A stretch of 63,245 nucleotides of DNA, the filler included, from Thraustochytrium aureum (lineage: Eukaryota): the NCBI GenBank assembly GCA_012862495.1. It is 6 parts of 4 records of this genome, joined end to end, with 100 filler letters (N's around TTAATTAATTAA, not from the genome) between each part and the next. Parts side by side here need not be neighbours in the genome. Positions count along the whole stretch, not along the records: positions 1 to 15,372 come from BLSG01000165.1; 5 more parts are not named here. One strand, 5' to 3'. The notes under the pieces were generated by a model, which was not told where the DNA came from, searched no databases, and was given only the letters and a program-made list of their open reading frames with translations. Shown here one piece after another: positions 1 through 63,245 of this stretch. The stretch's first letter is position 1. Every line of letters starts with the position of its first letter. A program made the position numbers and the translations under genes.

Positions 1-3000
1 AAGCAAGCCGAAGCCGCGCCAGAGAGCACCGCGGCGTTTGCGCGCGCCGTCCTCGAGGCTGCCCGCGAGGCCGCCCCGCTCGCCCCCGAGCCGGTCAAGG
101 CCCTCGTTGCTCTTGCCGAGCAGTACGCGGACGGGCTCACCATGCTCAAGGTGAACATCTTGGCCCAGCTCGTCGACCGCTACGTCAACGTCGAGACCAA
201 GTTTGCCGACCTCGAGATGTCGGATGCCGCCGAGAAGGACGACGTGCTCCAGGAGCTGCGCAACGCGCACAAGGGCGACCTCAGCGTTGTGCTGGCCATG
301 ACGCTCGCCAACCTCTCGCGCGGGCCGCGCGACCTGCTCGTGGTCCGCATCGTGAACGCTCTCGAGCGGGTGGCCCACACCTCGAGCGACGACGCCGCCG
401 CGAAGAAGATTCGCGCCAGGTGCTCGGAAGTCATGCAGGAGGTCGCCGCGCTGAGCGGTGCAAAGACCACCGACGTGGCTCTGGAGGCCCGCCAGGGCCT
501 CATCGAGATGGAGCACTCGTACCAGGAGCGCATCGACGCCATCGAGGCCAAGCTGCGCGCCGCGATGGCCGGCGACTCGGCCGCGCGCGACGAGCTCGTC
601 TCGTCGACCGACCCGGTGCTCACCTTCCTGATGGATATCATCGTGCAGCCGTCGCGGTTTGACGCGTCTGTGCGCTCCAAGGCGATGCAGGTCTACGTGG
701 AGCGGGTCTACGCCTCATACACGCTCGTCAAGGTGGAGACCACCGAGACGGAGCAGGAGAACAACCGGACCTCGCTCATGGCCGAGTTTGTCTTTTTCTC
801 GGACGCCACCGACTCGGTCGAGGTCCCGGGCGGCACGCTGGCCAGCGTTTCCTCGTTCGACAACCTCACGTCCGTGCTCGCACTCGATGACTCTGGAAGC
901 GTGGCCTCGTCTTCGTTCCAAGAGGACTGGGCAAACAACCAGAGCGAGACAGAGAACAGCTCGGTTGGCATGGACATCGACACGTTTGACATCGCGCCGC
1001 TCCGCAAGGGGGCTGGCCTGCGGCAGGTCCGCAACAGGTCGATTGCGCGCCAGAGCTCGTCCTACAAGGCTCGCTCCGAGAGCGTCGAGGCCGAGAGCAA
1101 CGTGGTGCCGCCCTTTGTGCATCGCGCTGGCGCGCTCTTCCACTTTGCCGACCTGGGCGAGCTCAACGCCCACTTTGCGGCGCGCGTCGAGCGCCTCGGC
1201 GCCCGCACGCGCGAGCTCGTCTCGCAGGGCGNNNNNNNNNNNNNNNNNNNNNNNNNNNNNNNNNNNNNNNNNNNNNNNNNNNNNNNNNNNNNNNNNNNNN
1301 NNNNNNNNNNNNNNNNNNNNNNNNNNNNNNNNNNNNNNNNNNNNNNNNNNNNNNNNNNNNNNNNNNNNNNNNNNNNNNNNNNNNNNNNNNNNNNNNNNNN
1401 NNNNNNNNNNNNNNNNNNNNNNNNNNNNNNNNNNNNNNNNNNNNNNNNNNNNNNNNNNNNNNNNNNNNNNNNNNNNNNNNNNNNNNNNNNNNNNNNNNNN
1501 NNNNNNNNNNNNNNNNNNNNNNNNNNNNNNNNNNNNNNNNNNNNNNNNNNNNNNNNNNNNNNNNNNNNNNNNNNNNNNNNNNNNNNNNNNNNNNNNNNNN
1601 NNNNNNNNNNNNNNNNNNNNNNNNNNNNNNNNNNNNNNNNNNNNNNNNNNNNNNNNNNNNNNNNNNNNNNNNNNNNNNNNNNNNNNNNNNNNNNNNNNNN
1701 NNNNNNNNNNNNNNNNNNNNNNNNNNNNNNNNNNNNNNNNNNNNNNNNNNNNNNNNNNNNNNNNNNNNNNNNNNNNNNNNNNNNNNNNNNNNNNNNNNNN
1801 NNNNNNNNNNNNNNNNNNNNNNNNNNNNNNNNNNNNNNNNNNNNNNNNNNNNNNNNNNNNNNNNNNNNNNNNNNNNNNNNNNNNNNNNNNNNNNNNNNNN
1901 NNNNNNNNNNNNNNNNNNNNNNNNNNNNNNNNNNNNNNNNNNNNNNNNNNNNNNNNNNNNNNNNNNNNNNNNNNNNNNNNNNNNNNNNNNNNNNNNNNNN
2001 NNNNNNNNNNNNNNNNNNNNNNNNNNNNNNNNNNNNNNNNNNNNNNNNNNNNNNNNNNNNNNNNNNNNNNNNNNNNNNNNNNNNNNNNNNNNNNNNNNNN
2101 NNNNNNNNNNNNNNNNNNCGGGCTCGTTTGGCACGCGCGAGGACGACCTCTTCGACCGCGCGTCCAAGCACGCGCGCAGCTTGGGGATCCCGCGCATCTA
2201 CGTCGCGGCCAACTCGGGGGCCCGCATCGGCATGGCCGACGAGGTGAAGAGCGTCTTCAACGTGCAGTGGATCAACCCGGAGGAGCCCGCCAAGGGGTTT
2301 GAGTACCTCTACGTGACGGAGGACACGTACGAGCAGCTCGGGCCGGATGGGCGCAAGTCTATCATGGCCTCGCGCGTGCCTGGGACGGACCGTTTCCGGA
2401 TCGACGCCATCATCGGCGAGGGGCGCGACCTGGGCGTCGAGAACCTGCGCGGCAGCGGCACGATCGCCGGCGAGACGGCGCGCGCCTACGAGGACTCGTT
2501 CACGCTCACGTACGTGTCGGGCCGCAACGTGGGCATCGGCGCGTACCTGACCCGTCTGGGCCAGCGCGTGATCCAGAAGGGCAAGGACGCGCCGATTCTG
2601 CTCACCGGGTTCCAGGCGCTCAACTCGCTCATGGGGCGCGACGTGTACACGTCCAACCTGCAGCTTGGCGGGACCAACATCATGTACCTGAACGGCGTCT
2701 CGCACCACCGCGTGCGCCACGACCTGGAGGGCATCATCAAGACCGTCAACTGGCTCTCGTACGTGCCGGAGTGCCGGGGGGCCCCGCTGCCCCTGTCGAT
2801 GCTCTCGGTGGGCGACCACGTGGACCGCCCGGTCGCGGTCCACCCGAACAACCTGCCCAGCGACTACGACCCGCGCCTCATTCTCGAGGGGTACCACGCC
2901 AAGCCCAGCGGCGCGGAGGGCGCGGAGGGCGAGTGGGTGCCCGGGTTTTTCGACCGCGACTCGTTTACAGAGTCGCTGGGCGGCTGGGCCAAGACTGTCA

Positions 3001-3813
3001 TCACTGGGCGGGCGCGCCTCGGCAACATCCCGATGGGGGTCATCATGTCGGAGATCCGCACTGTGGAGGCGCGGGCGCCCGCCGACCCCGCTGCGCCGGA
3101 CTCGCAGGAGCGCGTTTGGCAGCAGGCTGGCCAGGTCTGGTTCCCGGACTCTAGCTACAAGACTGCCCAGGCGATCGCCGACTTTGACCGCGAGGAGCTG
3201 CCGCTGATCATCTTTGCCAACTGGCGCGGGTTCTCGGGCGGCCAGCGCGACATGTTTGACGAGATCCTCAAGTTTGGCTCGATGATCGTCGAGAACCTGA
3301 TCCACTACGGCCAGCCTGTCTTTGTGTACATCCCGCCCGGCGGGGAGATGCGCGGCGGCTCGTTCGTCGTGGTGGACCCCACGATCAACTCCGAGATGAT
3401 GGAGATGTACTGCGACCCGGAGGGCCGCGCCAACGTGCTCGAGCCGGCCGGCGCGGTCAAGATCAAGTTCAAGTCAAAGGACATCCTCGCCACGGCGCAC
3501 CGCCTGGACGCCAAACTGATCGCCTTGGACGCGGAGCTCCGCGCGGCTGCCTCCGGAGGCCAGCCCGCTGAGGCGCAGGCGGCCATCAGGGCCGCTATCA
3601 AGAAGCGCGAGGACCTGATCGCGCCCGTGTTCCACCAGATCGCCATCCAGTTTGCCGACTTGCACGACCGTCCGGAGCGCGCGCTCAACAAGGGCGTGAT
3701 CCGCGACATCATCCCGCTCGAGCGCGCGCGCGGGTACTTTTACCACCGGCTGCGCCGCCGCCTCGCGGAGATCAAGGTCACCAAGGAGATCAAGCAGGCC
3801 CTGTTCGAGGGCG
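1..3813 (+). CDS. ACC1: Acetyl-CoA carboxylase (eukaryotic multidomain), partial: central region and carboxyltransferase domain, interrupted by N gaps
   Basis: Motifs GIPRIYVAANSGARIGMADE, GVENLRGSGTIAGET, GIGAYLTRLGQR, WAKTVITGRARLG, QQAGQVWFPDS, ANWRGFSGGQRDM, FADLHD. Confidence 0.96.
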
Positions 3814-4650
3814 NNNNNNNNNNNNNNNNNNNNNNNNNNNNNNNNNNNNNNNNNNNNNNNNNNNNNNNNNNNNNNNNNNNNNNNNNNNNNNNNNNNNNNN
3901 NNNNNNNNNNNNNNNNNNNNNNNNNNNNNNNNNNNNNNNNNNNNNNNNNNNNNNNNNNNNNNNNNNNNNNNNNNNNNNNNNNNNNNNNNNNNNNNNNNNN
4001 NNNNNNNNNNNNNNNNNNNNNNNNNNNNNNNNNNNNNNNNNNNNNNNNNNNNNNNNNNNNNNNNNNNNNNNNNNNNNNNNNNNNNNNNNNNNNNNNNNNN
4101 NNNNNNNNNNNNNNNNNNNNNNNNNNNNNNNNNNNNNNNNNNNNNNNNNNNNNNNNNNNNNNNNNNNNNNNNNNNNNNNNNNNNNNNNNNNNNNNNNNNN
4201 NNNNNNNNNNNNNNNNNNNNNNNNNNNNNNNNNNNNNNNNNNNNNNNNNNNNNNNNNNNNNNNNNNNNNNNNNNNNNNNNNNNNNNNNNNNNNNNNNNNN
4301 NNNNNNNNNNNNNNNNNNNNNNNNNNNNNNNNNNNNNNNNNNNNNNNNNNNNNNNNNNNNNNNNNNNNNNNNNNNNNNNNNNNNNNNNNNNNNNNNNNNN
4401 NNNNNNNNNNNNNNNNNNNNNNNNNNNNNNNNNNNNNNNNNNNNNNNNNNNNNNNNNNNNNNNNNNNNNNNNNNNNNNNNNNNNNNNNNNNNNNNNNNNN
4501 NNNNNNNNNNNNNNNNNNNNNNNNNNNNNNNNNNNNNNNNNNNNNNNNNNNNNNNNNNNNNNNNNNNNNNNNNNNNNNNNNNNNNNNNNNNNNNNNNNNN
4601 NNNNNNNNNNNNNNNNNNNNNNNNNNNNNNNNNNNNNNNNNNNNNNNNNN

Positions 4651-4997
4651 CACGGCGGAGGCGGCTGCCCGACGCGCTCAAGCTGACGGATGCAGCCGTC
4701 GAGCGCGTCAAAATGCTGCTGTCGCGCAACCCTGAGGCCAAGGCGGTCAAGCTGGGCGTGAAGCGCCGGGGGTGCAACGGGCTCTCGTACACGCTCAACT
4801 ATGCGGACGAGGTTGACAAGTTTTCTGACAAGGTCGAGAAGGACGGCGTCGTGGTCGTGATCGAGCCGAAGGCGCTCATGCACCTCATCGGGACGGTCAT
4901 GGACTACCACGAGGACGAGCTGACAGCAGAGTTTCGATTCGAGAACCCGAACGCCAAGGGGAGCTGCGGCTGCGGGGAGAGCTTCAACGTGAACTAG
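4651..4997 (+). CDS. ISCA1: Iron-sulfur cluster assembly protein IscA/ISA1 (5' end in gap); a separate gene from ACC
   Basis: [12 protein letters not shown] and [18 protein letters not shown] signature. Confidence 0.95.
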
Positions 4998-5317
4998 TCG
5001 TCTCTCTAGAGCTGCTTGGCGCGCGCCCTGCCCTGCGGTGCGAGGCGCGTTTGCTATTCTCTCCTTGTGTAAACGAAGCGTTTGTCCGTCCAGTCCTCAG
5101 CCGACCCTTGTTGTTACCCCGCTCTTGGTTGATAGTTCTCTCGAGCCAGCTAGCTAGCAGAGCCCACTCGACACTCGGGAGAATGCCTTGGGCGCGGCGC
5201 CGCGGCGCCCCTTGCCCGCGCAACCAGAACGACCTTTACAAAACTGAAAAGCAACCAGAACACAAGAAACAAACAAGGGGGCAGTACTTGTTACTACAGA
5301 CTTCAGAGTATCCGATT

Positions 5318-6120
5318 TTAAATATCCACAGAGCCTCGACTTGATGCGGCGGCGTCCGACTCGAGCGCCGGCTCTGCGACCTCCAGCAAGCCAAGCTGGC
5401 CAAGCAGCGCCTCAAACTCGGGCTCCGCAACGCGAAACTGGTAGTCGAGAATCTGCACCACCGCAAGCTCGCACTCGTTCAAGACCAGCAACGGCAAGCC
5501 ACTTGCCTTGGACCAAAACTCGTTGTTGAGCGGCTCGTCCTCGGAGAACTTGGACACGCAGAGCATGGTGACAACCACCAGCCGGTGCACGCACAACGTC
5601 GTGATCTCCATGTCGGGAGCGTGACCCATGACGCGGTCGATCAGCACAAGCGAGCACAGCAGGGTCCGGAAACCCAGGCTGTACGAGTCTCGAAACCTGT
5701 TTGCGCACGACATTTCGATGTCAAACTCGTTTATCGCCCGCACCACTCTCAGCAGCACCGTCGCAAGGTCCACCGCGTGCCGCGTACTGGCAAACAGGCA
5801 GGCGGTGAGGTTCTGCGGCGGCTCGTTCGCGGCCGCCCAGGCCTCCTCAGGGGGGCCTTAGCCGGCCCTCTGGCAGCGCTGCCGCGCTCGGCCACGTTCC
5901 ACATGGCCTTCGCCAGCCTCCTGACCGCCTCCTCTTCGCGTTCCTGCCTCGCCTTGCGCCACTCGGCCAGCCTTTCGGTGGCATTCCTGGCGAAACATTG
6001 GCGCTCCGCGGACGCAGCAGGATCTGCGCGTCCAAGCAGGTCCTCAGCCCGCTGCTTCGACCCAACTTTCGCGGGGCGTTGCACGGCCACACGCGTACTG
6101 CGCTCTGCCGGCACGCCCAT
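5318..6120 (-). CDS. P-type/PHO80-like cyclin; apparent +1 frameshift near 5853
   Basis: SLVLIDR...VHRLVVVTMLCVSKFSEDEPLNNEFWSKASGLPLLVLNECEL matches the cyclin-P/PHO80 box; ATG at 6120 joins by removing one base in a C run. Confidence 0.8.
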
Positions 6121-7178
6121 CCTGCTACCGTCTTCTTTTAACTTAATGCTCGAGCGCGTCGCGGGTCTGCGGCCTCCTGGACGGCGTCGCGCGGGCGAAT
6201 CTCCCGACAAACACAGCACCAAAAAACGCCAGAAAAACGCCGCAAAAACCAACCAAATCCGCAGAATTCATTCAGAAAAACGCTCCGCGGCACCGCAGCC
6301 CAGCCGCCGCAGGCCAAGCCTCCGAGTCCTTCTNNNNNNNNNNNNNNNNNNNNNNNNNNNNNNNNNNNNNNNNNNNNNNNNNNNNNNNNNNNNNNNNNNN
6401 NNNNNNNNNNNNNNNNNNNNNNNNNNNNNNNNNNNNNNNNNNNNNNNNNNNNNNNNNNNNNNNNNNNNNNNNNNNNNNNNNNNNNNNNNNNNNNNNNNNN
6501 NNNNNNNNNNNNNNNNNNNNNNNNNNNNNNNNNNNNNNNNNNNNNNNNNNNNNNNNNNNNNNNNNNNNNNNNNNNNNNNNNNNNNNNNNNNNNNNNNNNN
6601 NNNNNNNNNNNNNNNNNNNNNNNNNNNNNNNNNNNNNGGCTCCCCACTGCACGCGGATTCAGCCACGCCAGAGCCGAATCAGGCCGCGCTGGGCGCCACA
6701 AATGCGGCGATCGCGGCCGGCGGCTCTTCTCGCGACCTGCGCCGCCAACGGGCTGGCCGCGGCTGGCCAGCAGCCGCCGCTTGGCCGAGGCATCAAGAGC
6801 AAGAGCGAGCGTCGTGCTCCTTCGTCAAAGATGCGGCTGGGCAGACTCGCGATGAACCTACTTACCCACCCAAAACGCCAGCAACGCGCGGCCGCGCGAC
6901 TCCTGTGCAAGAACTGCTGCGCCAGTACAACAACGGGGATCCGGGATCCGGACGGCCGCGCGTCGCGGCCTGCAGCAGAGGCGCTGCGTGCGGGCCGCGC
7001 TGCAGGTTTCAGGTCGACCCACTCGCCTTGCCGGCGCTGGTCCTCGAGGTGGACGGACGGACGGACGGACGCACAGCCTCTGCAACGTCGTGCTCGAGCG
7101 GGGGCCCGCCAGGCAGCGGTGCAAGCAGAAGAGCAACGAGGCGGCGAGGTCCAACGACACAAAAATACTTGCGATTGC

Positions 7179-8332
7179 TCAAGCTTCCCCCAGCGCCTCG
7201 TGGAGCGCCGCCGCTTCAGCCTCCGTGAGGAACGCTGGGCCTCCGGAGGTCTCAGCGACAGGGCCGCGTTCCACTGGGGGCTCGGAAGTGTCGCTTTTCG
7301 CTTTCGCGCGAGGCGAGCGAGATCGGCCGGGGGCTTTCTTGACCTTGCGCCGACGCGCCTTCTTGAGCCTCTTCTCGGCCTTTTGCTCGGCGAGCCAGTC
7401 CTCCTGGAGCTGGACCAGCTCGGCGGCGCTTATCTCTGCCACCTTGACGGGATGAGCGTGCCGCTCGGGGGACGCGCGGTCCTCCTCAACGTCGCTCGAG
7501 GCGTCGCCGTTTTCGGCATGCCTGGGCCCGCGGCCAAGGCCCGACGTGCGCGACTTGGAGTGCGACTTGGAGGGAGAGCGAGCGGGCCTCTCGGCGCCCG
7601 GCACTGGCTCGCGAGCAACCAGCTGCCGACCGCGGTGGGAAATAGGTTTGCGCGGCTTGCGGCCAGGTGCGGCTGGGCGGCGAACGATGCGAGGCGAAAA
7701 GCGCGCAACAGTTTCGTACGGGAGGTGCCGAGCCGCAGCGCGGATTGCGGCCGCGTCCACCGTGCGCGGCGGCCGCTTTGTGATCGCGCGCTTGCTGCAG
7801 TCGTTGGCTTTGGCACCTGACACCGCGCTGGCGAGCTCGAGCTTTCGCGCGACCCGCGCACGGTCCGCGCGCTTCTTGGCGTCCAGAAAGACAGCAAGGC
7901 GCTCCTGGTACGCTTGCACCTTGACCTTGCAGGACGACGGGGCTGTGGCCGGCAAAGCGCGCTGCAGCACCACGGAGGTGAAAGCCTTGCCAGCGGCGAC
8001 TTGCTTGACCTGGTCGATGATCTCTGGGTGCAGGACGGGCAGGTCTTGCTGCAAAACTTGCGCTCCCAAGCCAAGCTGGCCGTGGTCGTTGCTCCCCCAA
8101 ACGTACAAGTCGCCGTCCTGCGTCGCGGCGCAAGAGTGAAACATCCCGAACGCGATGCTGGAGATTCCGAGCCCCGAGAGCAGGCCGACCTTGGTCAGCA
8201 TCGAGCGGTGCGCGCGGTCGCCCAGCCCGAGCTGCCCGCTCTCGTTTTCGCCACATACGTAGACGCTGCCGTTGTCGGCCAGCACGCCGAGGTGCGAGTG
8301 CCCGCAGCTCACGTCCACAAACGTCGGCTGCG

Positions 8333-8363
<31 letters not shown>

Positions 8364-9906
8364 CTGCTTCCTGCTCGGAGCCAGGATTCTCGCAAACCGG
8401 TTGAGCTCCGGGTCGTCCTCGGCCACGCGCCGGCCGAAGCAGCCGCGAAGGCCCCACCCGGCCGTGTACAGCAAGCCGGGACCGCACAGCACAGCGGTGT
8501 GCCTCGCCCCGCAGCTAATCTGGAACGGATCCAGGCCGTCGAGGTCGCTCAGCTCGACGGGGTGTCGGTGGACAAGCCCCTTGCCACCGCCCAGGGCNNN
8601 NNNNNNNNNNNNNNNNNNNNNNNNNNNNNNNNNNNNNNNNNNNNNNNNNNNNNNNNNNNNNNNNNNNNNNNNNNNNNNNNNNNNNNNNNNNNNNNNNNNN
8701 NNNNNNNNNNNNNNNNNNNNNNNNNNNNNNNNNNNNNNNNNNNNNNNNNNNNNNNNNNNNNNNNNNNNNNNNNNNNNNNNNNNNNNNNNNNNNNNNNNNN
8801 NNNNNNNNNNNNNNNNNNNNNNGGCGCTCTGCTTGTGGCGGGTCTCTGCGTACTCGTGGTACACCTGCGAGTTGGAGCCGTCGTCGCGCAGTCGGAGGCA
8901 GTCTATGCAGCCCGCGCTTGTGCCCTCACACGAGCCGAGCTGGCCGTGCGCGTTGGACCCGCACATGAGGAGGCGGCCGTCGTCGGTGACAAGCGCGGTG
9001 TGCGCGAGCCCGCATGCAACCTGGGTGATCCGCGACCTGAGGACCCCGTCGCGGTCAATGCTCCGCCAGTGCGTAAATTCGATCCGCTGGTCAAAGTCGC
9101 CGTGCCCGAGCTGCCCATCGGCCCCGCTCCCTGCCGTCAGGAGACGCCCGTCAGAGAGCACAACGCCCATGTGGCTCGCCCCGCACGCCACCGTTCGAAT
9201 AAACTCCTCGACGACGCTCTCGGGCGCGTTGGCCGAGCCCGCTTGCTGGCCTTGCACAAACGCGGCAGACGAGCCGCCGACTGCCGAGCCGCCTGGCCCT
9301 CCTCCGCGCTCAGCCGCGCCTCCCGATGGAGTCAACTGCGAGGCGGACCTGACCTTGCGCCGGTTGCCTGCCGCCCCCGAGGTCTCGCGCAAGCTCCGCG
9401 CGACGGGGACCATGTCGCGGCCCCCGTGGAGCTCGCCGAATGTATACACAAACCCGCCGTCGTTGTCGACGATCTCGACGCTCAGAATACTTGGCTCGAC
9501 CTTGCAGCGCCCTCCTACGCTCGAGAATCGGGGGTCGCCGCTCAGGGAGCAGTGCGTGAGCGTGGCGCTTTCGCGGATCGCCTCCACGTTGTCGTCGTCG
9601 ATGGCCATCACGCGCACCTTTTGCGGCGTCGCCCAGTACCCCGGCTGGCCCTCCACCTGGGCGTCGTAGCAAAACCGCACCACCTTGGGCGAGGCGCGAA
9701 CCCTGGCCGTTCGGGTCGTCCACTTGCACCATCACGTCGGCGTCCGGCCGCTCGCTGAGCCGAATCGTGTAAAAGTCGCAGGCCCCGCCCTCCACGACGC
9801 GCAGCAAGCTCTTCGACAGCAGGATTTTGCACGGCATTTTCGCCTCCTGCGGCCGCTCCACGGCAAGGCAGCTCTGCGCTGTCGGCGCTCGCGCGGCGCC
9901 GTCCAT
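7179..9906 (-). CDS. RCC1-repeat protein with N-terminal Calx-beta/Ig-like domain; frameshift near 9702 and an N gap
   Basis: Multiple VACG.SH / G.N..GQLG RCC1 repeats; N-terminus VVEGG..YTIRL..RP..DV.V...W.TPQ.VRVMAIDDD...LTH...VEIVDND. Confidence 0.8.
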
Positions 9907-11056
9907 GGCCGCCGCGGCCAGGGCAGCAGCAGCGCAAAGAAATACGCGACAATTGGGGCCCGGGACGTGCTCGCTCGCGAGATGGCCCTGGCGAAGGCGC
10001 GCTGCGCCGCAACCAGCCAGCACGCACTCCTGCTCGGCATCTGGCCGCTCCGCCGCGATTCCTGCGCACTTATCCGTTGAGTGGCCGTCGGACATGGGCA
10101 GCCCAGGCGCCGTGGCTCGTGAGTCGAGTTGTGACAGAACGAGCGGGCGGCGGACGCAGGCTCGGCAAGGCGCTTGCTTCGGGCTCTTGGTTGTCCGTCC
10201 GGAGTCCCACGGGACTGGTTTGGGGGTTGCTCTTCAGCCAAGCGGAAAGACAGAACAACAGACAGGAAGCGAACGTGACGCACTCCGGCGAGGCTTCCTG
10301 CCTTTCGTGACTCGAGCCATGGTGGCCGGGCGCGTGCCTTCACATGCTTCGCGAGGAGGTTGCTTGGGCCATCTGCTTTGATCCGCAAATGATCAACAGC
10401 ACGTTTGTCAACACCGCAAGGCTGTCTGTCATCCGTCAACCGATGCGTCATCTGGATACCTTTGATTCGCATTTGGCGTCTGGTCCTCCTGGGGCTGGAC
10501 CGGGTCGTCCCGATCGAGCCGCCTCCGTGGCGAGCCGCGAGATGGCCCTGTTGGTGCTTTCTGGCCTCATAAGGTTCGGCAGCGCACTTTCGCTCCCCTT
10601 TCGCGGTCACACCTCCCGTCGTAGCGCTAAACCGCCCCAACCAACATCAACCACGAACGGCAACGAGGGGGAACAAGGCCGCCGCCAAGATGGGCCCACA
10701 CGCAACGCCAAGCTCTACGTGGCCAATGTCAAAGTGCGCTCAAGTGTCTGGACCGCGCTTTATGAGAGTATCCGCACCTTCGACGTCGCGACGCCGAAGA
10801 GCCGGCCATCAGCAGCCGCGGCCTCTGGTTCGCCGCCAAGCCCCATAGTCGAGCAAGTCGTGGTCTTCAAGGCGCACGACGACCTCGGGGACTACGCCAT
10901 CGACAAGGAGGAGCAGGACCGATCAGCTTTCGAGGCCGTCGCAGTGAAAAGCGAGGCCAAGCGCCTCAAGGCCGGGGCCGTCTCCTGCGATTTCAACCTG
11001 CTGCAGGGGCCGGTCCTTGCCTCAATCGAATTACTTTTTTCGTTTTGGAAAGACCT

Positions 11057-14000
11057 TTACCATTGAATCGCAACGGTTCTGCCCAGGAACGCATCAATCC
11101 GGTCGAGTATCACTGGCGGCAGCGCGTTTTCCTCGCCCAAAACATCCATCATACGACGTTTCTTTCGAACCTGGTATTGCGCCACCCCGGCCAGCGCGCC
11201 GGATCCTGCATTGCCGATTCTGTTAAACCGAAGACTGTTGTTGAAATCGTCGTTCGATGATGACGATGGTCGCGCGAGTTGGTCAGCCGCCAACGCGAAA
11301 CACAGGTCAGTCTGTTTGCCTATGCCGGCATGGGGCAGGTACGAGCGCATTCGACAGCCACCAGCGCACTGCCATCTCTGCACGACTTACATCAACGAAG
11401 TCAGCGTCGAGTTGGTCTCGAGCACCTTGGCCAGCGCGTCAGCCCCTGCAGCGCCGATTTCGTTGCTGGAAAGACTATTTGTTGTTTGTCGTGCCATGAT
11501 CACGATGGTTACGCGAGTTGGTCAGCCACCGCCGAGAAATGCAGCGCGGTGCGGCCGCGCGAGCAGGCTCTGTCTGTTGGGCAGGGCACGAGCGCACTCG
11601 ACAGCCACCCACACATTGCCATCCCTGCCACGACTTACTCTAGCGAAGTCAGTGTCCAGTTGGACTTGAGAGCTTTCGCCAGCGCGCCAGCCCCTGCAGC
11701 ACCGATTTTGTTGGCGGCAAGACTGGTGGTGGTGGTGGTGATGGTGGTGGTGGTGGTGGTGGTGATGATCGATAATGACGATGGTCGCGCGAGTTGGTCA
11801 GCCACCGCCGAGAAACACAGCGCGGTGTGGCCGGGCAAACAGGCTCTGTCTGCATATATGCTGGCACGAGGCAGGCTCGAGCGCACTCGACGGCCACGAG
11901 CATACTCGACAGCCACCAGTCACTTGACAGCCACGAGCGCACTGCCATCCCTGCCACGACTTACTTGAGACTAGTCAGCGTCGAGTTGGTCTTGAGCGCC
12001 TTGGCAAGCGCGCATGCTCCTGGAGCACCGATGCTGTTGGCGGAAAGACTGGCGGTGGTGGTCGTGGTGGTGGTGATGATGTTGATGATGTTTGATATGG
12101 ACGAGGGTCGCGCAGTTAGCAAGCCACCGCCGAGTAACACAGCGCGCCGCAGCCGCGCAGGCAGGCTCTGTCTGCATGCATGCAGGCACGCGGCACCCAA
12201 TTGCGCACTCGACAAGAACCAGCACTCGTCCATTCCTGCCACGACTTACTTGAGACCAGTCAGCGTCGAGTTACTCTTGAGCGCCTTGGCCACCGCGCCA
12301 GAAACTGCATTTCCGATTTCGTTGCTGGAAAGACTATTTGTTGTTTGTCGTTCGACGATGACGATGGTCGCGTGAGTTTGTCAGCCTCCGCCGAGAAACA
12401 CAGCGCGGTGCGGCCGCGCAAGTAGGCGCGCTGTCTGTGTGCATGCAGGCCCGAGGCAGGCACGAGCGCACTCGAAAGCCGCACGCGCAATGCCATCCTT
12501 GCCACGACTTACTTGAGCCAAGTCAGCGTCGAGTTGGTCTTGAGCACCTTGGCGAGCGCGCCAGCCCCTGCAGTGCCGATTTGGTTGCCCCAATACTGTT
12601 GTGGTTGTCGTTNNNNNNNNNNNNNNNNNNNNNNNNNNNNNNNNNNNNNNNNNNNNNNNNNNNNNNNNNNNNNNNNNNNNNNNNNNNNNNNNNNNNNNNN
12701 NNNNNNNNNNNNNNNNNNNNNNNNNNNNNNNNNNNNNNNNNNNNNNNNNNNNNNNNNNNNNNNNNNNNNNNNNNNNNNNNNNNNNNNNNNNNNNNNNNNN
12801 NNNNNNNNNNNNNNNNNNNNNNNNNNNNNNNNNNNNNNNNNNNNNNNNNNNNNNNNNNNNNNTGATGATGGTGGTGGTGGTGGTGATGATGATGATGTTG
12901 ATGTTGTTGTTCGATGATCACGTGGTCGCGCGAGCTGGTCAGCCAGTACCGACAAACACGGATCGGCGAACCGCGCAAGAGGGCTCTGTCTGTACGCTTG
13001 CAGGCCTGAGGCCGCCACGAGCGCACTCGGAGGCAACCAGCGCACCCGACCGCCACCAGAGCACTGCCATCCCCGCCACGACTTACTGGAGCGAAGCGAG
13101 AGTCGAGTTGGTCTCGAGCACCTTGGCCAGCGCGCAAGCCCCTGGGTCGCGGATTCGGTTGAAGCCAAGACTGGTGGTGGTGGTGGTGGTGGTGATGTTG
13201 TCGTCGTCGTGCGATGATGGCGATGTTCGCGCGAGTTGGTCAGCCACCACCGAGAAGGAAGCAAACAGGCTCTCCCTTTATGCATGCACGCACGAGGCAG
13301 GCTCGCACGCACTCGACGGCCGCTAGCGTATTGCCATCCTGACACGACTTACGAGAGCGAAGTCAGCGTCGAGTTGGTCTCGAGCACCTTGGCCAGTGCC
13401 TCAGCCCCTTCGTCGCCTATACAGTTGTCCCGAAGACTGATGTGTTGGTCGTTGTTCGATTTCACGAGAGTCGCGCGAGTTGGTTAGCGACCGCCGTGAA
13501 ACACAGAGCGGCGCGGTCGCGCAAACAGGCTCTGTGTGTATGCATGCAGGCACGAGCACGCTCGACAGCCAGCCGCGCATTGCCATCCCTGCCACGACTT
13601 ACTCCAGCGAAGTCAGCGTCCAGTTGGACTTGAGACCCTTGGCCAGCGCGCCAGCCCCTGCGTCTTCGATGCCGTTGTTAACAAGACTGTTGTTGTTGTT
13701 GTCGTCGTCGTGGTTCGAAGACGATGATCGCGCGAGTTGGTTAGCGACCGCCGCGAAACACGCAGCGCGCAGTCGCGCAAGCAGGCTCTGTCTGTACGCT
13801 TGCAGGGACGTGGCAGCCGCCAGCACACTCGACAGCCACCAGCGCAATGCCATCCCTGCCACGACTTACTTGAGCTCAGTCAGCGTCGAGTTGGCCTCGA
13901 GCACTTTGGCCAGAGCGCCAGCCGCTGCATCGCCGATTCTGTTCCTTTCAAGGCTGTTGTTGTTGTTGTGGTGGTGGTGGTGGTGGTGGCGGTGGGGTAT

Positions 14001-14881
14001 CGATGAATACGTTGGTTGCGTGAGTTGGTCAGCCATCAACAAGAAACCCAGAGCGGCGCCGCGCAAGCCAGCTCTGTCTGTACGCATGCAGGCACGAGAC
14101 AGGCATGAGCACACTCGCCAGCGAAGGGTCATCCTGCCACGACTTACTTGAGATGTGTGAGCGTCGAATTTGTCTCGAGCGCTTTGGACAACCCGTCAGC
14201 CACTGCAGCGCCGATTTCGTTGTGCGTAAGACTGTTATTGTAGTTGATGTTGTTCGACGACGACGATCGTCGCGAAAGTTAGTCAGCCACCACCGACGAA
14301 CACAGAGTGGCGCGCAAGCAAGCAAGCGCTGCCTATTACGCATGCAGGCACGAGCGCATCGACAGCCACCGCCCAGTGCCAAATCTGCCACGACTTACTT
14401 GAGCGAAGTCAGCGTCGAGTTGGTCTCGAGCACCTTGGCCAGCGCGTCAGCCCCTGCAGCGCCAATGTACTTGGCGGTAAGACTGATGATGTTGATAGTG
14501 ACGATGTTGCTCGATGATGACGAGGGTCACGCGAGTTGGTCAGAATCACCGAGAAACACAGCGCAGTGCAAGCAGGATCTGTCTGTTTGCATGCAGCCAC
14601 GAGGCNNNNNNNNNNNNNNNNNNNNNNNNNNNNNNNNNNNNNNNNNNNNNNNNNNNNNNNNNNNNNNNNNNNNNNNNNNNNNNNNNNNNNNNNNNNNNNN
14701 NNNNNNNNNNNNNNNNNNNNNNNNNNNNNNNNNNNNNNNNNNNNNNNNNNNNNNNNNNNNNNNTGCAGCCACGAGGCAGGCACGGGCGCACTCGACAACA
14801 CCAGCCATAAACTCACTCGATCGACGTCTCCCCGCGCTCCACCACGGCCGCTGCCTCCTCGACGTTGAGACATCTCACCAT
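11057..14881 (-). CDS. Spliced RI-like (28-aa) leucine-rich-repeat protein, one LRR per exon
   Basis: First exon 14881-14817 (MVRCLNVEEAAAVVERGETSI, GTGAGT donor). LRR exons 14482-14399, 14231-14148, 13953-13870, 13686-13603, 13436-13353, 13170-13087, 12595-12513 (83 nt), 12333-12250, 12048-11965, 11722-11639, 11474-11391. Terminal exon 11234-11057. LRR-exon donors are GTAAGT, acceptors YAG, phase 2; consensus LxxNxIGxxGAxALAKxLxxNSTLTxL. Confidence 0.9.
11235..14605 (-). repeat. Tandem array of ~240-330 bp exon-intron modules
   Basis: Introns share GTAAGTCGTGGCAGG.ATGGCA at the 5' end, internal GTCGAGTGCGCTCGTGCC and ACAGAGCCTG, branch GCTGACCAACTCGCGCGAC, and a CAC/CAA/CAT microsatellite before the AG. 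Confidence 0.92.
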
Positions 14882-15416
14882 CTTGCGTGCCTGCCCTGCC
14901 GCGAAACTCGCAAGCCCCTCGCGCAGGGAGCGCAAGCCAAGGCCCGGCCCCAAGCGCGTGCAGCCCTGGCCTGGCGGGGACACCTCGACCCGGGCCCGCT
15001 GCCCTCCCTCGGTCCGCGTTGCGTGACTGCAGCATCGCCGAGGTCGCTTCCACGGTCTTCCTCGCGAAAGCGCTCACGGAACGCGTGCTGGAGCATCCAG
15101 TGACGGTCGGCCGCGAGCTGAGGAGCCCCCAGACCAGTCCCGTTGGGCCAGTGCCGTGGGGCCCGGGCGGGCAACCAAGAGCCTGAAGACGGCGAAGGGC
15201 CCGACGGTTGACGGCGCTCGTCGGAGATCTTCGTGGTGGCGCATCGCGGTCCGAGGCGTGGCGCGACTGCGCCAAGTCGAGGTGTTCAAGTCTGGCTGGC
15301 CACGGGTTGCACGCGCTTGGGGCGGGGGCTTGGCTTGCGTTCCCAGCGCTTTGCGAGCTCTTTGGGCTGCAGNNNNNNNNNNNNNNNNNNNNNNNNNNNN
15401 NNNNNNNNNNNNNNNN

Positions 15417-15428
15417 TTAATTAATTAA
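15417..15428. other. Artificial scaffold linker TTAATTAATTAA
   Basis: Six-frame stop linker flanked by N runs; recurs five times in the window. Confidence 0.97.
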
Positions 15429-15492
15429 NNNNNNNNNNNNNNNNNNNNNNNNNNNNNNNNNNNNNNNNNNNNGCCTGATGATTGACTTCTGA

Positions 15493-18400
15493 TCAGAGGT
15501 GCGCGGCGTTGCGCAGCGGAGGGATCATGCGGTCGAACGTGTACACCAAACCATCAACGCAGCCTACAGCCACGATGCGATTTGTCGCAGCAACTGATGT
15601 TGGGTGGGAGGGGAGCGATAGGTTGGCCACGAGAGCTTTGGCCTCCTCTGCCCGCGCGGCTGCGTCGCTCACGCCCCTGCACTGACTCCATTGAACGCGC
15701 GCTTTGTCAGCGTCCCTGTCTTCCTCCAAGACGAGCAGCTGCCTTTGGCTGCGCGGGCCCCACCACCGTCGCCGTTTGCGCACATCCCACACGCGCAGAG
15801 TATTGTCCCTTGACCGCGATACCACCCGGTTGCCATCAAGCACAGCGACGCTCCTCACAACGTCCGAATGGCCTCGAAGAACGATCGGGGCTGCGCCATC
15901 GCTCCGAAGATCCCAGACACGCACCGTGTCGTCAAAGGAGCCTGACACGACCCGGTTGCTGTCCAGCACGGCGACACTCGTACCCAACCTGAATGGCCCT
16001 CGAGCGTCAGCGGGTCGGCAATGCGCTCACTGCGCAGATCCCAGACCCGCAGAGTGGCATCTGGGGAACCCGAGATGACCAAGCGGTCTTCCAACACAGC
16101 CAGGCAACTCACGGCGCGAGAGTGGCCCTCTACAGGTCGGGGGCCAGTTTTGGCATCTGTGCGGAGATCCCAGACCCGGACCGTCATGTCCGGCGAACCC
16201 GACACCACTCGATGGGCATCCAGAACAGCGACGCTTCGCACCATATCAGCGTGCCCTTGGAGGACAATGTCGTGCTTGGCCGCCGCGCTGCGGAGGTCCC
16301 AGACGCGTACTGTGTTGTCGTACGAGCCGGATACGATCCTGTTGCTGTCCATGACGGAGACGCTCGTCACAAACCCTGCGTGACCCTCGAGCACCAGCGC
16401 GGCGCCGTGGAGGTCTTGCAAATTCCAAACCCGCAGTGTCATGTCTTTGGACCCCGACACAACCCTGTGACCATCTAGCACAGCTACGGTTGTCACGCAA
16501 TCACGGTGGCCCTCGAGGACCACTTCTCTGCCCTCGCGGCGCAGATCCCACAGCCGTACGGTGCAGTCGTACGAACCCGACACGATCGTGTGACTCTTCA
16601 ACACTGCGACGCACGTTACAAAGCAAGTGTGGCCTTGCAGCACCACCGTCCTGCCGAGATTGCGAAGATCCCAAACCCGCAATGTGTTGTCGTAGGAGCC
16701 AGACACCACTCTATCTCTGTCAATAATTGCCACACTAGAGACAAACGAAGTGTGGCCTTCGAGCACTACTGCGGGGCTGTGGGCGTCCAGGTCCCAAACC
16801 CGCACCGTCCTATCCCTCGAGCCCGACACCACCCTGCTCCCTTCTAAAACAGCGACACACGTCACCAAGCGAGTGTGGCCGGAGAGAACGATCTTTGGCC
16901 CGGCGCTGTTGCCCAGCTCCCACACCTCTACGCGGTTTCCCGAACCCACAACAAGCCTTTGGCTGCTCGGCAGGGCGGCAACGCTTCGCACATCGCCACC
17001 GCTCGCAAAAATCCTTTCGAGATGCGTGCGTGCAAGCGGAAAGCTCGCTCGCGTGGGCCTGAGCCACTCCTTTCGCAGCACAAAAGCCCAGCTCCGCATG
17101 ATGCTCTGAAGCGCAGGATGGCCCCTGTCACGGATGCGACCAAACAGATGGGTTGCGAGGGTGTCCGGGTCCTTCTCGATGTCTGCCTTGGCGAGTTTGA
17201 GGGTTCGCGCCACGTCCATCGCGCTCTCAATCCGCCTTTCGCTCGGCCACTCGTCGACGCAGTCGCTAAATATGGCGCTGCGAACGCGAGCCGGGTCCGT
17301 GCTGAGCGCTCGGTGCAGCCAGGCAAAGTCGAGGAGCTTCGCAGCAGCAGCCTCCCACTGCTTGCTCCTCAAGAGGTGGAACAGCAGGTTGCGAGCAGCA
17401 AAAGCGGAACGGGCGTCAGCGCCATTCAGGACGCGTGCAAGTCGCACATGGCCGTCCTCCACACTGACAGCGAATGCCTCGCCGTGGTAGTTCTGCCCTC
17501 GCGCACTGATCCTGCCAGCGCGGCGCTCATCGAGGAGAAAGTCGACCATTGACCGGTGAATGAAGGCAACCGAGTCCTCGCGCACGTCCAACAAGACGCT
17601 TGCTTTGCGGAGGAAGCGCAAAAGCTCCTNNNNNNNNNNNNNNNNNNNNNNNNNNNNNNNNNNNNNNNNNNNNNNNNNNNNNNNNNNNNNNNNNNNNNNN
17701 NNNNNNNNNNNNNNNNNNNNNNNNNNNNNNNNNNNNNNNNNNNNNNNNNNNNNNNNNNNNNNNNNNNNNNNNNNNNNNNNNNNNNNNNNNNNNNNNNNNN
17801 NNNNNNNNNNNNNNNNNNNNNNNNNNNNNNNNNNNNNNNNNNNNNNNNNNNNNNNNNNNNNNNNNNNNNNNNNNNNNNNNNNNNNNNNNNNNNNNNNNNN
17901 NNNNNNNNNNNNNNNNNNNNNNNNNNNNNNNNNNNNNNNNNNNNNNNNNNNNNNNNNNNNNNNNNNNNNNNNNNNNNNNNNNNNNNNNNNNNNNNNNNNN
18001 NNNNNNNNNNNNNNNNNNNNNNNNNNNNNNNNNNNNNNNNNNNNNNNNNNNNNNNNNNNNNNNNNNNNNNNNNNNNNNNNNNNNNNNNNNNNNNNNNNNN
18101 NNNNNNNNNNNNNNNNNNNNNNNNNNNNNNNNNNNNNNNNNNNNNNNNNNNNNNCCTTGCTGGCGAACCGGACCTCCTCAAGACCGAGGCCCCGTGGACG
18201 GGCGCTTGCTAGCCCGGCGGCTGAACAGTCCGCCTTCGTGACAGAGCCTCGCCATAAGCACCGACTTGCCACAACCAGCAGGCCCGAGAATCACCATGGC
18301 GCGGCGCTTCTCCTTCCACAGCTCATCGCTGTACCAGCGACGAACGTCATCAATGACCGCCTTGCGCGTGCCCTCCTCAAAGTCTCCAGACTTGAGTTGG

Positions 18401-19009
18401 GCTGTGAGCAAAGGGTTAAAGTCCGCAGGCGTCTCGAAAACCTTGACAGCCCAACTATTGCGGGGCTTCTTCGCCGAGGCCGCGCGCGACCGGTCGACCG
18501 CAGCTTTGGTCTTGTCCGCAATGATGGCAGCAAGACCTGACATGGCTGCGCCAAAATCTCCAACCAGTTTCTGAAAGAGCTCTTGGCCTAAGCCTGCGCC
18601 AACGTGCCGTCCCCAGCTGCGCGAGTCCGCGAGCAGTTTGGACGCTACAAGCGGCACAACGCGGCCGCTCGGGCCTTTGAGCCTCAAGGCCACGCGGAAC
18701 TCGTGTTTGCACCTGTCCTCGTCGTCCCCGAAGTTGACCTCGCGCACATAGTCCTCCGTCAACAGAATGACAACAACATCGGCGCTGCCAATCCTGTCCG
18801 CTGCTGCAGCCCCGCCCTGGGTTCTCGCGGCAGGCGCCCGGTCGTACCACACCTCCCAGCCTTTGGAGCGTTGCAGCCAGGCCTGCAGCCTCGCCCACCA
18901 GAATCTGCGCGGCCCGTCCGTCAACGACAGACGCGGGCTCGTACAAGACCACAACACTGAGCGGCCTGCCGCCGCGCATTTCAGGCTCTAACGCCTTGCC
19001 GCCCGTCAT
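15493..19009 (-). CDS. TIR-like - NACHT/STAND NTPase - WD40 repeat protein (NLR-like); several apparent frameshifts (~18895, ~18200, ~15982) and an N gap
   Basis: TIR-like WEVWYD...ADVVVILLTEDY...CKHEF...VVPLV; Walker A ILGPAGCGKS; winged-helix-like FIHRSMVDFL; about 10 repeats of L.GH...V..VAVLD..RVVSGS.D.T.RVWDL. Confidence 0.85.
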
Positions 19010-21361
19010 CTTGCGGCCGTGCGTGTCTGCTGGCGGCGACTCGCATTGCCCAACTCTCACGCCCAACTCTGGACTCTCTGGAGTCTGGACTCTGGACTGA
19101 GGCGGCACACTTCCTCGTTCTCTCGCAACTCCACCTTCGGAACGGAACAGAGACCGACTTGACGATAGCAAGTCCTACACTGGCCAACTTGTGCTCGAGC
19201 AGGTGGATTGGGTTGGGTTGGGTGGGTGACGACGGCACTACCTGAAGTTCACCTTCCGCCGATGGGTCTTTGGGCGGTCGAGCAGTCCTCGCGCGACCGG
19301 TCGTGCATGCTTTTGTTTAGCACCGGATCCATCTGCGAAACGGGGCAAAATCNNNNNNNNNNNNNNNNNNNNNNNNNNNNNNNNNNNNNNNNNNNNNNNN
19401 NNNNNNNNNNNNNNNNNNNNNNNNNNNNNNNNNNNNNNNNNNNNNNNNNNNNNNNNNNNNNNNNNNNNNNNNNNNNNNNNNNNNNNNNNNNNNNNNNNNN
19501 NNNNNNNNNNNNNNNNNNNNNNNNNNNNNNNNNNNNNNNNNNNNNNNNNNNNNNNNNNNNNNNNNNNNNNNNNNNNNNNNNNNNNNNNNNNNNNNNNNNN
19601 NNNNNNNNNNNNNNNNNNNNNNNNNNNNNNNNNNNNNNNNNNNNNNNNNNNNNNNNNNNNNNNNNNNNNNNNNNNNNNNNNNNNNNNNNNNNNNNNNNNN
19701 NNNNNNNNNNNNNNNNNNNNNNNNNNNNNNNNNNNNNNNNNNNNNNNNNNNNNNNNNNNNNNNNNNNNNNNNNNNNNNNNNNNNNNNNNNNNNNNNNNNN
19801 NNNNNNNNNNNNNNNNNNNNNNNNNNNNNNNNNNNNNNNNNNNNNNNNNNNNNNNNNNNNNNNNNNNNNNNNNNNNNNNNNNNNNNNNNNNNNNNNNNNN
19901 NNNNNNNNNNNNNNNNNNNNNNNNNNNNNNNTTGCCCCCAAACGGGGTAGTCACCGTAGTGATTGCTCCTAGTACATTTTCTCCTCCCTCATTTCTGCCT
20001 CACGGTGGTGGCGGCAACTTCGAGGTGAGAATGGGCTGGTCTCGGATCGGAGACAAACAAGCGCACAAGAGCAGGCGAACTCCCTCTCGGGAGATAGCTC
20101 TCATACTCGAGTTAGCTCTCAAGCTCAACTAGAAGGTTGGGCTTGTCACGGGCCGACCGACTGAGTTAGGAGGGAGGAGGGATCAGTCAGCATGTGACGG
20201 GCCACCCATCTTGCACAACGCAAATTTCGTAGGAGAATTCTCCAGCCAGCGCAACGAAGTCCATTTGCTTTTATGTTGGCTGGATCACCCTGCCTTGCAG
20301 CTTCCCATGTGAGGTGTTGGCTGGCTGTAGAAACGAGTGGCGGCCGAGCGCCCCCTTTCGCCCCGTTCAGCCATTACCCAGCGGTGCTACCAGGAGTCGA
20401 TGCTTGCGGCCAGCCAGTGATTCACCCCTGGTCTGACCGCAGCAGCCACTAATTTGCTTGTTATGCACAGCGAGGTGCTACTTTAATTCGCGGCCGGGTG
20501 TCATTCGTGTCGACATCCGCTGCGCGCTCCAGCCATCCGGCTGCTCTACACCTCCCCGTCCAGCACAATCGGGATCCTCCTTCCTCGGGTTGGCCCAAGG
20601 AGCCAGAGTCAGACACTGTCGTTTGTTGCGGTCCATGTTGGCGCACGCCACAGCACGCGTTGTCATTCGAGTTGCGAACCACTTCACTTTCGCGCACAGA
20701 CAGACAAGGATCCCACGTCGAATTTCTGATAGGCCTAAAGTGGACTTTGGGGAAGAGCAGGCGGAAGCGCGCCCATCCAACCACACGACCAGAACTGTAG
20801 ATGCACCACAATCACAAGATCAAACTGTGGCTGCGCGTGCGGTGGGTTTGCGGGATCTGTCAACAGACCCTGACACCCAAGAGGGCTGGCTGGCTGTCTC
20901 TGTAAGATGACTTTCTGCACACCTTGCTCCTCTAACACGACTCGACTGGGAAGGGTCGAAAATCCCTGTTCAACTTGATTCCAACACGCGCGGTGCGTGC
21001 AGAGGCCAACAGCTGGTCTTCGCTTTTTCCTTCTTTTCCTTCTTTCGCACTGGTTGGCTTACAATCAAACACATGGATTTGCACACATTGACGTCCTTGT
21101 TGGTGCTGCCTGACCTGCTCAGAGGTTTGGTTGGCACTGGCAGGTCCACGCACCCGTCCAGGCGCTGTTCATTCTCCGCAACAATCAACATCTCGCGCAG
21201 GTCGTTGCGGCTTTGGAGCGACGGGCTTTGGAGCCGACAACAGACCCCGAAACAACAGCGTCCCCTACGCTCCAAGCAGCACCAGACGCGCATCGCGGTC
21301 GAACGGCTTCTGGGCGCNNNNNNNNNNNNNNNNNNNNNNNNNNNNNNNNNNNNNNNNNNNN

Positions 21362-21373
21362 TTAATTAATTAA
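21362..21373. other. Artificial scaffold linker
   Basis: TTAATTAATTAA within N runs. Confidence 0.97.
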
Positions 21374-21417
21374 NNNNNNNNNNNNNNNNNNNNNNNNNNN
21401 NNNNNNNNNNNNNNNNN

Positions 21418-32544: not shown

Positions 32545-33597
32545 TCAGATGGCGGCCAGATGGTCCTGCATCGCACCCCAGACACGGTCAACGAGACCCT
32601 GCGTGGCGCAAGCGCGGCGTGCTGCTTCGACCGAGTCTACAGACTTCGGATCACGGCACAGACCTGCAAAAGTGCCAAGCATTCGCGCTGCCTGGGGTTG
32701 CTGATCCTCGACCCTCTGCAGCGCTTGCGCCGTCGGATTTGGCAGGCCCGCGAGCTCAGTGTATCCGACGACGGCGTCCGGGTTTTGGAACGCAAAGCTG
32801 CTCTTCAGGTCGAGCACGAAATCGTTCATCCGGTACACTCCACGTTCGCACATAATGTCAAGGTCCATCAAGCATGCCCCAACGTCATACCCAAAGTCAA
32901 ATGTCGAAGATCGCCCGTCCTCAAGCTGCAGAAAGCCGCTCCCGCGAACAAGTGCTCCGGTTTCGGCGTCCTTGACCCCCGCGGCGTGCACAGCGACAAC
33001 CTCGCTCTGGTCCGCGCCAAGATATTCAACCACAGCGCGCATGGAGTACCAGGCCATGTCACCGACCGCCCCAGAGGGCTCTTTGCTCGGGTCCATGCGG
33101 ATGTTGGTGCGATCCATGCTCGGAAAAAAAAACGCCGACCGCAACCCGCGCACGCTACCAAGGGCGCCCACGGCGAGCTTGGCCTTGATCTGCGCCGTGC
33201 GCTCGTGATGAGTAAAGTGGGTTGCGTCCATGAAAGCGAGGCCTGCGCTCTGAGCCGCCTCAGCGATCCGCATCGCGCTCGCGGCGTCTACAAACGGCTT
33301 GTCCCCCAGAACATGCTTGCCAGCTGCAAGAGCCCCTAGGCAAACTTGCTCGCGGACCGAGGTCGGGGTTGCAACGTAAACCGCGTCGATCTCATCTGAC
33401 GTCACCATCTCCTGCCAGGTTGCGAACGCGCGAGGCACGCCGTGCTCCCGCGCGAGTTGCTCAGCAGTCTCCAGGCGCCTGCTAGCTACTGCGACAACAA
33501 CAACTTCGTCTGCTTCCTGCGCCGCGCGGCACATCGCCCCGCCGATCATTCCGGCGCCCACGACGCCGAGCCTTATAGGCGCCGCCCGGTCCCCCAT
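32545..33597 (-). CDS. Gfo/Idh/MocA family oxidoreductase
   Basis: IRLGVVGAGMIG, IDAVYVATP, GKHVLGDKP, GAVGDMAWY. Confidence 0.92.
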   Translation of the reverse strand: MGDRAAPIRLGVVGAGMIGGAMCRAAQEADEVVVVAVASRRLETAEQLAREHGVPRAFATWQEMVTSDEIDAVYVATPTSVREQVCLGALAAGKHVLGDKPFVDAASAMRIAEAAQSAGLAFMDATHFTHHERTAQIKAKLAVGALGSVRGLRSAFFFPSMDRTNIRMDPSKEPSGAVGDMAWYSMRAVVEYLGADQSEVVAVHAAGVKDAETGALVRGSGFLQLEDGRSSTFDFGYDVGACLMDLDIMCERGVYRMNDFVLDLKSSFAFQNPDAVVGYTELAGLPNPTAQALQRVEDQQPQAARMLGTFAGLCRDPKSVDSVEAARRACATQGLVDRVWGAMQDHLAAI

Positions 33598-33603
33598 CCT
33601 TTC

Positions 33604-33710
33604 GCTGCTCAAGTTGCTGCTTCGCTGCTCAAGTAGCTGCTGCGCTGCGCAAGTTGCTGCTGCGCTGCTCAAGTTGCTGCTGCGCTGCGCAAGTTGCTGC
33701 TGCGCTGCGC
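33604..33710. repeat. 20-bp minisatellite, about 5.3 copies
   Basis: Unit GCTGC(T/G)CAAGTTGCTGCTGC just upstream of the Gfo/Idh/MocA ATG. Confidence 0.9.
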
Positions 33711-34217
33711 GTGTCCTACTCGCGGGCTCTGGAGGTGAGAGTCCTGTGGCGTTGCAGAAACGATACGACAGGAGCAAGGCCTTGCAGGTGTGGTCTCTCC
33801 CCCCAAGTGTGGCCTTCCGGCGGGCGGCCTTGCAAGGACGAAAGGGAGGGCCCGTGACGNNNNNNNNNNNNNNNNNNNNNNNNNNNNNNNNNNNNNNNNN
33901 NNNNNNNNNNNNNNNNNNNNNNNNNNNNNNNNNNNNNNNNNNNNNNNNNNNNNNNNNNNNNNNNNNNNNNNNNNNNNNNNNNNNNNNNNNNNNNNNNNNN
34001 NNNNNNNNNNNNNNNNNNNNNNNNNNNNNNNNNNNNNNNNNNNNNNNNNNNNNNNNNNNNNNNNNNNNNNNNNNNNNNNNNNNNNNNNNNNNNNNNNNNN
34101 NNNNNNNNNNNNNNNNNNNNNNNNNNNNNNNNNNNNNNNNNNNNNNNNNNNNNNNNNNNNNNNNNNNNNNNNNNNNNNNNNNNNNNNNNNNNNNNNNNNN
34201 NNNNNNNNNNNNNTGCC

Positions 34218-35351
34218 ATGCAAGCGCCAGTCAGCTTGCCCCTTGGCAAGGTCGTGCCATACTTCGTTGTGGAGCGCGACGGCGGGACCTTCATGCGAGC
34301 GGCGCAAGACAGCGTTATTCAAGCTGCGCTGCCGCGCATTCTCGAGGAGAGAAGCGCACACCGCGACTGGGGCGACCTCGGCCCCATCTTGGTCACAGGA
34401 AGCGCCGGCTTCCTTGGGCGATCGATGGTCCTCGCGCTTCGCGGCTTGGGCGCCACCGCGATCGGACTCGACGTCGCTGCCGGACCCGAAACAGACGAGC
34501 TTTGCAGCGTTCAGGATGGCGCTGCGGTGGCCGCTGTTGTGGCACGCCACGGGTGCAAGGCTATCATCCATGCAGCCGCCCTGCACGCTCCCAACCTCGA
34601 CTATTTTGACAGTGAAACATTCAGGAGCGTCAACGTTGGAGGCACAGCCAACGTGCTCGCCGCAGCCCGTAATCACAACGTCCACACTGTGCTGTTTTGC
34701 TCCACCACGTCGCTCATGGTCACAGCTACGGTCAAGCTTGCAGAGAAACAACTCGAACCTGGTGCGCCGCCCGTCGTTTTGAGCCCAGAGAACCCCAACG
34801 AGACGCCGCGAAACATCTACGGGAAGACCAAGCTCGAGGCAGAGGGGCTCTGCTTGGATCTCGCACAAGCCGGGGGGGGGCCTAATGTGGCCGTCCTCCG
34901 GTGCAGCCGTTTCTTCGCGGAAGATATCTTCGTGTCGGACGAGCCTGCGAGCAGTCGCACTGGCTCCACGAGCTCTGGCAATGCCAAGGCGCTTGAGCTG
35001 TTGGGTGGGGTGCGCGCTTCTCTTCTCGATGTCTGCTTGGTGCACTTGGATGTGCTCGCCGCGTTGAGCGACGCGCCGCGCGGGACAAGAATAGTTGGTC
35101 CATGGATCATCGCTGCCCCGAGCCCACTCCTCAACTGGGAATTCTGGCAAGGACCTGCGGGTTGTGCACTGCGTGCGCGGGCGGAGGCGGCTTTCGCAGC
35201 CGCGGGGTGGCCGCCTCTTGGCACGACCCGCCGTGTTTACGACTCGTCCAAGACCTGGGCTTGGCTTGGCCATGGACCTTGTCTTGGGTTTGCCGAGCTC
35301 TTGGCGGGGCTCGAGGCTGGCCAAGAATGGGCGCTCAATGGGATGTACTAG
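34218..35351 (+). CDS. NAD-dependent epimerase/dehydratase (extended SDR); start may lie in the gap
   Basis: ILVTGSAGFLG, IIHAAALH, NVGGT, YGKTK catalytic motif, LRCSRFF. Confidence 0.9.
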   Translation: MQAPVSLPLGKVVPYFVVERDGGTFMRAAQDSVIQAALPRILEERSAHRDWGDLGPILVTGSAGFLGRSMVLALRGLGATAIGLDVAAGPETDELCSVQDGAAVAAVVARHGCKAIIHAAALHAPNLDYFDSETFRSVNVGGTANVLAAARNHNVHTVLFCSTTSLMVTATVKLAEKQLEPGAPPVVLSPENPNETPRNIYGKTKLEAEGLCLDLAQAGGGPNVAVLRCSRFFAEDIFVSDEPASSRTGSTSSGNAKALELLGGVRASLLDVCLVHLDVLAALSDAPRGTRIVGPWIIAAPSPLLNWEFWQGPAGCALRARAEAAFAAAGWPPLGTTRRVYDSSKTWAWLGHGPCLGFAELLAGLEAGQEWALNGMY

Positions 35352-35385
35352 GTCAAATTTGCGGGCAGGTGCCAAATAAAACTAT

Positions 35386-36069
35386 TTACTGCAGGCGACT
35401 CGTGCGCTCTCTACTAGCTAGGGAGCACGAGCTGCCAGTGCGTGCTGTGCGGCGGGCGGGCGAGTTGTCTGTGGTTCGTCGAGCGCGGCCAAGGCTAGGG
35501 CACAACGTAAGCACTGCGGAGAGGGAAGGGGGGGAGGGCGCCAAACTATGCCGCCACCCCCCGCGCTTTGCCCCGCCTGCTCCAGGCGCGCTACTGCGGT
35601 CATCAAGTGTGCGCCATGGCGCAACGGAGAGTTGTCCACGGCCGTCAACCATGTACTTGCGATTCTTGCGGCACGCCACGCAAGCATCGCGCCCCGAGCA
35701 CGCGACGTGCTTCTTAGCCTCGGCAGCTGCCGCTGCATTAGCCGCGGCTCTGGCCGCTTCAAGCTTTTCTGCTGCCCGCTCAGCTGCTCGCTGAAACACG
35801 TCCTGGCCCAAAGCACACGCCGTGCTGTTGCATCTAGGGCTCTGTGTGAGGCTGCTGTTGAGGTGCCGCTTGGGCTGTTCGTTCGGGCTCCCTCGCACCG
35901 TGCGCCTTACGCACACTAGCAAGCTCTCCGCTGCCAGCGTGAGCGTGCCCCGCCTTGGCCTGACCACCCTCGCTTCGTCGAGCTGGTCCGAATGGTCGAA
36001 AAGGTCCCGCTCCTCTCGCAGTCGCGCCTGAATACGCTCCAACCGTTCAGCCTGCGTCTCGTTCGCCAT
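35386..36069 (-). CDS. Hypothetical spliced coiled-coil/Cys-motif protein
   Basis: ATG-initiated coiled-coil (MANETQAERLERIQARL), C..RDAC..C motif, probable short introns; structure uncertain. Confidence 0.4.
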   Translation of the reverse strand: MANETQAERLERIQARLREERDLFDHSDQLDEARVVRPRRGTLTLAAESLLVCVRRTVRGSPNEQPKRHLNSSLTQSPRCNSTACALGQDVFQRAAERAAEKLEAARAAANAAAAAEAKKHVACSGRDACVACRKNRKYMVDGRGQLSVAPWRTLDDRSSAPGAGGAKRGGWRHSLAPSPPSLSAVLTLCPSLGRARRTTDNSPARRTARTGSSCSLASRERTSRLQ

Positions 36070-36610
36070 TCTCGGCGGCTACGCCACCTGCCCGGCGCTG
36101 TGCGTCGCAGTCGGCTTCCAGGCTCTGCGGCACTCGCAGCGCGCGCTGCGCAAGGCCAAAAATCACCCCTCACTTCACCATGTAATTTCTGTGGGACAGA
36201 CTGTCCGTGGGTTGTTGCACTGCATCGCTCTTTTTCTTGCCCTTGCCTTCCAGCAGCAGCAGCACCACCAGCAGCACCACCACCACCACGAGCAGGCAGC
36301 AGACATCCTCCTGGCTGGCGGGCAGTGCCTCGGCAGCAGCGCGCGGGACGAAGCGCATGCCTTTGGTGGAGTCTCATGATCACACAACGAACAGGCTGGG
36401 TGGGCTGTTCGTGAACAGCTCGGCGAGTCGGCAGGTAGAGTGTCGGCCGAGGAGCATTTGGCGATGGAGCCGACATGTTGCACGAGCAAATCGACGTTGG
36501 CGGCGGACAACGCCACAGATCACCAAGGGCAGGTTTGCTGGCTACCGGTAGCTTGCCAAGGTAAGCCAAGCGAGCTTTAGGCAGCGGCATTGGCCAAGCT
36601 TGCGCGCACA

Positions 36611-38897
36611 ATGGCGATGCCGCGCGGGGGCGCGCCGCCGCGGTCAACCACTGCCGAGTTTTGGCGCGGCATCCTCCTCTGGGCACTCATACCCGGCAAC
36701 GTACTCGCGCTCGTCCTCCTGATCAGCATTCAGGTGCAAGGGTGGAGCAGAAAGCCAACAATAGTGTACCGGCACGTGTACCACCATGACGCCTCAATGG
36801 TGTGGCGCAAGGACGAGGCCGCCACGCCAAACCAATCGGTACGCCAAAATGTCGCTGCGTCCACCTCACTGCTTCACACCGTCAAGAACGATCGCGACCG
36901 ACTGGCTCACACCTTGGCGGAGGGCCACGACGGAAGCGCCAAGGGCATTTTGGAAGGGACCAACTTTGAAGTGTTGTACCTATACAGCACCAAGCCGCCA
37001 GTGCGGAATGGCCGCGGCAAGCGCTCAAGCCTCCGCGTTCCTGGAGACGAAGCACTGGCCCCTCCAAGCAGCAACGAAGAGGACGAGGACGAAAACAGCG
37101 GGCTCGAAGCCCCGCCCGACGACGAAGACCTGGACGAGTCTTTTGACGGCCAGCGTGCCGAGGCCACCACGCAAGGCGCAGAAGCTGAGGATGGCAGCCC
37201 CAGCACCGAGGTTGAGATCGAGATCGACACCGAGCAAGTCGCCATCGAGGATATCGAAGGTGAGGACGAGGAGGGCGGCGACGTTGAAGACGAGGACGAC
37301 GAAGAAGCCTTGGCCAACGCCGCCCGTGCCAGTAAGAGCAGTCCGAGTAGCGGGCGACCGGGCGGCAGTAGCAAAGAGACCGCACGAAAGCCTTCTCTCA
37401 GCAAACGCAAGCCCCGCTCCAAGCGCCTTGCCAAGCCCAAAAGCCGCAGGAAGCACGCATCGAAGCGAAAGGACGTGGACGGCGGCGACCAAGACGATGG
37501 TGACGTGGAGGAGGCGGCGGGGGAGGGCGAGCAAGAGGAGGACGAGGTGGACGAGGAAGAGGGGCGAAGAGCTTGAGCCACCCAGCGATCAGCGAGGTGT
37601 GATCCGCGAGGACGAGGAGAAGGAGGTCGAAGAGGTGCAGCAAGGAATCGCCGCACAAGCCTCCGGCAGCCAGGATGGTGCCGGGCTAGAGAGCGAGTTT
37701 GGCGACGCGGACGACTTTGTTGTGCTTCCGGTCCAGGTCAAGCCGCTTCACCGTCATACATTCGCCAACTTTCGAACGTCTTCATGCACGTACTTGTGCG
37801 AGCTTCTCAAGGAGCACAAATGGAAGCTTACGACCAAGAGCCCCGCCATGGTGCTCATCCGCTGGTACAGCTACGACAAGTACAAGTCGCTCAAGCGCTC
37901 CATGGTAAACCACATTGGCTCGGGCTCGGGATGCATCGGCGGTGGCAAGGGGACACAGCTTCGCTGCCGTCAAGAATACACGCTAAAGCACGGGTGCGAG
38001 TATAATTCGCTTGCGGTGCAGCCGCGCCAGTGGAACCTGCAAGACACCTCGGAGTGCAAGACCTTTTTCGAAGTGGCCAGTGAGGACCGCTTGTACATCC
38101 GCAAGCCGGGCGGCTCTCAGCACGGCAAAGGTATCACGGTGCACCGCGGGACCGACGGCCTCAAAGCCAACCGCCCTTGCCGCCGCAAGCTTCGCGAGGG
38201 TCTCATCGTGCAAGAGTACCTGGCCGCGCCCCTCCTCTTGGGAGGGCACAAGTTTGACCTGCGAACCTACCTCCTCGTGGCTTCCACGAGTCCCACGTTG
38301 GCGTTTTTTCACGAGGGCTTTGTCCGCCGCTCGGAGCGCCCGTACGCGGCCAATGAAACCGACGACCTCGAAGATCCAAAGGTGCACGTGACCAATTCGG
38401 TCAAGCAGTCGGCTGAAAACCACTTTTTCAGCTTTGACCACCTCGCTCGCGAAATGGCAAACGAGCACAAATTCCCGCTCGACTACCTCCGCACGGCCTT
38501 TCGGCGTCGCGTTGTTGACGTGAGCCGTTTCCTTGTTCACAGCGCCAACATCGAGCGGCGTCGCGGGCGCTTTCAGGTCTTTGCGCTCGACTGGATGCTC
38601 GACCGGGACGGCGGTGTGCACCTGCTTGAGGCCAACGGGGACCCGTCGCTCGTGTCGTACCCCGGAATCGGGCTCACGCCAAACGTCTGGACCTCCATGT
38701 TTGATCTCGTCAACAAGATACACACAGCCCCAACCTCGCTGCGGATTCCGCGTCTTTCGGCGCTTGCTGGCGGCCACACCCCTGCGTTTTCCTTCGAAGG
38801 CTGGCACCTCTTTTACAACGAACTCGCCGACGACGTGGTCCACGCCAACGTGTACAACCCCTGCAGCGCGTTCAGCTCGCCGCGCGTCCCGAGTTAA
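36611..38897 (+). CDS. Tubulin-tyrosine-ligase-family (ATP-grasp) protein with N-terminal membrane anchor and acidic spacer; +1 frameshift near 37562
   Basis: YIRKP...GKGI, IVQEYLAAPLLLGGHKFDLRTYLLV, HVTN, FQVFALDWML, LLEANGDP; hydrophobic GILLWALIPGNVLALVLLISI. Confidence 0.85.
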
Positions 38898-39068
38898 AAA
38901 TCAGAGGATGTGTTGCTTGTGTTGCTTTGTTGCTTGCTTGTTGTGCTTTCTTTTTTATAAATTAAAAAGCGGCCGCCGCGCCGCGCGGGCCTCCTCTCCT
39001 CGACTGCCCGCCAGCCTGCGAGTGCGAAGGCGTCGAGCGCCCACCACCGCCACTTGCTTCTCCATTCA

Positions 39069-39140
39069 TGAGGCGATTAAGATGGCTGAGGCGATAAAAA
39101 TGGCTGAGGCGATAAAGATGGCTGAGGCGATAAAGATGGC
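39069..39140. repeat. 18-bp tandem repeat x4
   Basis: TGAGGCGATAAAGATGGC unit. Confidence 0.9.
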
Positions 39141-39467
39141 TGGCTGGGCTGGGCTGCCTCCTCATCAGGGCAGGCAGCCTGATCATGCGGGGGCCGACAG
39201 GAGCCGCGAGCTGCGCCTGGGCCGCGCCTGTGCCGCCAAACCCAGAAACCCAGAACCCCAGAACAGCGAACTCGGAACTCGGCCAGATCCACCCGCCACA
39301 GCTGCAAGCAACATTCGAGCGCGGCGGTCGACTGCCGTCAGTAGAGTGAGTACCAAGGCGGGCGGCTTCAGTGTGTCTGACGCGCCCTGACGCAGGCAGG
39401 CCCAACGTCGCCCGGCTTCAGACAAACAACCTTCCTATAGGCTCGTCGCTGGAGCGAGGAAGAAGAG

Positions 39468-41237
39468 ATGTCAGCGCCACAGGACGAGCGGCCTGACGAG
39501 GATGCGCCCGGCTCGTGTGCGCCGGCCCCAGCGAGCACGCGCAGCAGCGACAGCGTGAGCGAGCTGGTCGATCAGCTGGAGAAGCTCTTGCCTGCTGCGC
39601 GGCAGGCCAAACACAGCGTCGAGCACGTGCAGAAGCTGGAGGCTCAAGTGGCCAGGCTGAGCCAGCGCCTCGTGGAGCTTGAGCGTGAGCTCGAGCTCCA
39701 AAGGTCACAAACAAGATTGCCCGCGATCACGTCGGCCTCCTCGCAGGGGGGCGACGCACCCACGGGGCGCAGCAGTTCTCGCAGCCCGGGTCTCGCTCAG
39801 CGCCGGCGCAAAGCCTTCGAAGACAGACCCAGGTCCTCCTCGGAAGACGGCTCATTCTTCAGTACGTACAGCAAGCTGCACCGAGTGTGCTCATTTGAAG
39901 CCGAGCCGGCTGATCTGACTGAGGCATCGCAGCCCGACCAGGGCGATGCCGCGAAAATGGCCACCCAGTCGACGGACACCACCAAGCCGTCACCCCTTGA
40001 GGTTTCGCAGGTCGACGAAGCGAGCCCGCAGGGCGCGCACCACAGCGATCCAAACAAGATGCACCACCCGCACGACGGGCACCGGCCACAGCCGTTCGAC
40101 GAGGCCGTGCAGAGCCTGGAAGGGCATGCAATCATGCCTGCCAAGGACGGCGCCCGAAACGAGCGCGCCGGGTACTGGCTTCTCACGTGCAACGACGAGC
40201 AGTGCTTTAAGCAGGTCATCCCCTCCGGCCTTGTGCACATCCCGCACTTGACCAAGATGCTCGTCAAGTGCAAGTGGCTGCACGCGCCGCGCATGGCCCT
40301 CATCGTAAAAAAGCCCGGCGAGGTCGCCTGTCTACGCAAGATGGCCTCGATTGCCGTGCTCTTGGACAGCGAAGGCGTCCAAGTAGTTGTTGAAGAAGCC
40401 GTGCTCGAGGGCCGGCACAGCGAAGAGGAAGGCCCGCTCCTCGCCCAGCTCGCTTCAGTCAGCCCCATCAAGGCCACGCGACTGCAGCTGCAACAGCTGC
40501 CAATCGACTTTTGCGTCTGCATCGGAGGGGACGGCACCATCATTTGGACCTCGCACCTCTTCCCCGCCGGGTGCCCTCCGGTAGTCTCCATCGCGATGGG
40601 CTCACTTGGGTTTCTGAGCACCTTTTCCGTGGAGGAGACCGAGGATGCCCTGAAACGGGTCTTGAACAAGGAGATGGTGCTCACGCTGCGCTCGCGTCTG
40701 CAAGCCCAGGTGATTCGCAAGAGCGGCGAGCGCCGTGTGGAGACAGTGCTCAACGAGGTTGTCGTTGACCGCGGCCCAAACTCGTCGATCGTCAATCTCG
40801 ACCTCTTCATCGGCTCCGATAAAAAGGCGATCACGCATGTCCAAGGCGATGGCCTCATCGTTGCGACCCCGACAGGGTCGACCGCATACTCGCTCTCGGC
40901 GGGGGGCAGCATGATCCACCCTGCGATCCCATGCGTCGTGGTGACGCCCATTTGTCCGCACTCGCTGTCGTTCCGTCCCATCGTGGTGTCGGACACCTCA
41001 GCGGTCCGCCTGTTGGTCCCGGAAACTGCGCGCAGCAGCGCATTTGTGTCGTTTGATGGGCGCCACCAGCTTGAGCTGGAGCGCGGCGACGAGCTTTTGA
41101 TCCGCGTGTCCGAGTTTCCAGTGCCGTGCATTTGCAGTGCTGGCGAGTCGGAGGACTGGTTTAATGCGATCAAGCACGGATTTAACTGGAACGAGCGAAC
41201 GGTGCAAAAGCAGCTCCAGCCGCCGTCCAGCTTGTAG
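39468..41237 (+). CDS. NADK: NAD kinase with N-terminal coiled-coil extension
   Basis: GGDGT, GSLGFL, LNEVVVDRG, QGDGLIVATPTGSTAYSLSAGG, TPICPHSLSFRP. Confidence 0.95.
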   Translation: MSAPQDERPDEDAPGSCAPAPASTRSSDSVSELVDQLEKLLPAARQAKHSVEHVQKLEAQVARLSQRLVELERELELQRSQTRLPAITSASSQGGDAPTGRSSSRSPGLAQRRRKAFEDRPRSSSEDGSFFSTYSKLHRVCSFEAEPADLTEASQPDQGDAAKMATQSTDTTKPSPLEVSQVDEASPQGAHHSDPNKMHHPHDGHRPQPFDEAVQSLEGHAIMPAKDGARNERAGYWLLTCNDEQCFKQVIPSGLVHIPHLTKMLVKCKWLHAPRMALIVKKPGEVACLRKMASIAVLLDSEGVQVVVEEAVLEGRHSEEEGPLLAQLASVSPIKATRLQLQQLPIDFCVCIGGDGTIIWTSHLFPAGCPPVVSIAMGSLGFLSTFSVEETEDALKRVLNKEMVLTLRSRLQAQVIRKSGERRVETVLNEVVVDRGPNSSIVNLDLFIGSDKKAITHVQGDGLIVATPTGSTAYSLSAGGSMIHPAIPCVVVTPICPHSLSFRPIVVSDTSAVRLLVPETARSSAFVSFDGRHQLELERGDELLIRVSEFPVPCICSAGESEDWFNAIKHGFNWNERTVQKQLQPPSSL

Positions 41238-41477
41238 GAAGACCAAGTCCAGCCGGCGGCGTACTAATAGAGTTTGAGTTTGTGCTTTGGCGCGAGCAGG
41301 CCTACCTGCCTCCTTTGCTCTTCAAGCTTCATTTGGAATCCACAATTTCGGTTGCGCGTCCAGCGCTCCTTGCGCCCTTGTCAAGTGAGCTGGAAGCGCA
41401 GCTCTGGTTGCGCTTCTGCCGTTGCGCAACTCCCGCCCAAAGCAGCGGAGAGTGGCACGGCGGGCCTCTTGATCAAG

Positions 41478-41828
41478 TCAGGCGATCGTGCAGCCTGAGA
41501 ACGGGTCCGACTTGCCTCGCTCCTTGACGAGCTGCCGCAGTGTCTCCAGCGCGCTGTGAAAGTCCAGCTTGAACTGCTCCTTGTCGTCCACCTCGTCATA
41601 GCCCACCTCGTGGATCAGCTTGTTGCGAATGGTGGCAATCTTGCGCAGCTTGCGCTTCGTGTCCTGCGGCAGTCCTTCTGCGCTCGAGATCTTCTCGTGA
41701 AGGCCGCGTCCCGTCGCCGCGAAGTCGCGCACCAAGACGCTCTCGATATTCTTGCTCGCCACAATCACCAGCTTGACGTCGCAGCAGCAGTTCCTGAAAA
41801 CGTCCTCCGAGCTCAGCAACGCGCCCAT
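41478..41828 (-). CDS. Small HEPN/DUF4145-like protein with predicted N-myristoylation site and C-terminal CaaX
   Basis: 116 aa; MGALLS start, GRGLHEKI, LRKIATIRNKLIHE (RxxxxH), ends CTIA. Confidence 0.75.
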   Translation of the reverse strand: MGALLSSEDVFRNCCCDVKLVIVASKNIESVLVRDFAATGRGLHEKISSAEGLPQDTKRKLRKIATIRNKLIHEVGYDEVDDKEQFKLDFHSALETLRQLVKERGKSDPFSGCTIA

Positions 41829-42404
41829 CCTTGCTCCAAGCCAAGGCCTCGCTCGGCAGCCCTCCAGCAACAAGTCAGTCGCGCTCGCCGCTCGCGACGC
41901 CCGTGTCGCCACGCCTGCTGCTGCTGCTGCTACTTGCGCTGTCTGCTTCTTGTGCTGCGAGAACGGCGGGCGCTTTCTAGATATTCAAGAGCACACTACT
42001 GAACTCCAAGTATCGCTCGCGATTGTCCTATCGTGACCGGATCGCAGCGATGGATGAGAGGGATGTCCGGACTTGGCCGCAGTCCTGCCGCACCGGCCGG
42101 CCGGCCGGGAGTGTTCCGGTGGACCTCAGGAAATGAAACAACGTCCCATCTTCATCCGAGTCGCAGCATGTCAAAGCAAGGTCAAAGGGGCAAATGCGGC
42201 GGCTTGCGACTTTGGCTCTTGCTCCCCAACGTTGCACAGAGGTAAGATCGCTTAGCCAGCTCGTGCAGAGACATCGCCAGACCGCCAACGCCTGACAGGT
42301 TCCCAACGCAAGAAATCGACAGAGAGGCGCCGCGACACCACGCCGACCGGGACCGCGCGCACAGAGCACCCTTCGCGGACAGCACAGGCGCGTGATCGGC
42401 CAGG

Positions 42405-44039
42405 ATGGGGGCGCTCATGAGTAAGGCCCGCGAGCTGGCCGAGCAGTACGGCCCGAAAAAGGTCCTCGCCGCGCTCCTGGCGCTTTTGCTTGCCAGGGCC
42501 ACCGTCTGGTACAAGCTCGTGTACAAGATCAAGAACCAGCCGCCGGGCCCGATGCCGTTCCCTGTGATCGGCAACTTTAACGAGCTCTCGCCGCCCAACA
42601 TGCCGCCGGGCATCCACAAAGACTTTTACCGCCTGACCCAGACCTGGGGCCCGGTCTACAGCCTCTGGTTCGGCGCCAACTACGGCATCGTTTGCAACTC
42701 GCGCGAGGCGTTCTTCGAGGCGCTCAAGACCAAGCAGGACGAGTTCGCCCACCGGCCGCAGCTCCGATCGTACCAGGCCCTCACGCACGGCCAAGGCGTC
42801 GCGATGAACAACGGCCCGAGGTGGCGCATGATCCGCACCGTGCTGCAGCAGCACGTGACCAACAAGCAAAAGGGCGTGGAGAGCGCGCCGCTGTTCATGG
42901 AGGAGATTGAGAACGGCCTCTGCTGGCTCCGCGAAGAGTGCGCCAGGGGCCGCGCCGCCGACTTTGACCTGCGACAGCTCTTGCGCCGCGAAGCGCTAAA
43001 CGCTATCATGCGCAAGCTCTTCTCGTTCCGCTTTGGGGACGACAACACCAGACTGTACTACGAAGTCCAAGACTGGATCCGCATCATCTTCGAGCACATC
43101 GCCCAGGGGTCGCCCTCGGATTTCATGCCCATCGCCAAGTTTTTCCCCAACGAGGAGGAGAAGAACTATTTGCGGACCGTGCTCAAGATGGAGGAGTTTG
43201 TGGACGGCGAGATCGAGCGCCACAAGGCGACCTTCTCCAAGGCCGACCCGGCTTCGTACGACTTTGTGCATGCGATGTTGTACGCCCAGCAAGAAGCCAA
43301 GAAGAAGGGCGAGCCCACGCTTACGGACGTCGACATCCGCGTCTGCGCGTGGGACTCGATGGCCGGCGCCATCGACACGGCGGCCACCACCATGGAGTGG
43401 ACCATCTACACTCTCGTCAACCACAAGAGCGTCTTGCGCAAGGCGCAGGCCGTGCTGGACGAGGTAGTGGGGCCGGACCGCCTCCCCTGCCTGGATGACA
43501 TTCCCAAACTCGAGTACATCACGGCAATCATCGATGAGGTGTTTCGCTGGAAGCACTTTGCGCCGCAGGGCCTCCCGCACGAGGCGGCCTGCGACACGAC
43601 CATCTGCGGCTTCAACGTGCCCAAGGGCACGCAAGTGTTCTTCAACTATTTCTCGCTGCACATGAACCCCGAGTACTGGGACCGCCCCGAGGAGTTTCGC
43701 CCGGAGCGCTTCCTGGAGGAAGAGCGTGACCTGCTCGAGACTTGCTTGCACCCAGAAAAGTTCTTCCCGAAGAAGGAGTCGTACAAGTTTGTCCCTTTTG
43801 GCCAGGGTCGCCGCCGTTGCGTCGGGTACGGCCTGGGCCGCATCGCAATCTGGCTCAAGGTCGCTGCCTACTTGCACTGTTTCGACTGGGACTCTGTGGA
43901 TGGCAAGCCGCTCGACCTCGACACGGAGATCCTTGGCATCACGATGGTGCCAGCCGAGCAGAAGGTCCGCGCAACGCCTCGCCCTGCCGCGCGTCTCTGC
44001 AAAAGCTTGGAGAATGTGCCGGGCTACGACCAGCGGTGA
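42405..44039 (+). CDS. Cytochrome P450
   Basis: N-terminal anchor, PPGP.PFPVIGN, AGAIDT, EVFR, PERF, heme motif PFGQGRRRCVG. Confidence 0.97.
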   Translation: MGALMSKARELAEQYGPKKVLAALLALLLARATVWYKLVYKIKNQPPGPMPFPVIGNFNELSPPNMPPGIHKDFYRLTQTWGPVYSLWFGANYGIVCNSREAFFEALKTKQDEFAHRPQLRSYQALTHGQGVAMNNGPRWRMIRTVLQQHVTNKQKGVESAPLFMEEIENGLCWLREECARGRAADFDLRQLLRREALNAIMRKLFSFRFGDDNTRLYYEVQDWIRIIFEHIAQGSPSDFMPIAKFFPNEEEKNYLRTVLKMEEFVDGEIERHKATFSKADPASYDFVHAMLYAQQEAKKKGEPTLTDVDIRVCAWDSMAGAIDTAATTMEWTIYTLVNHKSVLRKAQAVLDEVVGPDRLPCLDDIPKLEYITAIIDEVFRWKHFAPQGLPHEAACDTTICGFNVPKGTQVFFNYFSLHMNPEYWDRPEEFRPERFLEEERDLLETCLHPEKFFPKKESYKFVPFGQGRRRCVGYGLGRIAIWLKVAAYLHCFDWDSVDGKPLDLDTEILGITMVPAEQKVRATPRPAARLCKSLENVPGYDQR

Positions 44040-46025
44040 GCCATCGCACTCGAAACCGCCAACCCGCCCCCGCACCCTCACGCTCGTCCTTTTGGTAGAG
44101 GTCAAAACAGCTCTAAACCTTTTTCTTTTTTCTTTTTTTTTCCCCGTCGCCCATGCAGCCTCTCTCGAGAGCCAGCAGCAGGCCTGGCCTGCCACACCTG
44201 TCAGTGCGCCCACTTGTCCCGCGCTTCACCCCTGCCGTCCTCGAGACCGCCGCTGCCCAGCACGAAGACGCTCACCTCCGGCACAAGCCCCTCGCGCTTT
44301 TTCAAGTCACCATGCCCTTGTGCTGCAAGAGCTTTGAGTATGCGCACGAGCCCACGCTCGTTTCCAGCCGCAAAGGCTTGAGCATCCCTGCCAATCTCCT
44401 CCTCCAATGATGAGATCACGGGCTGCGGAAAGACGAGCTCCTGCACCGGCAAAAGCAAGGCCCGCGCGGGGACGCGCCCACGTTTCCGTACCGCGCCTCC
44501 CCGCTCAGAGCCGGAGAGCGAGACCGCCGGGACCGGGGACACAGAGGCAGGCGCCCTAAGCTCTGTACCGTTCCCGGCCCCCCGGGGGAGCGCTCCGCCG
44601 TTGGCTGGTTCCTCTCGCTTCACGTCGAGAAGGCGCGCCTGCCGATCCGACTCCACCTGGATTCGCTTGTACCTGCGGACCGGCCTCGGTGGCCCTCCGC
44701 GGCGGTCCTGCTTGCCTGCACCAAGATGTATTTGCTTGACGCGGCCTCGGGCTGAGCCCGCAGTGCTCTGGCTTGCGCTCGAGCTCAAGCTCGAGCTCGA
44801 GCTCGAGCTGCACGAGTTGCTTCGCCCTTCGCGCGCCGCCTTGGACTTGGTTGCGCCATTGTCGCGGGCCGAGTCGAGCCGTGCCCCGCGCCCTGTGCCC
44901 CGCTTGGTTGGCGACGGCGCAGCCCCCGCACCGGCCGCTTCACGGCGCGGCGCGCTCTTGTCGGTCCGTTTGACGCGTNNNNNNNNNNNNNNNNNNNNNN
45001 NNNNNNNNNNNNNNNNNNNNNNNNNNNNNNNNNNNNNNNNNNNNNNNNNNNNNNNNNNNNNNNNNNNNNNNNNNNNNNNNNNNNNNNNNNNNNNNNNNNN
45101 NNNNNNNNNNNNNNNNNNNNNNNNNNNNNNNNNNNNNNNNNNNNNNNNNNNNNNNNNNNNNNNNNNNNNNNNNNNNNNNNNNNNNNNNNNNNNNNNNNNN
45201 NNNNNNNNNNNNNNNNNNNNNNNNNNNNNNNNNNNNNNNNNNNNNNNNNNNNNNNNNNNNNNNNNNNNNNNNNNNNNNNNNNNNNNNNNNNNNNNNNNNN
45301 NNNNNNNNNNNNNNNNNNNNNNNNNNNNNNNNNNNNNNNNNNNNNNNNNNNNNNNNNNNNNNNNNNNNNNNNNNNNNNNNNNNNNNNNNNNNNNNNNNNN
45401 NNNNNNNNNNNNNNNNNNNNNNNNNNNNNNNNNNNNNNNNNNNNNNNNNNNNNNNNNNNNNNNNNNNNNNNNNNNNNNNNNNNNNNNNNNNNNNNNNNNN
45501 NNNNNNNNNNNNNNNNNNNNNNNNNNNNNNNNNNNNNNNNNNNNNNNNNNNNNNNNNNNNNNNNNNNNNNNNNNNNNNNNNNNNNNNNNNNNNNNNNNNN
45601 NNNNNNNNNNNNNNNNNNNNNNNNNNNNNNNNNNNNNNNNNNNNNNNNNNNNNNNNNNNNNNNNNNNNNNNNNNNNNNNNNNNNNNNNNNNNNNNNNNNN
45701 NNNNNNNNNNNNNNNNNNNNNNNNNNNNNNNNNNNNNNNNNNNNNNNNNNNNNNNNNNNNNNNNNNNNNNNNNNNNNNNNNNNNNNNNNNNNNNNNNNNN
45801 NNNNNNNNNNNNNNNNNNNNNNNNNNNNNNNNNNNNNNNNNNNNNNNNNNNNNNNNNNNNNNNNNNNNNNNNNNNNNNNNNNNNNNNNNNNNNNNNNNNN
45901 NNNNNNNNNNNNNNNNNNNNNNNNNNNNNNNNNNNNNNNNNNNNNNNCGGCCGAGGCTGGGCGGGGACCGCCACTGGTAGCAACCGCCGGCGCTCGGGCG
46001 CACGCCGCTCTGGGCCCAGGGATTT

Positions 46026-46859
46026 TTGGGCTTGCTGCGAGCGCAGGCGGCGCGAGAGGTCCAGCTAGCGGGCACGGGAGCGCGGCCTGCAGGCCGGGTT
46101 CTCGGGAGAGGCGCATCTCATGTGGGCGGCTGCAGCAGGCAGAGGCGGGCGCGCCTGCGTTCGTCGCTGCTGCAAACAGGCCGGCGGGTCCGCAAGGTTG
46201 GGACGACACAGACTGCGAAAGCACCTGCAACACCTGCTACGCTGACCCAAGCGCCCGACAAAGACGGCGGCCCAACGGGAAAGCCGCTCCAAGCGGTGAC
46301 TGAAGAGCTCTCGTTCTGGGACAAGGCTCGTGGGGTCGAGGGCGCCAAGCCACCTCCGACAGCGGACGCCGCATTCATCGCCAAGTCCGGGCTCGGTGGG
46401 GCAGCAAGCATCGGCGTGCTCTCCCTGGTGCACTTTTACATCACCGACGCCAGCGACTTGACGCTTGTCTTGGGGTCCTTTGGCGCGTCGGCGGTGCTCT
46501 TGTTTGGGGCCCCCGCCGCACCGTTTTCGCAGCCCCGGAACGTGATTGGTGGGCACACCATCAGCGCCTTGATGGGCATCTCGGCGAGCCAGCTCATCAG
46601 CGTCGGCATGGGCGTCCCTGCTCTGGCGGCCCCTCTCGGCGTGGCGGCTGCCATTATGGCCATGCAGGCTACCAACACGGTCCACCCACCAGCTGGTGGC
46701 ACCGCATTAATCGCAATTCTTGGGTCGCCCGCGGTCGTCGGCCTCGGCTACGGCTTGGTCGTGCCGGCCCTTGGCGGCTCGACGTTGCTCGTGGCCTCTG
46801 CGGTCCTCTACAACAACGCCTGCCGCGGCTCCATGCGATATCCGCAGTATTGGTGGTAG
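46026..46859 (+). CDS. HPP family membrane protein; start uncertain
   Basis: GSFGASAVLLFG.P..PFSQPRNVIGGH, TVHPPAGGTAL. Confidence 0.92.
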   Translation: MGLLRAQAAREVQLAGTGARPAGRVLGRGASHVGGCSRQRRARLRSSLLQTGRRVRKVGTTQTAKAPATPATLTQAPDKDGGPTGKPLQAVTEELSFWDKARGVEGAKPPPTADAAFIAKSGLGGAASIGVLSLVHFYITDASDLTLVLGSFGASAVLLFGAPAAPFSQPRNVIGGHTISALMGISASQLISVGMGVPALAAPLGVAAAIMAMQATNTVHPPAGGTALIAILGSPAVVGLGYGLVVPALGGSTLLVASAVLYNNACRGSMRYPQYWW

Positions 46860-46904
46860 CGACCAGCGAGCCAGCTCCATCAGCGGCGCACTGAGCGCCG
46901 TGAT

Positions 46905-47020
46905 CTCGCAAACGCTGTTCTTGGGATGTAAGCATCGGAGAGCTCGCAAACGCTGTTCTTGGGATGTAAGCATCGGAGAGCTCGCAAACGCTGTTCTTGG
47001 GATGTAAGCATCGGAGAGCT
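46905..47020. repeat. 38-bp perfect tandem repeat x3
   Basis: CTCGCAAACGCTGTTCTTGGGATGTAAGCATCGGAGAG, head-to-tail with no spacers. Confidence 0.92.
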
Positions 47021-47207
47021 GCGATGCTTTGGTTTGGCGCCGCCTCCTCGTCAAACCAAGCACCCGGCGAGGAGTAGAGTAAGGTACGCAAGAGCCAACG
47101 AATAAAATGCTGTTTTTGCTGTCCTGGCGCCGCTGTGCGAACCGCGAGCAACGGGCAGGCGCTGAGCACCTACCTGCGCTCTCACGCGCACCAACGTTTC
47201 CTCTCAC

Positions 47208-48204
47208 TCAGATCTTGGAAGAGTAGGCCATGCGGATGCCACCGTCGAGGCGGATCGTCTCGCCGTTCAGGTAGCTGTTGTCGATGATCGCGAGGGCGAG
47301 CTGAGCAAACTCCTCCGGAAGACCGAGCCGCTTGGGCGCAACCACGCTCATGCTCAGGCCTTGGCGGACCTTCTCCGAGGCAGCAGCCATCATGGGCGTG
47401 CCCATAATGCCCGGCGCGATAGTGTTGACGCGGATGCCGTACGAGCCCAGGTCGCGGGCCATCGGGAGGGTCATCTGCGTCACGGCGCCCTTGCTGGCAG
47501 CGTACGCAACCTGGCCCTTCTGGCCGTCGAAGGCGGCGACGCTTGCGCAGTTGACGATCACGCCGCGCAGGCCGTGCTGGTCGGGCTCGTTCTCGGCCAT
47601 GACGCGAGCGCCATGCTTGCAGAGGTTGAACACACCATACAGGTTGACCTTGAGAACAAAGTCAAAGATGCCCGAGTCGTGCACGCCCTTCTTGTTCAGG
47701 GTCGTGGTGGCCGCGCCTGGGGGCGCCGAGGCAGGGTGAGCGGGTCGCTGTCAGTGCCCACGCATCCATCCAAAGTCGAAGTCGACCAAGTGCCAAACAC
47801 GCTCGCGCGGCAGCCAGAGATTGCTCGCTTGTGCGAACACGACTTACCAACTCCGGCGCAGGTGATCAGGCCGTGAATGCCCCCGAACTTTGCCTTGGCG
47901 GCGTCCACGGCCGCCTTGATCGACTCCTCCTGTGTGGCGTCAATCGTGAAAAAGGCCGAGCGCGGGCCGAGCTCCTTCTCGAGCTGCTTGCCGCGCTCCT
48001 CGTCGCGGTCGAGGATGGCAACGTTGGCGCCCTGGGCCGCCAGCGCGCGGCAGGTGGCCTCGCCGAGGCCGCTCGCTCCGCCGCTCACCAGGTAGGTCTT
48101 GCCTGCGCGCCCGAGGTCGCGCCAGTCCGCTCGTTGGTTGTCAGCCCTGCTGCGCCTTCCTCCGCCGCGCCGCCGCGTGCGCACTTACCTGCGCGGTCAG
48201 TCAT
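47208..48204 (-). CDS. 3-hydroxyacyl-CoA dehydrogenase type-2-like SDR (HSD17B10-like), two introns
   Basis: LVSGGASGLG, RGVIVNCASVAAFDGQKGQVAYAASKG, MTLPMARDL, YLNGETIRLDG; introns 48188-48103 and 47847-47717. Confidence 0.92.
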
Positions 48205-48227
48205 CTCGCCGAGGGGTTGGACTGCTC

Positions 48228-48230
<3 letters not shown>

Positions 48231-48264
<34 letters not shown>

Positions 48265-48455
48265 NNNNNNNNNNNNNNNNNNNNNNNNNNNNNNNNNNNN
48301 NNNNNNNNNNNNNNNNNNNNNNNNNNNNNNNNNNNNNNNNNNNNNNNNNNNNNNNNNNNNNNNNNNNNNNNNNNNNNNNNNNNNNNNNNNNNNNNNNNNN
48401 NNNNNNNNNNNNNNNNNNNNNNNNNNNNNNNNNNNNNNNNNNNNNNNNNNNNNNN

Positions 48456-48524
<69 letters not shown>
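48231..48524. repeat. (CTG)n microsatellite spanning an N gap
   Basis: Pure CTG runs on both sides of the gap. Confidence 0.95.
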
Positions 48525-48527
<3 letters not shown>

Positions 48528-50551
48528 CCGCGTTGCGCTTCTGCCGCCAATCAGCGCAGTCCGCCGCCTCGCCCAGTGTGTATCCAAGTCGGACGAGTCC
48601 GCCCCTGCAGCATCGTGATCGGACCGAGTCTGTGTCCGACACGCTCACGATCAACGCGCTGCTCGTCCGCGCCCACGCGCGCAACGGACGCACGCAGGAC
48701 GAGCAGGAGCATCGCTCGCATTCATTCATCCATGGTTGCTCGGGGCCGCCGGCTGTTTGGGCAAGGAGGATTTGGGCGAGACGGCTCGATCACGTCCACG
48801 CGCCAAGGATGGTCTTCCTTGGCGTGGGCCGTCCCTCCTCGGCGTGAGTTTCTCGCGCCTTGACGTTTGGTGTAACCGTTGCCTCAAAGCTTGTGCTGGT
48901 TGTGAGGGCACGCGACAGCGGCTGAACGAAGGACCCCCGAAGCCGTCAGAACTCGCGAAGGAGCCCCCTTCTGCAGTTTCAGCTCGGACGCTGCAGGTTC
49001 CAGCCGCCCATGCGCATCCAAGTGGGGTGCAGAAGGGGCTGGAGACGGGTTTCAGCTGGGCGCTGCGAATGCGCCGAATGCGCGGAACGTCTGCACACTC
49101 TGCTCATCGCTGTCCGTCGAGTTTGGACAGAAAGGGCCAGCGCGCATTCGGAAGCCTGCGAGCAGAGTAGGTATGCCACTTTTCCGCGGGCCCGAGGCAC
49201 AGCCTTGGAGCGCACGCCCTGAAACGAGTGGCGATGGATGATCGATCTCATGTCCGTGTGGACCCTTCTTGGTGTCGACGACGGCTTGGGACACGAGCAA
49301 GCAGCCTCGGAACAAGGCGCCTGCGCGTGCTAGCTAATTTCCTACCTTTGTGCAGAAGAGCCGCGTCCCTCGCTCGGGACCTTGCGGGCCTCCGATGAGT
49401 TGAAATGGCACGGGCCTTCTCCGCCGGGAGGAGCACTGCTCCGACCTCTGCTCCAAACAAATCACCTCGATGACAGACGGCCTCCGAGGAGACTTTGAGA
49501 GGTCCCGGGTTGCTCGAGGCAGTTTCCAGATGGGCCAACTCGGACGCATCACTGCGACCTTCCCAGAACTGGCGTGAATGCACGAGCGCCACATACTGTT
49601 CCGCGGGCCTCGCCAACCATTTTTCGTGCAGATGGTCGCTCGCGTTCCGTGGCGAGTGAGGCTGGCCACACGGCCAAGGAAAGCGGACTTTCGGCACGAG
49701 CGGGAGGCATCAAAGATGGATGATCTACCCAATCAGTAACCCTCACGCCCTCACGGAATGAGGACGGACGGACTCTTCTCCAGGCATGTCCCGGTGGTGT
49801 CCCGTTCGCCCTCCCGTCGCCCCGCGGCACAAGTCGCGCACAACCAGGCTGGTTCGCATGCAGAACGAGGGGGAGCAGCAGGTCCTGGCGCAGGTGCACC
49901 AAGGCTAGCTGGCTGGCTGTGGCTAGAGCGGCTGCCAGGGCGGCGGCAGCCCACGCGCATCAACCTGCCTGCCACGGGCAGCAAAGTGTGGTGTAATCCA
50001 ACCCGAGTTCAGCCATTTGGCCAGCAACTGCCAGAGGGAAAGACAGCGAGACCTTGACCGGCGCTTTGAGAGGGCGACGAGGCCTCCGATTGTATGTCCA
50101 GCTGACGGGGAAAACGAAATGTGACCAGTGCCTCACTGAACTTGCCCCTTTGCATCGAAAAAGCCCAGGCAATGACGCCGAACGCGTCTCGCCTCGGTTG
50201 AAAACGAGGCAGCAGACCTCAAGTCGCCGCGAAACTTGCCGACCCACGGCCAGTGCGACAAGTCGTTCGACACGCTTGCCTGGCTGCCCGGCTGACCTGC
50301 TTGGCCTGCTTGTGCGCGACGCGCGCGCAGCGAGAGTCGGCTTCGGGCAGACCGACTTCCGCGGCACGTTCAGGCTAGCCTCGTATCACGGCGGACGAGA
50401 ACCTGTCGAGGCAACCTCGGCTACACAGCAACACCGGGCAGTAGAGGGAAGGCCCGACGCGCACTTCAAACGCGAGCCAGGCCGCGCACAGCGGAACGAG
50501 CAGCCCGCGGGCGCCCCCCGCAACCACCTCACCGGCCGCCCCTCGCCGAGG

Positions 50552-52246
50552 ATGGTCAACTCTGCCGAATGGGTCACGGAACAGCGCCGCCACTTTGAGG
50601 CGGCCGAAGTGGTCCCGGACAGCTCCACAAACGCCGCCGCCCGCTTCACTTTCCAGAACGTCAGCAAGATGAACGCAATGCGGCTCGCCGCAGAGTGCGG
50701 TGGCGGAGGCGAGTTGAACGCAAGCGCACCGCACCGCAGGGTTCGGCCTCACCCCCTCGAGCTGGCGGAAGTCGCTGAGGATTTCGACGTCGACCCGGTC
50801 GTGGACGACTTCTTGGTCCCCGGCTCCCCCTCAGACCTCTTCGACTCGATGCAGTTCTCGCCACAAATGCTCTCTCCGAGTGCCCATCATCCAGCGTCCC
50901 CGGCCCCCGCCAGCGGCACAACTGGCTCCCAACAATTTGCCTTCGACCTGGACGACGTGGTCTCGCACCCTCAGAGCGGCAAAGACGGCGGCTCAGGGGG
51001 CGTTGGAGCCCTCGCGCCTAGCGAGGGCAGAGCAAGGCGATATGCACCATCATCGGCCTCGCGCGCCAAGGCTGGCAGGCTCTCGACCTACGCCTCCGAG
51101 TCTGGCGTGATCCAAACCAGGCGCCACTCGCTCAAGCGCAAAACGCCGCAGGGCGCCGAGGTGGCGGCGAGCTTTGGCTTCGAGGACGCGCAAGGCCTGT
51201 TCGCGGGCGGCACGGGCACCAAGCGTCGCCCACAACTCAAAAGGGCGCGATCGAGCCCGGTGTTGCTTGCAACCGGGTCGCACCCCATCGCGCATGGGCC
51301 GCCGTTTCAGCAGCACCAGGAGCACCAGCAGAACCAGCAATACTACCAGCAATACTCCCAGCAGCACTACCCCATGCCGCAGATGTATCACCCTCCCCAA
51401 CAGTTCCACCAGTACGCGCCATACCAGCATCCTCCTCGCCAGCAGCTGGGTCATGCTGTAGGTGCCACTGCTGCGCAGACCGCCAACAGGGCAGGCCCGG
51501 CTCCCAGTTTCATGCCGCGCCCAGTGCAGGTCGCGCAAACCTTCGGGGCGCAAGCGCTCTCCCCCGTTAGCACCGGATCCCCAGTGAGCCTTCCAGCTGC
51601 CACCCACAGAAAACCTGCCGGGAAAACCACGTCGCCGTCGGGCGCGCGCGCCGCAGCGCCGAGCGGCACCCAAACCCGCGGCATCGACGACCTCCTTGCT
51701 GCTGGCGCGACCAAAATCGCAGGCAAGCGCTGGACGACGCGACAAGACGAGCAGCTGCGTGCTGCTGTTGAAATGCACGGGGCCTCAAACTGGAAGGCTA
51801 TCGCCGACATGGTCGAGGGGCGCAACCACGTCCAATGCCTCCAGCGGTGGAAAAAGGTGCTGCAGCCTGGCCTCATCAAGGGCATGTGGAGCCAGGAAGA
51901 GGACGACGTTCTCGTGCAACTCATGCACGAGCAGGGCGAAGCCAACAACTGGACACAGATCTCAGAGCGCATCCCGGGCCGCACAGCCAAACAGTGCAGG
52001 GAGCGTTGGCACCTCAACCTTGACCCCAGCATCAACCGCGGCCCGTGGGCGCGAGAGGAGGACAATATTCTTCTCAATCTTCACTCGCAGATTGGCAACA
52101 AGTGGGCAGAAATCAAGCGCAGTCTCCCGGGCCGAACCGAGAACGGCGTCAAGTCACGGTACAAGAGCGTCCAGCGGGCGCTTCGCAAAATCCCGCGCTT
52201 TGCTGCGATGAAGGCGGCGCAGCAGCGGCAGCACCAGGTGCAGATT
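50552..52246 (+). CDS. R1R2R3 (3R) MYB transcription factor; 3' end in gap
   Basis: Three MYB repeats: WTTRQDEQL...RNHVQCLQRW, KGMWSQEED...RTAKQCRERW, RGPWAREED...GRTENGVKSRY. Confidence 0.93.
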
Positions 52247-52644
52247 NNNNNNNNNNNNNNNNNNNNNNNNNNNNNNNNNNNNNNNNNNNNNNNNNNNNNN
52301 NNNNNNNNNNNNNNNNNNNNNNNNNNNNNNNNNNNNNNNNNNNNNNNNNNNNNNNNNNNNNNNNNNNNNNNNNNNNNNNNNNNNNNNNNNNNNNNNNNNN
52401 NNNNNNNNNNNNNNNNNNNNNNNNNNNNNNNNNNNNNNNNNNNNNNNNNNNNNNNNNNNNNNNNNNNNNNNNNNNNNNNNNNNNNNNNNNNNNNNNNNNN
52501 NNNNNNNNNNNNNNNNNNNNNNNNTTGAGCAGGCCGCTGTTTCCCCCGTCGGCGATTTCTTCAACCGAAAAAAAGTCTTTGTATTCTCTATCGTTTCAGC
52601 CGGCATGCGCGCTTGCATCCCAGCCCGCGCGCAGGCACGACAGC

Positions 52645-54154
52645 CTACCGCGGCCCGCGCTGCGGCTCTTGCTGCTGTTTCGGCGCTTGCTGCACGGGCA
52701 TCGCAGCCCCTGCGTCTTGCGATGCGGCCCGCTTTTGCCGCAACCCAGCTTGCTTGGAAGAGCCCTCCTTGGCCAGCTTGGCCGTGCTCTCCTTCTTCGC
52801 GTTCCGCTCCATCTTGGCACGCTCTCGCTTCAGGTGCTTTTGCCGTGCCGCGTCATTCTGGTTGAGCGCGAGCTCAAAGTCGGCGAAAAACGCCTGCAAG
52901 GTCCGGAAGAGCACCTCCGAGGTCATGGACGAGTCCTCGCAAAAGTACTCTTGCACCTCCTTGAACTTGGCCTCGGCCTCGTCGCATGTGGCGCGCAGCT
53001 CCTTGAGCGACTTGTCCGCGAACGTGTAAAACCTGTTGAGCCCCAAAATGTACGACTTCTCCTCCTCAGTGATCTGGTCACGCTTGGCCTCGTCGGCCAC
53101 TATCTTGGCGCAGAGCTTGTGCTCCGACTCCAAAGCACGGACCCCGTTCTCGAGCGTCTGGACTTGACTCGCGGCGTTTGTCAGGGACACGGTGGCGGCA
53201 GCGCGGATCCCGTCCGTCTCCGACTTGATAAAGCTCAGGATCTCGCGCATCCGCGACTGGATCAGCATGACAAGGTAGTGCAGCGCGGTCGTGTTGCCAA
53301 GGAAGCTCTTGACTTGGCGCAGCTTGGTCAGCGCATCCAGGCCGAATCCTTGCGCGATGCGGGTGCGCGGCGCGTCCGGGCCCTCGTTCAAAAAGTTGCC
53401 GAGCACCAACACAACGTCCAACAGCTCGCGAAACCTCTTGCTGTTCAAAACCTCTTTGCACGCCTTGAGGAGAATCTCAAGGTCGGTGCTGATGTCATCG
53501 AAGGCCTCGTCGAATTTGAGCTTGTACAAAAAGCACTGGATGCGCTGCTTGTATCGCGCGATGCCCATCAGCTCCAAAAAGTACTCCTCCGCGCGACCCA
53601 CTTCTGAGGCGCTGCCAGTGTAGGCCTTGAGAATTTTCTCCTCGTCAGCCGTCGGTGTGAGGCCCATCACGGAGCGGATGTCCTCGACGTTGACGCCCTC
53701 TGGCGCTTGGAGCGTAAACAAGCACCGCCGCACCACCGCGGTGTCCACGCCGAGCCCTTTCATGCGAGACAGCACGATGGAAACGTTGTTTGAGCGCTGG
53801 GTCTCGATCAGTTGCTTCTTTTGCTCCTTGGCCTTTTTCGTCTTTTTCTCCTCCGGGTCCGTGCCGGCGGTCTTGGCCTTTTCTGCCTTTTCGCGCGCCT
53901 TGGCGCGTTCTTGCTCACTCATGTTGAAGGTGAAAAACATGTTGAGCTCCTTGAGCTCCTTCTCTGCAAACCTGAACTTGGAGCACTCGTGCCACACGGC
54001 GTGCGGGATCTTGTCCAGCGTACTCGCAGGCACCTTTCGCCAGTGCAGCTTGCGCCGAACAATCTTATCTGGCTTCTTCTCTGGCGGCTTGGGCTTGGCC
54101 GCGGCGACGCCTGCAACCGGGCCTGCGCCGCTTGCTCCTTTCGCCGCCGGGGCT
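52645..54154 (-). CDS. Formin (FH2 domain), 5' partial
   Basis: RRKLHWRKV, RSNNVSIVL, LVLGNFLN, AQGFGLDALTKL, ALHYLV, YFCED. Confidence 0.93.
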
Positions 54155-54198
54155 NNNNNNNNNNNNNNNNNNNNNNNNNNNNNNNNNNNNNNNNNNNN

Positions 54199-54210
54199 TT
54201 AATTAATTAA
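54199..54210. other. Artificial scaffold linker
   Basis: TTAATTAATTAA within N runs. Confidence 0.97.
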
Positions 54211-54254
54211 NNNNNNNNNNNNNNNNNNNNNNNNNNNNNNNNNNNNNNNNNNNN

Positions 54255-54357
54255 TCGTGGCGGCGTCCCAGTCGATGCAGCCGAGCCAGCTGTGGGCCTC
54301 GGCGCCAGGCACGGCTACGAGCGCCACTGCAGCAACGCTTAGCGCAGCGATCTTCAT
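54255..54357 (-). CDS. 5' fragment of a secreted protein (signal peptide followed by His)
   Basis: MKIAALSVAAVALVAVPGAEA|HSWLGCIDWD. Confidence 0.65.
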
Positions 54358-55932
54358 GGCGTGCAGTTTTTGTCTTGCGTTTGCTTGCGCTTGCAGGTTT
54401 GCGTCTTTGATTTGGAATTGGGGTTTGCTTCGGTTTCTTTCGCGTTCGCAAGCAAGGAAAGCGGCCTCTGCGTCCGTGCTTTTGCAGGCTGCGTTGGACT
54501 GGTGCAGCGCACCGACTCTCATCGCCGTCGCGGTCCGTGCCACTTTCTGTTCGTACATTCATTCAAAACCCATTCTCAACCCGTGCTCATTCGACCCGTG
54601 ACCCGTGCGTTTTAATAAATGAACTAAGCTATGGCGTTTGGATAGCTAGCCGCCCTGGCGCGCGTCAACTTGCCGTTCGCCGAGGCTGGAGGTGGATTGG
54701 CACAGGGCAAAAAATGCAAAACACAAGCCCATTGAGGAGGAACTCGCAAGCGAGAGCCCGCGCGTACCTTCAAGTAAGTAGAGTAGAGTACCTTCCGAAA
54801 TGCGGCGCACCTTGACTGGCTGCCATTGCCAGCCTTCGCCAGGCAGGCCACACCTCGCACTCAACAACCTGCGCCTGAACGGCAACGGCGCTACCATACT
54901 GCAAGTCATTGGTCACGCGCACTCTTTCGCGCAATAAAGAAAAAGAAAGGAAAGAAAGGAAGGGAAAATGTGACGGCGTTCGCAAATGTGGCACGGGCAC
55001 GCTTGGCAACACGGTGTTCGACCCGTCGCGCGCCAACGCGACGAGGCGAGTGCGCAGGCTACTTTACTCTTTTCTAATCAAGCGCTCAGAGCGCTGCCTG
55101 CACGTTGGCGACGCCGCAGCACAACAATGGCCAACACGAGCACGGCGCAAGCGCAAATGACCCAGCGACGCGGGTAGCCTTGCGGGTCGGCAACAAGCTT
55201 TTGAGCAAGTTGCTGGCTGTGCTCGGTTTGCTGTTGCTCTTGATCGAGCTGCCGTTGGTCCCTCGCGGCTCTGACGCGGTCTCCAAACGACGCGGGCTTG
55301 CGGGCCCGCGGTGGCGGAGCAGCCGCACGAAGTGCCAGCACGGCCCCGCTTTCGGNNNNNNNNNNNNNNNNNNNNNNNNNNNNNNNNNNNNNNNNNNNNN
55401 NNNNNNNNNNNNNNNNNNNNNNNNNNNNNNNNNNNNNNNNNNNNNNNNNNNNNNNNNNNNNNNNNNNNNNNNNNNNNNNNNNNNNNNNNNNNNNNNNNNN
55501 NNNNNNNNNNNNNNNNNNNNNNNNNNNNNNNNNNNNNNNNNNNNNNNNNNNNNNNNNNNNNNNNNNNNNNNNNNNNNNNNNNNNNNNNNNNNNNNNNNNN
55601 NNNNNNNNNNNNNNNNNNNNNNNNNNNNNNNNNNNNNNNNNNNNNNNNNNNNNNNNNNNNNNNNNNNNNNNNNNNNNNNNNNNNNNNNNNNNNNNNNNNN
55701 NNNNNNNNNNNNNNNNNNNNNNNNNNNNNNNNNNNNNNNNNNNNNNNNNNNNNNNNNNNNNNNNNNNNNNNNNNNNNNNNNNNNNNNNNNNNNNNNNNNN
55801 NNNNNNNNNNNNNNNNNNNNNNNNNNNNNNNNNNNNNNNNNNNNNNNNNNNNNNNNNNNNNNNNNNNNNNNNNNNNNNNNNNNNNNNNNNNNNNNNNNNN
55901 NNNNNNNNNNNNCGCAGGCGGCAGAAAACGGT

Positions 55933-57289
55933 TTACTGCTGTTGAAAGCCGACCTTCTCCAGCCGCGTACGGTGCGCGTTTGAGATTTCCATGAGACTCT
56001 GCTGGAACCGTTCGTTTTGTTGGTACTTGAGCACCGCCGCGTGCAGGATGTCCTCAGTCAGGCTGTGCCTCTCGTGGACTTCCTTGCGCAGCACGCCGAC
56101 GCCCTCGAGGTAGCGGTTCTGGAGCTCGACCTTAAACTCGTGGCTTTCAGGGGAGAGGCCCTTGCCCTGGAGCTCCTCGTGGATCTCCTCCACAGCGATG
56201 TTGATGCCCTCCATGATCTGCGTGCGGTGCAAACGTGTGGGCGAGTCGGGGTTAGTCTTGTCACTTGCACTCTAGAGAGGAAGCGGAAGCGGGAGCGGGT
56301 TCTGGCGTGGACGGGCGCACGCGGCGAGCTTGAGCAAGGCGGGGACGGCCTCTGCGAAATGTTATGAGCCGATCATACCTTCCGGGAACAGGAAAAGCCC
56401 GGTCGGTCCACTTGGCCTAAGAGTTATGTACCGCTTGTAATTATGTTGCAGCGTATGGCCCTCGCAGCGAGCTGCGAGGGACGCTGCTCATACTCAACAA
56501 GCGGCGTTTCGGGCCATTCGGGGCCCCACAGTCCAGGGTCAGAATTGCAGAATTACGGCTCGTCACACATGCCGCGCGGGTAATCAGCCCAATGCGGCGT
56601 CGGAAAGAACGCAGCGTAAAGTTTTCTCCTCATTCCCGCTGTGTCGGCATCGCATCCCGTCCCAAAGGCGCGAGACTCGCGGGGCGAAGCACGGTGCAAG
56701 AAAGCCAGAAACACCCGCAACCGAGCGAGCGAGCGAGCGGAGCGCAAACTCAACAACCTACCTCAGACATGACCTGGAGGGTCTTCTCCATGGTAATGTG
56801 GTCCGGAACCTCGGGGAGCTCGTCCTGCGGCTGGCCAGTGACCGCCTTGAAGAGCGTCTTCAGTTTCGTGAGCGTCTTCTTAAAGTCTTCGTCGTCCTGG
56901 TAGAACTGGGTCGCTGCGCGGACCTCCTCCTCCGACGTCTGGTGCTCCATGTACACAGTCTTCTCCACCTCGCCCATAGCCTGGCGGAACTGCACCATCA
57001 AGTACTGCTCCATCTCGGCGTTGGTGATCTGCTTGCCACGCTGTGCGGCGGTCTGGCGCACCTTTTGCTCGTGGTCGGCCAGGTTCATCACGACGACCTG
57101 CATCATAGCGGTGATGCGCTCAAAGATCTTGATGATCTTGGTTTTGTCGATCTTCGGCTGCTTGGCACTGTCCTTGCCGCTGGCTGCTTTGCTGGGCACT
57201 GGCGCGGGCCTGCTCAGCACGTACAGCACGCCCGCGACGACCACGGCCGCCCCGGCCGCAATGCCCGCCACAATCATCTTGCTCGACAT
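55933..57289 (-). CDS. Hypothetical N-terminally anchored helical protein; snoRNA host gene with a 544-nt intron
   Basis: Exons 57289-56762 and 56217-55933 join in frame (VMSE|IMEG); GTAGGT donor, GACTAAC branch, CAG acceptor. Confidence 0.8.
56357..56505 (-). ncRNA. Probable box H/ACA snoRNA (intronic)
   Basis: Hairpin CCGCTTGT..GCAGCGT..CCCTCGCAGC/GCTGCGAGGG..ACGCTGC..ACAAGCGG, H box ACATAA, second hairpin, then ACA followed by TTT. Confidence 0.7.
56536..56637 (-). ncRNA. Box C/D snoRNA with two guides to 5.8S rRNA (SNORD96-like and snoR9-like targets)
   Basis: GGG/CCC terminal stem, C box ATGAGGA, guide CGCTGCGTTCTT before D' CCGA, C' GTGACGA, guide AATTCTGCAATT before D CTGA; both guides complementary to conserved 5.8S sequence. 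Confidence 0.88.
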
Positions 57290-58624
57290 CTTGCTCGTCT
57301 CCCGCCTCGGACTCCTCACGGGCCGGCCCCGACGCGCCTCAAACAGGCAGGCAGGCAGGCAGGCAGGCCGCCTTGTCGCGAGTACGGCCTCGGCCTCNNN
57401 NNNNNNNNNNNNNNNNNNNNNNNNNNNNNNNNNNNNNNNNNNNNNNNNNNNNNNNNNNNNNNNNNNNNNNNNNNNNNNNNNNNNNNNNNNNNNNNNNNNN
57501 NNNNNNNNNNNNNNNNNNNNNNNNNNNNNNNNNNNNNNNNNNNNNNNNNNNNNNNNNNNNNNNNNNNNNNNNNNNNNNNNNNNNNNNNNNNNNNNNNNNN
57601 NNNNNNNNNNNNNNNNNNNNNNNNNNNNNNNNNNNNNNNNNNNNNNNNNNNNNNNNNNNNNNNNNNNNNNNNNNNNNNNNNNNNNNNNNNNNNNNNNNNN
57701 NNNNNNNNNNNNNNNNNNNNNNNNNNNNNNNNNNNNNNNNNNNNNNNNNNNNNNNNNNNNNNNNNNNNNNNNNNNNNNNNNNNNNNNNNNNNNNNNNNNN
57801 NNNNNNNNNNNNNNNNNNNNNNNNNNNNNNNNNNNNNNNNNNCCGTCTGCGAGAAGCGATCTGCGCGTCTCTGGCCGCGGAATGTGTCTGTCGGTCGGTG
57901 GCCTGGTGCTGGCTGGTCCATCCATCACGATACCTAGCTCAAACGCCGCATCAGCCTGTGCGTCTCTCTGTCCACCCCACGCCGCGAACCATCGATCCTT
58001 TGTCCCTTGAAATCCAGTATCGGGTCAATACTAGAATAGGATGGAGGTTGGGGCCAAGACCCGGATTTCAATACTGTACACCGCTCTTGACCGCATTATC
58101 CAATAGTCCCCCGTATGAGCGGGCCAGCGGGACTATTGAATGTCAATATGAAATGCATTACTGCTGCATAGTATTGAATGTCAAGACCGCAAGCTTCGGT
58201 GCAGTCTACGAGTATTGTATGTCAATACAAGCCAATACAGATACGGAATCGTAGCGGCACAGCGACGATGGCACGTGAAGACGGCCGCCGCCGCAGCGCC
58301 GCCGCCGCCGCCGCCGCCGCCGCTGGGTGCACAGCGCGTGCAGTAGCAGCAGCTTGCAGCTGCTACAGCTGCAGCTGCGCCGCCGCTGGCGATCGAGCGA
58401 GCGAGCGAGCGAGCAGCGTTGGCGGCGAGCGCTCGAGCGCTCCACTTGCTCGACAGCCCACACCGGATCTGGTGCGGCAGCGCAATGGAGAGATAGAAAG
58501 TGTAGCTGCACAGGACTTGGTGCTCGCTCGGCTTTGATCGATCGTGCGGCAGGGCAGAGCCGGCGACGGACGACGTGTTGTTGCCGCAGTGCCGCAAGTG
58601 TGACGCCCAATTGTTGCAAGAGCA

Positions 58625-58660
<36 letters not shown>

Positions 58661-58694
58661 GCGGCGACAGGAAGGAGGAAGGGAGGGAGGAGGG

Positions 58695-59438
58695 ATGCTT
58701 GCATCGGTTGCTCGCAGCGGCCTCGCTGGACGCGTCGCGCGTGCGCAGGGCTTGCGCGCCATGTCGACGGTCAAGGAGGGGACCCAGACGGGGCACAAGG
58801 ACGTGACGACCAACATCAAGGCCTCGCACAATGAGAACGTGGTGTGGAGCGACGCGCTGCTGAGCAAGGAGGAGCGCGCCAAGTTTCTCGGCGCGAAGAA
58901 CGTCGGCGCCACGCTCTGGGTGACCGGGCTCAGCGGGTCGGGCAAGTCTACCGTCGGCGCCGCGCTCGAACACAAGCTGCTCGAGATGGGCATCCACGCC
59001 TATCGCCTGGACGGCGACAACATCCGCTTTGGGCTCAACAAGGGGCTCGGCTTTAGCGCCACCGACCGCGAGGAGAACCTGCGCCGCATCGGCGAGGTGG
59101 CCGCGCTCTTCAGCGACGCCGGCGTGATTGCCATCACGTCCTTCATCAGCCCGTACAAGCGCTCCCGCGACGCCGCGCGCGAGATCCACGACCGCGCTGG
59201 CATGCCCTTCTTCGAGGTCTACGCCGACGTGCCGCTCGAAGTCGCCGAGTCGCGCGACCCCAAAGGCCTCTACAAGAAGGCTCGCGCTGGCGAGCTCAAG
59301 GGCTTTACCGGGATCGATGACCCGTATGAGGCCCCGGAGAAACCCGACCTGGTTTTGCCCACGCACCAGCTCAGCGTGGAGGACAGCGTCAAGAAGACCA
59401 TTGAGTTCTTGATCGAGAAGAAGATCATCCAGGCGTAA
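58695..59438 (+). CDS. cysC: Adenylyl-sulfate (APS) kinase with a putative mitochondrial presequence
   Basis: TLWVTGLSGSGKST, YRLDGDNIRFGLN, DREENLRRIGEV, RDPKGLYKKARAG, FTGIDDPYE. Confidence 0.96.
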   Translation: MLASVARSGLAGRVARAQGLRAMSTVKEGTQTGHKDVTTNIKASHNENVVWSDALLSKEERAKFLGAKNVGATLWVTGLSGSGKSTVGAALEHKLLEMGIHAYRLDGDNIRFGLNKGLGFSATDREENLRRIGEVAALFSDAGVIAITSFISPYKRSRDAAREIHDRAGMPFFEVYADVPLEVAESRDPKGLYKKARAGELKGFTGIDDPYEAPEKPDLVLPTHQLSVEDSVKKTIEFLIEKKIIQA

Positions 59439-59715
59439 GCGCCTGCAAGCCCGGCCCGGCCCGGCCCGGCCCGCTTGCCTCCTCCGAATGAGGGCAGCTA
59501 GCTAGAGGGCCCTCCGCCATGGCCTGAGGGACGTGTCGTGTAGCCGCAGAGGAGCGCGCCCCGCCGCCCGCGTCCTGTGCGGCGGGCGTCCCACCTATTC
59601 CTGCTTTCGCCTGATCGTGCCACGGACTTGAAACACGAGCTGCGCGTTGAGACGCCAGTCGGTCGCGCTTCGTAATGCAAATACCGTGTTTCTCTTTTCT
59701 GAGCTACCATCTACT

Positions 59716-61672
59716 CTAGAGTACCCGAGTTCCGGTAGTCTGTCTGTCCACCACCGNNNNNNNNNNNNNNNNNNNNNNNNNNNNNNNNNNNNNNNNNNNN
59801 NNNNNNNNNNNNNNNNNNNNNNNNNNNNNNNNNNNNNNNNNNNNNNNNNNNNNNNNNNNNNNNNNNNNNNNNNNNNNNNNNNNNNNNNNNNNNNNNNNNN
59901 NNNNNNNNNNNNNNNNNNNNNNNNNNNNNNNNNNNNNNNNNNNNNNNNNNNNNNNNNNNNNNNNNNNNNNNNNNNNNNNNNNNNNNNNNNNNNNNNNNNN
60001 NNNNNNNNNNNNNNNNNNNNNNNNNNNNNNNNNNNNNNNNNNNNNNNNNNNNGGCGGCGGCGGCAGGCCCGCCAACTGCGGCGGAAGGCCTTGCGGCACA
60101 CCGTCTCTGTTCTGCAGGGGCGGCACGGCAGGCCCGGCTGGCGCCGGACCCGGGCCGCCGACGGCCTCTCTGGGCGAGTGCGCAGGCGGCACGATCGGGC
60201 CCGGAGTGCTTGCGGCAACTGCTGGCGGGGGCGCCGAGGGCTTGCGGGCCACCTTCTCCCCGAGCTCCTCCATGAACGAGTTAAAGTCGTTGTCCAGTGT
60301 CTCTTGCGCCCTGTCCCTGTCGCCCTTGTCCTTGTCCGCATTCTTGCGCGGGCAGTCGCTCGTCGGGTGCGAGCCATCGCCGCAAATTGCGCAGCGAATG
60401 TTGGAGCGGCGAAAGTTGCGATCGGCCTCGATCTTGGGGCACTCAAAGTGCCTGTGCCCGGCTGTGCCACAGTTGGTGCAATACTTTTCCTCGCGCAAGG
60501 TCCCCGTGATGAGCGCCAGCTCTCGCAGCTGGTTTTGCTTGTGCATGTTGAGCGAGTCGTCGAGGGGCCGCAAGAGCTCTTCCACCATTTTGACCGCCTT
60601 GTCCACCGACTCGATGTCGTTACCCTGAATAACAACGTGCAGGTCGTCGTCCAAGTCTTCGCGTTGCCGCGCGTTCCGGGGCCCGCGGCCTTCCTTGATC
60701 GAGCCCTTGCCGCGAATCGCGACGCTGGCCCCCGACTCGGCCTCCAGGCGCTTTTGTGTCATGCCGCGCGGCCCAATGATCAGCCCAATAAAGTTGTAGT
60801 TGGGATAGTCCTTGACCGGGACGTACACCTTGCGCTTGATAGGGCCTCGACCCCTTGGAGCGGGCCCGCCGCGGTTGCTGACTGGCGCGCCACCGCGGGG
60901 CGCGGGCGGGTGCAGCCTGTCGTGCTCGTCGTGGAGGCGACGAAGCTCCATCTCGATTTTCGTCCGAAGGCGAATCTCGCGCGTGTTGGTGCGCTTCCCG
61001 TTCGAGTCGTACGTCGGCGGCGGCGGAGGGCGAGCGGTTTGGGTCGCGCTCGGCTTCGCGAGCCTCGCGCGCGACATTGCGGAGCCGCTCGCGCGCCTCG
61101 TCGATCTTGAGCCGCACGAGCATCGTTTGCTTGTCTTTGTCGCTCAGCGCTGCGAGGCCCCCGCTCGGAGCCGCAGGAGCCCCCCATCGGCTACTCCGGC
61201 TCCCCGTCTCAGACTCTTGCGCGCCCCACCTCGACCGTTTACGAGCTCGCCGCCCGTCTGCGGAGGCGTCGCCTTCGTCGTCGCGTCGAGATGACTTTGA
61301 GTATTGCGTGTCGGGGCGCCCGGACTCGTTGCGCTGCTCTTCTGCATGGCGCGGCTTCTCCTCCTCAGCAGAACTATGTTTCTGATTCTGATGTTGTCGC
61401 TCTGTGGCGGGCCCAGACGTCGAGCGCTCCTCGTTGGTGCTCGCTGTCGTTGCCCGCGTAAAGGCCTTGTGGACGGCCCGAAAGTGTTGCCAGCTCCCCA
61501 AGAGCCTCGCAATCATCGGAAACTCCCCGCAGCCCTTGCGCAGTTCATCGTCTTGCGGCAGCCCGTTGTACCACGCCTTGATCTGCACAAACACGTGCGC
61601 GGCGAGCGCGTCGAGCTCGGCCTGCCGCTCCCTGCGGCTCTGCTCGTCCAACGCCTCCTCTTCGCCGCCCAT
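59716..61672 (-). CDS. SF1: Splicing factor 1 / branchpoint-bridging protein; frameshift near 61026; ends uncertain
   Basis: RKRSRW, RSPSPPPTYD, KH-QUA2 KVYVPVKDYPNYNFIGLIIGPRG, KQNQLRELA, two CCHC knuckles. Confidence 0.93.
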
Positions 61673-62138
61673 CACGACCGCCCGAGCCAACTCCGCCAGC
61701 CGCTCTCCTGCCGCTCCGCGCGCTCCAAACTCCAGGCCGCCGCCGCCACGCAACACAGCGCGCCGACGCCTTGTCCACCAAGGTCCACGTCCCACGCTCG
61801 CAGCCCCGCCCAGCGCCGCCACCACCAATCCACAGCAGCAGCGGCAGCGGCAGCAGCAGCAGACCGCCGGCGCTTCCGAGCAAGCCTCACACGCTGCCAC
61901 GGCGCTGGCGCCCGGCCGAGCAGCGTGCTGTGCAGGCGCCGCAGTCGCGCGCGCGTCGGCGTTGAGGGTCTGCTCTTGGGCCACCAACACCAACACCACC
62001 AACACCACCAACGAACACACCACCAACGCAACAGATCCCCAACGCAGCAGCACCAGCACCAGCACCAGCACCAGCAACACCAGCAGCACCAGCANNNNNN
62101 NNNNNNNNNNNNNNNNNNNNNNNNNNNNNNNNNNNNNN

Positions 62139-62150
62139 TTAATTAATTAA
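62139..62150. other. Artificial scaffold linker
   Basis: TTAATTAATTAA within N runs. Confidence 0.97.
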
Positions 62151-62194
62151 NNNNNNNNNNNNNNNNNNNNNNNNNNNNNNNNNNNNNNNNNNNN

Positions 62195-63245
62195 GCCATG
62201 ACAGGACGGTGATGGTCTGGGACGCCAACAGCGGCCAGAAGCTCCAGCTTCTCGAAGGTCACACGACTTGGGTACTCTCTGTCGCGCTCTCTGGAAACGG
62301 CGAACACATTGCATCCGGCAGTGTTGACGATGTGCGGGTTTGGGACGCCACAACCGGCAAGGAAATCCAGCGCCTCAATGGCCACGCCTCTTTTGTCATG
62401 GCCGTGGCCCTCTCGCATAACGGCGATCGCATCGTTTCGGGGAGCTACGACCGCACCTTGCGGGTCTGGGACGCCAGGACTGGGCAGGAGATCCAGCGCC
62501 TCGAGGGACACAGCCATAGGGTAAGTGCCGTGGCCATCTCGCCTGATGGGAACCGCGTCATTTCGGGTAGCTGGGACAACACCGTGCGGGTTTGGGACGC
62601 CAGGACCGGGCAGGAGCTCCGGCGTCTTGAGGGACACACGTCGAGGGTCAACTCCGTGGCCATCTCGCGCGATGGAGACCGCATTGTTTCGGGGAGCGGT
62701 GACGACGACGTACACGGCGACAAAACCATACGGGTCTGGAACCCAAGGACCGGGCAGGAGCTCCGGCGATACGAGGGACACACCAATGAAGTCAAAGCCG
62801 TGGCCCTCTCGCGCGACGGGGAATGTATCGTGTCCGGTAGCTACGACGAAACCGTGCGGGTCTGGGAAGCGAACTCCTGTCAGGACCTTCATCGCCTAGA
62901 AGGGCACACTGATACCGTGAACGCCGTCGCCCTTTCTCGCGACCATCAGCGGATCGTGTCCGGCAGTAGCGATATGACTGTGCGAGTCTGGAACACGAAG
63001 ACGGGGCAAGAGCTCCAGCGGCTCGATGGACACGCTTGGCGGGTCTCGGCCGTTGCCCTCTCAGACAATGGCGATCGCATCGTTTCGGGGAGCTACGACC
63101 GCACCTTGCGGGTCTGGGACGCAAAGACCGGTCAGGAGGTTCGGCGGCTCGATGGACACACCGGTCCAGTCAATGCCGTGGCCCTCTCTGGCGATGGGGA
63201 GCGCATAGTGTCCTTCAGCGGCCACTTTGGCGACAGTGTGGTGCG
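62195..63245 (+). CDS. Internal fragment of a protein with highly similar tandem WD40 repeats (HET-E/NWD-like); missed by the ORF track
   Basis: Open frame with about 8 units of L.GH...V.AVA.S.DG.RIVSGS.D.T.RVWD..TGQE. Confidence 0.92.

Follow-up and report, generated by a model that had tools for sequence, protein, structure and literature searches.

How does a gene built almost wholly from similar repeat exons come to vary at the surface with which it would bind, and is that variation made by splicing, by rearrangement within a cell lineage, or over generations by recombination and selection? The question is raised by a minus-strand gene of Thraustochytrium aureum, which lies in a 63,245-nt stretch of assembly GCA_012862495.1 (hereafter the window) and consists of a short first exon, 11 visible internal leucine-rich repeat (LRR) exons, and a terminal exon. 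The first coding exon (14817..14881; 65 nt, or 21 codons and 2 nt) is in phase 2, as are all of the internal exons, which span 14482 to 11391 and measure 84 nt in 10 of 11 cases: E1 (14399..14482, with the four-residue tip TAKY), E2 (14148..14231, THNE), E3 (13870..13953, ERNR), E4 (13603..13686, VNNG), E5 (13353..13436, RDNC), E6 (13087..13170, GFNR), E8 (12250..12333, SSNE), E9 (11965..12048, SANS), E10 (11639..11722, AANK), and E11 (11391..11474, SSNE), the exception being E7 (12513..12595) at 83 nt. The donor GTAAGTCG ends all 11 internal exons and a YAG acceptor precedes each, while the terminal exon (11057..11234) carries the last partial LRR and a tail of ~40 residues. Tandem exons of equal length (84 nt), each with one LRR and separated by phase-2 introns, are therefore present, with splice joints visible in contigs. 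This bears out the initial annotation, which had claimed at least 11 LRR exons, ten of exactly 84 nt and all in phase 2, and whose nine quoted tetramers match E1 to E6 and E8 to E11, SSNE being present twice. It had also placed a variable residue across the splice junction, and the split codon indeed specifies five different residues in 10 exons. As the first base of the exon is T in 11 of 12 exons and C in the remaining one, this residue is set by the upstream exon, and reordering of exons would therefore make no new junction residue; junctional diversity at the split codon was rejected.

Two assembly gaps interrupt the gene. The first intron (14483..14816), which is homologous to the cassette introns, contains a 158-N gap whose flanks have 14 identical nucleotides in common, and it would measure 162 nt if the flanks were simply joined. 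A 250-N gap (12613..12862) probably hides one more exon-plus-intron cassette (84 + 166 nt), because it is bordered by a nearly complete intron (224 nt) on one side and a 17-nt intron end on the other, and because the exon spliced to E7 in an RNA contig has an end unlike that of every visible exon. As assembled, E7 breaks the frame; it has one more base, and thus 84 nt, in an RNA contig (X2 record 11), and the 83-nt form is likely an assembly error or an allele. We rejected a pseudogene reading, as the RNA contig restores the frame at E7 and the neighbouring WD40 gene likewise has frame switches.

The eleven phase-2 introns between the LRR exons (11235..14398) are mutually homologous, as had been claimed. 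The 10 gap-free introns (156-242 nt) have a mean pairwise identity of 0.786 (0.718-0.861), or 79%, compared with 0.555 (maximum 0.613) for shuffled controls, and they have in common the donor, a branch motif, and a 3' tract rich in A and C but poor in T. The exons are 64-88% identical, with a mean of 74%. Matches to an intron HMM in the window were confined to 11236-14800, and a search with both a profile and this HMM found no orphan, inverted, or broken cassette in the 63 kb outside the two gaps, all matches being on the minus strand inside the array. A metagenome scan with a strict donor pattern returned 0 matches; a looser donor pattern returned 114 loci, of which 0 had an intron HMM match and 3 had an LRR match.

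Evidence for exchange between cassettes comes from this one locus, in the form of a mosaic within the gene. Exon E11 has 20 E8-like informative sites followed by 15 E1-like ones (p = 5e-5 before 360 triplets are considered, ~0.02 corrected). Its intron end and tip are E8-like and its remainder E1-like, and exchange therefore cuts inside exons. Similarity between cassette segments was uncorrelated in nine of 10 segment pairs, these being short segments with little power, and the one correlated pair was the exon middle with the downstream intron (p = 0.005). Neighbouring exons were no more similar than distant ones. Many expressed paralogous cassettes also exist: in four sequencing runs, one of which (X3) is a mixed sample, 249, 98, 332, and 92 contigs aligned at 85% or more, most of them below 99% and with tips absent from the locus. 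An exact 38-nt intron piece that occurs once in the array reached a depth of 236, compared with 3.4-6.3 for locus-specific DNA pieces, a ~50-fold difference in depth that is not equivalent to copy number. The gene probably belongs to a large recognition family that evolves fast.

The product is predicted to be a cytosolic protein of ~390-420 residues composed almost wholly of 28-residue LRRs of the NLRC3 type, and NLRC3-like proteins were the best matches in a profile search. No signal peptide or transmembrane segment was found in the first exon (maximum hydropathy 0.15). Upstream of the LRRs, where the first exon comprises 21 codons and there is no RNA cover just beyond it, no NACHT or NB-ARC domain was found, as judged from contigs, and a ROC-COR domain after the LRRs is absent, given that the terminal exon reaches a stop codon after 58 residues and has no Pfam match. 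The tail in this exon contains the basic stretch RKKRR and a helix led by LP, LPPVILDRIDAFL. Pfam searches at E 0.1 and at E 1 gave no match for it, F-box and SOCS-box models included; its only match among PDB sequences was a chance-level one to a RelB peptide (E 1.5), and a word-index search among longer proteins yielded 0 of 71 candidates. In the Atlas it fell only into generic LRR_6 or unnamed clusters, at 0.89-0.92. A single-sequence structure model of the tail (pLDDT 60) has two helices and gave no match in Foldseek. Two matches in the full HMMER library were to tandem-repeat proteins with scores summed over repeats, and we discarded them as artefacts. The repeat of one of these proteins has a weak F-box-like Pfam match, which is a hint only. 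We also rejected a BC-box reading of the tail, since it overlaps the ordinary LRR helix and the small residue is missing in a paralogue. The LP-led helix presumably resembles a truncated C-terminal F-box motif, and by analogy the tail may be a one-helix F-box. In poxviral ANK/F-box proteins, too, a short LP-led helix lies at the C terminus behind a binding domain made of repeats, and a single helix can bind Skp1 (PMC4353913, in the text available), whereas their repeats are ankyrin rather than LRR and no F-box model matches the thraustochytrid tail.

We consider it fairly probable that this is an expressed one-LRR-per-exon gene with splicing that follows genomic order, and that cassette recombination and positive selection remodel its predicted binding surface over generations. 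The exon-plus-intron unit of ~250-330 nt would be homologous over its whole length, both within and between genes, and unequal crossing-over and gene conversion could add, remove, or patch repeats; the symmetric phase would keep every recombination product in frame, and breakpoints lie within exons too. Selection would fix changes on either side of the conserved Asn, at residues that line the concave face in NLRC3-type repeats. We infer an immune role for the gene family, in which the product would bind intracellular foreign proteins that change fast, viral ones being the most plausible. Thraustochytrids have persistent viruses, according to the available text of one report (PMC12606086). As the protein has no NACHT, ROC-COR, or kinase domain, its output would likely pass through the short conserved tail; that the tail recruits a ubiquitin ligase is the least certain step, and a doubtful one. 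A more ambitious version would combine tens to hundreds of interchangeable 84-nt cassettes, pooled across the whole genome, with sub-exon gene conversion and a one-helix F-box tail that recruits a cullin ligase into a degrade-what-you-bind defence against resident giant viruses and mirusviruses. We think this quite improbable; if true, it would be an antibody-like defence in a single-celled eukaryote.

Diversified binders could also have a role other than defence, such as self/non-self recognition between strains or the control of selfish elements or fast-evolving host proteins, and the sequence signals do not distinguish between ligands as the source of selection. A TIR-P-loop-WD40 gene, of a type used in fungal allorecognition (PMC2873952, in the portion available), lies beside the array in the window and would suit such a role, but a cytosolic, LRR-only protein with many copies would seem to fit multiple foreign targets better than one self locus, and we find the non-defence reading improbable. 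This neighbouring gene, in which frame switches are present, has its own stop near 15493. Elsewhere in the window, an ORF at 24916-25995 had no relative in a viral-contig search. The named P450 clusters that come closest are those of Mucochytrium (74%) and Aplanochytrium (70%), which makes a labyrinthulomycete host likely.

Another way to obtain many receptors from one gene would be alternative splicing, with each cell skipping or combining exons. All exons are symmetric and their donors near-identical, as this would require, and there is precedent in brown-algal ROCO genes (PMC11378527) and human NLRP3 (PMC6642158), as described in the accessible parts of these studies. Although no run is recorded as RNA, we treated X1, X2, and X4 as such because their contig joints fall exactly on predicted introns; joints of this kind are absent among the DNA-run joints listed. 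RNA contigs support 10 of the 11 junctions between visible LRR exons, all in genomic order, with the E1-E2 joint (14231-14399) in X1, X2, and X4, contig joints at E2 to E5 and E10, contigs at E6, E8, and E9, and exact cover of 11077-11217 in the terminal exon. The uncovered regions, from E6 to the gap and from the first exon to E1, were kept out of the evidence. RNA depth is present in the bin 14738-14900 and absent from 14901-15063, a bin that the DNA run does cover. Individual contigs of 330-357 nt cross four or five exons unbranched, with 0-1 differences in the pieces listed (X2 record 14, X4 record 27), and no exon skipping that matches the locus was found among the RNA contigs listed, at a depth of ~3-15 in X2 and X4. 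Several non-collinear joints do occur at 85% likeness, and one X1 row at 97% runs from 12332 to 11642 with 4 letters between and fits no junction of the locus; however, the non-collinear rows listed mostly have locus-foreign tips or unknown letters between. A row from E1-like to E11-like sequence reads as a paralogue because its depth in X4 equals that of a contig with 10 differences in 72 nt. As skipping also explains neither the selection described below nor mosaic exons, we regard a splicing-made repertoire as clearly unlikely. The initial annotation had proposed a protein diversified by recombination or splicing: the first part is supported by the E11 mosaic and the decoupled segments, and the second is disfavoured, at low power, by collinear junctions and the lack of a locus-matching skip among the contigs listed.

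If the array were instead a neutrally expanding tandem repeat, its variable positions would be unconstrained surface with no changing ligand. The similar divergence of introns (79% identity) and exons (74%) is as repeated duplication predicts. Selection tests on every internal exon but E7 (10 sequences of 28 codons), run with codon-model code of our own writing, argue otherwise. At four strand sites chosen beforehand, pN was 0.62 versus a pS of 0.36, while at the other 24 sites pN was 0.16 versus a pS of 0.30; the intron core difference, for comparison, was ~0.24. Comparing M1a with M2a gave a 2ΔlnL of 35.0 on a star tree and 25.4 on the ML tree, with omega values of 5.8 and 10.1, respectively. 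Codons 2, 3, and 5, beside the beta-strand, had a posterior of at least 0.98 for positive selection; the split-codon site 28 was not picked by the model, and site 26 was picked on the star tree only. Neutral simulations with recombining blocks (30 + 30 runs) reached 2ΔlnL maxima of 8.5 and 19.0, below the observed 25-35. Relaxed constraint would give an omega near 1, but a class with an omega of 6-10 was strongly preferred, above all 60 simulations. Codons on either side of the tips hardly vary, and C occupies the third position of codon 3 in all but one of 10 exons, a pattern that local hypermutation would not be expected to leave; the gene is also spliced and expressed. An excess of non-synonymous change at concave-face codons, on which the interpretation had been partly staked beforehand, was thus found by pN/pS, by the model comparison, and against the simulations, and we consider neutral expansion very unlikely.

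Cassettes drawn from a donor pool and rearranged in somatic cells or separately in each clone could give an adaptive-like repertoire, as in lamprey VLR and as put forward for Ectocarpus as a proposal only (PMC3341825, in the text available). A large cassette pool with homologous flanks and a sub-exon patchwork resembling conversion tracts would fit this, but we find it highly unlikely: the locus already contains a complete gene, the 63 kb outside the two gaps has no cassette that is orphaned, inverted, or broken, exons only 64-88% identical indicate that exchange is not continuous, and RNA runs from one study and a DNA run from another preserve local order with 0-1 differences per piece listed. 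Lamprey-like assembly, to which the initial annotation had drawn an analogy, received no support, nor did a module order that differs among samples, as the DNA run has the same local cassette neighbours (in short-read contigs with low power). On these limited data, splicing-made and somatic repertoires are unsupported.

Ciliates, brown algae, and vertebrates all provide earlier examples of the one-repeat-per-exon design. Tetrahymena group III LRR genes with 90-bp exons are alike in having a unicellular host, arrays of equal-length one-repeat exons, a large family, phase-2 introns with a junction residue, and exon-plus-intron units similar in nucleotides (Xiong et al. 2019, PMC6564038, as far as its available text goes). 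Their exons are scrambled by ectopic recombination, with a link to the REP retrotransposon and a germline/soma split, and their repeat has 30 residues, in contrast to the 28-residue NLRC3-type repeat of the thraustochytrid gene; the term “positive selection” was not found in the available portion of that paper. The type I LRR exons of brown algae, which are also stramenopiles, occur in ROCO and LRR-only genes with one LRR per phase-2 exon and show positive selection at concave-face sites, but they are 72 nt long, the ROCO genes have a ROC-COR effector, and inverted cassettes, non-coding intronic cassettes, and splice variants are reported, none of which were seen in the thraustochytrid locus (Zambounis et al. 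2012, PMC3341825; Teng et al. 2024, PMC11378527; both in the portions available). Vertebrate NOD/NLRC genes similarly place each 28-residue RI-type LRR on an exon of its own that preserves the frame, and the exon border always falls at the same point of the beta-sheet (Hoss et al. 2019, PMC6642158, in the part available). Unlike them, the thraustochytrid gene has no NACHT or death-fold domain, and it has mutually homologous introns and a mosaic exon. Lamprey VLRs also have LRR modules that vary on the concave face. They arise, however, by somatic assembly, in which donor cassettes are added to an incomplete gene, and the products are secreted or bound to the cell surface, whereas the thraustochytrid gene is complete, intron-containing, and predicted to be cytosolic.

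We found no paper on an exon-per-repeat LRR gene in thraustochytrids, in a search that covered the main text of largely open-access papers. Since 2012, such arrays have been put forward as immune receptors of protists and algae, and direct evidence of a ligand or of defence was not found in the literature as available. Nothing observed here shows an adaptive or splicing-based repertoire. In this one case the exon layout comes together with splicing borne out by RNA contigs, an exon of mosaic make-up, selection at the predicted binding surface, and a family that is both large and expressed. The thraustochytrid lineage can be cultured and transformed, and because its viruses have also been described, the hypothesis that these genes encode receptors is directly testable in it.

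The LRR gene lies on the minus strand, with a 65-nt first exon (14881-14817), 11 visible internal exons (E1-E11, in transcription order) and a terminal exon (11234-11057). Exon mapping confirmed what the initial annotation had described: 10 of the 11 LRR exons are exactly 84 nt long (E7 is 83 nt) and all are in phase 2. They share a donor end, GTAAGTCG, and the YAG that precedes them, and each encodes a 28-residue repeat (L-x-x-N-x-I-G-x-x-G-A-x-A-L-A-K-x-L-x-x-N-S-T-L-T-x-L-x) that the exon borders cut inside the beta-strand motif. Pfam LRR_6 was matched weakly by two of the four single exons tried. At E 1e-10 or better, an exon profile matched 88 of 7994 candidate proteins, with NLRC3-like proteins from corals, Symbiodinium and Mortierellaceae at the top. 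It also matched eight solved LRR chains, DRC5/TCTE1 and LRRC34 among them. The predicted product has 388 residues, or 416 if one hidden exon is added, and no hydrophobic segment was found at either end.

The mutual homology claimed for the introns was also upheld, as the 10 gap-free ones (156-242 nt) have a mean identity of 0.786 versus 0.555 in shuffles, and the first intron is homologous to them. Intron and LRR profiles run across both strands of the window found no match outside the array and none on the opposite strand. At the intron 3' ends (11235-14605), 46-74 nt separate the branch motif from the AG; this stretch, where intron length variation is largely located, is A/C-rich, with CAC/CAA/CAT triplet runs, 7-22% T and no U-rich tract.

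Selection was analyzed in 10 of the 11 internal exons, leaving out E7. Exon codons 2, 3, and 5 each encode seven residues among these exons. With four strand positions chosen in advance, pN was 0.62 and pS 0.36 at these four, compared to 0.16 and 0.30 at the remaining 24; intron core divergence is about 0.24. Codon models, run with our own code, favored M2a over M1a on both a star tree (2ΔlnL 35.0, omega 5.8) and an ML tree (2ΔlnL 25.4, omega 10.1), with posteriors of 0.98 or more at codons 2, 3, and 5, and with site 26 picked out on the star tree alone. In 60 neutral simulations, each with three blocks that evolved independently, star-tree fits gave maxima of 8.5 and 19.0. The proposed concentration of variation at concave-face positions therefore holds when tested as excess amino-acid change. 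By analogy with LRR structure and with the equivalent brown-algal result (PMC3341825, PMC11378527), the selected positions would face the ligand. The variable residue encoded across the splice junction was picked out by the site models on neither tree. With T or C as its third base, the split codon creates no junctional diversity.

E11 is a mosaic, sharing 39 exact nt with E8 over the intron end and the tip (the variable tetramer around the conserved Asn), then 60 exact nt with E1; its informative sites run 20 E8-like and then 15 E1-like (p 5e-5, or about 0.02 when corrected for 360 triplets). Distances among five segments of the cassettes (an exon with its intron) are uncorrelated in nine of 10 pairs (exception p 0.005), and neighboring exons are no more alike than distant ones (rho -0.15, p 0.33). 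From these patterns, the exchanged unit is often smaller than an exon.

Four public runs (X1-X4) contain 9-17% of the words from part of the locus. Joints coincide exactly with the predicted introns at 14231-14399 and 13686-13870 in X1, X2, and X4, which we treat as RNA, and with the one at 11474-11639 in X1 and X2. None of these three is among the joints listed for X3, a DNA run. Splicing in genomic order was seen at 10 of 11 junctions between visible LRR exons, the exception being E6-E7; the joint from the first exon to E1 was also unseen. Among the listed pieces, those of a 357-nt X2 record (14) lie on E2, E3, and E4, with remaining lengths compatible with parts of E1 and E5; those of a 330-nt X4 record (27) lie on E2-E5, all with 0-1 differences each. 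E6 and E7 flank a 250-N assembly gap (12613..12862). X2 record 11 exactly matches 77 nt of E7 and carries an extra base relative to the window, so that E7 has 84 nt and an open frame there; the preceding exon ends unlike all 11 visible exons. As the gap length also equals 84 + 166 nt, one more cassette probably lies inside it; alternatively, that exon could come from a paralogue with an identical E7.

Against splicing in genomic order, several joints listed at 85% likeness are non-collinear, and those with in-between letters given carry tips absent from the LRR locus in the window. An E1-like to E11-like joint has the same X4 depth as a contig that shows 10 mismatches over 72 nt. At 97% likeness, for E5-E10 only, the three listed joints are E10-E11 assigned to the wrong copy, the joint to the hidden exon, and a third that carries 38 foreign letters. 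An X1 row from 12332 to 11642 fits no junction of this locus and is probably a paralogue. Occasional exon skipping is possible, since 107 joints (85%) and 64 pieces (97%) exist beyond those listed and contigs lose rare forms. The initial annotation's whole-exon shuffling stands as recombination among cassettes, though with an often smaller unit, and of its two sources of diversity the E11 mosaic favors recombination, while the junctions seen do not support splicing.

X3, a mixed sample that a different study produced, has mismatches to the window at 4 of 534 and 10 of 519 letters in the flanks. Five listed X3 pieces of 170-210 nt over E1, E2, E4, E5, E8 and introns match with 0-1 differences, so local cassette order is shared. 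All four runs (RNA and DNA, two studies) agree on a base at 10797 that is not the window's, as X2 and X3 do at 12302, reflecting either window errors or a different strain. Contigs at 85% likeness numbered 249, 98, 332, and 92 in X1-X4, of which 34, 7, 27, and 10 reached at least 99%; loose ends carry different tips and different terminal exons, with about 83% identity. A 38-nt intron piece present once in the array has a depth of 236 in X3 versus 3.4-6.3 for locus-specific pieces, and although depth in this mixed run is not copy number, this points to tens of copies of a single variant and to cassettes that probably number in the hundreds. A short upstream element (15109-15141), where the DNA run shows elevated depth and numerous loose ends, is probably a dispersed repeat.

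The terminal exon encodes a partial repeat and two helices predicted by a structure model (pLDDT 60): a long one that contains RKKRR and another, LPPVILDRIDAFL, located seven residues ahead of the stop. Searches of Pfam, protein sequence libraries, PDB sequences, Foldseek, and a protein atlas matched nothing to this tail. In our own reading, one paralogous loose end appears to keep LP-x-V despite differing residues before it. We take LPPVILDRIDAFL to resemble the first F-box helix. A single helix is enough for Skp1 binding in cowpox CP77 (PMC4353913), and by this analogy a ligase-adaptor role for the tail is conceivable but unlikely.

The immediate upstream neighbor (15493-19000, minus) combines TIR_2 (E 1.9e-7), a weak NACHT-like P-loop and WD40 in an NLR-like architecture; as assembled here, its reading frame switches near 15960 and also within the TIR part. 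Two long ORFs from the segment that lies upstream of the LRR gene (21374-23272, plus; 26154-27880, minus) have weak P-loop matches, to AAA_16/dynamin-like and AAA_22 in that order. A WD40 array (62197-63245, plus) that runs off the window shows 126-nt nucleotide-level periodicity (65-76% matches) and recalls fungal HNWD repeats, which evolve in concert. An intronless 359-aa ORF (24916-25995, minus) weakly matches PF25743, the Ictalurid herpesvirus 1 ORF27 family, below cut-off (E 0.0019), and could be a mirusvirus-like gene; no relatives were found in viral contigs. The nearest named clusters to a P450 in the window are from Mucochytrium quahogii (74%) and Aplanochytrium stocchinoi (70%), and on the basis of this single gene a labyrinthulomycete host is likely.

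Comparable arrays are described in several papers: in Tetrahymena, LRR genes built from 90-bp exons number in the thousands and show phase-2 introns, repeat units at the nucleotide level and ectopic recombination (PMC6564038); in brown algae, phase-2 LRR exons of 72 nt are under concave-face selection, including those of LRR-only loci (PMC3341825, PMC11378527); and in most NOD and NLRC genes each exon carries a single 28-residue repeat (PMC6642158). Two contigs from metagenomes, belonging to another eukaryote (L027:644-1251, plus; L058, minus), carry 81-90-nt phase-2 LRR exons, with introns that are mutually alike, share a motif, in some cases apparently have GC donors, and are unrelated to those of the window. 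We found no paper on such LRR exon arrays in labyrinthulomycetes. While the gene works like the Tetrahymena, brown-algal and NOD/NLRC arrays, by their defining domains it is not a ROCO, NLR, or VLR. It is real, expressed and diversifying, and we attribute its diversification to recombination together with selection across generations; the present data do not support splicing or somatic assembly as its source.
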